Assembly: GCA_038851755.1 (NCBI GenBank)
Contig: JAWCKR010000006.1
Location: 11,350 to 75,349 of the forward strand
Direction: 5' to 3'
Length of the DNA stretch: 64,000 bases
From: Candidatus Hadarchaeales archaeon
Lineage (GTDB): Archaea; Hadarchaeota; Hadarchaeia; Hadarchaeales; WYZ-LMO6
The position numbers and the translations under genes were made by a program. The notes under the pieces are model-generated. The model was given only the letters and a program-made list of their open reading frames with translations, was not told where the DNA came from and did not search any database. This document shows positions 1 through 64,000 of the stretch, piece by piece. Every line of letters starts with the position of its first letter. The first letter of the stretch is position 1.

Positions 1-49
1 GGATGAGCTTCTTGAGCTTTTCGTTCTCGGTGGGGATGTTCAGTTTCAT
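1..49 (-). CDS. hypothetical protein, 5' end only (gene continues past the window start)
   Basis: Reverse-strand ATG at 47-49 reads MKLNIPTENEKLKKLI... and runs off the window. It sits upstream of an AT-rich divergent promoter region. Confidence 0.25.
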   Translation of the reverse strand, partial: MKLNIPTENEKLKKLI

Positions 50-67
50 TCTTCTCTAGGTTTGGGG

Positions 68-88
68 TGGGTGAGTATTAATCTCACC
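68..88. promoter_or_regulatory. perfect 7-bp-arm palindrome GGGTGAG-TATTAAT-CTCACCC in a divergent intergenic region
   Basis: Read directly. The arms are exact reverse complements and the loop is AT-rich. It lies between the reverse gene starting at 49 and the + gene at 216/231. Confidence 0.3.
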
Positions 89-173
89 CTCCCCCCCTTC
101 CCGTGTTTCGTCATTTCCTCTGTGTTACGAAATTGTTAATCCGTGTAGCATTTTTTCACCACTTCTACCCCCC

Positions 174-183
174 TTTTATATAA
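174..183 (+). promoter_or_regulatory. archaeal TATA box (TTTTATATAA), about 30-50 bp upstream of the ORF at 216/231
   Basis: AT-rich TATA-like octamer preceded by C-rich BRE-like bases. It is the only AT-rich patch upstream of the ORF. Confidence 0.4.
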
Positions 184-215
184 GGCATCCTGAAAAGGGA
201 AAAAGCGGGGGAGAA

Positions 216-539
216 GTGGAAGAGCTAAAAATGAAGATGGGGGAAGACGAGGTTTCTGAGCTGATAAGGAAAGAGCTACAGCAGAGCCTCTCGGAGGAAC
301 TCAGGGGACTCATAGAACCCACTCTCCGGCAGTCCATCTTGGAGGGCCTGGACAAGCTGAAGATGGGGGAGCTGAAGACCTCCGTGATTCAGAAGACCAA
401 GAAGAGGATGGAAGAGAAGTTGGAGAAGATGATAGAGGAGGCCCTGGACAAGACCACTCCCCAGGATGTCAGTGGGGCGCTCTTGTCGGCGCTCGACAGG
501 AGCGTGGAGGAGATAAAGAAACTGCTGGAGGGACGGTGA
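216..539 (+). CDS. hypothetical charged coiled-coil protein (107 aa; GTG at 216, alternative ATG at 231)
   Basis: ORF with heptad-like E/K/L-rich sequence and no recognisable catalytic motif. A promoter-like TATA lies upstream. Confidence 0.4.
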   Translation: MEELKMKMGEDEVSELIRKELQQSLSEELRGLIEPTLRQSILEGLDKLKMGELKTSVIQKTKKRMEEKLEKMIEEALDKTTPQDVSGALLSALDRSVEEIKKLLEGR

Positions 540-563
540 GGTAGACCGGGCGCGGGGGTAAGC

Positions 564-1556
564 TTGGGCATCCCAGAAGCCACGGAATCCCTGAAACACC
601 TTTTGGCTGGCGGCGCGGACCGCGATGGTGGTAATCCCAGCGTAGGGGGAGTCCCGGAACCAGAGGTGGAGATTTCCCAGGAGGTGGCCCCCCCGGTGGA
701 GGTTCCCCCAACCCCTGAACCCTCGGGGGGGAGGCACTTCCGTCTTCCCTCCCTCCCCCACCTCAAGGGCCTGGGAGAGAAGTGGAACTCGGTGGCCATC
801 ACCATAGGGATGGGCTTCCTCAACTTCTGGAACAAGAAGCACTTCGTCTTTCCCATCCTGCTCGGGTGCTGCGCCCTGACCGTCTGGTACCACAGCTTCA
901 CCCACTCCCTCCTCTCCTTCACCCTCTCCGTGACCTTCCTCCTCACCACCCTCCTCCTGGCTTTCATCGGGCTGGTGGTGATGGACTACATACAGAAGGA
1001 CCTGGCCTCCACGGGGAGGGTGGTAACCCAGACCCTGGCGGGCATCTCTCTGCTGCTGGGCTTCCTCTTCTACCTCGACCTCTCCATAGGGGGCTTCCTT
1101 CCCGCCCCACCCCTCCTCATCCTGCTCTCCATCATGTGGGCCGTTCCCATCCTCCCCTATGCGGTTTTGGCTATCTTCCTCCCCCTCTTGGTGGGCCGCC
1201 TTCCCTGGTTCAGGTCCAGGTGGGAGTCCCTCAGGGAGAGGTATCCCTTCTGGGCGATCTACTGCGCAGTGCTGGGTGGTCTGATAATTCTCTATGTGCC
1301 ACTGAGGTTCTTCCCCATGTACATGTACTCTTCCCTCGTCTTCTGGGGGATGTTCTTGGGGAGTTCATGCCTGGCCATGGCGGCCATCATGGCCATGTTC
1401 CCCAGGAGGGAGTCGTGCAAGATAGTGGGTCTCTTCCTGGTCATCATGGCGGCCCTGTCGTGGATGGGGACGCTGGGGGGAGCCCTCCTAGGCTCCCTCT
1501 TCTGCATAGCGGCCGGAGCCCACGCGTATGCGTGGAGGCCAGCTTCAGGGTCATAG
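564..1556 (+). CDS. polytopic integral membrane protein, hypothetical (true start may be internal)
   Basis: ORF with multiple long hydrophobic segments. The N-terminal 70 aa are Pro/Gly-rich and may be an over-extension. Confidence 0.45.
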   Translation: MGIPEATESLKHLLAGGADRDGGNPSVGGVPEPEVEISQEVAPPVEVPPTPEPSGGRHFRLPSLPHLKGLGEKWNSVAITIGMGFLNFWNKKHFVFPILLGCCALTVWYHSFTHSLLSFTLSVTFLLTTLLLAFIGLVVMDYIQKDLASTGRVVTQTLAGISLLLGFLFYLDLSIGGFLPAPPLLILLSIMWAVPILPYAVLAIFLPLLVGRLPWFRSRWESLRERYPFWAIYCAVLGGLIILYVPLRFFPMYMYSSLVFWGMFLGSSCLAMAAIMAMFPRRESCKIVGLFLVIMAALSWMGTLGGALLGSLFCIAAGAHAYAWRPASGS

Positions 1557-1596
1557 GAATGAATCCTATGACATAACGAAAAGGAGGGAAGAAAAA

Positions 1597-2088
1597 ATGG
1601 AAGGGTTCGGAAAAATGGCGGCGGTTGGGCTGGCGTCGGTAGCGAGCGTGATAGTGTTTTCCACGGTGACCGGGGTGGGCCTGGCGATGCCTGTGAACGA
1701 CTTCAAGCTCACGGCGGGTAGCATCAACGGACAGAACCTCAACATGTATGTCGGTACCATGGAAAACTACGGTGGGAAGATTTTCCAGGAGCTGAGCAGC
1801 GCCACCATCTCCAACTTGGAAATAGTGAAGGAGATGAGCATTGGAGGGCTGACGATAAAGACCATCATCCAGAGTCCGCTGGCATCCGCCAGTGGGGTGC
1901 TGATGAAGTGCGATGATTTCTCGGCGAAAAGCATGAGTGCGACCAACCAGCGCATAGGTCCCTACGGAGGCAGGGACTTCGCCGTGACCGCGGACACCCT
2001 TTACGTGGAGAACGTCAGCGCTTGGGTAACCGAAATGGTTGTGGCCTCCTTGGACCTCGGGGACATGGTGATAAAGCTTGAGACGTGA
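1597..2088 (+). CDS. secreted protein with N-terminal signal/TM segment (weak TasA/camelysin-like N-terminal motif)
   Basis: ATG at 1597 is preceded by the RBS AAGGAGGG at 1581-1588. The N-terminus MEGFGKMAAVGLASVASVIVFSTVTGVGLA is a signal peptide. The mature part is S/T/N-rich, and NDFKLTAGSING resembles the TasA N-terminus. Local GC is about 53%. Confidence 0.5.
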   Translation: MEGFGKMAAVGLASVASVIVFSTVTGVGLAMPVNDFKLTAGSINGQNLNMYVGTMENYGGKIFQELSSATISNLEIVKEMSIGGLTIKTIIQSPLASASGVLMKCDDFSAKSMSATNQRIGPYGGRDFAVTADTLYVENVSAWVTEMVVASLDLGDMVIKLET

Positions 2089-2632
2089 AACCAGACGCCA
2101 GCCTTTTCATTTTTTTAGGCGGGGGAGGAAAGGGGTTGCTGCTATCCCGCTGTTGGTCTTTTCTTTCCTCCTAGCCACCCCCCTTCTGGGGAATCCTGAC
2201 CGTACCTTCGAGGTCTGGGCTTCTTATTCCTACACTTGGAGCGAGCTTCACATGGTGGGCTACGAGAACGAGAACGTTACGGTGATCACCTCTCCTTCCA
2301 TCCACTTCGAGAACGTGAGGATGCGGGTGGAGGGCATGTGGATAGAGCTGAAGAGCGCGGACGCGGAGAACTTCTATCTGAAGGCGAAGTACATGGAAAC
2401 CGATATCATCGTCCTAAACTTGCTACCCTTGAGTCACATAATAATAAATGGTTCGCACGTGGATCAAGGAATACCCCTTATCGGGGGATTGATGGGTCTG
2501 CAGACCTGTCAGACGGTCGATGCCCACATGTATCCTCCCCTTACTTGGTTGGTCCAAATGCAGAACACCTATATAGTGGCGGAAGAACTCAGGCTCAGTC
2601 TGGTTTCTGAGAACGTAAAAATCCATCTCTAG
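2078..2632 (+). CDS. secreted hypothetical protein (signal peptide; TTG start in the ORF track, true start uncertain)
   Basis: A basic N-region is followed by the hydrophobic stretch AAIPLLVFSFLLATPLLG. Local GC is about 50%, including an AT-rich patch around 2440-2460. Confidence 0.4.
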   Translation: MRRETRRQPFHFFRRGRKGVAAIPLLVFSFLLATPLLGNPDRTFEVWASYSYTWSELHMVGYENENVTVITSPSIHFENVRMRVEGMWIELKSADAENFYLKAKYMETDIIVLNLLPLSHIIINGSHVDQGIPLIGGLMGLQTCQTVDAHMYPPLTWLVQMQNTYIVAEELRLSLVSENVKIHL

Positions 2633-3675
2633 AAGTAGTCCTTCGCCGTCTCCAGGGCTTTGGCCACCAGCTCGCTGGCGTTCTTCAGGTCGGAGAGATC
2701 CAGGGTTTCCACTCCCGAGTGGAGGTAGCGGGTGGGCACGCTTATCACTCCCGTGGGTATGCCCGCCCTGGTGAGGGAGATGGCGGTCGCGTCGGTGGTG
2801 CCTCCCTTGGCCACGTCCAGCTGGTAGGGGATCCCGTGCGCCTCCGCCGTTTCCGTGAGCCACCTGAGGACCCTCTCCGAGACGATAATCCCCCTCCCGC
2901 TGGCGTCCGTGACGGTGATGGAGGGACCTTTTCCCATCTCCAGCGTGGAGTCCTTCTTCTCCATCCCGGGGTAGTCACCGGGAAGGGACACGTCCAGGGC
3001 TATGGCTACCGAGGGTTCCAGACCGAAGGCCGAGGTCTTTGCCCCCTTCAGGCCCACCTCCTCCTGCACCGTTCCCACCGCGTAGACCGTGGAGCGGGTC
3101 TTCGTGATCCTCACCGCCTCGATCATCACCGCCAGCCCCGCCCTGTTGTCAAACGCCTTCCCCGCGACCCTGCCTGCGAGGAGGGGTCGAAGCTGCCGGT
3201 CGAGGGCGGCCACGGAGCCCACCCCTATCCCGGCTTCCCTGACCTCGGCCTCGCTCTTCGCCCCCACGTCGATGAACATGTTCTCCACCTTCACGGGTTT
3301 CTTCCTCTCTTCCTCCTCCAGCAGGTGGGGTGGTTTGGAGCCTATCACCCCATAGACGGGCCCCTTCCTGGTCCGGAAGACCACCCTTTCGTTCAGGAGA
3401 GTCTGGTCGAACCAGCCACCCAGCGGGACGAACCTTATGAAGCCTTTCTCGTCGATGTGCTTTACCATCAATCCTATCTCGTCCATGTGAGCTGCCACCA
3501 TGCAAGAGGGCTCGGAACCCCTCTTCACCCCTATCAGGTTGCCCATGGCGTCCCTCCTCACCTCATCCACGAAAGGCTGGAGTTCAGCCTTCACGAGTTC
3601 CGCCACTTCCTCCTCCCTGCCCGAAACTCCCACGGCGTTAGACAGTTTCTCGAGCAGCTCCTCTATCCCGGGCAT
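2629..3675 (-). CDS. M42-family (TET/FrvX-type) aminopeptidase
   Basis: 348-aa ORF whose length, archaeal context and metal-ligand-like H/D/E pattern fit the M42 deblocking/TET aminopeptidases (assignment by overall similarity, not a diagnostic motif). Confidence 0.75.
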   Translation of the reverse strand: MPGIEELLEKLSNAVGVSGREEEVAELVKAELQPFVDEVRRDAMGNLIGVKRGSEPSCMVAAHMDEIGLMVKHIDEKGFIRFVPLGGWFDQTLLNERVVFRTRKGPVYGVIGSKPPHLLEEEERKKPVKVENMFIDVGAKSEAEVREAGIGVGSVAALDRQLRPLLAGRVAGKAFDNRAGLAVMIEAVRITKTRSTVYAVGTVQEEVGLKGAKTSAFGLEPSVAIALDVSLPGDYPGMEKKDSTLEMGKGPSITVTDASGRGIIVSERVLRWLTETAEAHGIPYQLDVAKGGTTDATAISLTRAGIPTGVISVPTRYLHSGVETLDLSDLKNASELVAKALETAKDYF

Positions 3676-3733
3676 TCATCCTCCTCCCCCCGCCGGCTCA
3701 AAAGCTTTTTCCCGCGGCGGGAAAGGAGGAAGG

Positions 3734-4477
3734 ATGAAGGTAATCTACAGCGAGAACTTCCGAACGGTCTACTCCTCCGATCCAGCTTCGGCGCCAGGTA
3801 GGATGGAGGCCATAGTAAGGGAGCTGGTCGGTTTCGAGTTCGTGGAGCCGGAGCCTGCGAGGGAAGAGGACATCTTGCTGGTCCACACACCTTCCCACCT
3901 GGAGAGGGTGAAGGCCCTCCCTTCGGTCTATCCCTTGGCCCTGCTGGCTGCTGGGGCAGCCATAAAGGCCTCGGAGTTTGCCATGCGGGGGGAGCCCTCC
4001 TTTGCCCTGCTGAGGCCACCTGGTCACCACGCTGGACCCAACAGCTTCTGGGGCTTCTGCTACTTCAACAACCTGGCTCTCTCCCTCCAGAGGTTGCTCG
4101 GTTCTGGAAGGGTAAAGAGGACGGTGATTCTGGACTTCGACCTGCACTACGGTGACGGCACGGCGGCCATCTTCTCGGGCTCCAGCACGGTTTCCTACCA
4201 TCACGCGGAGGGGAGGAGGGAGGAAATCTTGGAGGGGATAGCCTCCTTTCTCTCACGGGAAGACTACGACCTGGTGGCCGTGTCGGCTGGCTTCGACAAC
4301 CACGAGGAGGACTGGGGAGGCACCCTCAGCACCTCTGACTACAGGGAAATAGGGAGGATGGTGAGGGGGTGGGCGGAGGAGAAGTGCGGGGGGAGGAGGT
4401 ACGGAGTGCTGGAGGGTGGATACAACCACTCGGTCTTGGGGAGAAACGTCAGGGCCTTCCTGGAGGGATTCGGGTGA
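3734..4477 (+). CDS. histone-deacetylase-superfamily amidohydrolase (AcuC / acetylpolyamine amidohydrolase-like)
   Basis: ATG at 3734 is preceded by GGAGGAAGG. It carries the HDAC-fold motifs LRPPGHHAG, FCYFNNLA, LDFDLHYGDGT and GFDNHEEDWGG. Confidence 0.7.
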   Translation: MKVIYSENFRTVYSSDPASAPGRMEAIVRELVGFEFVEPEPAREEDILLVHTPSHLERVKALPSVYPLALLAAGAAIKASEFAMRGEPSFALLRPPGHHAGPNSFWGFCYFNNLALSLQRLLGSGRVKRTVILDFDLHYGDGTAAIFSGSSTVSYHHAEGRREEILEGIASFLSREDYDLVAVSAGFDNHEEDWGGTLSTSDYREIGRMVRGWAEEKCGGRRYGVLEGGYNHSVLGRNVRAFLEGFG

Positions 4478-5535
4478 GGGAGCTGGAGGAGCTGAGGGAG
4501 TTCCGCCGCGAGGTGGGCCCCATCCGTCCTCCCTCTGAGGGAGGAAGCTGTTCCCTCCTCCTGAGGGTAACCAGGAACTGTCCCTGGTCCCTGTGCAAGT
4601 TCTGTTATGGCAGACCATACGGGAGGGGGAGGTTCTCCCTCAGGACGGTGGAGGAGGTGAAGGGGGAGGTGGAAAAGATGGGCAGGGTGTTGGAACTCCT
4701 GCGGGAAAAAGGGGAGGAAGTATGGAGGCTGCTTCCCCACCTCCCTGAGGGAAGCCGGGAGGGCCTGTATAACCTCCTGTCATGGTCCTCCTCCGGCAGC
4801 CGGACCATCTTCCTCCAGGATGCAGATGTGCTCCTCATGCCCACCCCAAAGTTGGTGGAGATACTGGAGGAGGTGAGAAGAAGGCTGGGGGAGATGGAGA
4901 GGATCACATGCTACGCCAGGGGGAGGTCCCTCTCCCGGAAGTCGGTGGAGGAGCTGGGGAGGCTCAGGGAGGCGGGGCTCTCCAGGCTGCACGTGGGTCT
5001 GGAGAGCGGGGACGGGGAGGTGCTGGAGAGGATGAACAAAGGTCTGACTCCGCAGGAGGTGGTGGAGGGTGGGAGAAAGGCCGGGGAGGCGGGGCTGGAG
5101 CTTTCTCTCTACTACATTCTGGGTCTCGGAGGAGAAGAGAGGTGGGAGGCGCACGCCAGGAACACGGCGAGGGTCCTCAACGAGGTAAATCCCGAGTTCG
5201 TGAGGGTGAGGCGCCTGGTACCCCTGAGGGGCACCCCCCTCTTTCAGGAGTGGAGGGAGGGAAGCTTCAGGCTCCAGAGCCCCCACGGTGAGCTGAGGGA
5301 GCTGAAGCTGCTGGTGGAAGAGCTGGAGTTCTCGGGCAGGCTGTGCTTCGACCACTTCGCCAACCCTTTCTACCTCACCCCGGGGGGACCCAGGTGGGTG
5401 TTCGATCAGAGTTACAGCGGTTACCGCTTTCCCGCCGAGAAGGATGAGGTTCTGAGGAGGATAGAGGAAGGGCTTGAGAGGGAGGAAACCCTCTACGTCA
5501 GCTCGGCGAGCCTTTCAGTGCTGGAAGCCCTGTGA
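4474..5535 (+). CDS. radical SAM domain protein with an unusual CX4CX2C cluster (CPWSLCKFC)
   Basis: The GTG start overlaps the HDAC stop (GTGA). The sequence contains the Cys triad, glycine-rich SAM-binding stretches and a C-terminal extension. Confidence 0.65.
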   Translation: MRELEELREFRREVGPIRPPSEGGSCSLLLRVTRNCPWSLCKFCYGRPYGRGRFSLRTVEEVKGEVEKMGRVLELLREKGEEVWRLLPHLPEGSREGLYNLLSWSSSGSRTIFLQDADVLLMPTPKLVEILEEVRRRLGEMERITCYARGRSLSRKSVEELGRLREAGLSRLHVGLESGDGEVLERMNKGLTPQEVVEGGRKAGEAGLELSLYYILGLGGEERWEAHARNTARVLNEVNPEFVRVRRLVPLRGTPLFQEWREGSFRLQSPHGELRELKLLVEELEFSGRLCFDHFANPFYLTPGGPRWVFDQSYSGYRFPAEKDEVLRRIEEGLEREETLYVSSASLSVLEAL

Positions 5536-5538
5536 ACC

Positions 5539-5718
5539 TCATTCGGGGAAGGTGATGGCGCCGGTGGTGCAGACGGCCTCGCAGGCCCTGCAGTCCACGC
5601 AGTCCTCGGCCTTCACCACCTTGGCCTTCTTGTCGTTCACTTCCAGCACGCTCACGGGGCAGGCGTTGACGCATTCCCCGCAGCCTGTGCATTTCTCGGT
5701 GTCTATCTTAGGTGGCAT
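5539..5718 (-). CDS. 2x[4Fe-4S] ferredoxin (59 aa; not in the ORF track)
   Basis: Manual translation gives MPPKIDTEKCTGCGECVNACPVSVLEVNDKKAKVVKAEDCVDCRACEAVCTTGAITFPE, with two CxxCxxCxxxCP motifs. A TATA-like AAAGTTTAAATAC lies upstream on the reverse strand. Confidence 0.7.
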   Translation of the reverse strand: MPPKIDTEKCTGCGECVNACPVSVLEVNDKKAKVVKAEDCVDCRACEAVCTTGAITFPE

Positions 5719-5765
5719 CCTTTTTCGTAACTTCCGTTGTATTTAAACTTTATCCGGGGAGCAGG

Positions 5766-7679
5766 TCAGACACCCGCTAGGAGGAGAATCCGGTACATCA
5801 CCCCTCCCAGCCAGAGCGCGAAGAGGACCTCCGCGAGCGCGATGTAGAGGGACCTCCTCCAGCCCACCTCCCTCACCAGGGCGGCCAGCGTGGCCACGCA
5901 GGGAAAGTAGAACATGGTCACGGTGGCGAAAGTGAGCATCTGGGCGTGGGTGAGGTGGAGGGAGAGGTCGGACCCTAGGAGCAGGGTGAGCATGATGAGG
6001 GTGAGTTCCTTCCTCAGCAGGCCGAAAAGGAGGACCACCCCCGCCACTGCGGGCAGGCCCAGCCAGCCCACCGTGAGGGGGCTCAGGAGGTTGGAGAAGG
6101 GGTCCAGGAGGCCCGCCACCCTCAGGAGCGTGAGGATCAGGCTGCCGCCCAGGATGAAGGGCAGGGCCACGTAGAGGAAGTCCTGGGTCCTGTTCCAGCT
6201 ACCGCGGAGGACCGTGGGAAGGTGGGGCCTGCGGTAGGGAGGGATTTCCATGATCAGCCCCACGGGTTCCCCAGGCAGGATTTTGAAGGCCAGCCTGCCT
6301 AGCAGGAAGATCACCGCCAGGTCCAGCAGGTAGAGGAGAAGGGCCCATCCCATCCCCACGAACTTGCCCACCAGGCCCAGGATTACCACCGTGCGGGCCG
6401 CGCAGGGTACGAGGGTGGAAAGAAAGATGGAGAGGAGCCTCTCCCTCTCCGTTTCCATGATCCTGCAGCCCAGGCAGGCCGGAACGTTGCATCCGTAGCC
6501 CAGCAGGAGGGGAATGAAGGCCTTACCGTGCACCCCCACCCTGTGCATGAGCCCGTCCATCAGGAAGGCGCCCCTCGCGAGGTAACCCGAGTCCTCCAGG
6601 AGGGTGAGGAGGAAATAGAAGGGCAGGACGAAGGGCAGGACGATGGTCAGACCAGCCAGCACCCCTCCCAGCACCCCCTCCCCCACCAGGCCCCCGAACC
6701 TCTCCGAGGTCCACTCCACCAGGGGGTTCGTAAGCCTCTCCAGGGCCTCCTCCACCCTTCCCCCGACCCAGAAGACCGTGAGGAGGATGGAGAGGAGCAC
6801 GCACGCCAGGATGAGGTAGCCCAGCACGGGATGGGTGGTCAGGGCATCCAGCCTTTCGGTGGGGGTGGGGGCGGGGTGGATGCGCTGGGTCTGGTTCGCT
6901 ATCCTGTGGGCCAGGCCGTACCTGCAGGAGCTGAGGAGGGTGGAGGCCCTCTCCCCGTAAAGCCTCTCCAGCTCCCGTGAGTACCTCCTCGCCAGCTCAA
7001 CCGCCCCGGGTGCGGTCCTGCCTACGAGTTTCCTGACCTCCTCGTCCCCCTCCAGAAGCTTCAGGGCCAGCCACCTGGGGGGATACCCGGTGCCCGCCTT
7101 CTCCAGCAGGGGGAGGAGGGTACGTACCCTCCTCTCGATCTCCCTCCCGTAGGAGAACCTGCGTAACCTGATCTTCCTCCTGCCCTCCGCCACCTCCACG
7201 GCCCTCTCCAGCAGGGTGTGCATTCCCTTCCCCCTCACGGCCACGGTGGGCACCACGGGGACCCCGAGCTGTCTCTCCAGCTCCCTGGGGTCCACCTTCA
7301 CACCCTTCCTCTCCGCCACGTCCACCTGGTTCAGGGCCACCACCACCTTGGGCTCCAACTCCAGCAGCTGGAGGGTGAAGAAGAGGTTCCTCTCCAGGGA
7401 GGAGGCGTCCACCACGTTGATCACCACGTCCGGTCTCTCCCCCGCGATGTACTCCCTGGAGATCCTCTCCTCCAAGGAGAAGGTGGAAAGGGAGTAGATT
7501 CCGGGGAGGTCTATCACATCCACCACCCTCCCTCTGAAGTGCAGGGTCCCCTCCGCCTTCTCCACGGTCTTCCCTGGCCAGTTGCCCACATGCTGGTGGA
7601 GGCCCGTGAAGTGGTTGAAGATCACCGATTTCCCCACGTTGGCGTTCCCTGCCAGGGCTATCCTGAGGTGGGCCTTCAT
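5766..7679 (-). CDS. feoB: ferrous iron transporter FeoB
   Basis: The N-terminal G-domain has GNANVGKS and DLPG. The large C-terminal polytopic membrane domain is typical of FeoB. Confidence 0.9.
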   Translation of the reverse strand: MKAHLRIALAGNANVGKSVIFNHFTGLHQHVGNWPGKTVEKAEGTLHFRGRVVDVIDLPGIYSLSTFSLEERISREYIAGERPDVVINVVDASSLERNLFFTLQLLELEPKVVVALNQVDVAERKGVKVDPRELERQLGVPVVPTVAVRGKGMHTLLERAVEVAEGRRKIRLRRFSYGREIERRVRTLLPLLEKAGTGYPPRWLALKLLEGDEEVRKLVGRTAPGAVELARRYSRELERLYGERASTLLSSCRYGLAHRIANQTQRIHPAPTPTERLDALTTHPVLGYLILACVLLSILLTVFWVGGRVEEALERLTNPLVEWTSERFGGLVGEGVLGGVLAGLTIVLPFVLPFYFLLTLLEDSGYLARGAFLMDGLMHRVGVHGKAFIPLLLGYGCNVPACLGCRIMETERERLLSIFLSTLVPCAARTVVILGLVGKFVGMGWALLLYLLDLAVIFLLGRLAFKILPGEPVGLIMEIPPYRRPHLPTVLRGSWNRTQDFLYVALPFILGGSLILTLLRVAGLLDPFSNLLSPLTVGWLGLPAVAGVVLLFGLLRKELTLIMLTLLLGSDLSLHLTHAQMLTFATVTMFYFPCVATLAALVREVGWRRSLYIALAEVLFALWLGGVMYRILLLAGV

Positions 7680-7683
7680 CCCT

Positions 7684-8301
7684 TCACCCGAGGGGTTTCA
7701 CGAAGACCCTTGAGGCCAGCCCCCTGCCCACCGCCAGGGTGGTGTCCCTCACCCTCACCATGAGGGGCCCGCGGAAGAGGGCGGACTTCAGGACCTCCAC
7801 CTCGGTCCCCGGGGTGAGCCCCATGTCGGCCAGCCTGCGGCAGGCGGAGGTACCGCCGGAGAGGAAGGAGACCACTCCTCTCTGCCCTTCCAGAAGACCC
7901 GTGAGGGGGAGGGAGCCGGTGGGCACCCCCCTGGGCAGCCGCTGGGCCTCCATCCGCCGGTGGATGGCGGCCTCCACCTCCTCGGGGATGTGGTGCTCCA
8001 GCTCGCATGCCTTCTGGTGGGCCCTTGAGGGGGAGAGTCCGAGGCTGCTGAGGAACCTCTCCATCACCCTGTGCTTCCTGAGGATGCCCCTCCCCACCTC
8101 CTCCCCCTTCCTGGTGAGGGTCACCCCCCGGTAGGGGTGATGGCGGAGGTAGCCTCCTTTGGCCAGCTTCTTGAGCATGAGGGTGGCGCTGGAGGGGGCC
8201 ACTCCCAGCTCCCTCGCCACCTTCGTGGTGGTGCTCCTCTCCCCCCTTTCCTTCAGGCGGTAGAGGGCCTCTAGGTACTCCTCCGAACTCTCGGTGGTCA
8301 T
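7684..8301 (-). CDS. DtxR/IdeR-family metal-dependent repressor with a C-terminal SH3-like (FeoA-like) domain
   Basis: It has an N-terminal wHTH (ARELGVAPSSATLMLKKL) and metal-site H/E/C residues. The C-terminal FeoA/SH3-like segment is VVSFLSGG...LADMGLTPGTEVEV. The gene sits immediately upstream of feoB. Confidence 0.8.
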   Translation of the reverse strand: MTTESSEEYLEALYRLKERGERSTTTKVARELGVAPSSATLMLKKLAKGGYLRHHPYRGVTLTRKGEEVGRGILRKHRVMERFLSSLGLSPSRAHQKACELEHHIPEEVEAAIHRRMEAQRLPRGVPTGSLPLTGLLEGQRGVVSFLSGGTSACRRLADMGLTPGTEVEVLKSALFRGPLMVRVRDTTLAVGRGLASRVFVKPLG

Positions 8302-8303
8302 CC

Positions 8304-8324
8304 TTAGGTTTAGGCTTGTCTAAA
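8304..8324. promoter_or_regulatory. DtxR-box-like operator (TTAGGTTTAGGCTTGTCTAAA) overlapping the promoter of the dtxR-feoB operon
   Basis: It resembles the DtxR/IdeR consensus TTAGGTTAGCCTAACCTAA, with a good left half-site and a degenerate right half-site. It is followed by the TATA-like TAAATTTAAA at 8321-8330. Confidence 0.4.
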
Positions 8325-8462
8325 TTTAAAGGACGGGGACAGGATGGAGGCATGGAGGGTGAGCACAGGGAGGGACCCCTCCACGTGTTTTAAATTCAGT
8401 AACGCTTATACCCCTCCCCGCTTACCCTCCACGATGGAAAAGAGAATGGGGGTGGGCGGGGA

Positions 8463-9713
8463 ATGAGGATCCTCTACTTCTCCTTCGAGTACCCCCCCTT
8501 CTTCGTGGGGGGGCTGGGCACTTACGCCTACGAGATGACCAAGCGCTTCGCCAGGAGGGGGCACAGCGTGACGGTCTTCGCCAAGAACCCTGGGAGCGTG
8601 CCCACTTCCGATCTGGAGGAAGGAGTGGAGGTCCACAGACCGATGACGGTCGATGCCACGGACCTCCTGCCCCTCATCGTCCCCGAGGACGTGAAGCACT
8701 GGCCACCCCCTGCCCAGCAGTACTTCGCCGATGCCTTCATCTACAATGTCCTCTCCTCCACCAAGGCCTGCAACCAGCTGGTGAAGGCTGACCAGAGGCA
8801 GTTCGACCTGATCGTGGCCCACGACTGGATTTCAGGGATAGCGGGGATCACCTGCAAGAAGGATTTGAAGAAGCCCTTCATCTTCCACCTGCACTCGGTG
8901 GAGGAGGGAAGGGTGGGTGATGGCTCCCCCACCGTCAAGAGCCTGGAGAGGCTGGCCGCCAGGACGGCCGAGGCGATCGTGACGGTGAGCTACAGCATGA
9001 GGGACCAGCTGATCTCGCTTGGGTATGAGGAGAGGAAGATCAGGGTGATCTACAACGGGGTGGATGAGAAGAAGTACGACCCCTCCACGGTGAGGGAGGA
9101 GGAGGTGCTCAAGCTGAGGGAGAGATTGGGGGTGGGCACCGATCCCATGATCCTCTTCGTGGGGAGGCTCTCCTGGGTGAAGGGGGCGGACACCCTGGTG
9201 AGGGCCATGCCCCTCATCCTGGCGGAGGTCCCCAACGCCAAGCTGGTCCTCCTAGGGAAGGGAGAGCAGGAGAAGATGCTCAGGGATTTGATCAGGCAGC
9301 TGGGGATAGAAAGGAGCGTGGTGACGGAGTTCCAGTACGTGAGCGAACAGGAGAGGATCCTGCACTACGCGGCGGCCGATGTGGCGGTTTTCCCCTCGAA
9401 GTACGAGCCCTTCGGGATCGTGGCCACGGAGGCCATGAGCATGGGGAAGCCTGTGGTGGTGGGGGCCAAGGGGGTCTCGGGCTTCAGGGAGCAGGTGATC
9501 CACCAGGGTCCCGAGAGGTGCGGGTCGCACGTGAACCCCGACGATCCCTACGACATCGCGAAGTTCGTGGTGGAGTTGCTCAAGGACGAGAAGCTCAGGA
9601 GGGAACTGGGGAAGAACGCCAGGAAGCGCGTGCTGGAGAAGTTCACCTTCGACCTAGCGGCGGACAACACCCTGAAGCTGTACGAGGCGGTCCTCCAGAA
9701 CCATCTCCACTGA
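8463..9713 (+). CDS. glycosyltransferase, glycogen-synthase-like (GT4/GT5)
   Basis: The N-terminus MRILYFSFEYPPFFVGGLG and the C-terminal E-x7-E region (FPSKYEPFGIVATEAM) are typical of retaining GT-B glycosyltransferases and archaeal GlgA. Confidence 0.7.
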   Translation: MRILYFSFEYPPFFVGGLGTYAYEMTKRFARRGHSVTVFAKNPGSVPTSDLEEGVEVHRPMTVDATDLLPLIVPEDVKHWPPPAQQYFADAFIYNVLSSTKACNQLVKADQRQFDLIVAHDWISGIAGITCKKDLKKPFIFHLHSVEEGRVGDGSPTVKSLERLAARTAEAIVTVSYSMRDQLISLGYEERKIRVIYNGVDEKKYDPSTVREEEVLKLRERLGVGTDPMILFVGRLSWVKGADTLVRAMPLILAEVPNAKLVLLGKGEQEKMLRDLIRQLGIERSVVTEFQYVSEQERILHYAAADVAVFPSKYEPFGIVATEAMSMGKPVVVGAKGVSGFREQVIHQGPERCGSHVNPDDPYDIAKFVVELLKDEKLRRELGKNARKRVLEKFTFDLAADNTLKLYEAVLQNHLH

Positions 9714-9752
9714 CCCGCACCTATTTTTGAGGGGTTTCCCAAGGGTGAGGAT

Positions 9753-10913
9753 ATGAGAATAGCGATGCTCGCTTGGGAGTCCCTGCACTCCATCTGGATA
9801 GGGGGGCTGGGGGTGGTGGTGAGCAAGCTCTCGGCGGAGCTCTGCAGGAGGGGGCACGAGGTGCACCTCTTCACCCGGTGGGTGGAGGGGCAGGAGGAGC
9901 ACGAGGTGCTGGACGGGGTCCACTACCACCGCTGCAAGTTCGACCCAGGTTTCGACCTCTTCTCCCTCACCCGGAACATGTCCCACGCCATGGTGGCCTC
10001 CATGAAGTGGGTGGAGGGGAGGGAGGGGAGGTTCGATCTGGTGCACGGTCACGACTGGCACGTGGTGGAGGCCCTCCATCTCCTCAGGCAGGAGGGCAGG
10101 CGCCTGGTTTTCACCTACCACTCCACCGAGTACGGCAGGAACGGGAACAGGTTCGGTGACTGGTGGGAGTTCAGGGAGATCTCGGGGAAGGAATGGTATG
10201 GGGGTTACCTGGCGGACATGGTGACCACGGTCTCGAACCACATGAAGAAGGAGGTATGCTGGCTCTACCGCCTCCCAGAGGAGAAGGTGGAAGTGGTCCC
10301 CAACGCCGTGGACGTTGAGGAGTTCAGGGTGGAGGTGGATCCCGAAAGGGTGAGGAGGGAGTACGGCCTTTCCCAGGGCCCCCTGGTGCTCTTCCCCGGC
10401 CGCCTGGAGTACCAGAAGGGCCCCGACCTCCTGGTGGAGGCCATCCCCAGGGTGCTGGAGAAGAGGGGGGAGGCGAGGTTCGTGTTCACGGGTGCGGGAA
10501 GCATGAGGGAGGGACTGGAGCGGAGGGTGAGGGAGCTGGGGGTAGGGCACGCCGTGAGGTTCGCAGGTTTCTTGCCCCTGCGGAAGTACATCGAGCTCCT
10601 GAACGCCTGCGACCTGGTGTGCATCCCCAGCCGGAACGAGCCCTTCGGCATCGTCCTCCTGGAGGCCTGGGCGGCGGGGAAGCCCGTGGTGGCGACGGGG
10701 GTTGGGGGGCTCAACGAGAACATGGAGAACCTCGTGGAGGGGGTGAAGGTCCAGACCCAGCCTGAGTCGATAGCCTGGGGTATCAGCTACCTGCTGGACT
10801 CCCCCTCGGAAAGGGAGAGAATGGTGAAGAACGCGCGGGAGAAGGTGAAGGGCTTCAACTGGGGGAGGTCCGCGGACAAGCTCCTGGACGTGTACCAGAG
10901 GATGCTCGACTGA
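9753..10913 (+). CDS. glycosyltransferase, glycogen-synthase-like (GT4/GT5) paralog
   Basis: It contains MRIAMLAWESLHSIWIGGLG and IPSRNEPFGIVLLEAWAAGKPVV. It lies in tandem with the preceding GT gene. Confidence 0.7.
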   Translation: MRIAMLAWESLHSIWIGGLGVVVSKLSAELCRRGHEVHLFTRWVEGQEEHEVLDGVHYHRCKFDPGFDLFSLTRNMSHAMVASMKWVEGREGRFDLVHGHDWHVVEALHLLRQEGRRLVFTYHSTEYGRNGNRFGDWWEFREISGKEWYGGYLADMVTTVSNHMKKEVCWLYRLPEEKVEVVPNAVDVEEFRVEVDPERVRREYGLSQGPLVLFPGRLEYQKGPDLLVEAIPRVLEKRGEARFVFTGAGSMREGLERRVRELGVGHAVRFAGFLPLRKYIELLNACDLVCIPSRNEPFGIVLLEAWAAGKPVVATGVGGLNENMENLVEGVKVQTQPESIAWGISYLLDSPSERERMVKNAREKVKGFNWGRSADKLLDVYQRMLD

Positions 10914-10916
10914 GCC

Positions 10917-11564
10917 CTAGAAGAAGTACCCCTTCACGAACTCGAAGTTCCTCCTTATCCTTTCCTCCCCCTTCAGGACGCCGCCGTGGCCTGGGAGGAG
11001 GTACTGGAGGTCGAGGTTGGAGACCCTCTCCAGGGAAGCCGCCAGCTCCTCCGAGCTCCCTCCCGGGAAGTCCGTTCTCCCCACCCCTCCCTCGAACACC
11101 AGATCCCCGCAGAGGAGGAGCCTCAGTTCCCGGTGGTAAAGGCTCACGCTCCCCGGAGAGTGACCGGGCGTGTGCAGAACCAGCAGTTCCGTCTCCCCCT
11201 CACCCACCCTCTCCCCCAGGTAGGCGTCCACCCCGAACTTCTGCACCTCCATCCCGAAGTACCTCCCGAATTCCAGGCTGAACCTGAGGTGGTCCTCCTC
11301 TTCCCGGTGGATCATGATCCTGGCGCCCGAGAGTTCCTGGAAGGATCGGTTGGCACCGCAGTGGTCGGGGTGGCTGTGGGTGTTGACTATTATCTCTATC
11401 CCCTCAGGGTCCAGGCCGTCCTCCCTCATCTCCCTCAGGCGCTTCTGCAGATACCGGGGGTTCCCCGGGTCCACCAGGATGGTGGGATCCCCCTCCACCA
11501 CGTACACGTTGCAGTCCCCCAGGCCCCTTTCGGGATACCAGTAGACGTTCCTGACCAGCCTCAC
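10917..11564 (-). CDS. metallo-beta-lactamase-fold hydrolase
   Basis: It has the HSHPDHCG (HxHxDH) motif and downstream His/Asp ligands. Confidence 0.7.
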   Translation of the reverse strand: MRLVRNVYWYPERGLGDCNVYVVEGDPTILVDPGNPRYLQKRLREMREDGLDPEGIEIIVNTHSHPDHCGANRSFQELSGARIMIHREEEDHLRFSLEFGRYFGMEVQKFGVDAYLGERVGEGETELLVLHTPGHSPGSVSLYHRELRLLLCGDLVFEGGVGRTDFPGGSSEELAASLERVSNLDLQYLLPGHGGVLKGEERIRRNFEFVKGYFF

Positions 11565-11568
11565 TCTC

Positions 11569-11985
11569 TCACCCCAGCAGACCTTCTCCCCTCAGGACCC
11601 TGGCGGTGGTCCTGGTGAGCTCACTCCTCTCCAGCTCTTCCCTCCCGAACCACCTGACGTCCAGCACCTCCCCCCCTCTTCTCACCCTCGTGGAAAGGGG
11701 CTCACCCCTGAAGCACACGGTCACGTAGTGATACCTGAGGCGTCCTCTCCCATCCCTCTCCAGGATGTCGTACACGCCCACAAGCCCCTTGAGCCTCACC
11801 TTCACACCCGTTTCCTCCTCCACCTCCCTAACCGCCGCCTTCCCCACCTCCTCCCCAGGCTCCACCAGGCCACCTGGCAAGGCCCACCTCCCCTTTCCCG
11901 GCTCTGAGCCCCTCCTCACCAGCAGCACCTTCCCTCCCTTCTCCACCAGCACGGAGGCCCCCACCCTGGGAAGGGTCTTTCTCAT
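11569..11985 (-). CDS. NUDIX hydrolase
   Basis: It has the Nudix box GGLVEPGEEVGKAAVREVEEETGV. Confidence 0.75.
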   Translation of the reverse strand: MRKTLPRVGASVLVEKGGKVLLVRRGSEPGKGRWALPGGLVEPGEEVGKAAVREVEEETGVKVRLKGLVGVYDILERDGRGRLRYHYVTVCFRGEPLSTRVRRGGEVLDVRWFGREELERSELTRTTARVLRGEGLLG

Positions 11986-12767
11986 GCGGCCTTCTCCTCC
12001 AGCACCTTGCTGAGTTCCACCATTCTGGAGAAGAACCCCTTCCCCTCTTCCAGGTCGAAGACGGACTTCCCCAGCAGCTCTGCCCTCAGCACGGCCTCCT
12101 CGTGGGGAAGGACGGCCAGCACGGGCATGCCTTCCTCCTCCAGTCTCCTCACCACCCCCTCACCCCCCTCCCTGAACTTGTTGACCACCGAGAAGATCCT
12201 GCCTATCCCCAGGTCCCCACCCAGCTTCTTGATCTGCTTTGCCGTCTCCAGGGACTTAAGGCTTGGCTCCACCACCACGAGCATCACCTCGGTGGTCCTG
12301 GTGGTCCCCCTCCCCAGGTGCTCGACCCCGGCCTCCATGTCCAGGATGAGGACCTCTGCTGCCCCGGAGAGGTGGTCAACCAGCCTCCTGGCCAGAGCGT
12401 TGGCGGGACAGAAGCACCCCTGCCCTCCCCTCCTGATCTTCCCCACCACCAGGAGCCTCACCCCGTCCCTGCACCGGATACCGAAGCGCTCCACCAGGTC
12501 GTCCACCTTCGGGTTGAGCTTGAAGACCAGTCCGTATCCCTCCGGGGGGGCCCCCGTTCTTTCCTGGATGAGGGAGGACCTTTCCATCAGGGGGACCAGC
12601 TTCTCTTCCGGCACTTCACCTTCCGCCCCCAGCGTGAGGAGGAGGTTGGGGGAGGGGTCCACATCCAGGGCCACCACTTTCTTCCCCCTCCTCCCGAAGG
12701 CCCTGGCCAGCCCCGCCGCCAGGGTGGTCTTTCCCACCCCGCCTTTGCCCGTCACCGCTATCTTCAA
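11982..12767 (-). CDS. CooC/AcsF-family MinD-type ATPase (Ni-insertion accessory protein-like); probable TTG start
   Basis: It has the Walker A motif KIAVTGKGGVGKTT and the CooC-type GCFCPANA motif. The ORF-track N-terminal 114 aa are an artefact; a TTG at 12765-12767 gives MKIAVTG. Confidence 0.65.
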   Translation of the reverse strand: MKIAVTGKGGVGKTTLAAGLARAFGRRGKKVVALDVDPSPNLLLTLGAEGEVPEEKLVPLMERSSLIQERTGAPPEGYGLVFKLNPKVDDLVERFGIRCRDGVRLLVVGKIRRGGQGCFCPANALARRLVDHLSGAAEVLILDMEAGVEHLGRGTTRTTEVMLVVVEPSLKSLETAKQIKKLGGDLGIGRIFSVVNKFREGGEGVVRRLEEEGMPVLAVLPHEEAVLRAELLGKSVFDLEEGKGFFSRMVELSKVLEEKAA

Positions 12768-12821
12768 GTCCCCGCCCCTGCTGAAAGGCTCGATAAGATT
12801 AAAGTCCTCTCGGTTTAAGGG

Positions 12822-13238
12822 TTGGGGATGGGGGAAAAGATTACCAGGATAAGCATCACCCTTCCCGAGGATCTCCTGCGCGAGCTCGACCGCTCCCTCA
12901 AGTCTCAGGACTACGCCAGCCGCTCCGAGGCCATCAGGGACGCCGTCAGGGACTTCCTTACCAACTACAAGTGGCGCAGCGAGCTGGAGGGGGAGCTCCT
13001 GGGGGTGGTGGTGATGGTCTACGACCACGAGGTGAGGGGCCTGACGGAGGAGATCGTGGAGATACAGCACAGGAGCGAGGGGATCATCCGCTCTTCCCAG
13101 CACCTGCACCTCGACGAGAGGAACTGTATGGAGACCCTGCTGGTCAAGGGCACGGCCGGGGAGATCAGGAAGCTGGTCGACAGGCTAGGGGCACTGCGCG
13201 GGGTCAAACAGGTGAAGCTCGTGGTGGCAGGTGCTTGA
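12822..13238 (+). CDS. nikR: nickel-responsive regulator NikR
   Basis: It has an N-terminal ribbon-helix-helix (ISITLPEDLLRELD) and a C-terminal ACT-like Ni-binding domain with HxxxxH...C residues. It is divergent from the cooC-like gene. Confidence 0.8.
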   Translation: MGMGEKITRISITLPEDLLRELDRSLKSQDYASRSEAIRDAVRDFLTNYKWRSELEGELLGVVVMVYDHEVRGLTEEIVEIQHRSEGIIRSSQHLHLDERNCMETLLVKGTAGEIRKLVDRLGALRGVKQVKLVVAGA

Positions 13239-13239
13239 G

Positions 13240-13362
13240 CTTCACTTGGGCCGCTTCTTGGCCACCTTCTTGAATTCCTCCCACTCCTTCAGGCTCTCGG
13301 ACTTCTTCTTGGAGATCTTTTCCTCCTCGATCGTGGCGCTTACTTCAGCTCCTCCGCAGGCC
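13240..13362 (-). CDS. small Lys/Glu-rich protein (40 aa; not in the ORF track)
   Basis: Manual translation gives MACGGAEVSATIEEEKISKKKSESLKEWEEFKKVAKKRPK. On the reverse strand a TTTTTATA box lies about 30 nt upstream of the ATG. Confidence 0.35.
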
Positions 13363-13407
13363 ATGGAATCACCCTCCCGCTTTCCCCTCCCGCTATAAAA
13401 AGGTGGG

Positions 13408-13941
13408 TCAGGGCTGTGGCCTGTCGAAGAAGGGACTTTTGCCCGAGGCGGAGAGGGGCAGGGCGATTACCACGTCCGCCTGCATGAGGCCAGCCTTCCT
13501 GGCCGCCACTCCCGCCGAGAACATCATCCTGTTGTCCACGTTCAGCAGGGAAGCGGTCTTGGCGGCAGAGCCCAGGGCTATACCCAGGTTGAGGGCGTCC
13601 ACCACGCAGGTGGGCCCGGCGCATCCCCTCCCCTCTTTTTTCCCCTCCCTCCTCATCTCCTCGCAGTTCCTGCCGCAGGCCCCGCAGTTCAGGTCAAGGG
13701 GTTCACCCGCCAGCCCCACCAGCAGGACGGCCCCGGCTTCCCTCACGTTCCTGGCGTCCCTGCGGAAGAACTCGTACTGTCCGGCCATCTCCTCCATCTT
13801 CACCGCCAGCCTCTCCTTCTCCTCCCCCTCCAGCAACCTTATCCTGAGGTGGTCCCTTCCCCTGGCCTTTGGCGCGGTCCTGGCGGAGAGGGCCATGAGC
13901 CTGGCCGCCTCCAGCAGGCCCTCCTTCTCCAGTCCCTCCAT
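13408..13941 (-). CDS. DUF2148-type ferredoxin-domain protein
   Basis: Internal start MEGLEKEG. It has Cys clusters NCGACGRNC and GCAGPTC. The upstream 188 aa in the ORF track are a high-GC extension. Confidence 0.55.
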   Translation of the reverse strand: MEGLEKEGLLEAARLMALSARTAPKARGRDHLRIRLLEGEEKERLAVKMEEMAGQYEFFRRDARNVREAGAVLLVGLAGEPLDLNCGACGRNCEEMRREGKKEGRGCAGPTCVVDALNLGIALGSAAKTASLLNVDNRMMFSAGVAARKAGLMQADVVIALPLSASGKSPFFDRPQP

Positions 13942-14007
13942 CCTTTCTTGTTTGGGGGTAAGGACTAAAAACGGTGCCTTTTTTTCTCCCGAGCTGGAGG
14001 GGAGAGG

Positions 14008-14847
14008 ATGAGGGCGGCGGCAGTGCTCCTGCTCCTCTTCCTGAGCGTGCAGCTCCTGGGCCTGGTGGCTGGAGACAGGTACCTCGACCTGATGGAGGAG
14101 GGAGAAACGGAGCCCCTCTTCTCCAACCCCCAGAGCCCCTGGAACTCCCTCTACCTCTTCGCCGCCCTCCTCCCCCTCACCCTCTTCGTGATCCTCCTGC
14201 TGAAGTTCAGGAGGAGGTGGTTCAGGGTGTTTGAGCTGATGGTGGTTTTCCTCTGTTGCTGGCTCACGCTGGACCTCCTGGTAGGGATACAGCTGGGCTG
14301 GGTCTCCTCCGGGTTGCTGCTCTCCCTCCTGCTGGTGGGGTGGAGGGTGCTTAAGCCCACCCACCTGAACAGGGACCTCGTCCTGGTGCTCTCCGCCGTG
14401 GGGGTGGGGGCGGTGCTGGGGGTCTCCCTGGGCCTGGCCCCGAGCCTGCTCCTCCTGGCCCTCTTCTCCGCCTACGACTACTTCTCCGTCTTCATCAGCA
14501 GGCACATGGTCTTCATGGCTAAGAGGCTGGTCCCTTCCTCCAGCTCCCTTCTCCTCTCCGTTCCCAAGGACCTCCGCGAGTTCGTGAAGGAGGGGAAGCC
14601 GGAGAGGGTGGGTAAGGGGAGGGTCCTCTACCTGGGGGGTGGGGACCTCATCCTACCCCTGGTCTTCTCCACTTCCGTGCTTTCGGCCGAGGGGGTCCCC
14701 AGTTCCTTCCTCGTTTCCCTCTTCTCCTCCCTCTTCCTTCTCTTTCTCCTGCTCCTCCTCTCCCGCAGGCCGGGAATGGTCCTCCCCGGTCTTCCCTTCC
14801 TCTCCACGGGGTGCCTGCTCGGCTTCCTGCTTTCCAGGATGCTGTAG
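14008..14847 (+). CDS. presenilin/signal-peptide-peptidase homolog (A22 intramembrane aspartyl protease, PSH-like)
   Basis: It is a polytopic membrane protein with a YD motif (SAYDYFSVF) and a GxGD motif (LYLGGGDLILPLVF) in consecutive TM helices, plus a PGL/PAL-like motif. Confidence 0.55.
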   Translation: MRAAAVLLLLFLSVQLLGLVAGDRYLDLMEEGETEPLFSNPQSPWNSLYLFAALLPLTLFVILLLKFRRRWFRVFELMVVFLCCWLTLDLLVGIQLGWVSSGLLLSLLLVGWRVLKPTHLNRDLVLVLSAVGVGAVLGVSLGLAPSLLLLALFSAYDYFSVFISRHMVFMAKRLVPSSSSLLLSVPKDLREFVKEGKPERVGKGRVLYLGGGDLILPLVFSTSVLSAEGVPSSFLVSLFSSLFLLFLLLLLSRRPGMVLPGLPFLSTGCLLGFLLSRML

Positions 14848-14928
14848 GTCGCACCGAAACGGATAAGGACGGCCTTCACTTATTTCTCCGGTATGAGGCC
14901 CATCTACGAGCCCGGGGAGGGGAGGAAA

Positions 14929-15615
14929 ATGAAGGTCTTGGTCCTTTTCTCGGGAGGGGCCAGCGCCCTGCCTTTCATGGTGGGCGGAAAGGAGTACGAG
15001 GTGATAGGAGGAATTTCTTCGAGCAAGAGCGCTTCCGGCATCTCCAGGTTCCAGTCCCTAGGGATACCGGTGGAGGTGGTGGACATCAAGGACTTCTATG
15101 CGGGCAGACCCATCAAGGACATGCAGGTAAGGGGTGAGTACGAGAGGAGGCTCCTTTCGGTGATGGAGGAGAAGGGGTGGGAGCCCGATGTGGTGGCCTG
15201 CTCGGGTTACATGTACGTCCTCACTCCCGTCTTCCTGAAGAGGTTCCCCAACCGCGTTTTGAACGTTCATCCCGCCGACCTCTCCATAGAGGAGGGTGGG
15301 AGGAGGAAGTACACGGGTCTGCACGCCGTGAGGGATCAGCTGGAGGCTGGAGAGAAGGTGACGAGGTCCACCGTGCACGTGATGATCGAGGAGGCTGACC
15401 AGGGCCCCATCCTGGTGATCTCTCCACCCCTGCCAGTGGAGGGCAGGAGTCCGGAGGAGCAGCAAGAGCTAATGAAGGTGAAGTGCGACGGTCCCGCCTA
15501 CAGGGAGGCCCTCCGCCTCCTCTCGGAGGGCAGGTTTGCCTTGGACGAGAGGGGAAGGACTTATGTGAGGACGGACGGAGGGTGGAAGGAGGGTTACGTG
15601 AGGATGGAGGGATGA
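14929..15615 (+). CDS. formyltransferase, PurN-like (phosphoribosylglycinamide formyltransferase family)
   Basis: ATG at 14929 is preceded by a G-rich RBS. It has the formyltransferase core VLNVHPADL...STVHVMIEEADQGPIL. Confidence 0.5.
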   Translation: MKVLVLFSGGASALPFMVGGKEYEVIGGISSSKSASGISRFQSLGIPVEVVDIKDFYAGRPIKDMQVRGEYERRLLSVMEEKGWEPDVVACSGYMYVLTPVFLKRFPNRVLNVHPADLSIEEGGRRKYTGLHAVRDQLEAGEKVTRSTVHVMIEEADQGPILVISPPLPVEGRSPEEQQELMKVKCDGPAYREALRLLSEGRFALDERGRTYVRTDGGWKEGYVRMEG

Positions 15616-15616
15616 G

Positions 15617-17011
15617 ATGGCAGTGGGCGTGCTGGGGGTGAGCTACGGCAGCAGGTTCGCCTGCTTGGCCGATACCCTCTGCCGGAGCTGGCATATGGTG
15701 AGGCTCTTCATAGCGGACAGGCAGAGGAACCCCTTCAACCTGAGGAAGGCCCAGGAGACGGGAGGAGAGCATGTGGTCATCCCCGATTTGAACGTGCAGG
15801 AAATCGTGAGGTTCGCGAAAAGGCACGCGAGGGAGATCGCATTCGGGGTGCTGGGTCCGGAGGGCCCTGGCATGCAGGGGATAAGGGACGTGCTGGAGAG
15901 GGAGACCGGGATAAGGATGATCTGTCCCAGGCTGGAGTACTTCTTGGAGAAGAGCAAGGTGAGGCAGCGGAGACTCCTGCAGGAGGTGGCCCCGGAGGCC
16001 AACCCCAGGTTCAGGGTCTTCGATCCAGCCGAGATCCCGAGGGAAAGAGTGAAGGAGGAGGTCTATCGCTGGCTGGACGAGGTGGGGGAGAGGGTGGCCG
16101 TGAAGCCCGATGCCCCCGCCACCGGGAAGGGGGTGGGGGTGTGGGGGGACCACTTCAGGACCAGGGAGGAGATGTTTCAGGAGTACTTCCTTCCCTCCTT
16201 CTCGAAGGGCCCCGTGATCGTGGAGGAGAAGCTGGAGGGGGAGGAGTTCTCCCTCCAGTTCCTCTCCGATGGGGAGCACCTTGTGCCCACCCCCTGCGTG
16301 AGGGACTACAAGAGGGCCTTCGACTGGGACAAGGGGCCCAACACGGGCGGCATGGGCTCCTACAAGGACAGGGAGGAGCTCCTCCCCTTCATGGAGACGA
16401 GGGACTGGGAGAAGGCCGTGGAGGTGGCGGAGCGCCTTCACCGGAAGCTGAAAGGGGAGGGGAGGAACCCCGGCCTGATGGGGGTGATGTACATGGGCTA
16501 CATCCTCACCCGGGAAGGGGTGAAGGTCCTGGAGGTGAACAGCAGGTGGGGGGACCCCGAGGTGATGAACCTGATGCCCCTGCTGGAGGATGACTTCGTG
16601 GAGGTCTGCTTCCGTTGCCTGGATGGGGATTTGAGGGCGATGAGGTTCAGGAAGAAGGCCAGCGTGGTGGTCTATGCGGTCCCCCTCGAGTACGGGGGGT
16701 ACGGGAGGTACTCTGGGCCCAGGAGGGTGAGGATGGAGGAGGCGGAGGCCTTGAAGAAGAAGTACGGGGAGGACCTCAGGCTCTACCCCGGGTCCATGGA
16801 GGTGAGGGAGAACGGTGAGCTCTGGGCCCTGGGTTCCAGGACGGTGGCGGCGGTGGGGATAGGGGAGGACCTGGAGAAGGCCAGGGAGATAGCGCTCGAG
16901 GCCGTGAGGAAGGTGGATGGCCCCCTCAGGCACAGGGAGGATGTGGCTCTGAGGGAGCACGTGGAGAGGAGCATCCTGCACATGAGGACCCTCAGGTCCT
17001 CAGCTCCCTGA
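15617..17011 (+). CDS. purD: phosphoribosylamine-glycine ligase (PurD family, ATP-grasp) with an atypical N-terminus
   Basis: It has the PurD signature GPNTGGMGSY and an ATP-grasp core. The N-domain aligns to PurD but lacks the GGREHA motif (YGSRFA instead). Confidence 0.6.
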   Translation: MAVGVLGVSYGSRFACLADTLCRSWHMVRLFIADRQRNPFNLRKAQETGGEHVVIPDLNVQEIVRFAKRHAREIAFGVLGPEGPGMQGIRDVLERETGIRMICPRLEYFLEKSKVRQRRLLQEVAPEANPRFRVFDPAEIPRERVKEEVYRWLDEVGERVAVKPDAPATGKGVGVWGDHFRTREEMFQEYFLPSFSKGPVIVEEKLEGEEFSLQFLSDGEHLVPTPCVRDYKRAFDWDKGPNTGGMGSYKDREELLPFMETRDWEKAVEVAERLHRKLKGEGRNPGLMGVMYMGYILTREGVKVLEVNSRWGDPEVMNLMPLLEDDFVEVCFRCLDGDLRAMRFRKKASVVVYAVPLEYGGYGRYSGPRRVRMEEAEALKKKYGEDLRLYPGSMEVRENGELWALGSRTVAAVGIGEDLEKAREIALEAVRKVDGPLRHREDVALREHVERSILHMRTLRSSAP

Positions 17012-17711
17012 GGCACCTGAGCTGGGCTTCCTTGGCTTTCCTCATGCTCGAATCCAGGTCCTCACCCCAGCTGCTCTCCAGGAGTGCCTTGGACTCACGC
17101 AGGGGGAGGGGCTGCAGGGAGAGGATCCTCTCCACGTAGAGCCTGACACCCTCCTCCAGGGAGGGGAAGATCCCGTTCACCAGACCCACCCTTTCTCCCT
17201 CCTCCGCCGTCATCCTCCTCCCCGCCAGGATGAACTCTCTGGCCACCCCGTCCCCCACTATCCTGGGCAGGAGGTGGAGGGCCCCCATGTCGGGGAGGAT
17301 GCCGAACTCCGGCTCCCTGAGGAAGAAGACGGTCCCGGGGGTGGCGAGCCTCAGGTCGGCGGCCAGGGCCAGCTGCATCCCTCCGCCTATGGCGTACCTC
17401 TGGCAGGCGGCCACCACCGGGCATTCCATCCTCCTGATCTTCACTATCACCCGCTGGGCCAGGTCTATCACGGGGAGGAGCTTCTCCTCCTCCCACCTCG
17501 CCAGCTCGGCCAGCACGGAGGTGTCCAGGCCCGAGCAGAAGGTATCACCCTTTCCTCCCAGCACGACCACCCTGGGTCTCTCCCTCCTCACCTCCTCCAG
17601 GACCGCATCCAGCTCCTCCAGCAGCCTCAGGTCTATGGCGTTCTTCCTCTCGGGTCGGTTCAGCCTTATCCTGGAAACCTCCCCCAGCTCCACCTCCACC
17701 CTTTCCGGCAT
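16992..17711 (-). CDS. enoyl-CoA hydratase/isomerase (crotonase) family protein
   Basis: It has the crotonase-fold oxyanion-hole segments DTFCSGLD and AIGGG. Confidence 0.7.
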   Translation of the reverse strand: MPERVEVELGEVSRIRLNRPERKNAIDLRLLEELDAVLEEVRRERPRVVVLGGKGDTFCSGLDTSVLAELARWEEEKLLPVIDLAQRVIVKIRRMECPVVAACQRYAIGGGMQLALAADLRLATPGTVFFLREPEFGILPDMGALHLLPRIVGDGVAREFILAGRRMTAEEGERVGLVNGIFPSLEEGVRLYVERILSLQPLPLRESKALLESSWGEDLDSSMRKAKEAQLRCLRELRT

Positions 17712-17761
17712 CCCTCCCCCTTCTCCTCAGGGATAAAAAGCTTCGAGGGGAAAGTGGAGAG

Positions 17762-18694
17762 ATGGAGAAGCTGATTATCACCGTGGCCCCCACGGGAGGG
17801 GAGTTCGTTTCCAAGATGTTCACCCCCCATGTCCCCTGCACGGTGGAGGAAATCGTGGAGGAGGTGGTGAGGTGCCGCAGGGCGGGGGCCTCCGTGGTCC
17901 ACCTGCACGCCAAGGACCCAGAGACGGGGTTCCCACACCCCCAGCCCAACTCCGTCTTTCCCGAGTACGTGAGGAGGATCAGGGAGAGCGAGGCCTCGGA
18001 CATCATCATCAACCTCACCACGGGGGGAGGAAGGCCCCTGCCCGGTCCCCTGGCGGAGATGCTGGGGAGGAAGACGGAGATGACCCCGGAGGAGTACCGG
18101 AGGAGCCTGGACAGGGTGATGGAGGAGAGGATGACCTTCGGGCAGGAAATGAGTTCCCTGAACATGGGCTCCATCAACCTCTGGGAGGACATGGGCTTCC
18201 CCTCCCTCAGGGAGGAGATCTTCGACAACCCCGTGGCCAGGATAGAGAGGTGGGCGGAGTACATGTACCGCAACGGGGTGAAGCCCGAGCTAGAGATCTA
18301 CGACACGGGTCAGATCAACACCGCCAAGGTCCTGGTGGAGGAGGGAAAGCTGAAGGAGCCCCTTCACGTCCAGTTCGTGATGATGGGCGGGCTCTCCTGC
18401 ATGTCCCCCACCGCGGACACCCTCCTTTACTGCGTGAGGGCCTTGCCCGCGGGGTGGACCTGGTCGGTGTGTGCGCCCGGGAGGCACGAGATGCCCATGG
18501 CGGCCCTGGCCATTCTCCTGGGGGGTCACGTGAGGGTGGGGATGGAGGACAACCTCTACGTGGAGAAGGGGGTGCTGGCGAAGAGCAACGCCGAGCTGGT
18601 GGAGAAGGTGGTCAGGCTGGCGAAGGAGCTGGGCAGGGAGGTGGCCTCCCCCGAGGAGGCCCGCAGGATCCTGGGCCTCAAGCCCAGGTCCTAG
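17762..18694 (+). CDS. BKACE-family (DUF849) 3-keto-5-aminohexanoate cleavage enzyme-like protein
   Basis: It has MEKLIITVAPTGGEF and VHLHAKDPETG, characteristic of beta-keto acid cleavage enzymes. Confidence 0.65.
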   Translation: MEKLIITVAPTGGEFVSKMFTPHVPCTVEEIVEEVVRCRRAGASVVHLHAKDPETGFPHPQPNSVFPEYVRRIRESEASDIIINLTTGGGRPLPGPLAEMLGRKTEMTPEEYRRSLDRVMEERMTFGQEMSSLNMGSINLWEDMGFPSLREEIFDNPVARIERWAEYMYRNGVKPELEIYDTGQINTAKVLVEEGKLKEPLHVQFVMMGGLSCMSPTADTLLYCVRALPAGWTWSVCAPGRHEMPMAALAILLGGHVRVGMEDNLYVEKGVLAKSNAELVEKVVRLAKELGREVASPEEARRILGLKPRS

Positions 18695-19101
18695 CCTTCG
18701 GGCTTCAGCTCCAGGGTCTCCCACCTCACCCTTCCTCCCTCCACCACCTCCTTGATCTTCCTCTCCACGGGAGTGAGGACGCTCCTCCCCGTCTTCACCT
18801 CCAGGAACACCACCTCCGTGGGCTCCCCCCTGCTGTGCCCCTCGAAGATCACGTAGTCCACCGGGGAGCCTATGAAGCGGGCGTCGGAGGGCTCGTACTT
18901 GAACTGTGGGAGGAGGGGGGCCATCTGTTCCCCTATCCTCCCCTTCAGGACGGCCCTGCTCCTCTCCAGGGCCTCCCTCCTGAGGGTTTCCTCCACTTCA
19001 AGCTTCCATCTCTCCAGCTTGCTCCTGAAGAGGGAGAGGAGGAAGAGATAGGCTGCTCCCAGCCCCAGCAGGAAGCCCAGCAGCAGCCAGAGGGTCTCCA
19101 T
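18691..19101 (-). CDS. membrane-anchored PD-(D/E)xK nuclease-like protein (Hjc-related; COG4741-like)
   Basis: It has an N-terminal TM helix and a coiled coil. The C-terminal core VDYVIFEG...EVVFLEVKTG is Hjc-like, with D...E-V-K catalytic residues. Confidence 0.5.
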   Translation of the reverse strand: METLWLLLGFLLGLGAAYLFLLSLFRSKLERWKLEVEETLRREALERSRAVLKGRIGEQMAPLLPQFKYEPSDARFIGSPVDYVIFEGHSRGEPTEVVFLEVKTGRSVLTPVERKIKEVVEGGRVRWETLELKPEG

Positions 19102-19254
19102 CCTCCTCTTTTCTGAAAGGAGCAGGTAAAGCCTTTGTATCCAGGCAAAAAGGCTGGGGGAAAATTCTTGAGTCCTCTTTTAAAAGGAATAAATCCGACT
19201 CGAATGAGAAGCAGGGCTATAGGAGGACGGATGGAGGACCTCTAAGGGACCGGA

Positions 19255-20952
19255 ATGGAGGGAGTCCTGAAAAAGACGGTGAAGCTGAAGCTGAATATAG
19301 AGCCTACAGAGTTGGAAGAGGTGATGAGTAAGTACTCAGCCGCCGTGAACTTTTACATCAAGCGCTGCTTCCAGGTTCTAACCAACAACCGTTGGCTAGG
19401 AAAGAGTGAGAGGTTCCAGGCTACCTGTTCGTCGTGCGGGACCGAAGGTACCGTGGTCTCCGTCGGGTCTCTGGGAAGCTTGTGCGCCGACTGCCGTAGG
19501 AACATGCTTAGTTACAATGCCCTGCGCAAACGTTTCACTCCTACCAAAGAGAGGCGCGTACCGGCCGCAGATAATGTTTACCTCGCGGCTCGTAACTTAT
19601 CGCCTACCCTCGCCGCTCAGGCTTTTCAGCATGCACAGGCAATTCTCAAGAGCTGGTTTGCCCTGAAAAAGAAGAGGGATTACGCACTTAGGGACGTGGA
19701 GAAGAAGCTAAGGCTCTGGAAGGAAGTCCTGGAAGACAGCGAAGTGGTGGCGGGGGAGGGGAAGATTAAAGCACGCGTAGTGGTGCCCCCCAAGGGACGA
19801 CAGCGTCTGCCTAGGTTCAAGCATGTCCTTCACCCGGAGAACTTCAAAGGAAGGACCCTGAGGGGGATAGAGCTAGCCATCGAAAAACTGGAGAGGAGAC
19901 GTCGCGCACTTTTGAAAGAGCAGTTGCCCCCCAAGTTCCGCGGAGAATCGATGTGGCTTCACAAGAACTCGATAAAATTCTTGGACGAGCGGAGGGTCAA
20001 GCTCGTGCTGGAAGGGAAGCACATGGAAGTGCAATTTCATGCTTTGGAGGTCGAGCGCGAAAAGAGCAGAGATTACCTAATGAGGTATGTTCGCTTAGCG
20101 CTCGAGATGCAGGAGAGAAACATCCATGCCTATCCCAGGTTGCTCATTGAAAACGGTTCTTGCTTCCTGGAGTTTCCGGTCAGGATACCCTTTGGGACAC
20201 CAGAGCCTGACGAAACTTTCGGGGCAGTGGGTATCGACCGTGGGGTCAACTCGCTTATAGCTTTTGCTGCGGTCAACCGCTACTTGGGCAAGCCCCATCA
20301 TTTGTGGTTGGCGAGCGGTGGGGAATTGTCCTTGCTTAGGGCGAAGGGAAGGCTGCTCCGGAGGAGGTTATATGAGGTGGGCAAAGTTCACCGCGAGCAG
20401 GGGAAGCGTTTCCGGTTACGCAGGAGATTAAAATCGATGAAGAAAGAGAGTGAGCTCTCGAAACATATCCTGCATGGGATTGCGAAGTCCGTGGTGAGGA
20501 AGGCGAAGGAGCTGTATCCCGACGGACGCGTGGTTATAGTAATGGAGAAGCTCGAAGGCCTTCGCCCGGTGAAAGGGAAGAAGCATGAGCGCTCTTTGAA
20601 TTTCAAGCTTTCGAGTTTTGCATACAGGAGGCTCGGGGAATACATACATTACAAGGCTCAGGAGGAGGGAATACCCGTAATTTTCGTACCACCCTCAGGG
20701 ACCTCCACCAGGTGTTCTAAGTGCGGTTGCGACAATCCCTCTAACAGGTCAGGTGGTTTCTTTAGGTGCTCCAATTGTGGATTCCAAATGAACGCTGACC
20801 TGAACGCTGCAATAAACATTGCCAACCGCTTCTACGAAAATTTTAAAGGCGGAGAAAAACAGAACGGAATTGGGGCCGAGGAACGCCCGGACCCCTCGGC
20901 TCCGAGTAGGTCAAGCTCACCAGAAGGTGAGGAGCGCGCCCCTAACCCCTGA
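19255..20952 (+). CDS. tnpB: TnpB/Cas12f-like RuvC nuclease (565 aa) with an N-terminal C4 zinc finger and a C-terminal zinc ribbon
   Basis: RuvC-I is GAVGIDRGVN, RuvC-II is VIVMEKLEGL, the Zn ribbon is CSKCGC...CSNCG and RuvC-III is NADLNAAINIA. The N-terminal zinc finger is CSSCG...CADC. The C-terminal tail is disordered and G/E/P/S-rich. An RBS AGGAGGA and a TATA-like TTTTAAAAGG lie upstream. Confidence 0.85.
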   Translation: MEGVLKKTVKLKLNIEPTELEEVMSKYSAAVNFYIKRCFQVLTNNRWLGKSERFQATCSSCGTEGTVVSVGSLGSLCADCRRNMLSYNALRKRFTPTKERRVPAADNVYLAARNLSPTLAAQAFQHAQAILKSWFALKKKRDYALRDVEKKLRLWKEVLEDSEVVAGEGKIKARVVVPPKGRQRLPRFKHVLHPENFKGRTLRGIELAIEKLERRRRALLKEQLPPKFRGESMWLHKNSIKFLDERRVKLVLEGKHMEVQFHALEVEREKSRDYLMRYVRLALEMQERNIHAYPRLLIENGSCFLEFPVRIPFGTPEPDETFGAVGIDRGVNSLIAFAAVNRYLGKPHHLWLASGGELSLLRAKGRLLRRRLYEVGKVHREQGKRFRLRRRLKSMKKESELSKHILHGIAKSVVRKAKELYPDGRVVIVMEKLEGLRPVKGKKHERSLNFKLSSFAYRRLGEYIHYKAQEEGIPVIFVPPSGTSTRCSKCGCDNPSNRSGGFFRCSNCGFQMNADLNAAINIANRFYENFKGGEKQNGIGAEERPDPSAPSRSSSPEGEERAPNP

Positions 20953-21130
20953 AAGAAGGGGGACGGCAAGCGTGCTCGGGCAGCGTCGCACTGCCAGAGC
21001 TCGGACCTGCCCCGCTTTCGAGCGGGATGCAAGGCTCCGGCCCCGATGACATGAGGGGACGGGTCAGAACGGGCGACGCCTTCCCAACTTTTGAACGTCT
21101 TTATAAACCTTCTTTGTAAAAACCGAAGTT
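20870..21130 (+). ncRNA. candidate omegaRNA (reRNA)/tracr-like structured RNA overlapping the tnpB 3' end
   Basis: There are at least five consecutive GC-rich hairpins: GCCGAGG..CCTCGGC, CTCACC-agaa-GGTGAG, CCCCT..AGGGG, GGCAG-cgtcgca-CTGCC, CCCGC-tttcga-GCGGG and CCCC..GGGG. They are followed by an AT-rich stretch containing CCCAACT...TTGAAC, which is complementary to parts of the downstream repeat. Confidence 0.4.
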
Positions 21131-21330
21131 CAAACGGTGGGAACCAGGGAGTCCAGTGGGGCCGTACTGGCATCACCAGAAACGAGGGGGGTTTCAATAG
21201 ACTCAGGAGTTGGGTGGGTGATGCGACCACTACGGAGTTGTACTTTTCTCCCTCAGGAGGTGAGGATTCTCGCCTTGACGAGGCGAAGATCTTGGGTTGT
21301 TTCAATGGACCCAGGAGTTGGGTAGGTCAT
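21128..21330 (+). repeat. two 32-bp direct repeats separated by 76 bp, plus an upstream degenerate copy
   Basis: The repeats are GTTTCAATAGACTCAGGAGTTGGGTGGGTGAT at 21191-21222 and GTTTCAATGGACCCAGGAGTTGGGTAGGTCAT at 21299-21330. They match at 28 of 32 positions and are 76 bp apart. An upstream degenerate copy, AGTTCAAACGGTGGGAACCAGGGAGTCCAGTGGGG, lies at about 21128-21165. Confidence 0.6.
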
Positions 21331-21350
21331 ATCTTAAAGTTAGATGGGGT

Positions 21351-21920
21351 TTACCTGAGCCTGGCCCCCAGGTGGGCTAGTGTGGCCTTCTTCACTTCCT
21401 CGGCTTTCTTCCTCCCCACCAAGTGCTTCAGGAGCTCAAGGGCGAAGGCGAAGGCAGTGGCCGGTCCCATGCTGGTGATGATCTTCCCGTCCGCCACCAC
21501 CAGTCCCCTTGAGGGCTTCCCTCCGCCCTTCTTCAGCTCCGCTTCCATGCCGGGGTAGATGGTGCTCTTCTTCCCCCTGAGCACCCCAGCCTCTGCGAGG
21601 ACGGAGGGGGCACCGCAGATGGCAGCCACGATTAACCCCCTCTCAGCCGCTTCCCTCACCAGCTCCAGCACCTTCCGGTTTTTCCTGAGGTTCTCGTACC
21701 CGGGATACCCTCCGGGACAGATCACGGCGTCGAAGTCCCTCACGCTGACTTCCTCCAGCTTGCGGTCAGGAATCACCTTCACCCCGTGCGATCCCTCCAC
21801 CGGCGTCTCCAGTCCCGCCGTCACCACCTCCACCCCTCCCCTCCTGAGGAGGTCCACCACCGTCATGGCCTCCACCTCCTCGAAGCCCGGGGCCAGGAAG
21901 ACGAGGGCCTTCACCATCAT
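21351..21920 (-). CDS. DJ-1/PfpI-family protein
   Basis: It has the nucleophile-elbow context AICGAP and the class-I glutamine amidotransferase-like fold of PfpI/DJ-1. Confidence 0.75.
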   Translation of the reverse strand: MMVKALVFLAPGFEEVEAMTVVDLLRRGGVEVVTAGLETPVEGSHGVKVIPDRKLEEVSVRDFDAVICPGGYPGYENLRKNRKVLELVREAAERGLIVAAICGAPSVLAEAGVLRGKKSTIYPGMEAELKKGGGKPSRGLVVADGKIITSMGPATAFAFALELLKHLVGRKKAEEVKKATLAHLGARLR

Positions 21921-21966
21921 TCTCCTTTCTCCGGGGTTTTTAAAATCGAGCGGGAGAGGAGGGTGG

Positions 21967-22665
21967 ATGGAAGCGGTGGGGATGATCCTCTGCGGGGGTT
22001 ACGGTAAGAGGCTTTTCCCCCTCACCCGGACCCTACCCAAGGTCCTGCTGGAGCTGAGGGAGGGCTACACCATCCTCGACCACCAGCTCTCCCTCTACCG
22101 CAGGGCGGGCATCAGGGAGGTCTACCTGCTGGCCGGGTACCGGGCGGAAGAGATCAGGAAGAGGTACGGGGCGTCCTGGGAAGGAATGGAGCTGAGGTAC
22201 GTGGTGGAGAAGGAACCCCTGGGCACCCTTAACGCTATCAGGCTTGGGATGAGGGAGGCTGGAAGGGAGGCGGTGGTGAGCAACGGGGACGTGGTGATGG
22301 AGCTGGACATGGGAAAAATGTGGGAGGACTTCCGGAGGTCGAAGGCCCTGGCTTCCCTGTTGGCGGTGAGGATGAGGAGCCCCTACGGGGTCCTGAAGCT
22401 CAGGGGCAGGAGGATCGTCTCCTTCGTGGAGAAGCCCCTCCTTCCCCACTACGTGAACGGAGGGGTCTACTGCCTCAGCCCCCTCCTCCTCCCCCTGATG
22501 GAGAGGTTCGGAAAGGGGAACGTGGAGCAGACCCTCTTCCCGGAACTGGCCAGGAGGGGAAAGCTCAGATGCTACAGGGCAGACCCGCCCCTCTGGGTCC
22601 CCGTGGACACCTTCAAGGACCTGGAGGAAGCCAGGAAGAGGCTGGAGGGGCTCAGGAGGGCTTGA
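21967..22665 (+). CDS. sugar-phosphate nucleotidyltransferase (NTP_transferase family)
   Basis: Internal ATG at 21967. It has the motif GMILCGGYGKRLFPLT. Confidence 0.65.
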   Translation: MEAVGMILCGGYGKRLFPLTRTLPKVLLELREGYTILDHQLSLYRRAGIREVYLLAGYRAEEIRKRYGASWEGMELRYVVEKEPLGTLNAIRLGMREAGREAVVSNGDVVMELDMGKMWEDFRRSKALASLLAVRMRSPYGVLKLRGRRIVSFVEKPLLPHYVNGGVYCLSPLLLPLMERFGKGNVEQTLFPELARRGKLRCYRADPPLWVPVDTFKDLEEARKRLEGLRRA

Positions 22666-23431
22666 GGGCCTCGGGAAGGGACTTCAGGAAGCGGGAGGAC
22701 TCACCCCTCTCCGCCTTCCCCACGAGGAGGAGCGCCATCACCTCTTCCTTTCTCCAGATCGCCCCGTCTATCTCCTCCTTCTCCAGGTGGAAGTGTGCCA
22801 GCCCCGGGTGGCTCTCGTAGAGCCTGTCCCCCAGTTTGCCCAGCACCTCCTGTAGCCCTGCCCTGGCGTCCTCGGGTGAGGGAAAGAGCAGGGTGTAGAG
22901 GGCCAGCCTCTCCCCCCTCTCGCCTTCCCAGAGCCTGAAGAAGCCCTCAGCGCCGGTTCCAGGTCTTCCGAGGATGGCTTCCTCCTTCACGCCACCCTCA
23001 CCCACCTCCTTCCAGCCGGGGAGGGAAACCTGCCTGAGCCAGGAGAGGAGGTCTGGTCGGGCCTTGGCCTCAGGTGCTTCCGGCCTGGGTTCCAACACCT
23101 CTTCAGCTTTTTCCAGAGCCTCCTTGAGCCTGGAGATTACCTCTCCCCCCCCTTCCTGAGTTTTTGGCTCGGGGGGTACCCTCTCCGTCTCCGGGGCCTT
23201 TTCTTTGACCTCTTCCCTTTCCGGAACCGCCTCTACTTTCTCCACGGGGCCCTCCTCTTCCTCTGGGCCCTCCATCACCGACACGGCGAACAGGAGGAGG
23301 AGGACGAAGGCTATGCCAGCCGCGAAGACGAAGGAGAGCTCGGGGGAGGAGGGGGGAAAGAGGATGAAGAGGATGACCCCTGCCGCGGCAACCACCAGAG
23401 AGACCATTGCGAGGAGCCTCGCTTGTTCCAT
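22652..23431 (-). CDS. membrane-anchored hypothetical protein (2 TM helices, Glu/Pro-rich linker, C-terminal globular domain)
   Basis: ORF with hydrophobic N-terminal helices and a low-complexity acidic linker. Confidence 0.4.
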   Translation of the reverse strand: MEQARLLAMVSLVVAAAGVILFILFPPSSPELSFVFAAGIAFVLLLLFAVSVMEGPEEEEGPVEKVEAVPEREEVKEKAPETERVPPEPKTQEGGGEVISRLKEALEKAEEVLEPRPEAPEAKARPDLLSWLRQVSLPGWKEVGEGGVKEEAILGRPGTGAEGFFRLWEGERGERLALYTLLFPSPEDARAGLQEVLGKLGDRLYESHPGLAHFHLEKEEIDGAIWRKEEVMALLLVGKAERGESSRFLKSLPEALKPS

Positions 23432-23523
23432 GCCTGTCCTATAACTAGGAGGAACTCCTTATAGAGCCTGCGGGGGGAAGAGGTCCCAAAAACCTCTTTT
23501 AACTCCAGGTTTTAAGGGAGTGA

Positions 23524-24444
23524 ATGAGCGTAAACCCCACTAGGTTCATCTGGATGGATGGGAAGCTGGTTCCCTGGGAGGAGGCCAAGGTGCACCTGCT
23601 GACCCACACCCTCCACTACGGATACGGGGTGTTCGAGGGGATAAGGTGCTACCGGACTCCAGGAGGTCCCGCCATCTTCAGGCTGAGGGACCATATGCTG
23701 AGGCTCCAGCGCTCCGCCGACATCGTGGGGATGAAGCTCCCCTACACGGTGGAGGAGCTGGTGGAGGCGGTCAGGCTCACCGTGAGGGAGAACGGGCTGG
23801 AGGAGTGCTACATAAGGCCCATCGCCTACTGCGGCTACGGGGTGATGGGGCTGAACCCCAGGGGGGCTCCCGTGAGGGTGGCCGTGGCCGCCTGGCAGTG
23901 GGGGACCTACCTGGGGGAGGAGGGACTGAGGAACGGGGTGAGGGTGAAGATCTCTCCCTACCGCAGAATCCATCCCTCCGTGCTCCCACCCCATGCCAAG
24001 CTGGTGGCCAACTACGCCAATTCCATCCTGGCCAAGCTGGATGCGGTGGACAGCGGTTATGACGAGGCCCTCATGCTCAACCTCTCGGGCAACGTTTCCG
24101 AGGGGCCGGGGGAGAACCTCTTCATAGTGGAGAGGGGGTCCCTGATTACCCCTCCTGTGTCCGAGTGCGCCCTTCCAGGGATAACCAGGGATTCCGTCCT
24201 GCAGATCGCCCAGCGGGAGGGCATCCCCACCCGGGAGGAGCCCATCTCCCTCGAGAGGCTTCACGGGGCGGAGGAGGCCTTCTTCACGGGCACGGCCGCG
24301 GAGGTGACCCCCATAAGGGAGGTGAATGACCGCCCCATAGGGAACGGGAGGAGGGGGAAGATCACTGCCAGGTTACAGGAGCTTTACTTCAGGGTGGTGA
24401 GGGGAGAGGAGAAAGGCTACGATCACTGGCTGGAAAGGGTCTGA
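23524..24444 (+). CDS. ilvE: branched-chain amino acid aminotransferase
   Basis: It has the BCAT fold-type IV motifs FEGIRCYR and ENLFIVE..TPP. Confidence 0.8.
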   Translation: MSVNPTRFIWMDGKLVPWEEAKVHLLTHTLHYGYGVFEGIRCYRTPGGPAIFRLRDHMLRLQRSADIVGMKLPYTVEELVEAVRLTVRENGLEECYIRPIAYCGYGVMGLNPRGAPVRVAVAAWQWGTYLGEEGLRNGVRVKISPYRRIHPSVLPPHAKLVANYANSILAKLDAVDSGYDEALMLNLSGNVSEGPGENLFIVERGSLITPPVSECALPGITRDSVLQIAQREGIPTREEPISLERLHGAEEAFFTGTAAEVTPIREVNDRPIGNGRRGKITARLQELYFRVVRGEEKGYDHWLERV

Positions 24445-24447
24445 GGT

Positions 24448-25434
24448 TTACTCCTTAGAGGTGAGGGTCTTCTCCAGCTGGCTTAGGATGAACCTCCTGA
24501 CCTCCCTCAGGCTACCCCTTCCCGTGGCGCTGGCGGCCCCGGGATGCCCCCCTCCAGAGCCCCCGAAGGACCTGCCCACCTCCTGCATGAGGGATCCGAG
24601 GTGAAGTTGGGTACTCTCGCAGAGTTCTGGCGTGGCCCTTCCAGAAATCCTGAACTCTCCCTTCTCCTCGGAGCCCACGAAGCTCAGGTCAGCCCCCAGC
24701 CTCAGGAGGACGGAGGCGGCATCGGCCTCGAAGGCGCTGAGCTCCGAGAAGACCACCAAGTGTTCTCCCATGCTCCTGATCTCCATGCGCTGGGCGGCCT
24801 TGAGCATGGCCATGCGCCTGGACCGGTCCTCCGGCAGCTTGAGGGTTTCCAGGAGCTGCCTGTAGTCGGCCCCACACCTTATCAGCCCGCACACGGCCTC
24901 CAGCGTGGAGTTGCGGGCGAGCTTCAGTCCGGCAGTGTCCGTCAAGATTCCGGCCAGTAGCAGGTTTGCCTGTTCCGCGGAAGGCTCCTTCCCCATCTCA
25001 CGGAGCAGGTGCAGGATCATTTCCGCCGAGGAGGTGGCGTGCTCGTCCACCCAGGCGACCTCCACCTCCTCCTTCATCCCCTCCACCTCCAGGTGGTGGT
25101 CTATGAGGAGGACGGGTTTCCTCCTCACCTCCTCCCCCACCTTTCCCAGGTGGCTGAAGCTGGAGGCGTCCACCATCACCACTAGATCGGCCTGGAGGTT
25201 GGGGGAGGTGCTCACCTCCCTCCCGTAGCGCTCCAAGAGGAACTGGGCGAGCTTGTTCATGCCCTCGGGGACCACCACCTCAGTCCTCGCCCCCAGTTCC
25301 TCCAGAACCTCGGAGAGGACGACGGCGCTCCCCACTCCGTCCGGATCGGCCTGCTGGTGGGAGACGAGTAGAACGCACCTCCCCTCCCTGGCCTTCTCCA
25401 GGAGAAGCCTCGCAGCCTTCTCTAGGGGGGTCAA
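24448..25434 (-). CDS. DHH-family phosphoesterase (NrnA-like, DHH-DHHA1)
   Basis: It has the DHH-family N-terminal motif DPDGVGSAVVLS (the eponymous DHH triad itself was not verified) and a C-terminal DHHA1 domain with GGGH. Confidence 0.7.
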   Translation of the reverse strand: MTPLEKAARLLLEKAREGRCVLLVSHQQADPDGVGSAVVLSEVLEELGARTEVVVPEGMNKLAQFLLERYGREVSTSPNLQADLVVMVDASSFSHLGKVGEEVRRKPVLLIDHHLEVEGMKEEVEVAWVDEHATSSAEMILHLLREMGKEPSAEQANLLLAGILTDTAGLKLARNSTLEAVCGLIRCGADYRQLLETLKLPEDRSRRMAMLKAAQRMEIRSMGEHLVVFSELSAFEADAASVLLRLGADLSFVGSEEKGEFRISGRATPELCESTQLHLGSLMQEVGRSFGGSGGGHPGAASATGRGSLREVRRFILSQLEKTLTSKE

Positions 25435-25787
25435 GCTTCAGGCCTTTTCGTTTTTAGGGCCTCTTCCAGCTTCTGCTGCAGCTCCCTGAGCCTCTCCGTC
25501 ACCCTCTCCTCCTGACGCTCCAAGGTCTTCACCCTCAGCTCCAGGGTCTCCCTCTGCTCCTCCAGTTCCTTCCGGAGTGCCTCCCTGTCGGCCCTCACCA
25601 GCAGGGGTCCCACTCCCTTGTAAACCGCCGCATCCTGAGGGCTTTTGTCCAGTTCTTCCACGGCCTTCTTGGTCTCCAGCATCAGCAGCTCCAGCTGCTG
25701 CCTCTGGGCGGCTAGGGCCTGGGCGTGCTGCTGCGCCTGCTGGTACTGCGCCACCATGTGCTTCAGCTGCGGGGGGAGTTCCTCCAT
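25431..25787 (-). CDS. pfdB: prefoldin beta subunit
   Basis: The sequence is coiled-coil QQ/EL-rich, with the conserved central beta-hairpin region YKGVGPLLV. Confidence 0.75.
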   Translation of the reverse strand: MEELPPQLKHMVAQYQQAQQHAQALAAQRQQLELLMLETKKAVEELDKSPQDAAVYKGVGPLLVRADREALRKELEEQRETLELRVKTLERQEERVTERLRELQQKLEEALKTKRPEA

Positions 25788-26044
25788 CTTCCTTCCTCCT
25801 TGAGTTCCATCATGTCACGCACCACCGCCACCAATCTCAGGAGGGAGTTCAGGGCGGCGCGCAGGGAGGGCGTATCCCTCGCCCTCACCTCCAGCCTCAG
25901 GGTCTTCCCCCTGGACAAGACCTTCACGGAGCTCTTGTCCTTCCCCGGGGAGGACTCCTCCGGCTTGAGGGCCAGGCAGGCCCTCCTGGCAAGCTCCGCG
26001 CTGGGGAAGACCACTTCCACCTCGGCTTCCGAACGTGTGGACAC
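25763..26044 (-). CDS. pcc1: KEOPS subunit Pcc1
   Basis: It resembles archaeal Pcc1 (AEVEVVFPS...SLRAALNSLLRLV). Its position between rpoP and pfdB is conserved. Confidence 0.55.
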   Translation of the reverse strand: MSTRSEAEVEVVFPSAELARRACLALKPEESSPGKDKSSVKVLSRGKTLRLEVRARDTPSLRAALNSLLRLVAVVRDMMELKEEGRWRNSPRS

Positions 26045-26053
26045 CTCACCACC

Positions 26054-26185
26054 TCACAGGGCCTTTACCCTCCTGACCACGGGCTGGCGCACCTTGTAAA
26101 AAATCCTGAACCCGCAGCGGGGGCAGACTATTCTCTCCAGCTTCTGGATTTCCACGGTTTCCCCGCAGTGATAGCACTTGTACAT
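26054..26185 (-). CDS. rpoP: DNA-directed RNA polymerase subunit P (RpoP/Rpc10; 43 aa; not in the ORF track)
   Basis: Manual translation gives MYKCYHCGETVEIQKLERIVCPRCGFRIFYKVRQPVVRRVKAL, with a CxxC...CxxC zinc ribbon. It lies immediately downstream of L37ae as in other archaea. Confidence 0.7.
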   Translation of the reverse strand: MYKCYHCGETVEIQKLERIVCPRCGFRIFYKVRQPVVRRVKAL

Positions 26186-26186
26186 C

Positions 26187-26423
26187 TCATCTCCTCCAGC
26201 CCTCTGGGGAGGGGGGTTGGTAGGCCTGGCCTGCGAACTTGCTCCCGCACTTGAAGCACTCCCAGATACCCGTGCTGGTCCTCTTCAACTTCAAGGACCC
26301 GCAGGAGGGGCACACCTTCTTCCCCGACTTCTCGGCCTCTATTTCCCCGGCCAGTCTCCGGTCCTTGAGCCCGTACCTGGGACCGTACTTTCCCGCCGCG
26401 CCCACCTTTTTTGTCCTTCCCAT
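26187..26423 (-). CDS. rpl37ae: 50S ribosomal protein L37Ae
   Basis: It has MGRTKKVGAAGKYGPRYG and the C4 zinc ribbon CPSCG...CFKCG. Confidence 0.85.
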   Translation of the reverse strand: MGRTKKVGAAGKYGPRYGLKDRRLAGEIEAEKSGKKVCPSCGSLKLKRTSTGIWECFKCGSKFAGQAYQPPSPEGWRR

Positions 26424-26427
26424 ACCC

Positions 26428-27189
26428 TCACAGCTTCTTCCTCAGTTCTTCCCCGCATCTCCTGGCGAGCTCGTAGGCCTTCTCCAGTTCCTCCCTTTGG
26501 AAGAACCCGCTTCCCCCTTTCTGCATGGCGCAGATGTCCCCGTTCTCCAGGGTGGAGATGGTCAACCTCACGTCCGCCGTGTTCTCCTCCTCCAGACCAG
26601 CGTCCACCATCATCACCCCGTTGAGCTTCACCACGGTCACGGCAACGGGTTTGGCCCGGAGGGGAAACTCGGGGAGGGTCCACTCCTCCGCGGCCGGGGG
26701 CTTCACGTCGTAGAGGGCCGCCACGCTGGCGAGGACGGAGGCATCTATCAGGTTCCCGTCGTGGTCGAGGACGTAGATGTCGATGAAGACCGCCCATACC
26801 TCCTCCCCTTCCTTGATGCACAGCTTTTCCAGGTCTATCATCTGGGACTCCCTGATCGTCCTGTCGACCACCCTGGCCAGCTCTATGGCGTTCTCGTTGG
26901 GCGGTCCTGGCTCGAAGGTGGGTGAGGCGAGGGGCAGGAGTTCGGCGTTCACCACCAGGATGCCGGAGGTGGGGGTATCGGGGAAGGGCTCCCCTTTCTC
27001 CAGCTTCACGCCCACCATCACCTGCGTGTTCCCGAGCTTCACCAGGGCGGAGCCCTGGGCGGTCCCTATTATCCCCCTTTCGATCGAGACCTCCCGGTAC
27101 TGGTCTAGGGCCCTGCCGTCCACCCTTTTCCCCTGGCTGGCCAGGTCCACCAGGTACTCCCTCTTCACGCTTGCTATGAGCTCCTTCAT
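26428..27189 (-). CDS. rrp42: exosome complex component Rrp42 (RNase PH-like, inactive subunit)
   Basis: It has the RNase PH fold and lies adjacent to rrp41 in the superoperon. Confidence 0.75.
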
Positions 27190-27920
27190 CTTCCTTCCTC
27201 CAGCGAGGGCAGGTACTTCTCCTTCAGGGCCTCCTTCTGGGCCTCGTATATCTGCTCCGCCCCCTTGAAGGCCAGGTCAAGGGCTTGCCTGAACTCCTGG
27301 GGGGTGAAGTTCCCGTCCATCTGCAAGAGGGTGATGCACTTCTTCCTGGGCATGACCGCTATGGGCATGTCGGCTTCTCCCCACTGGTCCTCCTCCTTCA
27401 TCAGATCCAGCACCACCGTGCCGTCCACCTTCCCCGCCGAGATCCCCGCCACCAAGTCCCTCATGGGCACACCCGCGTCGGCAAGGGCGACGGAGGCGGC
27501 AGTGATCCCTGCCGTACGGGTCCCCGCGTCTGCTTGGAGGATTTCGATGAACACATCTATCACGGCCCTGGGGTACAGGTGCAGGAAGAGAACGGGCTCC
27601 AGGGCCTCCCTTATCACCTTGGAGATCTCCATGGACCTCCTGTCGGGTCCGGGTCTCTTCCTCTCCTCCACCGAGAAGGGAGCCATGTTGTACCTGCACC
27701 GCAGCACGGCCACATCAGGCTGCTGATGATGTCGTGGGTGCATCTCCTTGGGGCCATAGACGGCGGCCAGGATCTTGTTCTTCCCCAGCTCTATGTAGGC
27801 CGACCCGTCCGCACGCTTCAGGATCCCGGCTTTTATGCGGAGGGGCCTCAGCTCGTCGGGCCTCCTCCCATCCAGCCGCCTCCCGTCTATCAGCAGCCTC
27901 TCGGGTTTTCCCGCTACCAT
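27186..27920 (-). CDS. rrp41: exosome complex exonuclease Rrp41 (RNase PH-like, catalytic subunit)
   Basis: It has the RNase PH core with a phosphate-binding GT(R)TAG-like motif ([19 protein letters not shown]). Confidence 0.8.
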
Positions 27921-28600
27921 TATCTCTCCTTCTCCAGTTTGGCTTTTATTCTATCCGTAAGTCCAGATAAATGTGCTTCTCTCTCTATTAACAGTATTGC
28001 TTCCACCACCGCGTTCACCTTCCTGGGGTCCCTCCCCCTGATCAGGACCCTCCCGTTCAGCCCCACCTCCAGCTTGCATCCCGAGGTCTCCTCCAGGACC
28101 TTCAGCATGGAGCCCTTCCTCCCTATCACCCGTGGAATCTTGGCGGGGCTTATCTCCACCAGCCTTCCACCCCTGATCCTCCCCAGCCCCCTCTCGGAGG
28201 CGTTCAGCTGTACCCTCCATCTCTCGTCCACCTCCCTCACCTCAGCCAGCACGGTGTCACCTATCCTCAGGAACTTTCCTATGTCCTCCTTGAAGACATC
28301 CACCTTTCTCCCCACCAGCTCCGAAACCATCAGGTTACCGGTGTAGGGGGAGTTGAGGTCGAGGGTCCATCCGAACGGGTGGGCATCGGTGACTATGCCT
28401 ATCACCTTGTCCCCCCTTCTGGGGATGTACCTGCCCTGCAAGGAGATCACGCTTATGCTCTTCTCCCTTATCTCCGCAAGCCCTATCACCGCGGAGAAGA
28501 CCTTCCCGTCCTCGATGAAGGTGCCTTCCCCTGGGAAGTAATCCCCCTCGGCGAGCAGCCTGCCGGGCACCACCAGCTCCCGGTTCTCCACGAACAGCAT
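27920..28600 (-). CDS. rrp4: exosome RNA-binding subunit Rrp4 (S1 + KH domains)
   Basis: It has an N-terminal domain, S1 and KH arrangement, with GDKVIGIV and a KH GxxG-like segment. Confidence 0.75.
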
Positions 28601-29292
28601 CAGAGCACCTTCGTCTGGACCTCACCCTTGGTGAGGTCGTTCACCTTATCGAAGAACTCGGGCTGGAAGCCTGCGGGGATCTCTACCAGGAGGAGGAGGG
28701 AACCGTCGGTGAGCCATTCCTCCTTCTTCACCTCCGCCATGCCCTTTATCGCGTGCAGCGACTTGCCCGCGTACTGGGGAGGGATCTTCAGGGCTATCCT
28801 CCTCATCTCGAACTTCAGGGGAAGGACGGACTGGATGGCCTTCACCACGGCTGGGATCTGTTCCTCAGCGCTCTTGAACTCGTCTATCCCCACCCTGGCC
28901 TTCCTCACGGCCTCCTCCACCCTCGAGGGGGGATGGGGTAGACCCGTCTGGGGGTTGACGGCCCTCCTGGCTATAAGGGAGACGATCAGCTTCAGTTTTT
29001 CCTCCCTCATCTTCCTTCTCTGCTCAGTGGTCAGCTGAATCTTCCCTTTCAGGAGGATTTGCTCAGCCACCTTCTTCACCTCGTCGGTCCCGAAGACCTT
29101 GAGCAGGGACTCCCTGGAGGCGGCTTCCCCCTTCCCGGCGTCCTTGAAGATCTTCTCCACGGCCAGGAGATTTCCCATCTCCACGCTCTTGCCCTCCCTG
29201 AAAGCCACGGCGAGGTCGGGGTCTACCAGCACCTCGAAGTCCATCCCCTGCGCTGAGAGCCTCGCCACAACGGCGTCTTCCAGCTTTACCAT
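28600..29292 (-). CDS. SBDS-family ribosome maturation protein (Sdo1)
   Basis: It has the three-domain SBDS pattern. Its superoperon position, between rrp4 and psmA, is conserved. Confidence 0.75.
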   Translation of the reverse strand: MVKLEDAVVARLSAQGMDFEVLVDPDLAVAFREGKSVEMGNLLAVEKIFKDAGKGEAASRESLLKVFGTDEVKKVAEQILLKGKIQLTTEQRRKMREEKLKLIVSLIARRAVNPQTGLPHPPSRVEEAVRKARVGIDEFKSAEEQIPAVVKAIQSVLPLKFEMRRIALKIPPQYAGKSLHAIKGMAEVKKEEWLTDGSLLLLVEIPAGFQPEFFDKVNDLTKGEVQTKVL

Positions 29293-29302
29293 CTTCCCCC
29301 CG

Positions 29303-30025
29303 CTACTTCAGCTTGGAGAGGTAGCCGGCGATCTCTTCCGTGGTGAGTTTCTGGAACTTTTTGGTTTTGAGGGGAACCACGGCCACCTCCAGCTTGGTGG
29401 GGTCGAGCTCCCCCTCAATGACCAGCTTCAGGGCCCTGAAGGCCAGCAGCACGGCTTCCTCCAAGCTTATTTTCTCCCCGTATTCCTTCTCCAGGAACTC
29501 GAGCACAGTTGGCGCCCCCCCTCCTATTGCCTGTGCCTTGTAGGCGGCCACCACTCCGCTGGGGTCGGTCTCGAAGAGGTGTGGCCCGTCCCTGTCCACT
29601 CCACCTATCAGCAGCCTGGCGCCGAAGGGTCTCACCCCCCCGTGCTGAGTGTAGAGCTGCTTCAGGTCCCCTATGTGCTTGGCTATGGACTGCACGCTCA
29701 CCGGCTCGTCGTACCTGAGCCTGTTTATCTGGGCCTCTATCCTGGCGTTCTCGATCAGGACCCTGGCGTCGGCTATCAGGCCGGAGGCGGCCGCACCCAC
29801 GTGCTCGTCTATCTGGAAGATCTTTTCAATGGAGAACTCCTCGGCCAGCTTGTTCCTGAGCCTCCGTTCGGCGGAAAGGACCACCCCGTCCCTGGCCTTT
29901 ATCCCCAGCGCGGTCAGGCCTTTCTTCACGGCTTCCTGTGCATACTGCACTTGGAAGAGCTTTCCGTCGGGGCTGAAGACCGTTATGGCCCGGTCGTATC
30001 CTGCTCCTGGTGGTGCGAAAACCAT
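29303..30025 (-). CDS. psmA: proteasome subunit alpha
   Basis: It has the alpha-subunit N-terminal motif YDRAITVFSPDGKLFQVQYA. Confidence 0.85.
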   Translation of the reverse strand: MVFAPPGAGYDRAITVFSPDGKLFQVQYAQEAVKKGLTALGIKARDGVVLSAERRLRNKLAEEFSIEKIFQIDEHVGAAASGLIADARVLIENARIEAQINRLRYDEPVSVQSIAKHIGDLKQLYTQHGGVRPFGARLLIGGVDRDGPHLFETDPSGVVAAYKAQAIGGGAPTVLEFLEKEYGEKISLEEAVLLAFRALKLVIEGELDPTKLEVAVVPLKTKKFQKLTTEEIAGYLSKLK

Positions 30026-30112
30026 ACAGGTCTTACTTATTGGGTGGGGTCCGTATTTAACCTCATCGTCGGTCAGAGGGTGGGGGGAGCGGAAGGTTTG
30101 GGCTTTTAGAGG

Positions 30113-30394
30113 CTAGCTGGCAGAGTAGCCCTTCCTGGCCAGGAACCTCCGCGCGCCCTTCATCGTCCCAGAGACCCCAAGTACCCTTATCCCCCTGAGG
30201 GAGAGCAACGCTCTGAGTTTCTCCACCTGCAGGTGTCCGCAGCGGAGGAGGGCCAAGTCCGAGCTGAGGGGGAGAAGCTTCAGATGGGTTCGGTCTAGAC
30301 TAGGCTCTCCCTCCAGCAGGGTCTGAAGGGAGTTCCCACTGGCCTTCCCCCCGAGTTCCAGGATCAGGTACCTCTTCCTGACTCTTTCCCTCAT
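30113..30394 (-). CDS. RNase P protein subunit Pop5 (Rpp14)
   Basis: Internal start MRERVRKRYLILEL. Its size, superoperon position and 4-nt overlap with the upstream gene all fit Pop5. Confidence 0.55.
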   Translation of the reverse strand: MRERVRKRYLILELGGKASGNSLQTLLEGEPSLDRTHLKLLPLSSDLALLRCGHLQVEKLRALLSLRGIRVLGVSGTMKGARRFLARKGYSAS

Positions 30395-30825
30395 CCTTCC
30401 TTCCCCAGTGACTTGAGGAATTCCAAGAGTCCACCCGCCTTGGAAGGGCCGCCTCCGCCCCTGAGGGTGAGGTGTATCACCTCGTCTCCCCTCCCCAGCA
30501 CCCACCTGCCCCGACAGGCCAGCTGCTTGTCGAGCCTCAGGTAGAGGTTTCCCTGCTCGTCCATGTAGCTCCCCAGGCTCGAGAGCAGGGCCTCCCTGTT
30601 CTCGAGCTTCCGGAGAAGGGAAGAAATCGTCCCCTCCACCTCCCTCCTGCCCCTCACCCTGGCTTCCAGCAGAGAGATGGGATTGCCATGTTGTCCCTCC
30701 AGCTCGGTCCTCTCCACCTTCGTACCTGCGGGGAGGAGGACCCTGAGGACCTCCGCCAGCTTGCTTTCATCTTCGGTGGCGTGGACCAGGATCTTAACCC
30801 TGATCTCCCTGAGGGGGAACCTCAT
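30391..30825 (-). CDS. exosome-associated RNA-binding protein, COG1325/UPF0201 (DUF54) family
   Basis: It has the N-terminal pattern VKILVHATEDESKLAEVL typical of DUF54. It is linked to the exosome superoperon. Confidence 0.5.
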   Translation of the reverse strand: MRFPLREIRVKILVHATEDESKLAEVLRVLLPAGTKVERTELEGQHGNPISLLEARVRGRREVEGTISSLLRKLENREALLSSLGSYMDEQGNLYLRLDKQLACRGRWVLGRGDEVIHLTLRGGGGPSKAGGLLEFLKSLGKEG

Positions 30826-30864
30826 CCGGGTGAAAGAGGTACGGGGGCGGGAAAAACCCTTCGC

Positions 30865-31308
30865 TCAGAGCCCCCTGGCCTTCCTTCCCGCGGAGGTCAG
30901 GCCCCTGAAGACCCTTCCCCTGGCCTTGATCTGGGAGAGCTGCGGATCGCTCCTTATGGCGGGATGGTGGGGATCGATCAGTATCACCTCGAAGTACTCG
31001 TTCTTCCCATCGGAGTCCACCCAGTAGGAGTTGAGGACCTCCAGGTTGGGGTACTTCCTGGCCGCCCTTTCTTCCGCTATCCACTGAAGGCTCTTGGCGG
31101 GCGTGAACTTCCGAACCCCCATCCTGCGGGGCTTTCTACCCCTGACGGGTCTCGGTTTCCTCCTTCCTCCTTTCCTCACCCTCACCCTTACCACCACCAC
31201 ACCCTGTTTGGCCTTGTACCCCAGGGCCTTGGCCCTTCTTAGCTTGGTGGGTTTGGGAATCCTCACCACGGAGGGCTCCTTCCCGGTTCCCGTTTTCCCA
31301 GGGTTCAT
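30865..31308 (-). CDS. rpl15e: 50S ribosomal protein L15e (N-terminally short)
   Basis: The C-terminal two-thirds align to L15e ([11 protein letters not shown]...NSYWV...HPAIRSD...[12 protein letters not shown]). An in-frame TGA lies 5 codons upstream of the ATG. Only an 8-bp gap separates it from serA. Confidence 0.65.
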
Positions 31309-31315
31309 TCCTCCA

Positions 31316-32254
31316 TCACCCCATCAGCTCTCTTATCCTCTGGGAGAGGATGAGAGCCATGTTCTGCTGGGATTCCACGGTGGAGGCGCCTATGTGGGGG
31401 GTGGGGATCACCTGCTCCAGCGACAGGAGTTCAAGGTTCTTGGTGGGTTCCTCCGCGAAGACGTCCAGGCAGGCCCCCGCTATCTTCCCCTCCCGCAGGG
31501 CGCGGACCAGGGCATCCTCGTCCACGATTTTTCCTCGGGAGGTGTTTATCAAAACGGCGGTGGGTTTCATGAGGGAGAGCTCCCTTTCACCTATCATCTT
31601 TTCCGTCTCCGGGGTGAGCGGAACATGTATGGTCACGAAGTCGGACTCCCGGAGGAGGGTGGGCAGGTCAACGTACACCACTCCCTTCTCCCCCATCTCC
31701 TCTCTCCTCACTAGGTCATATCCCAGCACCCGCATGCCGAAGGCCAGGGCCTTGGAGGCTACCTCCCCCCCTATCCTCCCCACCCCTATCACCCCCAGGG
31801 TTTTTCCCTTGAGCTCGGTCCCCATGAACTTTTCCTTCCCCCATCTCCCTTCCTTGAGTTCCCTGTAGGCCTGGGGAATCTTCCTGGCCCAGCAGAGCAT
31901 CAAACCCATCACCAGCTCCGCCACGGCGGTCTTGGAGGCCTCGGGGGCGTAGACCACCTTTATGCCCCTCTCCTCTGCGGCCTTCACATCGATGTTGTCT
32001 ATTCCCACCCCGGCCCTGGCCACGATTTTGAGTTTTTTCCCGGCCTCTATCACCCTCCTGGTGACCTTGGTGGCGCTTCTCACTATCAGGACCTCGTACT
32101 TCTCTATCTCCCTGCAAAGTTCCTCTTCGGAGAGCCCCGGTTTGACCACCACCTCCCCCAGCTCCTCCATCTTCTTGGCGAAGTCGGGTAAGACGCGGTC
32201 AGCCACGAAAATCTTCAGGGTCCCCACCTTTTCCTTACAACTTTCTTTCCCCAA
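31316..32254 (-). CDS. D-isomer-specific 2-hydroxyacid dehydrogenase (SerA/phosphoglycerate dehydrogenase-like, no ACT domain)
   Basis: It has the NAD-binding motif [13 protein letters not shown] and the catalytic R/E/H triad region. Confidence 0.7.
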
Positions 32255-33416
32255 AAATCTGGTAGGGCAGGGTGAAAAGCCTGACCATCCCCTCGGCCTC
32301 CCTCTGGTCCAGACCCTTCTGCTTCACCGACCTCAGTTGGGGCAGGAAAAGGGAGGAGGGTGATTCCCTCTTCACTATCCTCATCCCTCCCTTGTAGAGC
32401 TCCACCTCCACCCTGCCGTTCACGGTCCTCTGGGTGGAGTCGATGAAGGCATCCAGGTCCTTCTTAAGGGGATGCAGCCAGGAAGCGTGGTAGACCATGT
32501 CGGCCCAGAGCCTGTCTATTTCCCTCTTCACGCGCAGCTGTTCCTTGGTGAGGGTGAGGTGCTCCAGGTCGGCGTGGGTGTAGAGGAGGATGGTTGCGGC
32601 TGGGGCCTCGTATAGCTCCCTGGATTTCAGACCTAGCATGCCGTCCTCCAGGATGTCGATGATCCCCACCCCGTTCTTCCCCCCCACCTCGTTCAGGTAG
32701 AAGATCATCTGGACGGGGTCCCTTATTCCGTCCACCTCCACGGGCACTCCCCTCTCGTAGGTGATGCTGACCACGGTGGGCTTGTCCGGTGCCTTCTCCG
32801 GTGGAACAATCCACAGGTAGTCCTCCGGGAACTGGGAGACGAGGTCCTCCACCTGTCCGCTCCCCATGGAGTGGGACCACATGTTGATGTCTCCTCCAAG
32901 CTTGCCTTTCGGCCTCTTGGGCTCCACCCCGTGCTTCCTCAGCATCTCCTCCTCCTCCGCCCTGGAGAGGTTGAGCTCCCTCACGGGTGCGATGATCCTG
33001 ATGTTGGGCAGATAGTACCTGAAGACGGACTCCACCCTGAACTGGTCGTTGCCCTTCCCGGTGCAGCCGTGCGCCACCGCCTCCGCCCCCTCCTGCTTGG
33101 CCACCTCCGCCACCTTGGTGGCTATCAGCACCCTGCTCATGGAGGTGCCGACGGGATATCCCTCGTAGCTCCCGTTGGCCTTTACGCACTTGTGGATGTA
33201 CTCCGTGACGAACTCCTTCTTGGCGTCTATGAACCTGACCTCAGCCCCCAGCTTTTTCGCCCTCTCGAAACCTATCTGGATCTCTTCCTCCCCCTGCCCC
33301 ACGTCCACAAGTACCGGTATCACTTCATCGTAGCCGTACCTCTCCCTCAAGAGAGCGATGAGGAGGGTGGAATCGAGCCCTCCCGAGTAGGCCAGCGCCA
33401 CCTTTTTGCCGGACAT
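32235..33416 (-). CDS. argG: argininosuccinate synthase (second paralog)
   Basis: Internal start MSGKKVALAYSGGLDS (PP-loop) and AHGCTGKGNDQ. The upstream 171-aa G/E-rich stretch in the ORF track is an artefact. Confidence 0.85.
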   Translation of the reverse strand: MSGKKVALAYSGGLDSTLLIALLRERYGYDEVIPVLVDVGQGEEEIQIGFERAKKLGAEVRFIDAKKEFVTEYIHKCVKANGSYEGYPVGTSMSRVLIATKVAEVAKQEGAEAVAHGCTGKGNDQFRVESVFRYYLPNIRIIAPVRELNLSRAEEEEMLRKHGVEPKRPKGKLGGDINMWSHSMGSGQVEDLVSQFPEDYLWIVPPEKAPDKPTVVSITYERGVPVEVDGIRDPVQMIFYLNEVGGKNGVGIIDILEDGMLGLKSRELYEAPAATILLYTHADLEHLTLTKEQLRVKREIDRLWADMVYHASWLHPLKKDLDAFIDSTQRTVNGRVEVELYKGGMRIVKRESPSSLFLPQLRSVKQKGLDQREAEGMVRLFTLPYQIFGERKL

Positions 33417-33430
33417 TCTCTCCCTTTCCC

Positions 33431-34930
33431 CTAACTCGATATATAAGCCTTCACGGTTTTCGCCAGTTTTTCCCCGGCTTCCTCCAGCTTTTTCTTCCTC
33501 TGGTCCAGCCTGGCCCTTCTCCTCTCCAGTTCCCTCTTCCTGGTCCCCAGCATCCTCCTCACCTCCCTGGGGGAGGGGCTCCCCACGGTCCTCCTCATCC
33601 TCAGGGAGAAGAGGGGGTCCAGGTACCTGAGCACCTTCTGCTCCACCCTCACCTTCCTTCCCAGGGCCTTCTCTCCCGCCCTCTCCAGGAGTTCCACCGA
33701 GAGGTCCTTGACGGTGAGGCCAGAGGAGAAGGCCTCTTTCACCGCCTGCCCCACCACCGCGTGGGCCTCCCTGAAGGAGAGCCCAGCCTCCCTCACCAGA
33801 CCCTCCGCCAGGTCCCAGGCGAGCGCCCAGCTGAGGGAGGAAGAAGAGGTCGTCCTCTCCTCCTTCACCTTCATGGTTTCCACCACCCCCTTCATGATCT
33901 CCAGGCAGCTCCTGGTTTCGTCCAGGCACCTCCAGAGGGGAGGCTTCACCTGCTGCAGGTCCCTGTTGTACCCGCTGGGGATGCCCTTCAGCAGGGTAAG
34001 GAGGGAGAGGAGGGATCCGTGGACCTCCCCCACCCTCCCCCTTATAAGCTCCAGGGTGCAGGGGTTCTTCTTCTGAGGCATGGCGCTCGAGGTGGAGGAG
34101 TACTCGTCAGAGAGCTCCACATACCCGAACTCCTGCGTGGACCAAAGGATGAGGTCCTCCGCCATCCTGCTCAGGTGGGTCATGAGGAGACTCATGCAGG
34201 CAGCGGCCTCCAGCACCGCGTCCCTCGAGCTCACCGCGTCGAGGGAGTTCTCCACCAGTCCCTCGAAACCCAGCAGGGAGGCGGTCCTCCTCCTGTCGAG
34301 GGGGAAGGTGGAGCCACCCACCGCTCCTCCTCCCAGCGGGCAGAGGTTCACCCTGCGGTAGCAGTCCTCCATCCTGTCGAAGTCCCTGAGGAGGAGGTCG
34401 GTCTGGGCGAGCAGGTAGTGCCCCACCGTTCCCAGCTGGGCGTGCTGGGTGTGGGTGAGGAGAATGAGGGGAGTTTCCAGGTGCTCCTCGGCTCTCCTGA
34501 GGAGGACCTCCACCAGCTGGAGAAGGGAGGAGGAAATGAGGTTCAGTTCCTTCCTGAGCCTCAGCCTGAGGTCCAGGGCCACCTGGTCGTTCCTCGATCT
34601 CCCGGTGTGGAGCTTGCCCCCGATTTTCATCCCCACCTCCGCTATCACCCTGGCTTCCAGGAGCTCGTGCACGTCCTCGAATCTTCCCTCCACCTTCAGC
34701 TTCCCCCTCCTGTGCTCCTCCCTCATCCTCTCCAGGGAGGTGAGGATGGCCTTCAGCTCCTCCCGGGAGAGGATGCCCTGCTCGTGGAGCATAATCTCAT
34801 GGGCTTCCGTTCCATCTATGTCCTCCTCCACCATCCTCTCGTCCTCCTTGAGGGAGGAGACGAACCTCCAGACTTCCTCCTTCAGCCCCCTCGAAACCCT
34901 GCTCCTGTAGATTCCCTTCTCATCCCGCAT
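33431..34930 (-). CDS. argH: argininosuccinate lyase
   Basis: It has fumarase/aspartase-family motifs, including the GSSxMPxKxN-like segment [10 protein letters not shown]. The start is probably [11 protein letters not shown]. Confidence 0.85.
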
Positions 34931-36062
34931 GGATTTCCTCCAGCTTCCGTGCCACGGCCTCTCCCACCTCGTGGGTCTTGGAGGTTCCACCGAGATCGTG
35001 CGTGAGGTGCTTCCCTTCCCTGAGCACTTCCATTACGGCTTTCTCCACGAGCTGCGAGGCCTCCTTCTCCCCGAGTTCTTCCAGCATCATTTTTCCGGCC
35101 AGAATGGCGGCCAGGGGATTGGCCAACCCCTTTCCAGCGTACTTGGGGGCGGAGCCGTGGATGGGCTCGAACATGCTTATCCCTTCCGGGTTCAGGTTTC
35201 CGCCTGGGGCCAGACCCATTCCCCCCTGGATCATCGCCCCAAGGTCGGTTATGATGTCCCCGAACATGTTGGGGGTGACCACCACCTCATACCACTCTGG
35301 GTTCTTCACCATCCACATGGTCATGGCGTCCACGAAGGCAAACTCAGTCTCTATTTCCCTGTAATTCTTCGCCACCTCCTGGAAAACCTCCCTCCACAGG
35401 CTGTATACATGGGTGAGGACGTTGGCCTTGTCCACGGCTGTTACCTTCCCCCTTCCCTCCCTCTTGGCCAGCTCGAAGGCGTACCTTATCACCCTCTCCG
35501 CGCCCCTGCGGCTCATCACTCCTATTTGGTAAGCTACCTCCTCCTTCCCGCTCTCCAGGTCCACCCCAAGCTTGAGCTGGTACAGCTCCCTCATCATGCG
35601 GTGCTCATCCTTCCACTTCCCTTTTCCCCTTCCCCCCAGTCCCACGTAGAAATCCTCGGTGTTCTCCCTGACCACGTAGAAATCTATGTCTTCAGGCTTT
35701 TTGTTCTTCAGGGGACAGGGGACTCCAGGGTAAAGCTTGATGGGACGCAGGTTGATGTACTGATCGAAATAAAACCTCAGGGTGAGCAGGAGGCCTTTCT
35801 CCAGCACTCCGGTGGGCACCCTGGGATCGCCCACCGCCCCCAGGTAGATGGCATCGAACTTCGAGAGCTCCTTCAGATCGTCCTCCCCCAGGAGCTTTCC
35901 CGTCCTGAGGTAGTACTCCCCGCCATAGGGAAATTCCTCCAGGGAAAGCTCCACCCCGGTGAGTTCGCACGCGGCTCGGAGAACCCTCACACCCTCCCTT
36001 ATTACCTCTGGACCTATACCATCCCCTGGTATAACAGCGATTCTGTGACCCATGGGTCTCAA
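34920..36062 (-). CDS. leuB: 3-isopropylmalate dehydrogenase (isocitrate/homoisocitrate dehydrogenase family)
   Basis: It has [13 protein letters not shown] and NMFGDIITD. Confidence 0.85.
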
Positions 36063-36080
36063 TTATCTTGAGGGGACTCT

Positions 36081-36593
36081 TTATAACTTATTCCTTCTTT
36101 TCGCTCCCGCGACGGCCCTCCTGGACCTCAAGTACGGGATGAGCCCCCCCGCCCTGAGGATGGAGACAAGGAAGTCAGGTAGGGGTTCTGCTTTCTTTTC
36201 GATGCCCCTGCTCACGTTTCTCACCACTCCCCTGGTCAGGTCGTACTCCACTTCTTCCCCGGTGGAGAAGGAATCCTTCACTCCCCTGCAGATCATCACG
36301 GGAAGACCCTGGTTCACGGCGTTCCTGAAGAAAATCCTGGCGAAAGATTCTGCGATCACCGCCCCCACCCCCGCCCCCTTCAGGGCCAGGGGCGCCTGCT
36401 CCCTGCTGGAGCCGCATCCGAAGTTCCTCCCAGCTATGATCACGTCACCCCTCCTCACCTGTGCAGAGAATCCTGGCAGGAGGTTCTCCAGGGCGTGCCT
36501 CCCCAGCTCCTCCGGGCTCCTCTTCACCAGGTACCTTCCCGGGATGATGTCGTCCGTGGACACGTTGTCTCCCAGGACCCAGGCCTTGGGCAT
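36081..36593 (-). CDS. leuD: 3-isopropylmalate dehydratase small subunit
   Basis: Internal start MPKAWVLGDNVSTDDIIPG. The ORF-track N-terminal 206 aa are an artefact. ATGA couples it with leuC. Confidence 0.85.
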   Translation of the reverse strand: MPKAWVLGDNVSTDDIIPGRYLVKRSPEELGRHALENLLPGFSAQVRRGDVIIAGRNFGCGSSREQAPLALKGAGVGAVIAESFARIFFRNAVNQGLPVMICRGVKDSFSTGEEVEYDLTRGVVRNVSRGIEKKAEPLPDFLVSILRAGGLIPYLRSRRAVAGAKRRNKL

Positions 36594-37786
36594 TACACCT
36601 CCCTCGGATCGGTCAGTTTTCCTCTGAGGGCGGAGGCCGCCACGGTGGCAGGGGAAGCCAGGTAGATCTCTGCTTCGGGGCTCCCCATCCTTCCCCTGAA
36701 GTTCCGGTTGGAGGAGGATACGCACACTTCCCCAGGGGCCAGCATGCCTATGTAGCTTCCCATACAGGCCCCGCAGCCCGGAGGCCCCAGCGTGGCGCCG
36801 GCCTTCACCAGCCTTTCTATCACGCCCAGCCTCAGGGCCTCCAGGTAGGTTTCCCTGGAGGAGGGGACCACCAGCATCCTCACGCGCGGATGGATCTTTC
36901 TTCCTTTCAGGATTCTCGCCGCTTCTATCAAATCCTCGGTCCTCCCGTTGGTGCAGCTCCCCAAGAAAGCCTGGTCTATCTCCTTTCCTTCCACCTCCCT
37001 CACGGGTTTCACATTGTCCACCCTGTGGGGACAGGCCACCTGCGGTTCTATGCTGGGAAGGGAACAGGTCCTCTCGTCGGCGTACTCCGCCCCGGGGTCG
37101 CTCCTCATCTCCTCGAAGGGGAACCTCGCCCTTTTCTCCACGTACCTGCGAGTCAGGGCGTCGGGTGGCACGAGGGCAGTTTTTGCCCCCATCTCCACCC
37201 CCATGTTGCACAGGGTCATTCTCCCTCCGATGCTCATCTTCTTCACCCCCTCACCCTGAAACTCTAGGGCCTGATAGGTGGCACCGTCCGCCCCTATTTC
37301 TCCCACCAGGTGGAGGATGACGTCTTTGGGGTAGACCCTTCTCCCCAGTCTTCCCTCCAGCACGATTTTCACGCTCTCGGGAACCCTGAGCCACAGCTTT
37401 CCAGAAGCCATGGCCGCCGCCAGGTCTGTGGATCCCACCCCTGTGGCGAAGCTCCCCAGCGCCCCATAGGTGCACGTGTGGGAATCGGCTCCGAGGATGA
37501 GGAGCCCGGGAAGAGCGAAGCCCTTCTCAGGCAGCACCTGGTGGCAGACACCCTCGGTGAAGAGATTCTGAATCCCCTGCTCCCTGGCGAACCTCCGCAT
37601 CATCGCGTGGTCCTTGGCTATCTCTATGGAGTTGGGGGGCATCTGGTGGTCGAAGATTATCACCACCCTGGAGGGGTCCCACACTTTCTCGGCTATCTCC
37701 CCGAAGCTCTCTATGGCCAGGGGACCGGTGAGGTCATTCATCATCACCACATCCACTCTGGCTTCCACGATTTCTCCCGGCTCCAC
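36593..37786 (-). CDS. leuC: 3-isopropylmalate dehydratase large subunit (aconitase family); true start probably upstream of the GTG
   Basis: It has an aconitase-family core with Cys ligands. The conserved N-terminal LAEKLLAKKAGKER is encoded in-frame upstream of the annotated GTG with no canonical start. Confidence 0.85.
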   Translation of the reverse strand: MEPGEIVEARVDVVMMNDLTGPLAIESFGEIAEKVWDPSRVVIIFDHQMPPNSIEIAKDHAMMRRFAREQGIQNLFTEGVCHQVLPEKGFALPGLLILGADSHTCTYGALGSFATGVGSTDLAAAMASGKLWLRVPESVKIVLEGRLGRRVYPKDVILHLVGEIGADGATYQALEFQGEGVKKMSIGGRMTLCNMGVEMGAKTALVPPDALTRRYVEKRARFPFEEMRSDPGAEYADERTCSLPSIEPQVACPHRVDNVKPVREVEGKEIDQAFLGSCTNGRTEDLIEAARILKGRKIHPRVRMLVVPSSRETYLEALRLGVIERLVKAGATLGPPGCGACMGSYIGMLAPGEVCVSSSNRNFRGRMGSPEAEIYLASPATVAASALRGKLTDPREV

Positions 37787-37844
37787 TCGTTCCTTCCCGG
37801 CTTTCTTGGCCAGGAGCTTTTCAGCCAGGCATCCGGTCAGGGTC

Positions 37845-39494
37845 TTACCCCCTCACGGCCCCCTCGGCGGCCGAGCTGGCATGCTCGGCGTAGAACTTCA
37901 GGTACCCCGTCAGGGACACTTTCCTCGGCCTGAAGGCTTTTTTCCTCTCCTCGAGCAGGCCCTCCTCCACGAGCAAATCCAGCCTGCCCTCCCTCGCATC
38001 GATGAGGATTCCATCACCGTCTTTCACCAGGGCTATCGGTCCCCCCTCCACCGCCTCTGGGGAGACATGGCCCACGCACATTCCTCTCGTTCCCCCTGAG
38101 AACCTTCCGTCCGTCACCAGGGCCACCTCCTCCAGCATGCCCATTCCGGCCAGCAGGGAGGTGGCTGAGAGCATCTCCCTCATTCCTGGACCTCCCTTGG
38201 GACCCTCATACCTTATCACCACCACCTCCCCCCTCCTGATCCTCTTCTCGGAAATGGCCCTCACCGCCGCTTCTTCCCCATCGAAGACTCTGGCCTTTCC
38301 AGAGAACCGGAGGCTTCTCAGTCCGGCCACCTTCAGCACGGCACCCTTGGGCGCAAGGGTTCCGTAGAGGATAACGATTCCTCCACTCTTCCTGTAGGGC
38401 CTCGAGAGGGGTCTTATGACCTCCCCCTTCATCACCTTCACCCCTTTTAGGTTGGAGCCCACGGTCTTCCCTGTCACGGTGAGGGGAGTGCCCTTCACCA
38501 GCCTCCCCAGCTGCTTCATGAGGGCCGGAATCCCTCCCGCCTCGTGCAGGTCCACCACCATGTGCTCCCCCCCCGGACGCAGGCTACAGAGTTGCGGGAC
38601 CCTCTTGCTGAGCCTGTCGAAGACCTCAAGGGGAAGGCTGATTCCCACCTCTCTGGCTATAGCCGGTAGGTGGAGTACGGTGTTGGTGGAGCCACCCAGC
38701 GCCATGTCTACCGTCACGGCGTTTTCGAAGGCGCTCCTGGTCAGGATTCTGCTGGGTCTAATCCCTCTTCTGAGAAGCTCCATCACCTGCTCGCCGGTCT
38801 TCCTGGCGAGCTTGAGCTTCTCCGAGCTCACGGCCGGGCACGTGGCTACGCCGGGCAGGGACATTCCCAGCGCCTCTATCACGCAAGCCATGGTGTTGGC
38901 GGTGAACATGCCCGCGCAGGAGCCAGGGGTGGGGCAGCAGCGGTCCTCTATCTCAAGCGCTTCGTGCTCCATCAGTTTCCCGCTCTTCACCTCACCCACG
39001 GCCTCGAAGGCGGTGATCACATCCACCCTCTTCCCCCTCCACTCCCCCGGCAGCATGGGGCCCCCGGTGAGCATGATGGAGGGAAGGTCGACCCTAGCCA
39101 GAGCCATGAGCATGCCTGGCTCTATCTTGTCACAGCTGGCTATGGCCACCGCCGCATCGAAAGGGTAGGCTCTCAGCATCAGCTCCAGGCTGTCCGCTAT
39201 CACTTCCCTGGAGGGGAGGGAATAGCGCATCCCCTCGGTGCCCATGCATATCCCGTCGCAGATGGCTATGGTGTTGAACTCCATGGGCGTGCCGCCGGCG
39301 CACCTCACGCCTTCCGCCACGGCCTCGGCCAGAGCTCTGAGGTGGACGTGTCCTGGCACCACCCTGTTCCAGGAGTTGGCTATGGCCACCAGGGGACGAC
39401 CGAGATCGGTGTCGTTGTAACCGCAGGCCTTCAGGAGGGCTCTCTTGGGCAGCCCCTCTATTCCCCCCACCACCTCTCGGCTGCGGAGTTTCAT
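37845..39494 (-). CDS. ilvD: dihydroxy-acid dehydratase
   Basis: The ILVD/EDD-family motifs CDGICMG and SGGTRG are present. Confidence 0.9.
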
Positions 39495-39539
39495 CGAGGT
39501 CTAAAGAATTTCTTCTTTGGGCTTAAAACTTTCTCGAGC

Positions 39540-40526
39540 TTATTTCTCTATTCCCGCCCACTTCCGGAGTTCTCTTCCCACCTTCTCTATCAGGTGTTCC
39601 TTCCCCTTCTCCCTCATCTCCCGCAGATGGGGTAGCCCCTTCTGGCTTTCCTCTATCCACTCCCTGGCGAAGGTCCCGTTTTGGATGTCCCGCAGGAGTT
39701 CTTTCATCACCTTCCTGGTTTCTTCTCCGATGAGCCTTGGTCCCCTGGTCCTCCCCCCATACTCTGCGGTGTTGCTCACTGCCGCCATCATCCCTTCTAT
39801 TCCCCTCTCGTAGATGAGGTCCACAATGAGCTTCAGCTCGTGAAGGCACTCGAAGTAGGCGTTCTCAGGCTGGTACCCTGCTTCCACCAGCGTCTCGAAA
39901 CCGGCCTTGATGAGCTCAGATACCCCTCCCACCAGTACCGCCTGCTCTCCGAAGAGGTCGGTTTCGGTCTCCTCCTTGAAGGTGGTCTGGAGCACACCTA
40001 TCCTGGTGAGACCTATGCCTTTGGCCATGGCCAAAGCGGTCCTCAGGGCTTTCCCCGTAGCGTCCTGGAACACCGCCACCAGGCCCGGGGTGCCCGACCC
40101 CTGCAAGTACATCTTCCTGAGCATGGCCCCAGGAGCTTTGGGTGCCACCATGATGACATCCACCTTGGGTGGAGGTACGATCTGTCTGAAATGGATATTG
40201 AAGCCGTGGCTGAAGCCCAAGGTCTTGCCCTCCTTGAGGTGAGGGGAGATGGCGTTCCTGTAGAGGGGTCCCTGTTGTTCGTCAGGGATGAGGAAGTGGA
40301 GGATATCGGCCCTCTTGGAGGCCTCCTCAACCTCGTAGACCTCGAAACCGTCCCTCTCCGCCCTTTCCCAGCTGGGGCCCTTTCTTGCCCCCACGATGAC
40401 CCTGCAGCCAGAGTCCCGGAGGTTCTGTGCCTGGGCATGTCCCTGGTTCCCGTAGCCTATCACGGCTATGGTCCTGTTTTCTATCCAGCCCAGGTCGGCG
40501 TCTCCATCCAGGTAGATCTTGGACAT
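39540..40526 (-). CDS. ilvC: ketol-acid reductoisomerase
   Basis: It has [21 protein letters not shown] and the C-terminal KARI knotted domain. Confidence 0.9.
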
Positions 40527-40576
40527 GATGTCCGCCGAGTTTATAGGGAGGTGGGAGTTATAAAGCTCGCTGGGGG

Positions 40577-41077
40577 TCAGGGGGAACCCTTGTTGTTCCT
40601 CGAGAGGTAGACTTGTCCGGAGCGGGCCACCTCTTTCAGCAGGCCCTGACCCAGCGAGGAGAGGAGACGCTCCACCTCCTCATGGTTCCCGCCTATCTCT
40701 CCTATGAGGCTTCCCTCCTTTATCTCCAGCACCCTCCCTCCAGCAGATTGAACGAGTTTTATGGTATCAGACATCTCCTCCTCCTCGAGCTTCCTCGTCT
40801 TGAAGAGGCAGATCTCCCTCGCTATGCTGTTCTCTGGCTCCAGCACCTCCACCTCCACGATGGGCTCCAGCCTGAGGAGGACCTTCCTCATGAAGGCCGC
40901 CATCCTGTCATCAGCCTGGAAGAGGATGATCATCCTGGCCAGACCGGAGGGCTCTATGCCCACGGTGATGGAGTCCATGTTGATCTGCCTGCGGGTGAAG
41001 CATCGGGACACCCTCATCATCACACCCGCCACGTTCTCGCAGAGCACGGAGAAGATTCTGGTCTTCATCTCAGTCAC
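40577..41077 (-). CDS. ilvN: acetolactate synthase small (regulatory) subunit
   Basis: It has an N-terminal ACT domain. It overlaps ilvB by 8 nt. Confidence 0.8.
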
Positions 41078-42755
41078 CCACGATCATCTGGTCCAGCTTC
41101 CCGCCTGCGGGGACCATGGGCAGCACGTGCTCCTCAGGGTCTATCACCACGTCCAGAACCGCGGGTTTCCCGCACCTGAGGGCCTCCCTCAGCTTGGGAG
41201 CCATCTCTCCCGGTCTAGTGACCCTGTCTCCCCAGGCGCCGTAAGCCTCGGCCAGCTTCACGAAGTCCGGGCTCTTCCCCAGGTAGGTCTGCGATCTCCT
41301 GCCCCCGTAGAAGAGGTCCTGCCACTGCTTCACCATCCCCAGGTAGGAGTTGTCGAAGATGCAGCACACCACGTTGATTCCGTTCTCCACAGCCGTAGCC
41401 AGTTCTTGGGAGTTCATGAGGAAGCTCCCGTCTCCAGCCACATCCACCACCTTCTTCTCAGGCAGGGCGACCTTCACCCCCAGCGAGGCAGGGAAGCCGA
41501 ATCCCATGGTTCCCAACCCTCCGGAGGAGATGAACTTCCTGGGCCCCCTGACGGTGCAGTAGTGGGCGGCCCACATCTGGCACTGGCCGACCTCCGTCAC
41601 CACCACGGAATCCTCGTCCAGCACTTCCATGATCTCCTTTATCACCCTCTGGGGTTTCAGGGGGATGTCGTCGTAGTCCATCTTGGGGTAGAACTCCCTG
41701 CGCATTTGCAGGACCCTCTCCCTCCACTCCGACCTCACTCCCCTCCTCGCCCTCCCCTTCAGGGCCTTCAGAATCTCCCTGAGGGTGCGCTTGGCGTCAC
41801 CCACGATCGAGACATCCACCCTCACCAGCTTCCCTATCTCCACGGGATCTATGTCTATGTGGATGATCTTGGCCTTCGGGGCGAAGTGCTTGGCGTCCCC
41901 CGTGGACCTGTCGCTGAACCTCACGCCCACGCCTATCAGGAGGTCGCACTCCGTCACGGCCAGGTTGGCGGCCCTCCTCCCGTGCATTCCCAGCATTCCC
42001 AGGGAGAGGGGATGGTCCTCGGGTATGCTCCCCTTTCCCATGAGGGAGGTCACGACCGGGGCACCCAGCAGCTCGGCCAGCTCCACCAGCTCAGGGGAGG
42101 CCCCCGACCAGATCACCCCTCCCCCGGCGAAGAGGACCGGGCGCTCAGCCCCCTCGATGAGTTTCACGGCTTCCTCCACCCGGTGCGGGTCTGGATCTCG
42201 CCTCTCCTTTTCCCTCCTCAGGACCTCAGCGGGTATCTTCACCAGGGCCTTGGAGGTCTGGACATCCCTCGGCAGGTCGATGTGAACGGGACCTGGCCTG
42301 CCCGCCATGGCGATCTGGAAGGCCTTTCTGACCGCCTCCACCAGTTCCTGCACGCTCTTGACCAAGAAGTTGTGTTTGGTGATGGGGAGCATGAGGCTGA
42401 GGAGGTCGGCTTCCTGGAAGGCGTCGGTCCCCAGGAAGGAGGTGGGCACCTGACCGGTGATGGCCACCACCGGTGAGCTGTCCATGTAGGCGTTGAGGAT
42501 GCCGGTCACCAGGTTGCAGGCCCCAGGGCCCGAGGTGGCCATGCATACCCCAGGTCTTCCCAGGGCCCTGGCGTAGCCGTCGGCGGCGTGGGCTGCCGCC
42601 TGCTCGTGCCTCACCAGGATGTGCTTGAGGGAAGGCTCCTCGTAGAGCACATCGTAGACGGGGATGATGGCCCCTCCAGGAATCCCGAAGATGTGCCTCA
42701 CCCCCTCGCTCTTGAGAGCAGAGATGAGGGCAGCAGCACCCGTGATTTCTTTCAT
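41070..42755 (-). CDS. ilvB: acetolactate synthase large subunit (ThDP-dependent)
   Basis: It has the ThDP-binding GDGSF...N motif (VAGDGSFLMN). Confidence 0.9.
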   Translation of the reverse strand: MKEITGAAALISALKSEGVRHIFGIPGGAIIPVYDVLYEEPSLKHILVRHEQAAAHAADGYARALGRPGVCMATSGPGACNLVTGILNAYMDSSPVVAITGQVPTSFLGTDAFQEADLLSLMLPITKHNFLVKSVQELVEAVRKAFQIAMAGRPGPVHIDLPRDVQTSKALVKIPAEVLRREKERRDPDPHRVEEAVKLIEGAERPVLFAGGGVIWSGASPELVELAELLGAPVVTSLMGKGSIPEDHPLSLGMLGMHGRRAANLAVTECDLLIGVGVRFSDRSTGDAKHFAPKAKIIHIDIDPVEIGKLVRVDVSIVGDAKRTLREILKALKGRARRGVRSEWRERVLQMRREFYPKMDYDDIPLKPQRVIKEIMEVLDEDSVVVTEVGQCQMWAAHYCTVRGPRKFISSGGLGTMGFGFPASLGVKVALPEKKVVDVAGDGSFLMNSQELATAVENGINVVCCIFDNSYLGMVKQWQDLFYGGRRSQTYLGKSPDFVKLAEAYGAWGDRVTRPGEMAPKLREALRCGKPAVLDVVIDPEEHVLPMVPAGGKLDQMIVGD

Positions 42756-42792
42756 GCTTTATCTCCCGAGGTGTGCGGGTTATTAACCCTTC

Positions 42793-43083
42793 TCACATCC
42801 TCACGAACTGGGCGTGGGCTACCCCCTGTACCCTGAGCACGCACCCTGGATCTATGAGGCCCTCCTTCACAGCGTCCTCCACGATGGAACCCACCAGGTT
42901 GCCTATGGTGGCCTCCCTCATGGCCTGCAGGCACTCCGACACGGTCGCCTCTCTCCCTCGGTAGAACTCCTCGCTCACCTTCAACCTTATCTCTCCCTCC
43001 TTAAACTCCTTTCCCAGCAGCTCCGCGTCGCACACCGTTACCAGGACCTCCTCTCCCACCCTCCTTATCCTGAGTTCGGGCAT
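42793..43083 (-). CDS. small conserved archaeal protein (DUF424-like) coupled to aIF2-beta
   Basis: Internal start MPELRIRRVGEEV. It is coupled by ATGA to the upstream aIF2-beta stop. Confidence 0.4.
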   Translation of the reverse strand: MPELRIRRVGEEVLVTVCDAELLGKEFKEGEIRLKVSEEFYRGREATVSECLQAMREATIGNLVGSIVEDAVKEGLIDPGCVLRVQGVAHAQFVRM

Positions 43084-43490
43084 CAGATGTTCCTCACGGA
43101 GGCCCTGGCCCCGCAGGCTTCGCACCTCATCATGTAGACCCTCCCCTGCTTCACCAGCTTGGTGTCGGGCCTGTTGCAGCTCTTGCACCTCACGAACTCC
43201 TCCACGTACCTGTCTATCCTTCCCTTCACCACGGAGGAGGTGAACTTCCCCTGGAAGAGGGCCTGGGTCCCGTCCGAGCTGCCTGCCGCTCCCAGCTCCC
43301 TGAGGAGGTACTTCATGAGGTGCTCGGGTTCCCTGTTGAGGGCGGAGGCTATGGCCTTGAGGTTTTTGAGGACCGTCCTGGTTCCGGCGGTGACTACTTC
43401 CGGCTCGGGTATCTTCAGCCTTTCCTTCTCGGACTCCACCTTGGGGAGGTTCTGCAGGGCCCTCTCAAGCCACTCCTGGTACTTGTCCAT
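43083..43490 (-). CDS. eif2b: translation initiation factor 2 subunit beta (aIF2-beta)
   Basis: The C-terminal zinc ribbon is CKSCNRPDT...CEACG and the central helix-turn-helix region is conserved. Confidence 0.8.
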   Translation of the reverse strand: MDKYQEWLERALQNLPKVESEKERLKIPEPEVVTAGTRTVLKNLKAIASALNREPEHLMKYLLRELGAAGSSDGTQALFQGKFTSSVVKGRIDRYVEEFVRCKSCNRPDTKLVKQGRVYMMRCEACGARASVRNI

Positions 43491-44195
43491 TCACCTCACC
43501 CTCTGGTACCTCCCCGCCCTCACCTCAAATACCTCTCCCTCGTCCATGAGGACGAGCAGGACATCCTCCACCTCCTTCCTCCCCACCCCAAGCTCCCTCT
43601 CCAGTTCCTCCTCCCTCACCCCCTCTCCCCTGTCGAGCCTCTCCAGGGCCAGCAGGGTCCTCTTCTTGAGCTCCTCAGGCACCTTCGGGAGTTCCAGCTC
43701 CTCTATCTCCTCCACCTCGACCTCCTCTTCCCCGCCCCCGGGGGAGGCCTCGACCCTCAGCTCCCTGGCCTCGAGCTTCTTGGGTCTGATGCCCCTGGCC
43801 AGAGCCTTTCTCCTGGCCAGCAGGATCTCCAGCTCCCTCACCACCTCCCAGTTCGGGTCTTTGACCTTGAGCAAGAGGTATGGCCTGAGGTATCTCTCCC
43901 CCAGGTACTCCCTCACCCCCCCTATCACGTCCACGAGGTCCCCCACCTTCAGCTCATCGAGTTCCTTCACGCTTTCTCCCCACCCCCTCAGCGAGATCAC
44001 GCCCGTGCCGTCGTCCAGGTGGACAGTGCAGTACCCACCGTCTTCCCTCACCCACTTATCCACCACCGTCCCCATCACCCTCGCCCTGGAGACCTTCTCC
44101 CCCCATGGTGTGATCAGGTGGGGGGCCTCCTCCTCGGAGGAAACGTATTCGCCCTGGAGCAGTTCCTCCACCTTCACCTTCCGGGCCGCGGCCAT
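43491..44195 (-). CDS. OB-fold nucleic-acid-binding protein with C-terminal winged helix (RPA32/Rpa2-like)
   Basis: The OB-fold segment is GTVVDKWVR...VGDLVDVIGGV. The acidic linker is followed by the winged-helix-like segment LLALERL...EVF. Confidence 0.45.
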   Translation of the reverse strand: MAAARKVKVEELLQGEYVSSEEEAPHLITPWGEKVSRARVMGTVVDKWVREDGGYCTVHLDDGTGVISLRGWGESVKELDELKVGDLVDVIGGVREYLGERYLRPYLLLKVKDPNWEVVRELEILLARRKALARGIRPKKLEARELRVEASPGGGEEEVEVEEIEELELPKVPEELKKRTLLALERLDRGEGVREEELERELGVGRKEVEDVLLVLMDEGEVFEVRAGRYQRVR

Positions 44196-44221
44196 TCTTA
44201 AACTGTCAGCATGGCTATTAT

Positions 44222-44785
44222 TTGATGCTTGTGATGGGGCTCATCACCTTCCAGCTGTCTGAACTCCGCAGGTGGGTGGGCCTGGCGGGGGGAAGGGCCA
44301 GTCCCCTCCCGGTGGAGGAGGTGCTGGAGAGGGTGAGGAAGGTGGATGGGGAAAGGGGGACGGTCACCCAGCTCTTCGACGCCACCAGGGTAGCAGGACT
44401 GGCCCACCTCGCCCATGCGAGCAGGCTGGCCCTCCTCGCCCGCTCGAGGGGTTCGGGTTTCGCCGACTCCCTTTCCATGGAGCTGGTGTGCTGGGCGGCG
44501 GCGGATAGACAGATAGGGAGGGCCCTGGAGAAGGTGGGCCTGAGGAAGGACTCTCGCACCGTGGCCCTGGTCTCGGTGGGGGAAGAGAGGGAGGCGGTGG
44601 AGAAGGCCCTAGAAGACATCATGCGGGAAACGGGGATGAAGAGGGAGGACGGCGTGGTGGAGTTCCACCCCTCCAAGGTAAAGATCCTCTCGGAGGTTTT
44701 CTCGCTTCCTGAGGAGATGGTCAGGAAACTTGGGGTTCAGAAGCTGGTGCTGGAGAGGGTGGCGCTCCTGGCTCTGGAGCGGTGA
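44222..44785 (+). CDS. cgi121: KEOPS subunit Cgi121
   Basis: It resembles archaeal Cgi121 over LFDATRVAGLAHLAHASRLALLA...LEKVGLRKDSRTVALV. The start is uncertain. Confidence 0.5.
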   Translation: MMLVMGLITFQLSELRRWVGLAGGRASPLPVEEVLERVRKVDGERGTVTQLFDATRVAGLAHLAHASRLALLARSRGSGFADSLSMELVCWAAADRQIGRALEKVGLRKDSRTVALVSVGEEREAVEKALEDIMRETGMKREDGVVEFHPSKVKILSEVFSLPEEMVRKLGVQKLVLERVALLALER

Positions 44786-45965
44786 TTTTCTCCGATTTGC
44801 ACATCTCCGCGAACCTCTTGAGGGCCCGGTAGGTTCCCCTGACCACCAGCCAGTCCCCCGCCTTCAGTCTCCTCTTTGCCTCAGGCTCGAACAGGTATCT
44901 CCTCCCCCTTTCTATCGCCATCACATCCACCCCCACGCTCGTCTCCAGGTTCAGCTGCCCGAGGCTCTTTCCCTCCAGCCTGGAGCCCTTCTCCACCTTT
45001 ACCTTGGCCACCTGCTCGTCCGCCCTCGAGAGGGCCTCCGCGAACACTGGGTGCAGTTCCTCCCCCCTCAGCACCACATCGGCGATGGTGTCAGCCGCGT
45101 CCGAGATCTTCTCCAGGCACTTCACCACCTGCAAAAGGCTGTTGAACCTCCTGAGGTCCTGCTCTTCCCTGCTCGTCTTCAGAGTTTCCAGCCACAGCTG
45201 GTAGTTCAGCTTGTCGAATCTCTCCTCCAGCCTCCTGACCTCCTCTGCCAGTTCTCTGGAGGTGAGGAGGACGGAGGAGTAGGCGAGGTCCACCATCACG
45301 CTGCTCAGGTCGTACATCTGGGCCAGCTCCAGCTCCAGCTTGGAAGGCTTCTCCCTTCCCTCCGCCTGGGCCTTCCTGAGGCCGCTGAGCCTCTGCAGCA
45401 CGGAAATCCCCCCTTCGGGCCCCCTGGCCACCAGCAGGTCCCCTTCCCTCAGCTCCATGTCAGGCGGAGGGGGAACGGACCAGTCCTTCTCCCTCTTCAC
45501 CGCCAGGATTCTCACCCCGATCTTGGAGGGCAGCTCAAGCTCCTCCAGCTTCTTGTGCAGAAGGGCCGACCCCTCGCCCACGGTTACTTGGGAGATCCTC
45601 TCCTCGCAACGGAGGATGGCCTTCTTCACCACCGGGTGTATCTCCATCCCCCTCAGGACCAGGTCCACCATGTCATCGGTGGAGTTGGAGAGGGCCTCAG
45701 CGGCGCTGGCTATCTGCAGCACCCCTGCGATCTTCCTCGCCTCTTCCACGTTGCGCGCGGCGAGCACCGCCACCGTGCGTATTTCGTACATGAGCTTGTC
45801 CATCTTCAGCTCCAGCTCCCTCACCTTTTCCGCCAGCTCGCGATTCTCGAAGAGGAGGGAAGCGCGGGCTAGGTCCATCACCCAGTCCGAAGTGTTCTTC
45901 ATCTCGGTGAGCAAGCCGCGCACGCTACGTGGCTCTTCCTTGCTTTCTGCCATGTTCTTGTACAT
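44721..45965 (-). CDS. PhoU-domain/TrkA-C-domain regulatory protein (duplicated PhoU + TrkA_C modules)
   Basis: Two repeats, each with a PhoU-like helical bundle and a TrkA-C segment such as GDLLVARGPEGGISVL and GDWLVVRGTYRAL. Confidence 0.6.
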   Translation of the reverse strand: MYKNMAESKEEPRSVRGLLTEMKNTSDWVMDLARASLLFENRELAEKVRELELKMDKLMYEIRTVAVLAARNVEEARKIAGVLQIASAAEALSNSTDDMVDLVLRGMEIHPVVKKAILRCEERISQVTVGEGSALLHKKLEELELPSKIGVRILAVKREKDWSVPPPPDMELREGDLLVARGPEGGISVLQRLSGLRKAQAEGREKPSKLELELAQMYDLSSVMVDLAYSSVLLTSRELAEEVRRLEERFDKLNYQLWLETLKTSREEQDLRRFNSLLQVVKCLEKISDAADTIADVVLRGEELHPVFAEALSRADEQVAKVKVEKGSRLEGKSLGQLNLETSVGVDVMAIERGRRYLFEPEAKRRLKAGDWLVVRGTYRALKRFAEMCKSEKITAPEPGAPPSPAPASEPQVS

Positions 45966-46005
45966 CTTGAGTTCACCCCAAGAAAAATAAGCGTTTCGAG
46001 AGGCC

Positions 46006-47091
46006 TCAGGGCTCCAAGTTTAGGCCCAGTCCCTCCGCCTCCTCCACCGCCCTCCTGAACTCCCGGGGGCTGAGAGGGCGGTTTATCTCCGGGTATTCCC
46101 CTGCCCTGTAGCAGGGACGGTACTGTGCCATCACGTTCACCCTCACCTCCCTTCCCAGGTTCTCCGCTATCCACCTGAGGACGGGAAAGGTACAGCACTC
46201 CAGGTGACCGGGCATCACCAGGTGGCGGATGAGGAGTTCGGCGTCCGAGTGGGCGGTGAGGTGGTTCCTGGTCACCGTCTCCCAGTACCTGGGTATGCCG
46301 GAGTATTTCCTGGCGCAGCGGTCGTTCCCCCACTTGAAGTCCGTCAGGTAGATGTCCTGGGTTCCCTTCAGGAGCTCCGCACTCTGGGAGCTGTAGTACA
46401 TGTTGGAGTTCCAGACCGAGCTGAGGCGTCCTTCGTATTCCCTCAGGGTCTCCAAGATGAAGAGGAGGTGGGGATCGGGGTTACCTCCCACGAAGTTCAT
46501 GTTCCTGGCGCCCTGTCTTTCGGCCGCCGAAAGGAGGGTGGAAAGCTGTCTGGGAGAGAACTCCTCCCCCTCCTCGGGGTACTGGGAGATGTCCCAGTTC
46601 TGGCAGAAGCAGCACCTGAAGGTACATCCGGAGAAGAAGATGGTGTAGGAGGGGACCAGCACGCTCTCCTCTCCGTAGTGCATGAACTCGGAGGCTACCC
46701 TCGTCCTGTCCACCCCGCAGAACCCCTTCTCCCCCTTCAGCCTGTTGACGCCGCACCGGTGCTCGCAGAGCTGGCAGGAGGAGAGAAGGCGGTGCGCCAG
46801 CTCCACCTTGAGGTCGAGGAGGGAGGACTCGGGCTTCTCCATCTCCTCCAGCTTCCTCCCTCCCCCGTCCAGGAGGGCCAGGGTCTTCCTGAACTCCTCC
46901 AGGGAGAGCCTGTGGACTCTCCAGAGCTCCTCCGTCTCCCAAGAGGGCTCGAAGGGTGCGGGTATTCTCTTGCACACCTGGAACCTGGGGGGAAGCTCCC
47001 CCCTGAGCACCCTGAAGTACCTGGGGAAGGACCTCTTGGCTCTCTCGTCACCCAGCACGGAGAAGGCGTCGGGTCTGAGAATCCTCCACAT
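46006..47091 (-). CDS. radical SAM enzyme, pyruvate formate-lyase-activase-like (AmmeMemoRadiSam-type)
   Basis: It has the CX3CX2C motif GCTFRCCFCQNW and an extra N-terminal Cys cluster CQLCEHRC. Confidence 0.7.
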   Translation of the reverse strand: MWRILRPDAFSVLGDERAKRSFPRYFRVLRGELPPRFQVCKRIPAPFEPSWETEELWRVHRLSLEEFRKTLALLDGGGRKLEEMEKPESSLLDLKVELAHRLLSSCQLCEHRCGVNRLKGEKGFCGVDRTRVASEFMHYGEESVLVPSYTIFFSGCTFRCCFCQNWDISQYPEEGEEFSPRQLSTLLSAAERQGARNMNFVGGNPDPHLLFILETLREYEGRLSSVWNSNMYYSSQSAELLKGTQDIYLTDFKWGNDRCARKYSGIPRYWETVTRNHLTAHSDAELLIRHLVMPGHLECCTFPVLRWIAENLGREVRVNVMAQYRPCYRAGEYPEINRPLSPREFRRAVEEAEGLGLNLEP

Positions 47092-47155
47092 TCCCTAAGT
47101 TTCAGGGTGAGTACATAGATTTATAAAACGCTCCCAAGGAGAAACTTGGAACGAG

Positions 47156-48037
47156 ATGATCGTGGTTGGGGGATCGGCCTCCAGGAAGCTCTCCTGGGAG
47201 ATAGCGAAAGAGCTCGACTGCAGGCTCTCCCAGCCCGAGGTCAAATCCTTCCCTGACGGGGAGCTTTACGTGAGGATACCGGAGGACCTCTCCGGAGAGG
47301 AGGTGGTGGTCGTGCAGTCCACGCCGCCGCCCCAGAACGAGAACCTGATGGAGCTCTTCCTGCTCCTGGAGGCGGTCTCCGAGCAGGGGGTACGCAGCTT
47401 GAAGGCCGTGGTTCCCTACCTGGCCTACGCCCGCCAGGACAAAATTTTCAAGAAGGGTGAGGCCCTCAGTCTCAAGCTCGTCTCCAAGTTCATAGAGGAG
47501 GCGGGGGCGGAGGAAGTGGTGGTGGTGGACATCCACGAGAGGGAGTCCCTCTCCTACTTCTCCGTGCCCGTGAAGAACGTCACCGCCGCCCCTCTGCTGG
47601 GCAGGTACTTCAGGGGGATGGGCCTGAGAGACCCCCTCTTCCTGGGTCCAGATGAGAAGGCCGTCCAGCAGGCGAGCAGGGCGGCCCAGGAGCTGGGGGC
47701 TTCCTTCGATTCCCTGGAGAAGGAGAGGCTTACCCCCGAGCTGGTGGTGACCTCGGGCAAGGAGCTCCGGGTGAGGGACAGGGACGCGGTAATCATAGAC
47801 GACATCATAAGCACGGGGGGAACGATAGCTGAGGCGGCCAAGATCCTGAAGAAGTGCGGGGCCAGGAGGGTCTTCGCCGCCTGCACCCATCCAGTGCTCT
47901 CTGGGAACGCGTTGCAGAAGATGACGGACGCGGGGGTGGAGAGGGTGGTGGGGACGAACACCATAGAGAATTCCCACAGTGTGGTTTCGGTGGCTCCCGC
48001 TGTGGTGGAGGGACTCAGGCAGTCCCGTCTCTCCTGA
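47156..48037 (+). CDS. prs: ribose-phosphate pyrophosphokinase
   Basis: It has the PRPP-binding motif IIDDIISTGGT and an N-terminal Prs domain. Confidence 0.85.
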   Translation: MIVVGGSASRKLSWEIAKELDCRLSQPEVKSFPDGELYVRIPEDLSGEEVVVVQSTPPPQNENLMELFLLLEAVSEQGVRSLKAVVPYLAYARQDKIFKKGEALSLKLVSKFIEEAGAEEVVVVDIHERESLSYFSVPVKNVTAAPLLGRYFRGMGLRDPLFLGPDEKAVQQASRAAQELGASFDSLEKERLTPELVVTSGKELRVRDRDAVIIDDIISTGGTIAEAAKILKKCGARRVFAACTHPVLSGNALQKMTDAGVERVVGTNTIENSHSVVSVAPAVVEGLRQSRLS

Positions 48038-48068
48038 GTTTTATAGCCTCTCCGTGGCTGGATAGGAT

Positions 48069-49097
48069 GTGAGGCTGGTCTTCTTCCTCTCCGGGGAGCA
48101 TCCGCAGCTCCCCAGGGCGGAGGTCCTGGGGGCCCTGCAGGCGGAGGGAGCCTCAGCCAGGGTGCTGGAGGAGTTCGAGCAGGTGCTGGTGGTGGAGACG
48201 GAGGCCGACCCGGTTAAAGTGGCTTCCAGGCTCGGGATGTCGCACGAAGTGTGGATGCATCTCTGCACCTCGAGGGTGGAGGAGCTTCTGGAGGCGGTGG
48301 CGAGCACCGACGTGGTTGACCTGATGCCCCACGGCAGGACCTTCGCGGTGAGGGTGGAGCGCGTGGGGAGGTCCTCTCCGCTGGTGAGCAGGGAAAAGCT
48401 TTCGAAGGAGGTGGCCGACCTGCTGAGGAGGGAGGTGGGGTTCAAAGTGGATCTGGAGAGACCGGAGGTGGAGCTCTCCATAGCGCTCACGGGGGAGGTG
48501 GGGGTGGTGGGGATGAAGCTGGCCTCCACCGCCAGGAACCAGCTGATGAGCCGGAGGCCCAGGCACCGCAGGGCCTTCCACCCCAGCACGCTTCACCCCG
48601 CCCTTGCCAGGTGTATGGTGAACCTCGCCAGGGCACCCAGGGGGGGAACCCTCCTGGACCCCTTCTGCGGGGTGGGAGGCATCCTCATAGAGGCTGGGCT
48701 GATGGGGATGAGGGTGGTGGGTGTGGATTTGGACCCGGAGATGGTGGAAAAGGCCAGGATGAACCTGGAGGGCTACGGGGTGAGGGGGTTCAGGTTGGAA
48801 GTGGGAGACGCCTGCGAGTGGAAGGGGAAAAAGGTGGATGCCGTGGCCACCGACCCCCCCTACGGGAGGCAGGCCAGCACCTGGAGGAGGGGAGTGAAGG
48901 AGCTGTACCGCAGGGCCCTCCCCGTGCTAGCGGGGGCGCTGAAGAGAGGAAGGTACATGTGTCTGACCTCCCCCTCCGAGCTGGACCTGGGTGAGATGGC
49001 GGCGGAGATCGGGCTGAAGGAAAGGGAGAGGTACGAGCAGAGGGTCCACCGGAGCCTCACCAGGAGGATCTACGTCTTCGGGGGGTTGAGAGGATGA
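48069..49097 (+). CDS. THUMP-domain tRNA (guanine-N2)-methyltransferase (Trm14/TrmG10-like)
   Basis: It has an N-terminal THUMP domain, the SAM motif I (LLDPFCGVGGILIEAG) and the DPPYG catalytic motif. Confidence 0.75.
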   Translation: MRLVFFLSGEHPQLPRAEVLGALQAEGASARVLEEFEQVLVVETEADPVKVASRLGMSHEVWMHLCTSRVEELLEAVASTDVVDLMPHGRTFAVRVERVGRSSPLVSREKLSKEVADLLRREVGFKVDLERPEVELSIALTGEVGVVGMKLASTARNQLMSRRPRHRRAFHPSTLHPALARCMVNLARAPRGGTLLDPFCGVGGILIEAGLMGMRVVGVDLDPEMVEKARMNLEGYGVRGFRLEVGDACEWKGKKVDAVATDPPYGRQASTWRRGVKELYRRALPVLAGALKRGRYMCLTSPSELDLGEMAAEIGLKERERYEQRVHRSLTRRIYVFGGLRG

Positions 49098-50014
49098 ACC
49101 TCACCCTGACCTTTCTTGGGACGGGCGGGAGCATCCCCTCCCCCTCCAGGGCCCTCCCCTCCCTCGCCGTCAGGAGGGGTGGGGAGCTCCTCCTCTTCGA
49201 CTGCGGGGAGGGCACGCAGGCACAGATGGTGAGGGCTGGCCTCAGCCCCCTGAAGGTGGATGCCGTGTTCATCTCCCACCTCCACGGCGATCACTTCCTG
49301 GGGCTGGCTGGGCTGGTGCAGACGATGTCGCTCTTCGGGAGGACCCGCCCCCTTGAGGTTTACGTCCCCGAGGGGGAGGAGGAGAGAATAGAGACCCTCG
49401 TAGGGCTACCCCACTACACCCTCGAGTTCGAGGTGAGGGTGAGGGGGCTCAAGGGTGGGGAAAGGTTGGAGAGGAACGGTTATCGTCTCTCCACCTCTCC
49501 GACCAGGCACGGGGTGGCTGGTCTGGCCTTCTCCCTGGAGGAGTTCCCCAGGCCAGGAAGGCTCGACCCGGAGAAGGCGGTGGCGCTGGGGGTGACCCCT
49601 GGTCCGGCTTTTTCCTTCCTGAAGGCGGGGAAGTCGGTGGCCCTTCCCGGGGGAAGGGAGATCAAACCGGAGGAGGTGCTGGGTCCACCTCTCCCCGGGA
49701 GGAAGGTGGTGTACGCGGTGGACACCAGACCCTCGGAGCAGACGGTGGCCCTCGCCAGCGGTGCGGACGTGCTCGTTCACGATTCCATGTTCGGGGAGGA
49801 ACTCCTGGAGAGGGCGAGGGAGGGAGGACACTCCACCTCCTCCGAGGCCGCCTGGGTGGCCAGGGAGGCGGGGGTGAAGCTGCTGGTCCTCACTCACCTG
49901 AGTCCCAGGTACAGGGAGGCCTCGGTCCTCCTGGAGCAGGCCAGGAGGGTCTTTCCCAACACGGTGGTGGCGGAGGACCTGATGGTGCTGGAGGTCCCCC
50001 TCGCGGGGAGTTAG
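49094..50014 (+). CDS. rnz: ribonuclease Z (tRNA 3' endonuclease)
   Basis: It has the MBL motif HLHGDH and is about 300 aa, like the short form of RNase Z. Confidence 0.85.
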   Translation: MNLTLTFLGTGGSIPSPSRALPSLAVRRGGELLLFDCGEGTQAQMVRAGLSPLKVDAVFISHLHGDHFLGLAGLVQTMSLFGRTRPLEVYVPEGEEERIETLVGLPHYTLEFEVRVRGLKGGERLERNGYRLSTSPTRHGVAGLAFSLEEFPRPGRLDPEKAVALGVTPGPAFSFLKAGKSVALPGGREIKPEEVLGPPLPGRKVVYAVDTRPSEQTVALASGADVLVHDSMFGEELLERAREGGHSTSSEAAWVAREAGVKLLVLTHLSPRYREASVLLEQARRVFPNTVVAEDLMVLEVPLAGS

Positions 50015-50407
50015 ATGCCTCCACGCGGGCGCGCCTGGTTCCTGCTTTTATGGTTTCTCCCCGTGGTGGACCTCTTCGCCATGGGGAGGATCTTGGGCTA
50101 CTACGCGGGGAGGGGGGTGCGGGTTCCACGCTCCCACGCCAGGCTGGCCATGGTGGAGCGATGGGTGGGCTACCTGCCTGCAGGCTTCCTGGTGGGCAGG
50201 TGGCTGGGTCCCCTCGGGGCCCTCTCCCTCTTCCTTCTAGGCATGCTCCTGGCCGGTCCCCTGGAGGTCCTCCTGATGTGGAAGGGAAGGGGCCCGTGGC
50301 GCTTCCTGCGGGGGAGGGGAGGAAGGCTCCTGGTCTGGATCTTCCTGCTGGAGGGCTACAACGCCCTGGGATACTTCGCAGTGGGTATCCTGCTGGGTAT
50401 CCTCTAG
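50015..50407 (+). CDS. small membrane protein, hypothetical
   Basis: Arg/Trp/Leu-rich ORF with 3-4 hydrophobic helices, immediately downstream of rnz. It could be spurious. Confidence 0.3.
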   Translation: MPPRGRAWFLLLWFLPVVDLFAMGRILGYYAGRGVRVPRSHARLAMVERWVGYLPAGFLVGRWLGPLGALSLFLLGMLLAGPLEVLLMWKGRGPWRFLRGRGGRLLVWIFLLEGYNALGYFAVGILLGIL

Positions 50408-50829
50408 GCCCCCTTCCTCACCTCTTCCAGGGAGACCTCCCTCAGGGCCCTGCCTTCCTTCGTCCTGGGGGCGAGATAATCGAGCACCAGTTCCGTGTCC
50501 TTTGTCTCTATGAGTACCCTGATGGGTCCCAGGGGCGCCTCCCCCTCCGTGAAGCTGACCTTCCCCACGAAGGCTGCCTGCTTGTTGAGCCAGAACTCCA
50601 GCCTTCCCTCCCCCCTCCCCTTCAGGAGGCAGTTCCTGGAGGAGTCCCTGATGGCCTGGAGGCGAAGGAGGTCCCTGAGATGGGAGAGCACCCCGGGGTC
50701 CTCTGAGCCCCCCCTCACCTTTCCTTCCACCCTCTCCAGCGGGAGGGAGGGGAAGAGGTTCCTCACCGCCCTCTCCACCTTGGAGGGGTCCTCGCTGGGT
50801 TTCACCTCAGCCTCCACCCAAACCCTCAT
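50404..50829 (-). CDS. COG1325/UPF0201 (DUF54)-family RNA-binding protein, paralog of the gene at 30391-30825
   Basis: It has VEAEVKPSEDPSKVERAVRNL and a similar overall pattern. Confidence 0.5.
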   Translation of the reverse strand: MRVWVEAEVKPSEDPSKVERAVRNLFPSLPLERVEGKVRGGSEDPGVLSHLRDLLRLQAIRDSSRNCLLKGRGEGRLEFWLNKQAAFVGKVSFTEGEAPLGPIRVLIETKDTELVLDYLAPRTKEGRALREVSLEEVRKGA

Positions 50830-51379
50830 CCCTCAGCAGCCCCCTGAAGAGCTCCTCGGCCTTCCCCTTGAGCTCCTCCAGCGTGCCCTCGTTGACGAGG
50901 AGGCGGTCGGCGAGGGCCAAGGCGTTGCCCGCCCCCCACTCCAGCTCCCTCCTCTCCTTCTGCAGGAAGCGCTCGTAGTCCCCCGCATCGTCCTCCCTCC
51001 TCCTAGAGCAAACCCTGGAGTACCTGAGGGAGGGACTGGACCAGACTCCCACCACCACCAGGTCCTTCCCGAAGGCCCTCCTGAACTCCTCCACCTCCTC
51101 CACCGAGCGGATTCCGTCCACCACCACCACGCCCCTCTCCCTCACCCTCTCCCTTATGAGGGGGAGGCACATCCGGGCCACCACCCCCCTTCCCCCTTCC
51201 TCCCTCAATCTGCTGGCCACCTTTCCCACGTTCTCCTCGTTCACCTCCAGGCCCAGCTTCCTGGTCTCGGCGATTACCACCTCACCCATGCGGAGGCAGG
51301 GGATGCCCAGGGAGAGGGCCACCTTCGCCACCTCCGTCTTCCCCGCGCCCTGGAGCCCCACCAGCCCCACCACCTTCAA
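50807..51379 (-). CDS. P-loop nucleotide kinase, UPF0200 (dephospho-CoA-kinase-like) family
   Basis: It has the Walker A motif GLQGAGKTEVAK and the VVVVDGIRS...E...F pattern. Confidence 0.6.
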   Translation of the reverse strand: MKVVGLVGLQGAGKTEVAKVALSLGIPCLRMGEVVIAETRKLGLEVNEENVGKVASRLREEGGRGVVARMCLPLIRERVRERGVVVVDGIRSVEEVEEFRRAFGKDLVVVGVWSSPSLRYSRVCSRRREDDAGDYERFLQKERRELEWGAGNALALADRLLVNEGTLEELKGKAEELFRGLLRDEGLGGG

Positions 51380-51391
51380 GCAGCCACCGTC

Positions 51392-51703
51392 CTACGCGGC
51401 CGCCGGGGTCCCCTGGGTCTTCTCTCCTTCCGGAAGAGGGGAGATCGTCACCTCGTCCTTGTGTTTGAGCTTCGTGTGAATGCCCAGGATGCGCCTCACC
51501 GGCCTGTTGTTGAGCAACACCTGATAGTGGTCGCTGAGCTCCCCCGTGGTGGGATCAAGCACGCTCTCCACCACCCTCGGGTGCCTTCTCCCCAGTTTCA
51601 TCAGGAGGGAGTCCAGGGTTTCCTCGTTATCTATGGGGACCCTCACGCTCCCAGTCCCGGCTCTCTTGCCCAGGTCCCCCTGGAGGGTAACCATCACATA
51701 CAT
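51392..51703 (-). CDS. MoaD/ThiS-like beta-grasp protein (no C-terminal GG)
   Basis: It is small with a ubiquitin-like pattern, but ends in ...TPAAA rather than GG. Confidence 0.35.
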   Translation of the reverse strand: MYVMVTLQGDLGKRAGTGSVRVPIDNEETLDSLLMKLGRRHPRVVESVLDPTTGELSDHYQVLLNNRPVRRILGIHTKLKHKDEVTISPLPEGEKTQGTPAAA

Positions 51704-51851
51704 CCGGTCGCCGACGATCTTTGGACGTTTCTTCGTCTAGACACTCCCTCTGGTTTTTATACAGGTGAGAGTATTCCCCGCGCCATAAAAACTTTTCACG
51801 CCACCCTTCCCCCAAAGCCTATATTTGGGCTCAGGCAAAAAAGTTGTTTAC

Positions 51852-53021
51852 ATGAAGGTCGTGCTGGGGTTCAGCGGTGGGCTCGACACCTGTGCCTGCC
51901 TGAGGCTCCTCCAGGAGAAGTACGATGCGGAAGTCATCACCGTCATCGTGGATGTGGGGCAGAGACCCGAGCTCTTCAAGGTGGCTGAGGAGAGGGCGAA
52001 GAAGCTGGGGGCGGTGAAGCACGTGTACATCGACGCCAAGGAGGAGTTCGTGAGGGAATACGTCTTCCGGAGCGTGAAGGCCAACGGATGCTACGAGGGC
52101 TATCCCCTCTCCATCTCCCTGGCCAGATATCCCACCGCCAGCTGGCTGGCCAGGATAGCCCTCCAGGAGGGAGCGGAGGCGGTGGCTCACGGCTGCACCG
52201 GGAAGGGTAACGATCAGTTCAGGTTCGACCTGACCCTCTCCGCTCAGGCGCCCGGCTTGCGCATCATCGCCCCCGTCAGGGAACTCAACCTGACGAGGGA
52301 GGTGGAGGTGGAGTACCTGGGGAAGTGCGGTCTCTCCTTTCCCTCCGCACCCTACAGCGTGGACGAGAACCTCTGGGGAAGGTCCATTGAGGGGAGGGAG
52401 CTGGAGGATCCCTTCAGGTCCCCCCCCGAGGAGGCCTTCCAGCTCACCCAGAACCCCGCCAAGGCCCCCAGGGAAGCCACCCTGATCACCCTAGGCTTCG
52501 AGGAGGGGGTCCCCGTTACCTTGAACGGTGAGCGCATGGGAGGGGTGAAGCTGATAGGAGAGCTCAACCGGCTGGCGGGTACCTACGGGATAGGGAGGAT
52601 AGACGTGATGGAGGACAGGATACTGGGCCTGAAGGTGAGGGAGGTCTACGAAGCCCCAGCCGCCACGGTGATCTTGGAGGCCCACAAGGCACTGGAGGCC
52701 CTTGTCTTGACCCGAGAGGAGCTGGTGGTCAAGGAAAGAATAGACCACAAGTGGAGCGAGATGGTCTACGGTGGAAGGTGGTTTGATCCCCTCAGGGAGG
52801 ATCTGGAGGCCTTCATAGAGGCTACCCAGCGCAGGGTCACGGGAGAGGTGAAGGTGGAACTCCTTCCGGGAAAAGCGCAGGTGGTGGGGAGGTCGTCACC
52901 GCACTCCCTCTACGAGAAGGAAATCGTGTCCTTCCACCTGCAGGGCTTCGACCAGAGGATGGCAGCCTCCGTCACCAAGTTCCACGGTCTGGACGGAAGG
53001 GTTAGGGGGATGAAGGGATGA
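51852..53021 (+). CDS. argG: argininosuccinate synthase
   Basis: ATG at 51852 gives MKVVLGFSGGLDT (PP-loop), followed by AHGCTGKGNDQ. It is the first gene of the argGCJBDF cluster. Confidence 0.9.
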   Translation: MKVVLGFSGGLDTCACLRLLQEKYDAEVITVIVDVGQRPELFKVAEERAKKLGAVKHVYIDAKEEFVREYVFRSVKANGCYEGYPLSISLARYPTASWLARIALQEGAEAVAHGCTGKGNDQFRFDLTLSAQAPGLRIIAPVRELNLTREVEVEYLGKCGLSFPSAPYSVDENLWGRSIEGRELEDPFRSPPEEAFQLTQNPAKAPREATLITLGFEEGVPVTLNGERMGGVKLIGELNRLAGTYGIGRIDVMEDRILGLKVREVYEAPAATVILEAHKALEALVLTREELVVKERIDHKWSEMVYGGRWFDPLREDLEAFIEATQRRVTGEVKVELLPGKAQVVGRSSPHSLYEKEIVSFHLQGFDQRMAASVTKFHGLDGRVRGMKG

Positions 53022-54046
53022 TCCGCGTCTCGCTGGTGGGGGTGGCGGGCTACACGGGCGGAGAACTCCTCAGGCTTCTCCTGAGACATCCCGAGGTGGA
53101 GATAGTGGGGGTTTTCGGGGACGAGCACGTCGGGTCACGCCTCGTGGATCTGCATCCCCACCTCTCAGGGGTGGTGGGGGAGAGGAGGGTGGAGAAGCCG
53201 GACTATGACAGACTGGGCTCCGAGTCCGACCTGGTCTTCATGGCCACGCCCAACGGCGTGGCGATGAGGGTGGTCCCTCAGCTTCTGAAAGGAGGGGCCA
53301 AGGTGGTGGACCTCAGTGCCGACTACAGGTTCGAGGACGTGAGGGTCTACGAGAAATACTACACCAAGCACGAGAGCCCTATGGTGAAGGGGGTCTACGG
53401 GCTCCCCGAACTTCACAGGGGGGAGATAAGGAAAGCTGACCTGATCGCCAACCCGGGTTGCTACCCCACCGCGGCCATCCTGGCCCTGGCCCCCCTGGTG
53501 AAGGGTGGGCTGGTGGAGCTCGACCGCCTGGTGGTGGATGCCATCAGTGGCACCTCTGGGGCGGGGAGGGGCCTCAGGGAGAACCTCCACCACCCAGTCT
53601 GTGGAGAGAATGTCAGCGCTTACTCCGTCACCAGACACCGCCACCTTCCGGAGATAAGGCAGGAGCTGGAGAGGCTGGCGGGAGGGAGGGTGGGTGTGTG
53701 CTTCACCCCCCACCTGGCCCCCGTGGTCAGGGGAATCCTCTGCACGGCCCACGCCTTCCTCAAGGAGAAGAGCTCCAAGAAGGAACTGCTGGAGTCCTAT
53801 AGGGAGTTTTACTCCGGGGAGCCCTTCGTGAGGGTGGTGGAGGGTCTTCCGGAGCTCAACTACGTGGTAGGCTCCAACTACTGCGACATAGGCCTGGAGG
53901 TCTCGGAGGAGGGGAGGTGGGTGGTGGTGGTCTCCGCCATCGACAACCTCTTGAAGGGGGGCTCAGGCCAGGCCATCCAGAACATGAACCTGAGGTTCGG
54001 GATGGAGGAGACGAAGGGGCTGGAGGCCCTCCCCATGCGCCCGTGA
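53018..54046 (+). CDS. argC: N-acetyl-gamma-glutamyl-phosphate reductase
   Basis: It has GVAGYTGGELLRLL and the catalytic Cys motif PGCYPTA. Confidence 0.9.
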   Translation: MIRVSLVGVAGYTGGELLRLLLRHPEVEIVGVFGDEHVGSRLVDLHPHLSGVVGERRVEKPDYDRLGSESDLVFMATPNGVAMRVVPQLLKGGAKVVDLSADYRFEDVRVYEKYYTKHESPMVKGVYGLPELHRGEIRKADLIANPGCYPTAAILALAPLVKGGLVELDRLVVDAISGTSGAGRGLRENLHHPVCGENVSAYSVTRHRHLPEIRQELERLAGGRVGVCFTPHLAPVVRGILCTAHAFLKEKSSKKELLESYREFYSGEPFVRVVEGLPELNYVVGSNYCDIGLEVSEEGRWVVVVSAIDNLLKGGSGQAIQNMNLRFGMEETKGLEALPMRP

Positions 54047-54050
54047 GAGG

Positions 54051-55277
54051 ATGGAACTGAAGAGGCTGAAGGGCGGAGTCACGGAGCCGGAGGGTTTTCT
54101 GGCGGCGGGAGTGAGGGCGGGCGTGCGCTCCAAGGGCCTGGACCTCGCCCTCCTGAGCTGCGAGGGAGGTCCCGTTCCCTCCGCAGGCGCCTTCACCACC
54201 AGCGCCGCCAGGGCCGCGCCCGTCATCCTCACCATGAAGCATCTGCGCAGGGAGCGTAGGTTAGGGGCGATCGTGGCGAACTCAGGCTGTGCCAACTCCT
54301 TCACGGGGGAGAGGGGCCTGAGGGACGCGGCCAGGATGGCGGAGCTGACGGCGGAGCTTCTGGGACTCAAGACCCACCATGTGGGCGTGGCCTCCACCGG
54401 TATGATAGGGACCTACCTGCCCATGGAAAAGGTGGAGGCAGGGATAAGGGAAGCCGTGGCCAGACTCTCACCCTCCAGAGAGGCCTCCCGCCTGGCGGCG
54501 CAAGCCATCCTCACCACCGACCGTTCCCCCAAGGAGGTGGCCGTGCGCGTGGAAACGGAGGAAGGCGTGCCCATAACCATAGCGGGGATGGCCAAGGGGG
54601 CGGGCATGATACGTCCTAGGTTGAGGACGGCCACCATGCTGGTCTTTCTTACCACCGACGCCAAGGTGGACCCCCTCTTCCTCCGATCCTCCCTCCAGAC
54701 CTCGGTGGACAGGAGTCTGAACATGATCACGGTGGACAACGACACCAGCACCAACGACATGGTCCTAATGATGGCGAGCGGGAAGGCGGGGAACGAAGAA
54801 CTGAAGGGAGACCGGAGGTTCCAGCAGGGTCTGGACTTCGTTCTCACGGAACTGGCCAAGATGATCGTGAAAGGGGCCGAAGGAGCCACCCGTATGATGG
54901 AGGTGAGGGTGAGGAACGCGAGGAGGGGGGAAGCCAGGAAGGCGGCCCTGGCCGTGGCGGGCTCCAATCTGCTCAAGGCGGCGCTCTTCGGGGGTGACCC
55001 CAACTGGGGGAGGGTGGTGGCCGCGCTGGGATATTCAGGGGCCCACTTCCATCCCAGTAAGCTCACCCTGAGGATAAAGAGCAGGAGGGGAGAGGCCACG
55101 CTGGTGGAGAAGGGAAGGCCCTTGGGTGGGCCCGAGCTCCCCGAGGCCGTGGAGGTGATGAGGGCGAGCGAGATCATCTTCGAGATAGACCTGGGGGAGG
55201 GAGAAGAGGAAGCCACGGCGTGGGGATGTGACCTGAGCCACGGCTACGTGAGGATCAACTCCCGGTACCGGACCTGA
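54051..55277 (+). CDS. argJ: glutamate N-acetyltransferase / ornithine acetyltransferase
   Basis: It has the ArgJ family autoproteolytic ATML site (TATMLVF). Confidence 0.9.
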   Translation: MELKRLKGGVTEPEGFLAAGVRAGVRSKGLDLALLSCEGGPVPSAGAFTTSAARAAPVILTMKHLRRERRLGAIVANSGCANSFTGERGLRDAARMAELTAELLGLKTHHVGVASTGMIGTYLPMEKVEAGIREAVARLSPSREASRLAAQAILTTDRSPKEVAVRVETEEGVPITIAGMAKGAGMIRPRLRTATMLVFLTTDAKVDPLFLRSSLQTSVDRSLNMITVDNDTSTNDMVLMMASGKAGNEELKGDRRFQQGLDFVLTELAKMIVKGAEGATRMMEVRVRNARRGEARKAALAVAGSNLLKAALFGGDPNWGRVVAALGYSGAHFHPSKLTLRIKSRRGEATLVEKGRPLGGPELPEAVEVMRASEIIFEIDLGEGEEEATAWGCDLSHGYVRINSRYRT

Positions 55278-55393
55278 GGACCCACCTTTAAATAAGGGGG
55301 GTACGTAGAAGAAAACCGGGTGATGAGCTGCAGGAGCAGGCAGGCGTTCTGCTGGAGGCCCTGCCCTACATCAGGCGTTTTCACGGGCAGACG

Positions 55394-56209
55394 ATGGTGA
55401 TAAAGCTCGGCGGAGAGGTCATGGAGAAGAAGAAGACCCTCGATTCCCTTCTCCAGGACGTGGTCCTCCTGCATTACGTGGGGATGAAGCCCGTGCTGGT
55501 GCACGGGGGAGGTTCGGAGATCACCAGGGAGATGAAGAAGGCGGGGAAGGAGCCGGAGTTCGTGGCTGGGTTGCGCGTGACCGACCGGGAGACCATAGAA
55601 ATCCTGCACAAGTACCTGGTGGGGAAGCTCAACACGGAGATCGTCCTGGGGATAAACAAGCACGGAGGAAGGGCCGTGGGGATTTCGGGAATGGACGGGA
55701 AGATGATCCTGGCCAGGAAGATCAGGGAGGTGACCACTCCCGAGGGCGGAAAAATGCACGTGGACCTTGGGTTCGTGGGAGAGATAGAAAGAATAGACCC
55801 CCACATGGTGAACTTCCTGCTCTCCAACGGCTACATACCCGTGCTCTCCCCCCTGGGCGTGGACGAGGAGGGGAGGAGCTTGAACCTGAACGCCGATACC
55901 GTGGCCGCGGAGTTGGCGGTGGTGATGGGCGCCAGGAAGCTCATCGTCCTCACCAACGTGAAGGGTGTGCTCAGGGACCCCAAGGACGAGGGGAGCCTGA
56001 TCTCCCAGCTCACCTTGGAGGAGGCCAGGTCCCTGCTGGCCTCAGGGGTGGTCACGGGGGGCATGATCCCCAAGCTCAAGGCGTGCATCAGGGCGGTGGA
56101 AGGGGGAGTGGAGAGGGCCCACGTCCTGCAGGGCACGATGCCACACGCCCTGCTCCTCGAACTCCTCACGGACAGGGGAGCGGGGACCATGATCGAGAAA
56201 GGGAAGTGA
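55394..56209 (+). CDS. argB: acetylglutamate kinase
   Basis: It is an amino-acid kinase family protein with VIKLGGEV and VLVHGGG. Confidence 0.9.
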   Translation: MVIKLGGEVMEKKKTLDSLLQDVVLLHYVGMKPVLVHGGGSEITREMKKAGKEPEFVAGLRVTDRETIEILHKYLVGKLNTEIVLGINKHGGRAVGISGMDGKMILARKIREVTTPEGGKMHVDLGFVGEIERIDPHMVNFLLSNGYIPVLSPLGVDEEGRSLNLNADTVAAELAVVMGARKLIVLTNVKGVLRDPKDEGSLISQLTLEEARSLLASGVVTGGMIPKLKACIRAVEGGVERAHVLQGTMPHALLLELLTDRGAGTMIEKGK

Positions 56210-57397
56210 ATGGAAGAGGTTTTCAGGCTGGACAGGGAGTACCTGGCCCAGGCCTACAAGCGACTGCCCGTGGCCTTCGTGAGGGGGAAGGGGATGTTCC
56301 TCTGGGACCTGAGGGGGAAGAGGTACCTGGACTTCGTGGCGGGAGTGGCCGTGAGCGTGCTCGGACACGCCGATCCAGAGCTCTGCAGGGCCGTTTCCTG
56401 GCAGGCGGGGAGACTCATTCACATGACCAACCTGGTGCACATAAAGGAGCAGGCGGAGCTGGGCAAGGAGCTGGCCGGCATAGCCCCCGGGAGGGTGGGG
56501 AAGTTCTTCTTTTCCAACTCGGGGGCGGAGAGCGTGGAGACGGCCCTCAAGCTCTCAGTGAAGCACACGGGGAGGAGGAAAATCGTGGTCATGGAGAACT
56601 CCTTCCACGGCAGGACGCTGGGAGCGCTTTCCGCCACCTGGAAGCCCTCCTACCGGGAGCCCTTCAGATCCCTCCTCCTGCCGAACTTTCAGTTCATCCC
56701 CTTCAACGACCTCCCCTCGGCGGAGAAAGCCGTGGACGGGGAAACGGCCGCGGTGATGGTGGAGCCCATCCAGGGGGAAGGGGGGGTGAGGGTGGCCTCA
56801 CCGGAGTTCCTGAGGGGCCTGAAGGAACTCTGCGAGAAGAGGGGTGCCCTCCTCATCCTGGACGAGGTGCAGACGGGGATGGGGAGGACGGGAAGGTGGT
56901 TCGCGTGCGAGCACTGGGGGGTGGAGCCGGATGTGGTCACGCTGGCCAAGGGCCTGGCGGGAGGAGTCCCCATAGGGTGCACGGGGGCCAGGCCTGAGGT
57001 GATGGACAGCTTCCAGCCTGGTGACCACGGGGCCACGTTCGGGGGGAATCCCCTAGCCTGCACCGCCGCGCTGGCGGTGATAAGGGCCCTGAAGAAGAGG
57101 AAGCTGGTGAGGAGGGCGGAGAGGATGGGGGAGTACTTCATGAGGGGCCTGAAGGAGCTGGAGGAGGACCACCCGTGCGTGAGGGAGGTGAGGGGAAAGG
57201 GGCTCATGCTGGGGATGGAGCTGGACAAGGGGGAAAGGGCGGAGGAGGTGGTGAGGGGTGCCCTGGAGGAGGGCTTCCTGATCAACGCTACGGCGGGGAA
57301 CGTCCTCAGGTTCCTTCCTCCCCTCATCGTGGAGGAGCCCCACGTGGATGCTTTAATCTCCACCCTGGATGAACTCCTGAGGAGGACGGGAGGATGA
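56210..57397 (+). CDS. argD: acetylornithine aminotransferase (class III PLP)
   Basis: It has LILDEVQTGMGRTG with the PLP lysine context. Confidence 0.9.
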   Translation: MEEVFRLDREYLAQAYKRLPVAFVRGKGMFLWDLRGKRYLDFVAGVAVSVLGHADPELCRAVSWQAGRLIHMTNLVHIKEQAELGKELAGIAPGRVGKFFFSNSGAESVETALKLSVKHTGRRKIVVMENSFHGRTLGALSATWKPSYREPFRSLLLPNFQFIPFNDLPSAEKAVDGETAAVMVEPIQGEGGVRVASPEFLRGLKELCEKRGALLILDEVQTGMGRTGRWFACEHWGVEPDVVTLAKGLAGGVPIGCTGARPEVMDSFQPGDHGATFGGNPLACTAALAVIRALKKRKLVRRAERMGEYFMRGLKELEEDHPCVREVRGKGLMLGMELDKGERAEEVVRGALEEGFLINATAGNVLRFLPPLIVEEPHVDALISTLDELLRRTGG

Positions 57398-58332
57398 AGA
57401 AGGATCTGCTGGGAATGGAGGACCTCAACAGGAAGGAGGTGGAGGAGCTCCTGAGGCTGGCCCTCAGGTACAAGAGGGAGAGGGGCAAGAGGTCCTCCTC
57501 CGAGCTGAGGGGAAAGACCGTGGCCATGATCTTTGAGAAGCCCTCCACCAGGACCAGGGTCTCCTTCGAGGTGGCCGTGCACGAGATGGGTGGCAAGCCC
57601 CTCTTCCTGAGTTCCCAAGAGCTGCAGCTCAGCAGGGGGGAGACGGTGGCGGATACCGCCAGGACCCTCAGCCGTTACGTGCACGGCATCGTGGCCAGGG
57701 TCTCCTCCCACGAGAACCTGGTGGAGCTGGCCAGGCACAGCACCGTCCCCGTGATCAACGCCCTCAGCCCCCTCCAGCATCCCTGCCAGACCCTGGCCGA
57801 CCTGCTGACCATGCAGGAGCACAAGGGAAGCCTGAAGGGTCTGAGGGTGGCCTGGGTGGGTGACGGGAACAATGTTTGTACCTCCCTGATGCTTGGGTGC
57901 GCCACCGTGGGCAGCCACTTCCGCGCCGCCATCCCACCGGGCTATGAGCCGCCCGGGGAGCTGGTGAGGCTGGCCAGGCAGAGGGCGGGGGAGAGCGGTG
58001 GGACCGTGGAGATAGGGCACGATCCCGAGGAGGTGGTCTCGGGGGCGGAGGTGGTGTACACCGATGTCTTCGTCTCCATGGGGAAGGAGGAGGAGAGGGA
58101 GAGGAGGAAGAGGGACTTCCAGGGCTTCCAGGTGACCTCCAGGCTCCTGTCCCTGGCCGGGAAAGAGGTAATTTTCATGCACTGTTTGCCCGCCCACCGG
58201 GGAGAGGAGGTCACCGACGAGGTCATAGACGGACCGCACTCCGTGGTCTTCGACCAGGCGGAGAACAGGCTCCACACCCAGAAAGCCGTGCTCTTCAAAC
58301 TTCTCTCAGGTCGAGCCCGATCATCCCCTTGA
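57394..58332 (+). CDS. argF: ornithine carbamoyltransferase
   Basis: It has the STRTR motif, HCLP and the ornithine-binding DxxxSMG. Confidence 0.9.
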   Translation: MKKDLLGMEDLNRKEVEELLRLALRYKRERGKRSSSELRGKTVAMIFEKPSTRTRVSFEVAVHEMGGKPLFLSSQELQLSRGETVADTARTLSRYVHGIVARVSSHENLVELARHSTVPVINALSPLQHPCQTLADLLTMQEHKGSLKGLRVAWVGDGNNVCTSLMLGCATVGSHFRAAIPPGYEPPGELVRLARQRAGESGGTVEIGHDPEEVVSGAEVVYTDVFVSMGKEEERERRKRDFQGFQVTSRLLSLAGKEVIFMHCLPAHRGEEVTDEVIDGPHSVVFDQAENRLHTQKAVLFKLLSGRARSSP

Positions 58333-59488
58333 GGGCCATCCTGGTCAGGGCCCTCGGACCCAGGGAGGTCAGGAGCCTGGGCAGGTTGGAGAGGAGGGGC
58401 TCCAGCAGGGTGAGGTGGTGGTCGAAGTCCGCCTTCCTCAGGAGTTCCTCCTTGAGCCTCGGTTCGCTCAGGCACCTCACCAGCGAGTCCAGTTCCTCGT
58501 CCGAGAGGGTGAGCAGGAGTTCCCTCGCCCTCCTCCCGACCATGAGTTCCCTCCCGAAACTCCTCTCCACCTCCTTGGGGTAGAGCTTCAGCAACTTGGG
58601 GTCTCCCTTCTCCAGGGAGAGGGAGAGGACCTCCGAGGCTTTGAGGGCACAGGAAAGACCCAGGTAGAGTCCACCTCCCGTGAGAGGTTTGACCTGACAG
58701 GCGGCATCGCCCACCAGAAGGACGGAACCCCTGACGAGGCGCTTGGGGGGGTCGTAGGGGATGAGGCCGAACGAGAGTTTTCCCGGCTCCCCCTTCAGAC
58801 GCGGGGAGAGGAGCCTGAGGAGGGCTCGCAGCCCCTTGCCCGGATCCCCCTTGAGGGTACCCATCCCTATCCTGACCACTTCCCCCGCCGGAACCGCCCA
58901 CCCGAACAGCCCCACGCTGGAACTCCCCAGGTAGACCTCCGCCGTGTCGGGCTCTACCTCCGCCTTCACCTCCACCTGCACGCACCTGATGAACCTTCTC
59001 CTGCCCATCATCCCGCTCTTCCTGGCGACCGTGGAGGTGGGACCGTCAGCCCCCACCAGCGCCCGAGTCCTCACCTCGCCCTCCCTCCCCCCGGTTAAGC
59101 TCACCAGGGGGCTCCTGTCCCTCTTCACTTCCACACAGCGCGTCTGGAGCGTGAGTTCGGCCCCCGCCTCAGATGCCAGCTCGCCCAGGTGCCTGTCGAA
59201 GGCAGCACGGTCCAGCACCAGAGCCTCCGTTCTTCCCCTCTCCAGCTCCAGCACCTCTCCGCTGGGGGAGAAAATCAGGCCCCTCCTGAGTTTGTTGAGG
59301 GCGAACCTCTCCGCCTTGAGTCCCAGCTCCTTCATTCCCCCCACCCCCACCACCCCCGCGCAGGACACGGGCTTCCCTATCTGCCCATGTTCCTCCACCA
59401 GAAGCACCTCGAACCCTTTCCTGGCCACCTTCTCGGCCAAGAAGCAGCCTGAGGGGCCTCCTCCCACCACCACCAGGTCCGTCCTCAT
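58295..59488 (-). CDS. digeranylgeranylglycerophospholipid (geranylgeranyl) reductase, FAD-dependent
   Basis: It has the FAD motif DLVVVGGGPSG and is of GGR-family length. Confidence 0.8.
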   Translation of the reverse strand: MRTDLVVVGGGPSGCFLAEKVARKGFEVLLVEEHGQIGKPVSCAGVVGVGGMKELGLKAERFALNKLRRGLIFSPSGEVLELERGRTEALVLDRAAFDRHLGELASEAGAELTLQTRCVEVKRDRSPLVSLTGGREGEVRTRALVGADGPTSTVARKSGMMGRRRFIRCVQVEVKAEVEPDTAEVYLGSSSVGLFGWAVPAGEVVRIGMGTLKGDPGKGLRALLRLLSPRLKGEPGKLSFGLIPYDPPKRLVRGSVLLVGDAACQVKPLTGGGLYLGLSCALKASEVLSLSLEKGDPKLLKLYPKEVERSFGRELMVGRRARELLLTLSDEELDSLVRCLSEPRLKEELLRKADFDHHLTLLEPLLSNLPRLLTSLGPRALTRMALKGMIGLDLREV

Positions 59489-59570
59489 CCCACCATCCTA
59501 CCACTTTCTCACCCCAAACCTTAAGAGAGGCTCGGAAAGAGGGAAGGATGTGATAGGCACCATCTTTTAC

Positions 59571-59912
59571 ATGGTGGCCGGTGTGCTGGCCCTCCTCCTG
59601 CCTGGTTTGTTGCTGAGCCTGGTGGCTTATCCCCGGAAGGAACAGCTTGACCTGTCATCCAGGCTGGCGATGAGCTTCGGGCTGGGAATCCTCCTCGTTT
59701 TGTATTTGGGTTTTTTCCTGGCCAAGGCGAACCTCCTCTCCGCCTCCCCCTTCTTCCTCTCCCTTCTCCTCATGTGCGCGGGGCTGTTCGCTCTGGCCTT
59801 CCTGAGGGGTGCTTATCCCCTCTCCTCTGTCAGGAGGCTCCTCGAGAGACCGAGGAAGGAAGCGGTGGACCGGGTGCAGGGGGAGGGATCGACCGGAGCA
59901 GGGGGGAGCTGA
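59571..59912 (+). CDS. small membrane protein, hypothetical (113 aa)
   Basis: ATG at 59571 with two to three hydrophobic helices. The ORF-track upstream part is an artefact antisense to the reductase. Confidence 0.35.
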   Translation: MVAGVLALLLPGLLLSLVAYPRKEQLDLSSRLAMSFGLGILLVLYLGFFLAKANLLSASPFFLSLLLMCAGLFALAFLRGAYPLSSVRRLLERPRKEAVDRVQGEGSTGAGGS

Positions 59913-60091
59913 TGGCGGGGATACCCGAGAACTACCGGAGCTACCTCATCTACCAGGTCCTGCAGACCACCAGGTTTTCCAAGTTCTTGAGGGAGAGGTA
60001 CGGCCTGACGGTGGAAGATTACGAGGGGATGGAGGAGGGCAAGAGGAAGGAAATCTGGGAGGAGTTCCTCAGGTACTGCGGTAAGAAGTGA
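59912..60091 (+). CDS. small soluble hypothetical protein (59 aa), translationally coupled to the upstream membrane protein
   Basis: The sequence is MAGIPENYRSYLIYQVLQTTRFSKFLRERYGLTVEDYEGMEEGKRKEIWEEFLRYCGKK. Its start overlaps the upstream stop. Confidence 0.35.
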   Translation: MAGIPENYRSYLIYQVLQTTRFSKFLRERYGLTVEDYEGMEEGKRKEIWEEFLRYCGKK

Positions 60092-60109
60092 CCTCCCGGG
60101 GGGAAGGGG

Positions 60110-61054
60110 ATGAGGAAGAGGGTGATTCTGGACATGGACCCCGGGATAGACGACGCCCTAACCCTTCTCCTGGCCCTGCGCTCTCCCGAGCTGGAGGTGA
60201 GGGCCGTCACCGCGGTGGCCGGAAACGTGGAGGTGGAGAAGACCACACGTAATGCCTTGAGGGTGCTGGAGTTCCTGGGTCTGAAGTCCCCTCCCGTGGC
60301 CATGGGCTGTTCCAAACCCCTCTTCCGGGAGCTCTACACGGCCAAGCATGTGCACGGGGAGGACGGGCTGGGGGGCCTCCCCCTTCCCGAGCCCAGGCTC
60401 AGCCCCCTGTCCAGGCACGCCGTGGAGGTGATGGCGGAGGAAGTGGAGGAGAACAGGGGAAGGATAACGCTGGTGTGCACCGGGCCCCTCACCAACCTCG
60501 CCTCGGCCGTGCGAAGCCATCCGGATGTCATGCGCAGGGTGGAGGAAGTGGTGGTGATGGGTGGAGCCTATGGTTTCTCGCCCAGCGGGTGCGGGAACGT
60601 CACTCCCGTGGCGGAGTACAACTTCTACGTGGATCCCGAGGCGGCGGAGGTGGTCCTCGGGTCAGGTCTCCCCCTCCTCTTGGTGGGCCTGGATGTTACC
60701 ATGAGACCCGAAGCCATGCTCTCCAAGAGGGACTACGGAAGGCTGAAGAAGGGCGAAACGAGGGAGGCCAAACTGGCGGCTGAACTCCTCAGGCCTTTGA
60801 TGGAGAGGTTCGGCAGGGTGGCCCTCCACGATCCCATGGCCCTGGTCGCCCTGCTGAGGCCCAGGCTCTTCAGGGTGGGGAAGCACCGGGTGAGGGTGGA
60901 GACGAGGGGGGAGCTCACGAGGGGCCAGACGGTGGTGGACAGGAGGGGCTTCGTCCTTCCCGGAGAGGAGTGGGAAGGACATGAGGTGAGGATCTGCGAG
61001 GAGGTGGAGGGGAGGGATTTCCTCGGGTTCTTCCTGGAGAGGTTGATGGAGTGA
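60110..61054 (+). CDS. inosine-uridine-preferring nucleoside hydrolase
   Basis: It has the N-terminal aspartate cluster DMDPGIDDALTLLLAL. Confidence 0.85.
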   Translation: MRKRVILDMDPGIDDALTLLLALRSPELEVRAVTAVAGNVEVEKTTRNALRVLEFLGLKSPPVAMGCSKPLFRELYTAKHVHGEDGLGGLPLPEPRLSPLSRHAVEVMAEEVEENRGRITLVCTGPLTNLASAVRSHPDVMRRVEEVVVMGGAYGFSPSGCGNVTPVAEYNFYVDPEAAEVVLGSGLPLLLVGLDVTMRPEAMLSKRDYGRLKKGETREAKLAAELLRPLMERFGRVALHDPMALVALLRPRLFRVGKHRVRVETRGELTRGQTVVDRRGFVLPGEEWEGHEVRICEEVEGRDFLGFFLERLME

Positions 61055-61998
61055 TTCCCAGGATAGTGGTGGTGGGGAGTCTCCATGTGGATCTGCTGTT
61101 GAGGGTGGAGAGGCTGCCCAAACCGGGCGAGACGGTGCTGGGGAAGGAGCTGAGGATGGGGATGGGTGGGAAGGGAGCCAACCAGGCCGTGGCCGCCGCC
61201 AGGCTTGGGGCGAAGGTGTGGATGGTGGGTAGGGTGGGGAAGGACGAGTACGGGAGGAGGATGGTGGAGAACCTGAGGAGGAACGGCGTGGACACCTCCC
61301 ATGTCAGGGAGGACGAGAGGCCCTCGGGGAGGGCCCTCATCCTGGTCGACGGGAGGGGGGAGAACCTCATAGGGGTTTACCCCGGAGCGGACGAGGGATG
61401 CGGCGAGGAGGATGTGGAGAGGGCCAGGGGAATCTTGAGGAAGGCCGACCTGCTCCTCGCCCAGCTGGAGGTTCCCCCTAGGACCGTGGAAAAGGTCCTG
61501 CGAGTGGCGTGGGAGGAAGGAACCAAGACGGTGCTGAACCTCGCACCCTCCAGACCCCTCTCCAAGGCGGCTTGGAGGAGGATAAGCGTGCTCGTGGTCA
61601 ACGAGGGAGAGGCCTCCCAGACGGTGGGGAAGGGAAAGGTGGGGGAGCTGGCGGGGAGACTCCTGAGAAAGGGTCCGGAAGCTGTGATCGTTACCCTTGG
61701 GGGGAGGGGAGCTTACCTGAGGACGGGAGAGAGGGAGAGGAGAGTTGGCGGGGTGAAGGTGAGGGTGAGGGACACCACGGGGGCGGGGGATGCCTTCTGC
61801 GGTGCTTTGGCGGTGGGTTTGGCTTCTGGCAAATCGCTGGAGGAGGCCGTTCTCTGGGCCAACTGCGCCGGGGCTCTGGCCACCACCAGGGTTGGGGCCC
61901 AGGAGGCCCTGCCCTCACGGGAGGAGGTGGACCGCCTTTTCTGGAGGCTGGCTGGTGAAAAATTTAAGGGGGGAGGAAAAGAGGAGTTGGGCCCGTAG
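61051..61998 (+). CDS. rbsK: ribokinase (PfkB family)
   Basis: It has the GG motif (GGKGANQAVAAARLG) and the C-terminal motif DTTGAGDAFCGAL. ATGA couples it to the hydrolase gene. Confidence 0.85.
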   Translation: MIPRIVVVGSLHVDLLLRVERLPKPGETVLGKELRMGMGGKGANQAVAAARLGAKVWMVGRVGKDEYGRRMVENLRRNGVDTSHVREDERPSGRALILVDGRGENLIGVYPGADEGCGEEDVERARGILRKADLLLAQLEVPPRTVEKVLRVAWEEGTKTVLNLAPSRPLSKAAWRRISVLVVNEGEASQTVGKGKVGELAGRLLRKGPEAVIVTLGGRGAYLRTGERERRVGGVKVRVRDTTGAGDAFCGALAVGLASGKSLEEAVLWANCAGALATTRVGAQEALPSREEVDRLFWRLAGEKFKGGGKEELGP

Positions 61999-62063
61999 CT
62001 TAGCATGGTTAGAGCGCTCGGCTGATAACCGGGAGGTCCTGGGTTCAAATCCCAGCGGGCCCA
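61989..62063 (+). tRNA. tRNA-Ile (anticodon GAT)
   Basis: A cloverleaf was built by hand. The acceptor stem is GGGCCCG/CGGGCCC, the D-stem GCTT/GAGC, the anticodon stem CTCGG/CCGGG with loop CTGATAA, and the T-arm CTGGG-TTCAAAT-CCCAG. The discriminator is A and no CCA is encoded. It overlaps the ribokinase stop by 10 nt. Confidence 0.85.
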
Positions 62064-62115
62064 CTATCCTCTTCCTTCCTCACACCCGCTCTGCCTGGGC
62101 CCGCCGGAGCAAGGC

Positions 62116-62340
62116 TCAACCCCTGGTCCACCCGCAGAGGGGACAAACGTATAGACTGTCCTGTTTCTCTTGGGGCAGATAATATACCACGGTGCTGTGG
62201 CATGTTCGACACTTCATACCGGTCAACCTCGCCCTCCCATTTCCCGCAGCCCTTCTCGCAGAGAACCCTGGGATCGTGTTTCTGAACTCCTCTTTCCCCC
62301 CCATAAGCTCCAGGCGGGTCTGGTGAACCCCCCCTATCAT
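62116..62340 (-). CDS. small zinc-ribbon protein, hypothetical
   Basis: The C-terminus has CRTC...CPLCG. A reverse-strand TATA-like TATAAATAAAA lies about 27 bp upstream of the start. Confidence 0.4.
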   Translation of the reverse strand: MIGGVHQTRLELMGGKEEFRNTIPGFSARRAAGNGRARLTGMKCRTCHSTVVYYLPQEKQDSLYVCPLCGWTRG

Positions 62341-62352
62341 CCTCCCCCAACA

Positions 62353-62480
62353 ATCTAGGTCGAAATTTTATTTATACATTAACGAAAGTATATGTGTGTA
62401 TACTAAGGTATACTTCTGTGTACACCTAGTCTGGTACTCAACTTGTATTTGAACTTATAAAACCGCATTCGGTGTTTCAC
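62353..62480. promoter_or_regulatory. AT-rich (about 33% GC) intergenic island carrying a promoter and a twice-repeated GTATAC..TGTGTAC motif
   Basis: Motif copies are GTATATGTGTGTATAC at 62388-62403 and GTATACTTCTGTGTACAC at 62408-62425. The reverse-strand TATA box is at about 62366-62377. Confidence 0.45.
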
Positions 62481-62499
62481 CGCACCTTCCGGTCCTCCC

Positions 62500-63054
62500 T
62501 CATCCAAGGTGAAAGGTTCTGAGGGTCTCGTAAATCGGACCCTTCGGTGTGAGCACACTTTTCTTCAGGTGGATTTCCCTCACCTCCACCCTCCCAAACT
62601 CTTCCTTCCTCCCCCCTTCCACTACCCTGAGGAACCCCCCCCTGTCCTTCACGCTCTTCACCCTGGCGAGCGTGAGGTGGGGGACGAACTCCGTGTCTCT
62701 GGGGAAGCCAAGCCTCCCCAGCTCCCTGTCCACATCCCTCTGCAGGGAGGAGACCCTCTCCCATCCCTCCCCCACCCCGGCCCACACCACCCTCACGTAC
62801 TGGGGGCTGGGGAAGACCCCCGTTCCCTTCACCTCCATCGTGAAGGGGGAAGCCCCCGAGCACCCCCGCCGTAGGGCCTCCTCCACCTCCCCCAGCCTCC
62901 CCTCCTCCACCTCCCCCAGGAACTTCAGGGTGAGGTGCAGGTTCTGGGGCTCCACCAGCTTGAGGGAAGCCCATCCCTGGAGGAGCTTCTGCTGGAACCT
63001 CACCAGCCTCTCCCGTACCTCCTCGCTTATCTCCAAGGCGACGAAGGTCCTCAT
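62500..63054 (-). CDS. thpR: RNA 2',3'-cyclic phosphodiesterase (2'-5' RNA ligase LigT/ThpR)
   Basis: It has the two H-x-T-x motifs, HLTLKFLG and HLTLARV. Confidence 0.85.
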   Translation of the reverse strand: MRTFVALEISEEVRERLVRFQQKLLQGWASLKLVEPQNLHLTLKFLGEVEEGRLGEVEEALRRGCSGASPFTMEVKGTGVFPSPQYVRVVWAGVGEGWERVSSLQRDVDRELGRLGFPRDTEFVPHLTLARVKSVKDRGGFLRVVEGGRKEEFGRVEVREIHLKKSVLTPKGPIYETLRTFHLG

Positions 63055-63063
63055 CCTTCTTCC

Positions 63064-64000
63064 TCAGTAGAAGATCCTGGGAGCAGTTTCCTTCTTCACC
63101 TCGGTACGGGTGCGGGAGAGGAAGGAACGGTAGACTTCTTCTGCCTCAGGGGTAAGGGAGGGTCGGACCTTCTTCATGGTCTCACGGAAGTGCTCCATGG
63201 TGACCTCCTTGGCGTTGATGTCCTTCCTGAGGGCGAGCATGGCGGCCTCCCTGCAGAGGGCGGCAAGGTCGGAGCCGGAGTAGTTCTCCGTCTCCTTGGC
63301 CAGCTGCTCCAGGTTCACATCCTTGGCCAGGGGCATCTTCTTGGTGTGTATCTTCAGGATTTCAAGCCTGGCCTTCTCGTCCGGGGCGGGCACGTAGACC
63401 AGCCTGTCGAACCTTCCTGGACGAAGGAGGGCCGGGTCTATCAGATCCGGTCTGTTGGTGGCCCCTATCACCACCACGTTCTCCAGCTTCTCCAGCCCGT
63501 CCATTTCGGTCAGGAGCTGGCTTATCACCCTCTCCGTGACATGGGCGTCCCCGAAGCCCGATCCCCTCCTGGGCACGAGGGCGTCCAGCTCGTCGAAGAA
63601 GATGACGGCCGGGGAAGCTGTCTTGGCCCTCCTGAAGACCTCCCTCACGCCTTTTTCGGATTCCCCTACCCACTTCGAGTTGTGGAGGAGCATGGGCAGG
63701 TTCCCACCCACGAAGGAGGAGTGTTCCGTCTCCAGGTCGTACATCCACCTGGGGCTCGCACGTCTCTTCCCCTCCACCCTCACCCAGTTCAGGTCCTCCC
63801 CAGCCAGTGTTCTGAGGGTCCGGTAAAGGGAGGATGCCCTGAACTCCGGGGTGGCGTATTTCTCTATGTACTCGAGCATGCGCTGCAACCTTATCCTCCC
63901 GCATCGCTTCCTCCCGCTCACCACCCCCTCGAAGAGTCCCTCGGGGAGTTCCTTGCCGTACCGGAGGTGGAGGGTCTCCTTGGTTCTCTTGAGCAAACCG
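63064..64000 (-). CDS. CDC48/VCP-family AAA ATPase, C-terminal part (D2 C-extein) preceded by the C-terminal portion of an intein; gene continues past the window end
   Basis: The extein from 63064 to 63678 has SKWVGESEK, the Walker B motif VIFFDELD, sensor-1 VVVIGATNRPD, the Arg finger PALLRPGRFDR and a CDC48 C-terminal tail. The upstream segment to 64000 has intein block F (WMYDLETEHSSFV) and block G (LLHN) followed by the +1 Ser. Confidence 0.7.
   Translation of the reverse strand, partial: GLLKRTKETLHLRYGKELPEGLFEGVVSGRKRCGRIRLQRMLEYIEKYATPEFRASSLYRTLRTLAGEDLNWVRVEGKRRASPRWMYDLETEHSSFVGGNLPMLLHNSKWVGESEKGVREVFRRAKTASPAVIFFDELDALVPRRGSGFGDAHVTERVISQLLTEMDGLEKLENVVVIGATNRPDLIDPALLRPGRFDRLVYVPAPDEKARLEILKIHTKKMPLAKDVNLEQLAKETENYSGSDLAALCREAAMLALRKDINAKEVTMEHFRETMKKVRPSLTPEAEEVYRSFLSRTRTEVKKETAPRIFY
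63679..64000 (-). other. intein (C-terminal approx. 107 aa visible) inserted at the D2 P-loop region of the CDC48-like ATPase
   Basis: Block F is YDLETEHSSFVGGN and the C-terminal HN is followed by extein Ser. No Walker A is visible although Walker B and the sensors are present downstream. Confidence 0.55.

What the first reader, a model, noticed from the sequence alone, without database searches (positions are those of the whole stretch)
19255..21335. 565-aa TnpB/Cas12f-like RuvC nuclease with N-terminal zinc finger, followed by a structured RNA region and a mini-array-like pair of 32-bp repeats
The protein has the complete RuvC-I/II/III triad (GIDRG, MEKLEG, NADLNAAINIA) plus the TnpB zinc ribbon, so it is probably an active nuclease. 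It is about 150 aa longer than typical IS605 TnpBs and carries an extra N-terminal C4 zinc finger (CSSCG...CADC), a feature of miniature Cas12f/type V effectors. Its C-terminal 35 aa are low-complexity, as expected when the ORF overlaps an RNA scaffold. Immediately downstream are at least five stacked GC-rich hairpins, then two 32-bp direct repeats whose first 8 nt (GTTTCAAT) match a frequent CRISPR repeat start and whose length is CRISPR-like, 76 bp apart, plus a degenerate third copy. The whole locus is about 10% lower in GC than its surroundings, so it was probably acquired horizontally. This could be an uncharacterised TnpB-to-Cas12 intermediate with a minimal array, or an omegaRNA-guided TnpB with an unusual right end.
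Basis: partly seen in the sequence, partly recalled or inferred. Interest (0 to 1): 0.75.

Follow-up and report, generated by a model that had tools for sequence, protein, structure and literature searches.

The report
Orphan Cas12f2 with tracrRNA and mini-array
This is a compact but ordinary member of a known miniature CRISPR nuclease family (Cas12f2, also called Cas14b), with its helper RNA gene and a one-spacer CRISPR array, dropped as a 2.2-kb foreign insert between two housekeeping genes of a Hadarchaeales archaeon.

Summary
ORF 19255-20952 (+) encodes a 565-aa RuvC nuclease with an N-terminal C4 zinc finger. It is followed by a structured RNA region and two direct repeats, all in a low-GC island.

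It is not a TnpB or an unknown intermediate. The protein matches NCBI's curated Cas12f2 (= Cas14b, type V-F2) model end to end, above its cutoff. Relatives 41-56% identical sit next to real CRISPR arrays, and one sits next to cas4, cas1, csa1 and cas2.

The repeats are 37 nt, not 32. R1 (21191-21227) is intact. R2 (21299-21335) has a decayed 3' end, as terminal repeats often do. The "third copy" is not significant.

The hairpin region (20879 to about 21100) is a tracrRNA conserved in five loci. Twelve of its 33 pairs show compensatory changes, and two anti-repeat elements co-vary with each locus's own repeat.

Related Hadesarchaea contigs have the two flanking genes 9-37 bp apart. About 2,216 bp, including both repeats, is therefore an insertion. 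GC is 0.535 against 0.63 in the flanks; GC3 is 0.64 against 0.85-0.93.

No cas1, cas2 or cas4 lies in the 64 kb, and no target was found for the 71-nt spacer. Verdict: a new member of a known kind, of modest interest.

The parts
19134..21352 (.). Inserted low-GC cassette, about 2,216 bp. The boundaries are ambiguous by the TTT present at both junctions (19134-19136 and 21350-21352).
   Evidence: Homology to Hadesarchaea contig L164 runs over window 18577-19108 (89.7%) and 21350-22500 (88.6%). Between those blocks L164 has only 29 nt. The junction sequences were aligned. GC is 0.535 against 0.63 in the flanks, and GC3 is 0.64 against 0.85-0.93.
19178..19185 (+). TTTTAAAA, a possible archaeal TATA box about 70 nt upstream of the cas12f2 start codon (inferred).
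   Evidence: Read directly from the sequence. It is not conserved at the DNA level in the other loci, so this is weak.
19255..20952 (+). cas12f2 (cas14b-type) gene, 565 aa. It has an N-terminal C4 zinc finger, an intact RuvC triad and a TNB zinc ribbon. The last 30 or so codons are a non-conserved read-through into the tracrRNA gene.
   Evidence: NF049972 Cas12f2 at 554.8 bits against a cutoff of 450, covering residues 8-530. PADLOC Cas14b model full length. Pfam TNB domain. Invariant residues. The AF2 model best matches solved Cas12f structures.
20879..21028 (+). Conserved structured core of the tracrRNA. It includes a hairpin whose loop GUCGCA (20985-20990) is complementary to the UGCGAC 3' end of the repeat.
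   Evidence: Covariance model R1 hits the window at 166 bits. It also hits L169, which was not used to build it, at 134.7 bits. 97% of cells are paired and 12 of 33 pairs have compensatory changes; 0 of 500 shuffles reach this. In L169 the loop is GUCACA and the repeat end is UGUGAC.
21076..21100 (+). 3' anti-repeat of the tracrRNA. It pairs with repeat positions 8-31.
   Evidence: Duplex with its own repeat is -29.8 kcal/mol, against -10 to -15 with the other loci's repeats. L001 and L003 show the same cognate preference at the homologous position.
21100..21190 (+). Array leader. TATA-like TTTATAAA lies at 21100-21107, with a conserved GAAGTTCA motif after it.
   Evidence: An A/T-rich TATA-like motif sits at the same position in window, L001, L002, L003 and L169. 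Promoter function is inferred.
21191..21227 (+). CRISPR repeat R1, 37 nt and intact: GTTTCAATAGACTCAGGAGTTGGGTGGGTGATGCGAC.
   Evidence: Same length, GTT(T/G)CA start and GATGCGAC end as the repeats of arrays in L001, L003 and L169.
21228..21298 (+). The single spacer, 71 nt (spacers in homologous arrays are mostly 34-37 nt). Its first 20-24 nt would be the guide.
   Evidence: No match in the window longer than 13 nt. No match in any fetched locus, in phage or plasmid collections, or in IMG/VR for exact 20-22-mers.
21299..21335 (+). Terminal repeat R2, degenerate. It has four internal substitutions, and its 3' end is ATCTT in place of GCGAC.
   Evidence: It still pairs with the anti-repeat (-25.5 kcal/mol) but lacks the UGCGAC end. 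Terminal repeats in L001 and L169 are degenerate too.

Best explanation
The locus is a minimal type V-F2 CRISPR-Cas interference module. It comprises a Cas12f2 (Cas14b-type) nuclease gene, a tracrRNA gene on the same strand that starts inside the last 70 or so nt of the ORF, a leader with a TATA-like box, and a one-spacer array (intact repeat, 71-nt spacer, decayed terminal repeat).

Proposed mechanism:
1. The array is transcribed from the leader.
2. Repeat R1 pairs with the tracrRNA at two places. Repeat positions 8-31 pair with the 3' anti-repeat, and the UGCGAC repeat end pairs with the GUCGCA hairpin loop.
3. Cas12f2 binds this dual RNA.
4. The first 20 or so nt of the spacer guide RuvC cleavage of matching DNA next to a 5' T-rich PAM, as shown for other Cas12f2 enzymes.

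The whole 2.2-kb module arrived by horizontal transfer into a 9-37-bp intergenic gap between a DJ-1 gene and a Holliday-junction-endonuclease-like gene. No adaptation genes came with it, so it carries one fixed specificity.

Shown here: family membership, intact catalytic and zinc residues, the conserved and co-varying RNA, repeat/anti-repeat complementarity, the insertion boundaries, and the foreign composition.

Inferred: expression, RNA processing, PAM, cleavage, and whether the module is still in use.
For: - Family membership: the curated Cas12f2 model matches at 554.8 bits against a cutoff of 450, end to end. The PADLOC Cas14b model also matches full length.
- The closest solved folds are Cas12f.
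- Relatives at 41-56% identity lie next to 37-nt-repeat arrays (11, at least 3, and 6 repeats). L001 also has cas4, cas1, csa1 and cas2. More distant members L005 and L170 have cas1-cas2-cas4-cas12f2 operons.
- The catalytic D/E/D and both zinc sites are conserved.
- The tracrRNA core is conserved in five loci. 97% of cells are paired, and 12 of 33 pairs have compensatory changes. 0 of 500 shuffles reach this, and the slid controls give 22-51% paired. The independent hit in L169 scores 134.7 bits.
- The anti-repeat prefers its own repeat in three loci: -29.8, -31.5 and -23.3 kcal/mol, against -10 to -19 for non-cognate pairs.
- The loop and repeat end change together: GUCGCA/UGCGAC becomes GUCACA/UGUGAC in L169.
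- Empty sites in L164, L167 and L168 place both repeats inside the insert.
- Two-repeat arrays recur in the family, in L004 and L170.
- Cas12f2 enzymes cut dsDNA with a 5' T-rich PAM (PMC7229846).
Against: - No cas1, cas2, cas4 or csa1 lies in the 64-kb window, so new spacers cannot be acquired from this locus.
- The single spacer is twice the normal length and has no identifiable target.
- R2 is degenerate.
- The ORF has lost its ancestral stop and reads about 30 codons into the tracrRNA gene. That could signal early decay or could interfere with tracrRNA expression.
- No expression data exist.
- The covariation rests on only five loci and on a model-fitted alignment.
- L169's 3' anti-repeat does not show a cognate preference.
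- The PAM and cleavage activity are extrapolated from proteins only about 25-35% identical.
Confidence: 0.82

Rival explanations
1. It is a decaying relic. A fragment of a type V-F2 locus (effector, tracrRNA and the tail end of an array) was transferred or left behind. It no longer provides interference and is drifting towards loss.
For: - No adaptation genes in 64 kb.
- Only one spacer, of abnormal 71-nt length, with no detectable target.
- Degenerate R2.
- The ancestral stop codon is lost, so the ORF runs into the tracrRNA gene.
- Codon usage is not adapted to the host: GC3 0.64 against 0.85-0.93.
Against: - The 565-codon ORF is uninterrupted, and every catalytic and zinc-binding residue is intact.
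- R1, both anti-repeat elements and the tracrRNA helices are intact and match the family model at the top score.
- Unadapted composition points to a recent arrival rather than long neutral decay.
- Two-repeat arrays also occur next to complete cas1-cas2-cas4-cas12f2 operons, as in L170.
Confidence: 0.2
2. It is a fixed-guide module that does something other than adaptive immunity. One option is a selfish or homing cassette that targets its own empty site the way TnpB does. Another is a domesticated regulator whose single long spacer targets a host or mobile-element sequence elsewhere in the genome.
For: - The cassette is a clean, self-contained 2.2-kb insertion with TTT at both junctions, and the T-rich left flank resembles a Cas12f2 PAM.
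- There is a single non-canonical spacer and no adaptation genes.
- A related protein, P0139 in L169, lacks two of the three RuvC residues but keeps its tracrRNA and array. Non-cleaving uses may therefore exist in this clade.
Against: - The spacer has no match to the empty-site sequence, to the flanks, to the rest of the window, or to any relative's locus.
- The sequence after R2 starts 14 nt inside the cassette, and R2 lacks the UGCGAC end needed to pair with the tracrRNA loop. A TnpB-style flank-reading guide is therefore not evident.
- There is no second copy of the protein or repeats in 64 kb.
- There are no terminal repeats or repeat-like left end.
- The left boundary is not conserved in the other loci.
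Confidence: 0.07
3. It is an IS200/IS605-type (IS1341-like) tnpB element with an omegaRNA, and the repeats are incidental host sequence.
For: The protein belongs to the broad TnpB superfamily: NF040570 at 128.5 bits against a cutoff of 100. The public record calls it 'transposase'. It is a single-gene insertion of foreign composition.
Against: - IS200_TnpB scores 37.8 bits against a cutoff of 425, and IS607_TnpB 36.9 against 350.
- Both repeats are inside the insert. They are homologous to the repeats of real arrays next to orthologous genes.
- The RNA pairs with the repeat in a co-varying manner.
- No tnpA, no other copies, and no terminal hairpin or repeat signature.
Confidence: 0.02

Closest known systems
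Cas12f2 / Cas14b (type V-F2 CRISPR-Cas; Harrington et al. 2018 naming, Makarova et al. 2020 classification; Mi1, Mi2 and Au Cas12f2 tested in Karvelis et al. 2020, PMC7229846)
   Same: The curated family model matches end to end above its cutoff, and the PADLOC Cas14b model also matches. Size is 500-590 aa. It has the N-terminal zinc finger, RuvC triad and TNB ribbon. Repeats are 36-37 nt and end in ATGC(G/A)AC. A putative tracrRNA lies between the gene and the array, the layout used in PMC7229846.
   Different: Only about 25-35% identical to most family representatives. It belongs to a small, mainly archaeal-looking clade of five known loci with their own tracrRNA. It has no cas1/cas2/cas4 nearby and only one spacer, which is 71 nt long. 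The ORF overlaps the tracrRNA gene.
Cas12f1 (Un1Cas12f1/Cas14a1, AsCas12f, CnCas12f1), the structurally solved miniature type V-F effectors
   Same: These are the best structural matches to the AF2 model and among the best sequence matches among PDB chains (1e-10 to 1e-14). They share the tracrRNA-dependent dual-RNA guide and the repeat ending ...GGAATGCAAC. The last two points are from my own knowledge of the Un1Cas12f1 repeat.
   Different: Sequence similarity is confined to the RuvC/TNB half. Cas12f2 is a separate subtype with no solved structure in the PDB copy searched.
IS200/IS605 TnpB with omegaRNA (e.g. ISDra2 TnpB)
   Same: Common ancestry: RuvC plus zinc-ribbon core. The guide-RNA scaffold gene overlaps the 3' end of the nuclease ORF. 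Here that overlap is secondary, caused by loss of the stop codon.
   Different: The guide is supplied by a separate CRISPR repeat-spacer unit that pairs with a tracrRNA, not by flanking DNA. No transposon ends, tnpA or multiple copies. It fails the curated TnpB models.
TranC (transposon-CRISPR intermediate, e.g. LaTranC, PDB 9jfo/9jfq) and other TnpB-to-Cas12 intermediates
   Same: A small RuvC effector associated with a short array. LaTranC appears among the PDB matches (E 1e-6; Foldseek rank 15).
   Different: It matches far less well than Cas12f. The window protein is already inside a named Cas12 subtype. Whether it can also use a contiguous omegaRNA-like guide was not tested.
Orphan or mini CRISPR arrays and stand-alone type V effectors (formerly type V-U loci without adaptation genes)
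   Same: An effector with a very short array and no cas1/cas2. L004 (Woykebacteria) shows the same layout in this family.
   Different: Here the effector belongs to a subtype that normally has cas1/cas2/cas4, and the exact insertion boundaries are known from empty sites.

Membership tests
Type V-F2 CRISPR-Cas (Cas12f2 / Cas14b) | Effector matches the curated Cas12f2 profile above its trusted cutoff, over its full length | tested here: met
   NF049972 at 554.8 bits against a cutoff of 450, residues 8-530 on profile positions 1-523 of 524. PADLOC Cas14b model at 176 bits, full length.
Type V-F2 CRISPR-Cas (Cas12f2 / Cas14b) | Single RuvC domain with a D/E/D triad, a TNB zinc ribbon and an N-terminal zinc finger | tested here: met
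   D328, E431 and D515. C487/C490/C505/C508 and C58/C61/C77/C80. All are invariant or at least 90% conserved in 22 representatives.
Type V-F2 CRISPR-Cas (Cas12f2 / Cas14b) | Adjacent CRISPR array of 36-37-nt repeats on the effector's strand | tested here: met
   R1 at 21191-21227 and R2 at 21299-21335, a minimal array of two repeats and one spacer. They are homologous to the repeats of 11-, at-least-3- and 6-repeat arrays in L001, L003 and L169.
Type V-F2 CRISPR-Cas (Cas12f2 / Cas14b) | tracrRNA with an anti-repeat complementary to the repeat | tested here: met
   A conserved, co-varying RNA at 20879-21100. Cognate anti-repeat:repeat duplexes and a compensatory loop/repeat-end change. Expression itself cannot be tested with these tools.
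Type V-F2 CRISPR-Cas (Cas12f2 / Cas14b) | Adaptation module (cas1, cas2, cas4) in the locus. This is typical of Cas14b loci but not required for effector membership. | tested here: not met
   tblastn of L001's Cas1, Cas2, Cas4 and Csa1 against the 64-kb window gives nothing below E = 0.25. Relatives L001, L005 and L170 have these genes. The rest of the genome could not be searched.
Type V-F2 CRISPR-Cas (Cas12f2 / Cas14b) | RNA-guided dsDNA cleavage next to a 5' T-rich PAM | not testable with these tools
   Known for Mi1, Mi2 and Au Cas12f2 (PMC7229846). Extrapolated here.
IS200/IS605 TnpB-omegaRNA transposon | Protein passes a curated TnpB equivalog or exception model | tested here: not met
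   IS200_TnpB at 37.8 bits against 425. IS607_TnpB at 36.9 against 350. Only the superfamily-level guided_TnpB model passes, at 128.5 against 100.
IS200/IS605 TnpB-omegaRNA transposon | Transposon ends (LE/RE hairpins), tnpA in cis or trans, and multiple copies | tested here: not met
   No second copy of the protein or the repeats in the window. No significant terminal direct or inverted repeats. The left end is not conserved among loci. Genome-wide copy number could not be tested.
IS200/IS605 TnpB-omegaRNA transposon | The guide is the DNA immediately flanking the right end, contiguous with the scaffold RNA | tested here: not met
   The scaffold ends in an anti-repeat that pairs with a separate repeat 90 nt downstream. 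Both repeats and the spacer lie inside the insert.

The most novel reading that the evidence does not exclude
The 2.2-kb cassette (effector, tracrRNA and a single fixed, over-long spacer) is a self-contained mobile or domesticated guided-nuclease unit that works without adaptation. It might defend one specific site or element, home like TnpB, or regulate a target. That would make it a natural example of a CRISPR effector sliding back towards a TnpB-like lifestyle.
Probability: 0.07. Interest if true: 0.65.

Novelty: new member of a known kind. Interest (0 to 1): 0.3.

Why it matters
- The gene is labelled 'transposase' in the public record. It should read Cas12f2, with an unannotated tracrRNA and mini-array next to it.
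- Five loci now define the tracrRNA of a small Cas12f2 clade, including two repeat-pairing elements supported by compensatory changes. Cas12f2 has no solved structure and has been little used, so this is directly useful for designing a single-guide RNA for a probably thermostable, 530-565-aa nuclease.
- The empty-site comparison gives base-level boundaries for the horizontal transfer of a minimal interference module (effector, tracrRNA, one spacer) without adaptation genes.
- None of this changes how type V systems are understood.

Tried and rejected
- Rfam scan of 18500-22000: only two sub-threshold chance hits.
- Spacer target search: nothing in the window (longest match 13 nt), in 170 fetched loci, in INPHARED phages, in PLSDB plasmids, or in IMG/VR for three exact 20-22-mers.
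- Third degenerate repeat inside the spacer: local alignment no better than shuffles, p about 0.11. No repeat at the expected 72-nt period.
- Repeat-like or transposon-like ends of the insert: not significant. No conservation upstream of the gene among loci.
- Other copies of the protein or of cas1/cas2/cas4/csa1 in the window: none.
They returned mostly distant TnpB/Cas12f, and only L004 and L005 were useful. Those scans are capped, so I could not then search those collections for the 37-nt repeat or the tracrRNA motif.
- IMG/VR searches for relatives of the protein and for the tracrRNA core motif: none found.
- Look-up of the exact public protein P0001: not on record, so the record's own context could not be fetched.
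- Single-sequence folding does not discriminate the strand: z = -1.8 on plus, -2.2 on minus. The strand is assigned from repeat orientation, anti-repeat pairing and G-U pairs.
- The AF2 model from a 4-sequence alignment is only moderate (pLDDT 68.7, pTM 0.50). It was used only for fold-family assignment.
Full report
**What is in the sequence**

An uninterrupted ORF runs from 19255 to 20952 on the + strand and encodes 565 aa. GC falls from 0.63-0.66 in the flanks to 0.53-0.56 between about 19000 and 21350. Measured exactly, the insert is 0.535 against 0.633 and 0.631 for the 5 kb on either side. GC3 of the ORF is 0.64 against 0.85-0.93 for four neighbouring genes.

Two direct repeats lie at 21191 and 21299, 108 nt apart. 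Allowing three mismatches there is no further copy in the window, and none is expected by chance. The window holds no other CRISPR-like array.

**What the protein is**

Pfam recognises only the Cas12f1-like TNB domain. NCBIfam's curated model NF049972, "type V CRISPR-associated effector Cas12f2", matches residues 8-530 to profile positions 1-523 of 524. The score is 554.8 bits against a cutoff of 450.

The transposon TnpB models fail badly. IS200_TnpB scores 37.8 against 425, and IS607_TnpB scores 36.9 against 350. PADLOC's CAS-V-F effector and "Cas14b" models also match full length.

Cas12f2 is the current name for Cas14b (PMC7229846). The AlphaFold model is moderate (pLDDT 68.7), but the N-terminal 160 residues are near 90 and the C-terminal tail is near 31. 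Its best matches are solved Cas12f structures. No Cas12f2 structure appears among PDB sequences; the closest chains are Cas12f and TnpB at 1e-10 to 1e-14, over the RuvC half only.

In a 22-sequence alignment of family representatives, these positions are invariant or at least 90% conserved: D328, E431, D515, the ribbon cysteines C487/C490/C505/C508, and the N-terminal finger C58/C61/C77/C80 (closer set). The N-terminal finger is therefore a family trait, not an addition.

The family is rare. An exhaustive profile search of 1.84 billion cluster representatives found 59 proteins at E of 1e-30 or better. Roughly 30 of them align over the full length.

The public record names this protein "MAG: transposase [Candidatus Hadarchaeales archaeon]" and starts it 8 codons later. 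Homologs align from the upstream ATG.

**What relatives look like**

| Locus | Protein and identity to window | Context |
|---|---|---|
| L001 | P0003, 53% | 11 × 37-nt repeats starting 309 nt after the stop, then cas4, cas1, csa1, cas2 |
| L003 | P0004, 43% | at least 3 identical 37-nt repeats, 309 nt after the stop; contig ends there |
| L002 | P0002, 56% | contig ends just as a GTTGCAAT... repeat begins |
| L169 | P0139, 41% | 6-repeat array |
| L005 | more distant | cas1-cas2-cas4-cas12f2 operon with 8 repeats |
| L170 | more distant | cas1-cas2-cas4-cas12f2 operon with only 2 repeats |
| L004 | 34% | 2 repeats, no adaptation genes nearby |

Very short arrays therefore recur in this family.

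**The repeats re-read**

Against these arrays, the window's repeat is 37 nt: GTTTCAATAGACTCAGGAGTTGGGTGGGTGATGCGAC (21191-21227). It shares the GTT(T/G)CA start and the GATGCGAC end with L001. L003 ends GGTGCGAC and L169 ends GATGTGAC.

R2 (21299-21335) has four internal substitutions and ATCTT in place of GCGAC. The last repeats of the L001 and L169 arrays are degenerate in the same way.

The segment between the repeats is 71 nt, about twice the 34-37 nt that is usual in relatives. A proposed third, degenerate repeat inside it is no better than shuffled sequence (p about 0.11).

**The hairpin region is a tracrRNA**

A block from about 20880 to about 21095 is conserved in the window, L001, L002 and L003. 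In the three homologs it starts 15-30 nt after the stop codon. In the window, the ORF has lost that stop and reads on for about 30 non-conserved, disordered residues. This explains the "low-complexity tail".

RNAalifold gives a multi-hairpin consensus. A covariance model built from the four sequences finds nothing else in 1.8 Mb of fetched loci or in the window, with one exception. That exception is a 134.7-bit hit in L169, just upstream of its array and separated from its cas12f2 gene by another gene.

Counts on the five sequences:
- 97% of cells form standard pairs.
- 12 of 33 pairs carry changes on both sides.
- 0 of 500 shuffles reach these values.
- Sliding the partners by 1-3 columns drops pairing to 22-51%.

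The alignment is model-fitted and has only five rows, so this is good rather than overwhelming evidence. On thermodynamics alone the region is unremarkable (z = -1.8).

**Two elements pair with the repeat**

1. The 3' anti-repeat. Directly after a conserved ACGGGCGAC anchor lies a segment that differs between loci and is complementary to each locus's own repeat at positions 8-31. The window's segment is 21076-21100.

   | Locus | Own repeat (kcal/mol) | Other repeats (kcal/mol) |
   |---|---|---|
   | window | -29.8 | -10 to -15 |
   | L001 | -31.5 | -12 to -19 |
   | L003 | -23.3 | -14 to -18 |

   L169's segment is weak (-11.3), and L002's repeat is truncated.

2. The hairpin loop. A conserved hairpin presents GUCGCA in its loop (window 20985-20990), complementary to the repeat's UGCGAC end. 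In L169 the loop is GUCACA and the repeat ends UGUGAC, a matched double change.

R2 keeps the first pairing (-25.5) but lacks the second. A TATA-like motif (TTTATAAA, 21100-21107) follows the anti-repeat at the same position in all five loci and probably drives the array. This is inferred.

**The insertion**

The genes flanking the island are a DJ-1/PfpI gene (21351-21920, -) and a 136-aa Endonuc_Holl gene (18691-19101, -). In three related Hadesarchaea contigs, whose DJ-1 proteins are 80-89% identical, the same two genes are 9-37 bp apart.

Nucleotide homology to L164 covers window 18577-19108 and 21350-22500. L164 has only 29 nt between those blocks. Aligning the junctions gives the empty site GTAAAGCC-TTT-ACCTGAGC. 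In the window, TTT is present at both ends of a roughly 2,216-bp insert, 19134/19137 to 21349/21352.

Both repeats are inside the insert; R2 ends 14 nt before the right junction.

The insert has no significant terminal direct or inverted repeats and no repeat-like left end. The sequence upstream of the gene is not conserved between loci. How it integrated is unknown.

**What is missing**

There is no cas1, cas2, cas4 or csa1 anywhere in the 64 kb, and no second copy of the protein. The spacer has no match longer than 13 nt in the window. It has no match in the 170 fetched loci (which include the empty-site contigs), none in phage or plasmid collections, and none in IMG/VR for exact 20-22-mers. 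IMG/VR holds no relative of the protein and no copy of the tracrRNA core motif.

**Conclusion**

The locus is a minimal type V-F2 interference module: Cas12f2, its tracrRNA, a leader and a one-spacer array. It was recently acquired as a 2.2-kb insert and is an orphan with respect to adaptation genes, at least within this contig.

By analogy with tested Cas12f2 enzymes, it should cut DNA matching the first 20 or so nt of the spacer next to a 5' T-rich PAM. Those enzymes cleave after position 21 (PMC7229846).

The data cannot say whether the module is in use, is a decaying fragment, or serves a fixed-guide role other than immunity. The intact ORF, catalytic residues, R1 and tracrRNA favour a functional module.

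It is a new member of a known kind. The useful by-products are a corrected annotation and a five-locus tracrRNA model for a little-studied, probably thermophilic Cas12f2 clade.

Noticed in passing
L169 5312-6763 (P0139), tracrRNA 7567-7719, array 7861-8247: A 483-aa relative, 41% identical, has GVCKG in place of GIDRG and NANLNAA in place of NADLNAA. It has therefore lost two of the three RuvC catalytic residues, yet it keeps a high-scoring tracrRNA homolog and a 6-repeat array. It may be a naturally nuclease-dead Cas12f2.
   Followed up: partly
L004 11823-11931 and L170 6250-6348: Two other Cas12f2 loci also have arrays of only two repeats. L004 (Woykebacteria) has no adaptation genes nearby. 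L170 has a complete cas1-cas2-cas4-cas12f2 operon. One-spacer arrays seem common in this family.
   Followed up: partly
L004 11834-11931 versus L005 11763-12315: A Woykebacteria (CPR) MAG and a Gammaproteobacteria MAG carry almost the same repeat (...CTCTTAAGAAGAATTAAGGAATGCAAC). Their Cas12f2 proteins are only 30-34% identical to the window protein. This suggests transfer of the system between phyla.
   Followed up: no
window 19118-19136 and 21350-21362; L164 6560-6580: The insertion lies in the middle of a short palindrome at the end of the DJ-1 gene (empty site CAGGTAAAGGCTTTAC). TTT is present at both junctions. This could be a 3-bp target duplication, microhomology or chance.
   Followed up: partly
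window 19255-19278: The public annotation (557 aa, 'transposase') starts 8 codons downstream of the ATG at 19255. Homologs align from the upstream start.
   Followed up: yes
window 17762-18694; L164 7025-7507; L165 1740-2672: Synteny around the site varies among Hadesarchaea. The window has a BKACE gene next to the Endonuc_Holl gene. L164 has an unrelated 160-aa ORF there. L165 and L166 have BKACE directly after DJ-1 and no Endonuc_Holl gene. This stretch may be a small hotspot for rearrangement.
   Followed up: no
L169 7861-8247: Repeat spacing in this array is irregular (72, 81, 72, 74, 50). The last repeat is 70% identical to the reference copy and follows a 13-nt spacer. Irregular spacer lengths near the array end, like the window's 71-nt spacer, also occur elsewhere in the clade.
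   Followed up: no

What the first reader, a model, noticed from the sequence alone, without database searches (positions are those of the whole stretch)
20870..21130. Dense hairpin cluster and anti-repeat-like complementarity downstream of tnpB (candidate omegaRNA/tracr)
The region 20870-21075 forms consecutive stable stem-loops, which is not expected for an ordinary 3' UTR: GCCGAGG/CCTCGGC, CTCACC/GGTGAG, CCCCT/AGGGG, GGCAG/CTGCC, CCCGC/GCGGG and CCCC/GGGG. The following AT-rich segment contains CCCAACT and TTGAAC, which are complementary to the AGTTGGG and GTTCAA parts of the downstream repeats. That is the arrangement expected for an anti-repeat:repeat duplex (tracrRNA:crRNA), or for an omegaRNA whose guide-adjacent stem pairs with the right end.
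Basis: seen in the sequence. Interest (0 to 1): 0.55.

Follow-up and report, generated by a model that had tools for sequence, protein, structure and literature searches.

The report
Guide-RNA scaffold (tracrRNA) of archaeal Cas12f2
The hairpin-rich stretch is a real, conserved non-coding RNA gene: the tracrRNA of a miniature Cas12f2 (Cas14b-type) CRISPR nuclease in a Hadarchaeales archaeon, followed by a tiny two-repeat array. It is a new example of a known kind of system, not a new kind.

Summary
All six hairpins sit at the stated coordinates. Five related loci keep the same stems through compensatory changes: 94.6% of cells paired, 15 of 37 pairs changed on both sides, 0 of 500 shuffles as good.

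The upstream ORF (19255-20952) is not a plain tnpB. It scores 554.8 bits against NCBIfam Cas12f2 (cut-off 450).

The segment 21073-21088 is a true anti-repeat for the 3' half of repeat 1 (21191-21227). The pairing is specific to each locus's own repeat. A second, short anti-repeat lies in a hairpin loop (GUCGCA, 20985-20990). It pairs with the repeat's 3' end (UGCGAC) and co-varies across lineages. This is the long-plus-short repeat/anti-repeat pseudoknot design reported for Cas12f1 and Cas12b.

One correction: TTGAAC's exact complement GTTCAA is not in the repeats. It lies in the leader, where it forms a conserved hairpin (21088-21099 with 21125-21136) whose loop carries a TATA-like box. This hairpin occurs in all eight Cas12f2-like loci I read, and its role is unexplained.

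The locus is a 2.2-kb low-GC island with no cas1, cas2 or cas4 in the window. It has one 71-nt spacer and a degenerate last repeat, so it encodes a single fixed guide.

Verdict: a new member of a known kind, of moderate interest.

The parts
19255..20952 (+). cas12f2 (Cas14b-type) effector gene, 565 aa. Its last ~30 codons run past the homologues' stop positions and overlap the tracrRNA gene.
   Evidence: NCBIfam NF049972 CRISPR_Cas12f2: E 2e-166, 554.8 bits against a cut-off of 450, model positions 1-523 of 524. Pfam Cas12f1-like_TNB. Invariant in the four-protein alignment: D328, E431 and D515 (RuvC), plus C58/C61/C77/C80 and C487/C490/C505/C508 (zinc fingers). The public record names it 'transposase' from Ca. 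Hadarchaeales.
20837..20847 (+). TATA-like A/T box (AAAATTTTAAA) about 22-30 nt upstream of stem 1. Inferred tracrRNA promoter, lying inside the cas12f2 coding sequence.
   Evidence: It is one of only 46 runs of 7 or more A/T in the 64-kb window. By reading the sequences, a TTAA[AG]A-type box sits at a similar distance upstream of stem 1 in L001, L002, L003 and L091. In the bacterial relatives L004 and L005 a sigma-70 promoter (10 of 12 matches) is called at the same relative place. Transcription itself is inferred.
20868..21099 (+). tracrRNA scaffold. Both ends are inferred. The 3' end could instead lie after the conserved hairpin, near 21143.
   Evidence: MFE folds. Homologous region in L001, L002, L003 and L091. 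A covariance model finds one copy per locus, E 1e-25 to 1e-32. G-U pairs in stem 1 and hairpin 3 support the + strand. No Rfam family matches.
20870..20905 (+). Stem 1 (20870-20881 with 20894-20905), with conserved loop AACGCCCGGACC.
   Evidence: 8 of 11 pairs changed on both sides across 5 loci, 98% of cells paired.
20916..20931 (+). Hairpin 2, CTCACC/GGTGAG.
   Evidence: Sequence-invariant in 4 loci. L091 has CTCATCC/GGGTGAG. An invariant stem says nothing for or against pairing.
20932..20977 (+). Hairpin 3: outer stem GAGCGCGC/GCGTGCTC, CC/GG, inner stem CCCCT/AGGGG, loop GAAAGA. The ORF's stop codon TGA (20950-20952) lies in this loop.
   Evidence: 4 of 8 outer pairs and 1 of 5 inner pairs changed on both sides.
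20979..20995 (+). Hairpin 4, GGCAG/CTGCC. Its loop GUCGCA (20985-20990) is the short anti-repeat, complementary to the repeat's 3' end UGCGAC (21222-21227).
   Evidence: Stem: 2 of 5 pairs compensatory. Loop versus repeat end co-varies: GUCGCA:UGCGAC (window, L003), GUCACA:UGUGAC (L091), GUUGCA:UGCAAC (L004, L005), GUCGCA:UGUGGC with wobbles (L002).
21011..21065 (+). Two variable hairpins: CCCGCT/AGCGGG (21011-21026) and GGCTCCGGCCCC/GGGGACGGGTC (21033-21065).
   Evidence: MFE. Shared with L001 and L091. Replaced by other hairpins in L002 and L003.
21073..21088 (+). Long (proximal) anti-repeat GCGACGCCTTCCCAAC, pairing with the 3' half of repeat 1 (21208-21224).
   Evidence: Each locus's own pairing is the strongest in a 4x4 matrix, with the same bulge pattern in all four loci. 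Full-length duplex: 0 of 300 shuffles in window and L002, 1 of 300 in L003.
21081..21143 (+). Conserved hairpin: core 21088-21099 with 21125-21136, extended in this locus to 21081-21143. The loop 21100-21124 holds the TATA-like box TTTATAAA (21100-21107) and GTAAAAACC.
   Evidence: Inverted repeat I4, 19 nt, 84% complementary. On MAFFT alignment A7: 87.9% paired, 5 of 12 pairs changed on both sides, 0 of 500 shuffles reach the paired percentage. Present in all 8 Cas12f2-like loci read. The strict TATA-like motif occurs only 4 times on the + strand of the window.
21144..21190 (+). Leader remainder between the hairpin and repeat 1.
   Evidence: No significant similarity to the repeat (239 of 500 shuffles as good).
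21191..21227 (+). CRISPR repeat 1, 37 nt: GTTTCAATAGACTCAGGAGTTGGGTGGGTGATGCGAC.
   Evidence: Direct-repeat family D3. Same length and same ends (GTT.CA...GATGYGAC) as the array repeats of L003 and L091.
21228..21298 (+). Single spacer, 71 nt. The first ~20 nt (CACUACGGAGUUGUACUUUU) would be the guide.
   Evidence: Coordinates. No target in the window with up to 3 mismatches, in the GenBank phage set or in IMG/VR.
21299..21335 (+). Terminal repeat 2. The first 25 nt are 92% identical to repeat 1. The 3' end is degenerate (…GGTCATATCTT) and lacks UGCGAC.
   Evidence: It cannot form the short anti-repeat pairing, so it only closes the array.

Best explanation
Region 20868 to about 21100 (possibly to about 21143) is the tracrRNA gene of a type V-F2 CRISPR-Cas locus: cas12f2, then tracrRNA, then a two-repeat mini-array.

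Proposed mechanism:
- The RNA is made from its own promoter, which is embedded in the 3' end of cas12f2.
- It folds into a scaffold of stem 1, hairpins 2 to 4 and two variable hairpins.
- It binds the crRNA through two contacts. The long anti-repeat (21073-21088) pairs with the 3' half of repeat 1. The short anti-repeat in the loop of hairpin 4 (GUCGCA) pairs with the last six bases of the repeat (UGCGAC), forming a pseudoknot next to the guide.
- The tracrRNA:crRNA complex loads into Cas12f2, whose catalytic residues are intact, and directs cleavage of DNA matching the first ~20 nt of the single spacer.
- Repeat 2 lacks the UGCGAC end, so the locus encodes exactly one guide.

Shown here: the sequence features, structural covariation, locus-specific complementarity, and the family of the protein.
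Inferred: transcription, RNA ends, processing, loading and cleavage.
For: - Protein family: Cas12f2 HMM above its curated cut-off; RuvC and zinc-finger residues invariant.
- Conservation: the RNA region is homologous in the only four close relatives found among 5.8 billion protein clusters, plus L091.
- Stem covariation: 94.6% paired, 15 of 37 pairs compensatory, 0 of 500 shuffles; slid controls give 34-51% paired.
- Anti-repeat: each locus's anti-repeat pairs best with its own repeat.
- Pseudoknot: the short anti-repeat co-varies in three sequence states.
- CRISPR context: sister loci carry real arrays (L003, L091, L005) and csa1-cas1-cas4-cas2 (L002).
- Not coding: the homologues' ORFs stop before the RNA, and the overlapping mechanical ORFs have no Pfam hits.
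Against: - There are no expression data, so the RNA ends and the promoters are inferred from motifs alone.
- Only five close sequences support the covariation, and alignment A6 was fitted to the model.
- There are no adaptation genes in the 64 kb, only two repeats, an odd 71-nt spacer and no identifiable target. The locus could therefore be a decaying remnant even though every element looks intact.
- The distal anti-repeat has a conserved local partner, so the full-length duplex in the MFE fold (21073-21117 with 21182-21224) is probably over-extended.
- The three 5' bases of the long anti-repeat and the short anti-repeat compete for bases 21222-21224.
Confidence: 0.86

Rival explanations
1. 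It is the omegaRNA (reRNA) of a transposon-borne TnpB. The scaffold would overlap the 3' end of tnpB and end at the transposon's right end, with the guide read from flanking DNA.
For: The scaffold overlaps the ORF's 3' end in this window. The protein also matches the broad guided_TnpB subfamily model (128.5 bits, cut-off 100). The locus is a small low-GC island. tracrRNAs of type V-F systems are thought to descend from omegaRNAs (my own knowledge).
Against: The IS200/IS605 and IS607 TnpB models score 37-38 bits against cut-offs of 425 and 350, while Cas12f2 scores 554.8 against 450. The scaffold is followed by 37-nt CRISPR repeats that are homologous to repeats of real arrays. A sister locus has cas1/cas2/cas4. 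No tnpA is among the neighbours. The ORF overlap is peculiar to this window, since the homologues stop before the RNA. In L091 the RNA travels with the array, not with the nuclease gene.
Confidence: 0.04
2. tracrRNA and crRNA are not separate transcripts. One long RNA would run from the tracr promoter through the conserved hairpin and leader into the array and fold in cis, as a natural single-guide precursor. The A/T box in the hairpin loop would then be an RNA element, not a promoter.
For: The MFE of 20860-21225 pairs the anti-repeat with repeat 1 in cis. In the bacterial relatives L004 and L005 a sigma-70 promoter is called upstream of the tracr and none between tracr and array. In L004 the hairpin's 3' arm abuts a 5'-truncated first repeat, so the anti-repeat pairs with repeat 1 in cis. 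The loop motif TTTAT..GCAAAA is shared by archaeal and bacterial loci.
Against: In all five archaeal loci the loop carries a good archaeal TATA-type box at a promoter-like distance from the 3' arm. Short T runs (TTTT 21089-21092) could end the tracr. No data on transcripts exist.
Confidence: 0.3
3. The locus is a decayed remnant. The RNA gene is recognisable as a tracrRNA but no longer serves an active system in this genome.
For: No cas1/cas2/cas4 in the window. Only two repeats, the second degenerate. An atypical 71-nt spacer with no detectable target. The stop codon is lost, so the ORF reads into the RNA gene.
Against: All covarying stems, both anti-repeats, repeat 1 and the catalytic and zinc-binding residues are intact. 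The scaffold scores as high against the model as any family member (156.6 bits).
Confidence: 0.15
4. The hairpins are an ordinary 3' UTR or terminator, or they reflect coding constraints of the ORF's C-terminal tail, and the complementarity to the repeats is chance.
For: Part of the region (20870-20952) is inside the ORF. GC-rich sequence folds easily on both strands (the - strand gives z = -2.74).
Against: Compensatory changes keep the stems in loci where the region is non-coding. Shuffles never reach the observed duplex. Pairing is specific to each locus's own repeat.
Confidence: 0.02

Closest known systems
Un1Cas12f1 (Cas14a1) and AsCas12f1 tracrRNA:crRNA, type V-F1
   Same: - A long, multi-hairpin tracrRNA encoded next to a miniature nuclease gene.
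- A 37-nt repeat whose 3' part pairs with a long anti-repeat near the tracr 3' end.
- The last about 6 nt of the repeat pair with a hairpin loop of the tracr, forming a pseudoknot. This long-plus-short repeat/anti-repeat design is described in PMC11246509.
- The bacterial relatives L004 and L005 end their repeats in GGAATGCAAC, as I recall for Cas14a1.
   Different: - The proteins are alignable only over the RuvC/TNB part (E 1e-10 to 1e-14 to PDB chains 7l48, 7c7l, 8j12, 7wju).
- I saw no recognisable primary-sequence similarity of the RNA by eye. This was not tested computationally, and there is no Rfam model.
- This scaffold is GC-rich and about 230 nt or more.
- It carries an extra conserved hairpin with an A/T-rich loop between the anti-repeat and the array.
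Cas12f2 (Cas14b) loci tested by Karvelis et al. 2020 (Mi1, Mi2 and Au Cas12f2)
   Same: The same NCBIfam family. The same gene order: nuclease, then a putative tracrRNA region, then CRISPR repeats (PMC7229846). By analogy, a 5' T-rich PAM and cleavage after about position 21 are expected.
   Different: Those loci come from Micrarchaeota and Aureabacteria. Their tracrRNA was used as an undefined 'putative' region, and I found no published structure. The present clade is rare, with four close homologues in 5.8 billion clusters, and here it sits in a Hadarchaeales genome without an adaptation module.
TnpB omegaRNA (IS200/IS605)
   Same: A structured RNA that starts near or inside the 3' end of the nuclease gene and ends next to the guide. 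The conserved anti-repeat, loop and 3'-arm hairpin resembles a guide-adjacent terminal stem.
   Different: CRISPR repeats are present, pairing is in trans (or long-range cis) with a repeat, there are no transposon ends or tnpA, and the protein fails the TnpB equivalog models.

Membership tests
Type V-F2 CRISPR-Cas (Cas12f2/Cas14b) with tracrRNA | The effector matches the Cas12f2 family model above its curated threshold. | tested here: met
   NF049972: 554.8 bits against 450, full-length match.
Type V-F2 CRISPR-Cas (Cas12f2/Cas14b) with tracrRNA | Intact RuvC triad and zinc-finger/TNB domain in a miniature (400-700 aa) protein. | tested here: met
   D328, E431 and D515 and both CxxC...CxxC clusters are invariant. 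PF07282, E 3.6e-23. 565 aa.
Type V-F2 CRISPR-Cas (Cas12f2/Cas14b) with tracrRNA | An adjacent CRISPR array. | tested here: met
   Two 37-nt repeats 108 nt apart, homologous to the repeats of the multi-unit arrays in L003 and L091. It is minimal: one spacer, and fewer repeats than the three that, as I recall, CRISPR finders usually require.
Type V-F2 CRISPR-Cas (Cas12f2/Cas14b) with tracrRNA | A non-coding RNA with an anti-repeat complementary to the repeat. | tested here: met
   0 of 300 shuffles reach the duplex energy in window and L002, 1 of 300 in L003. Each locus's own pairing is best.
Type V-F2 CRISPR-Cas (Cas12f2/Cas14b) with tracrRNA | A short repeat/anti-repeat pseudoknot next to the guide, as in Cas12f1 and Cas12b. 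| tested here: met
   6-bp complementarity in 6 loci, with changes on both sides at two positions. This is shown by sequence only, not by structure determination.
Type V-F2 CRISPR-Cas (Cas12f2/Cas14b) with tracrRNA | A conserved secondary structure of the scaffold. | tested here: met
   15 of 37 pairs compensatory, 0 of 500 shuffles.
Type V-F2 CRISPR-Cas (Cas12f2/Cas14b) with tracrRNA | An adaptation module (cas1, cas2, cas4) in the locus. This is common but not obligatory. | tested here: not met
   No tblastn hit of the L002 Cas1, Cas2, Cas4 or Csa1 proteins in the 64 kb. The neighbours are housekeeping genes. The module is present in sister locus L002.
Type V-F2 CRISPR-Cas (Cas12f2/Cas14b) with tracrRNA | The tracrRNA is expressed, pairs with the crRNA and is required for cleavage. 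| not testable with these tools
   Needs RNA-seq and biochemistry.
TnpB/omegaRNA (IS200/IS605, IS607) | The protein meets the TnpB equivalog models. | tested here: not met
   IS200_TnpB 37.8 bits against 425. IS607_TnpB 36.9 bits against 350.
TnpB/omegaRNA (IS200/IS605, IS607) | A transposon context: tnpA, or left and right ends, and multiple copies. | tested here: not met
   No tnpA among the neighbours. There is a single copy of the RNA and of the repeats in the window. Transposon ends were not searched for systematically.
Any Rfam family | A match to a curated covariance model. | tested here: not met
   No hit at the gathering threshold. The best hit at relaxed settings has E 5.9 and lies on the wrong strand.

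The most novel reading that the evidence does not exclude
The conserved hairpin that joins the distal anti-repeat to the start of the leader, with a promoter-like A/T box in its loop, may be more than a passive 3' stem-loop. It could be a functional link between tracrRNA and array. One version: it is a surviving omegaRNA-type terminal hairpin at the point where an ancestral single guide RNA was split into tracrRNA and crRNA. Another version: it is a switch in which read-through from the tracr promoter and initiation from the loop promoter give cis-folded or trans-acting guides.

Combined with the orphan island that has one fixed guide and no adaptation genes, this would make the locus a natural intermediate between TnpB-style fixed guides and adaptive CRISPR.
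Probability: 0.15. Interest if true: 0.7.

Novelty: new member of a known kind. Interest (0 to 1): 0.4.

Why it matters
- It turns a gene annotated as 'transposase' in a Hadarchaeales MAG into a complete miniature CRISPR effector locus that a minimum-repeat CRISPR finder would probably miss.
- It gives the first covariation-supported secondary-structure model I am aware of for a Cas12f2-clade tracrRNA. The model includes both anti-repeats, so a single-guide RNA could be designed directly for a probably thermophile-derived 565-aa nuclease.
- The conserved hairpin between anti-repeat and array, and the minimal one-guide arrays in two of five loci, are worth a look for anyone studying how type V-F guide RNAs evolved from omegaRNAs.
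- None of this changes current understanding of how tracrRNAs work.

Tried and rejected
- Rfam at gathering and relaxed thresholds: nothing.
- Pattern scans of JGI metagenome contigs and IMG/VR for the conserved tracr motifs: zero hits with the strict pattern. The looser pattern gave seven hits, all chance matches, six of them near-identical copies of one unrelated sequence.
- Protein-based scan of IMG/VR: no relatives.
- Covariance model R1 on 86 sources: it found only its five training sequences. The distant tracrRNAs of L004, L005 and L092 were recognised only by eye.
- Spacer targets: none in the window (full match or seed), in GenBank phages or in IMG/VR.
- The 3' arm of the conserved hairpin as a decayed 'repeat 0': not supported in window, L002 or L091 (239, 80 and 353 of 500 shuffles as good), only weakly in L003 (7 of 500).
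- A second natural single guide at the hairpin: rejected, because no UGCGAC-type element follows the 3' arm (read from the sequences).
- A tertiary pairing between the stem-1 loop GCCCG and CGGGC at 21069-21073, proposed by RNAalifold: not supported, because changes in L001, L002 and L091 are uncompensated (read).
- A hidden middle repeat that would explain the 108-nt repeat spacing: none visible at the expected position.
- The Harrington 2018 Cas14 paper could not be read; it is not held.
Full report
WHAT IS THERE

The window is a contig of a Candidatus Hadarchaeales MAG: a protein 100% identical to the ORF is deposited under that name and annotated 'transposase'. The ORF at 19255-20952 (+, 565 aa) lies upstream of the finding and partly overlaps it.

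This ORF is not an ordinary TnpB:
- It matches NCBIfam NF049972 'type V CRISPR-associated effector Cas12f2' over model positions 1-523 of 524, at 554.8 bits (curated cut-off 450).
- The transposon TnpB equivalog models score only 37-38 bits, against cut-offs of 350-425.
- The RuvC residues D328, E431 and D515 are invariant in an alignment with its three close homologues. So are an N-terminal CxxC...CxxC cluster and the C-terminal TNB zinc ribbon.

Downstream lie two 37-nt direct repeats. Repeat 1 is at 21191-21227 and repeat 2 at 21299-21335. They are separated by a single 71-nt spacer.

THE OBSERVATION

The + strand of 20868-21145 folds with z = -3.57, and no shuffle out of 200 does as well. 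When 20860-21225 is folded as one molecule, the MFE structure pairs 21073-21117 with 21182-21224, that is, with repeat 1.

The duplex energy is -43.8 to -49.6 kcal/mol. No shuffled anti-repeat out of 300 reaches it. In a scan of the whole window on both strands, only the repeats' own reverse complements and two other sites are better.

Two details need correcting:
- GTTCAA, the exact complement of TTGAAC, occurs once, at 21128 in the leader. The repeats carry GTTTCAA.
- Repeat 2 as a whole pairs no better than background (-29.6 against -25.8, sd 4.6), because its 3' third is degenerate.

RELATED LOCI

The family is rare. A word-indexed search of 5.8 billion protein clusters gave only three close homologues, at 56, 53 and 43% identity. 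An exhaustive profile search of 1.84 billion cluster representatives gave 59 proteins at E below 1e-30, and roughly 35 of them are full-length Cas12f2-like.

I fetched these contigs:
- L001, L002 and L003 for the three close homologues.
- L091 and L092 for two further members.
- L004 (a Woykebacteria MAG) and L005 (a gammaproteobacterial MAG), two distant full-length relatives from GTDB genomes.

What they carry:
- L003 has a genuine array of identical 37-nt repeats with 35-36-nt spacers, starting about 310 nt after the gene.
- L091 has a six-repeat array and L005 has at least eight repeats.
- L002 has csa1, cas1, cas4 and cas2 next door.

The repeats of window, L003 and L091 share their length and both ends (GTT.CA...GATGYGAC). 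So the window's two repeats are CRISPR repeats, and the locus is a type V-F2 CRISPR-Cas locus.

THE RNA IS CONSERVED AS A STRUCTURE

The about 230-280 nt between gene and array are clearly homologous in window, L001, L002 and L003. The same element lies in L091, directly upstream of the array (7248 to about 7500). There it is separated from cas12f2 by an unrelated gene on the other strand. The RNA therefore travels with the array.

In the three close homologues the ORF stops before the RNA. Only the window's ORF reads about 30 codons further and overlaps it. Its stop codon TGA (20950-20952) lies in the loop of hairpin 3. Coding constraint therefore cannot explain the conservation. The overlapping mechanical ORFs have no Pfam match.

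I built a covariance model from the five sequences. It finds exactly one copy per locus, E 1e-25 to 1e-32, and nothing else in 556 kb of session sequence. Results on the resulting alignment:
- 94.6% of pair cells are standard pairs.
- 15 of 37 pairs have changes on both sides.
- No shuffle out of 500 reaches the observed paired percentage, the compensatory counts or the covariation score.
- Sliding the 3' partners by 1-3 columns drops pairing to 34-51%.
- Stem 1 (20870-20881 with 20894-20905) carries 8 compensated pairs out of 11.
- The outer stem of hairpin 3 carries 4 out of 8.
- Hairpin 4 carries 2 out of 5.
- Hairpin 2 (CTCACC/GGTGAG) is invariant and so uninformative.

A hand-registered table gives the same picture. 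G-U pairs in stem 1 and hairpin 3 would be A-C mismatches on the other strand, so the + strand is the RNA.

Caveats: there are only five sequences, and alignment A6 was fitted to the model.

TWO ANTI-REPEATS

The segment GCGACGCCTTCCCAAC (21073-21088) pairs with the 3' half of repeat 1. The equivalent segments of L002, L003 and L091 differ in sequence, yet each pairs best with its own repeat in a 4x4 matrix, and all four show the same bulge pattern.

The loop of hairpin 4, GUCGCA (20985-20990), is complementary to the last six bases of the repeat, UGCGAC (21222-21227). This pairing changes on both sides in independent lineages:
- GUCACA:UGUGAC in L091.
- GUUGCA:UGCAAC in L004 and L005.
- Wobble pairs in L002.

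Repeat 2 lacks the UGCGAC end, so it can only close the array. The locus therefore encodes one guide, beginning CACUACGGAGUUGUACUUUU.

THE AT-RICH SEGMENT

The core is 21088-21099 with 21125-21136, and in this locus it extends to 21081-21143 (inverted repeat I4).

On an ordinary MAFFT alignment of the five close loci it is 87.9% paired, with 5 of 12 pairs compensated, and no shuffle out of 500 reaches that paired percentage. The anti-repeat also pairs best with the 3' arm of its own locus. A hairpin at the same place, with a different stem sequence, is present in L092, L004 and L005 too. That makes eight loci out of eight.

Its 22-25-nt loop holds TTTATAAA (21100-21107) followed by GTAAAAACC. 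In the five archaeal loci this reads as a good archaeal TATA box about 25-30 nt before the 3' arm. Such boxes are rare in this 62% GC window: there are 46 A/T runs of 7 or more, and four strict matches on the + strand. A similar box (20837-20847) precedes stem 1.

The bacterial relatives complicate the promoter reading. There a sigma-70 promoter is called only upstream of the tracr, not in the loop. In addition, the loop motif TTTAT..GCAAAA is shared across the two domains.

I therefore cannot say which of these holds:
- The loop is the array promoter, and tracr and pre-crRNA are separate transcripts.
- The hairpin is the 3'-terminal stem-loop of a longer tracrRNA.
- One transcript runs through into the array. 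In L004 the 3' arm abuts a truncated first repeat, and the anti-repeat pairs with it in cis.

The leader is not a recognisable decayed repeat in the window. No UGCGAC-type element follows the 3' arm, so the hairpin is not a second single guide.

CONTEXT

The cassette spans about 19100-21350 and has 51-58% GC, against 62-67% in the flanks. It sits between a Hjc-like endonuclease gene and a DJ-1/PfpI gene, among purine-biosynthesis and other housekeeping genes.
- The adaptation proteins of L002 have no tblastn match anywhere in the 64 kb.
- The repeats and the RNA occur only once in the window.
- The spacer has no match in the window (full length or seed), in GenBank phages or in IMG/VR.
- L002 likewise has only a solo repeat after its tracr.

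COMPARISON AND VERDICT

In how it works, this is a Cas12f-type tracrRNA. In membership, the locus meets every sequence-level criterion I could test for type V-F2. The exception is the non-obligatory adaptation module.
- No PDB entry is closer than Cas12f1 proteins aligned over the RuvC/TNB part only (E about 1e-14).
- No Rfam model exists.
- The papers I could read treat the Cas12f2 tracrRNA only as a 'putative' region (PMC7229846).

It is therefore a new member of a known kind. It is useful as a defined guide scaffold for an archaeal miniature nuclease. One feature remains unexplained: the conserved hairpin between anti-repeat and array.

Noticed in passing
window 19100-21350: The whole cas12f2, tracr and mini-array cassette is a low-GC island (51-58% against 62-67% in the flanks). 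It is wedged between housekeeping genes, which suggests horizontal acquisition. No cas1, cas2 or cas4 is present anywhere in the 64 kb.
   Followed up: partly
window 20855-20952: The cas12f2 ORF reads about 30 codons beyond where its three homologues stop, and it overlaps the tracrRNA gene. Its TGA stop lies in the loop of hairpin 3. The tracr's TATA-like box (20837-20847) is inside the coding sequence.
   Followed up: yes
window 21228-21298: The single spacer is 71 nt, about twice the 35-36 nt seen in L003. It contains its own hairpin, TCGCCT/AGGCGA (about 21270-21286). No target was found.
   Followed up: partly
L002 6896-6932: Sister locus L002 has only one solo repeat after its tracrRNA, and it runs straight into the 3' end of cas4, although csa1, cas1, cas4 and cas2 are adjacent. 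No array lies within the 11.6 kb fetched.
   Followed up: partly
L091 4537-7936: In L091 the tracrRNA (7248 to about 7500) sits beside the array (about 7551-7936). An unrelated minus-strand gene separates it from cas12f2 (5001-6452). This Cas12f2 is N-terminally short (483 aa), and an RNase H/RVT_3-domain ORF (4537-4992) directly precedes it.
   Followed up: no
L004 4789-4931: The Woykebacteria relative has a two-repeat mini-array. The first repeat's 5' part is replaced by the 3' arm of the conserved hairpin, so tracr and repeat 1 can pair in cis like a natural single guide.
   Followed up: partly
window 18691-19101 (-): A gene for an endonuclease related to the archaeal Holliday-junction resolvase (PF10107, E 4.6e-40) lies immediately upstream of the island.
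   Followed up: no
window 61989-62063 (+): A tRNA gene, the only Rfam gathering-threshold hit in the window (70.7 bits).
   Followed up: no
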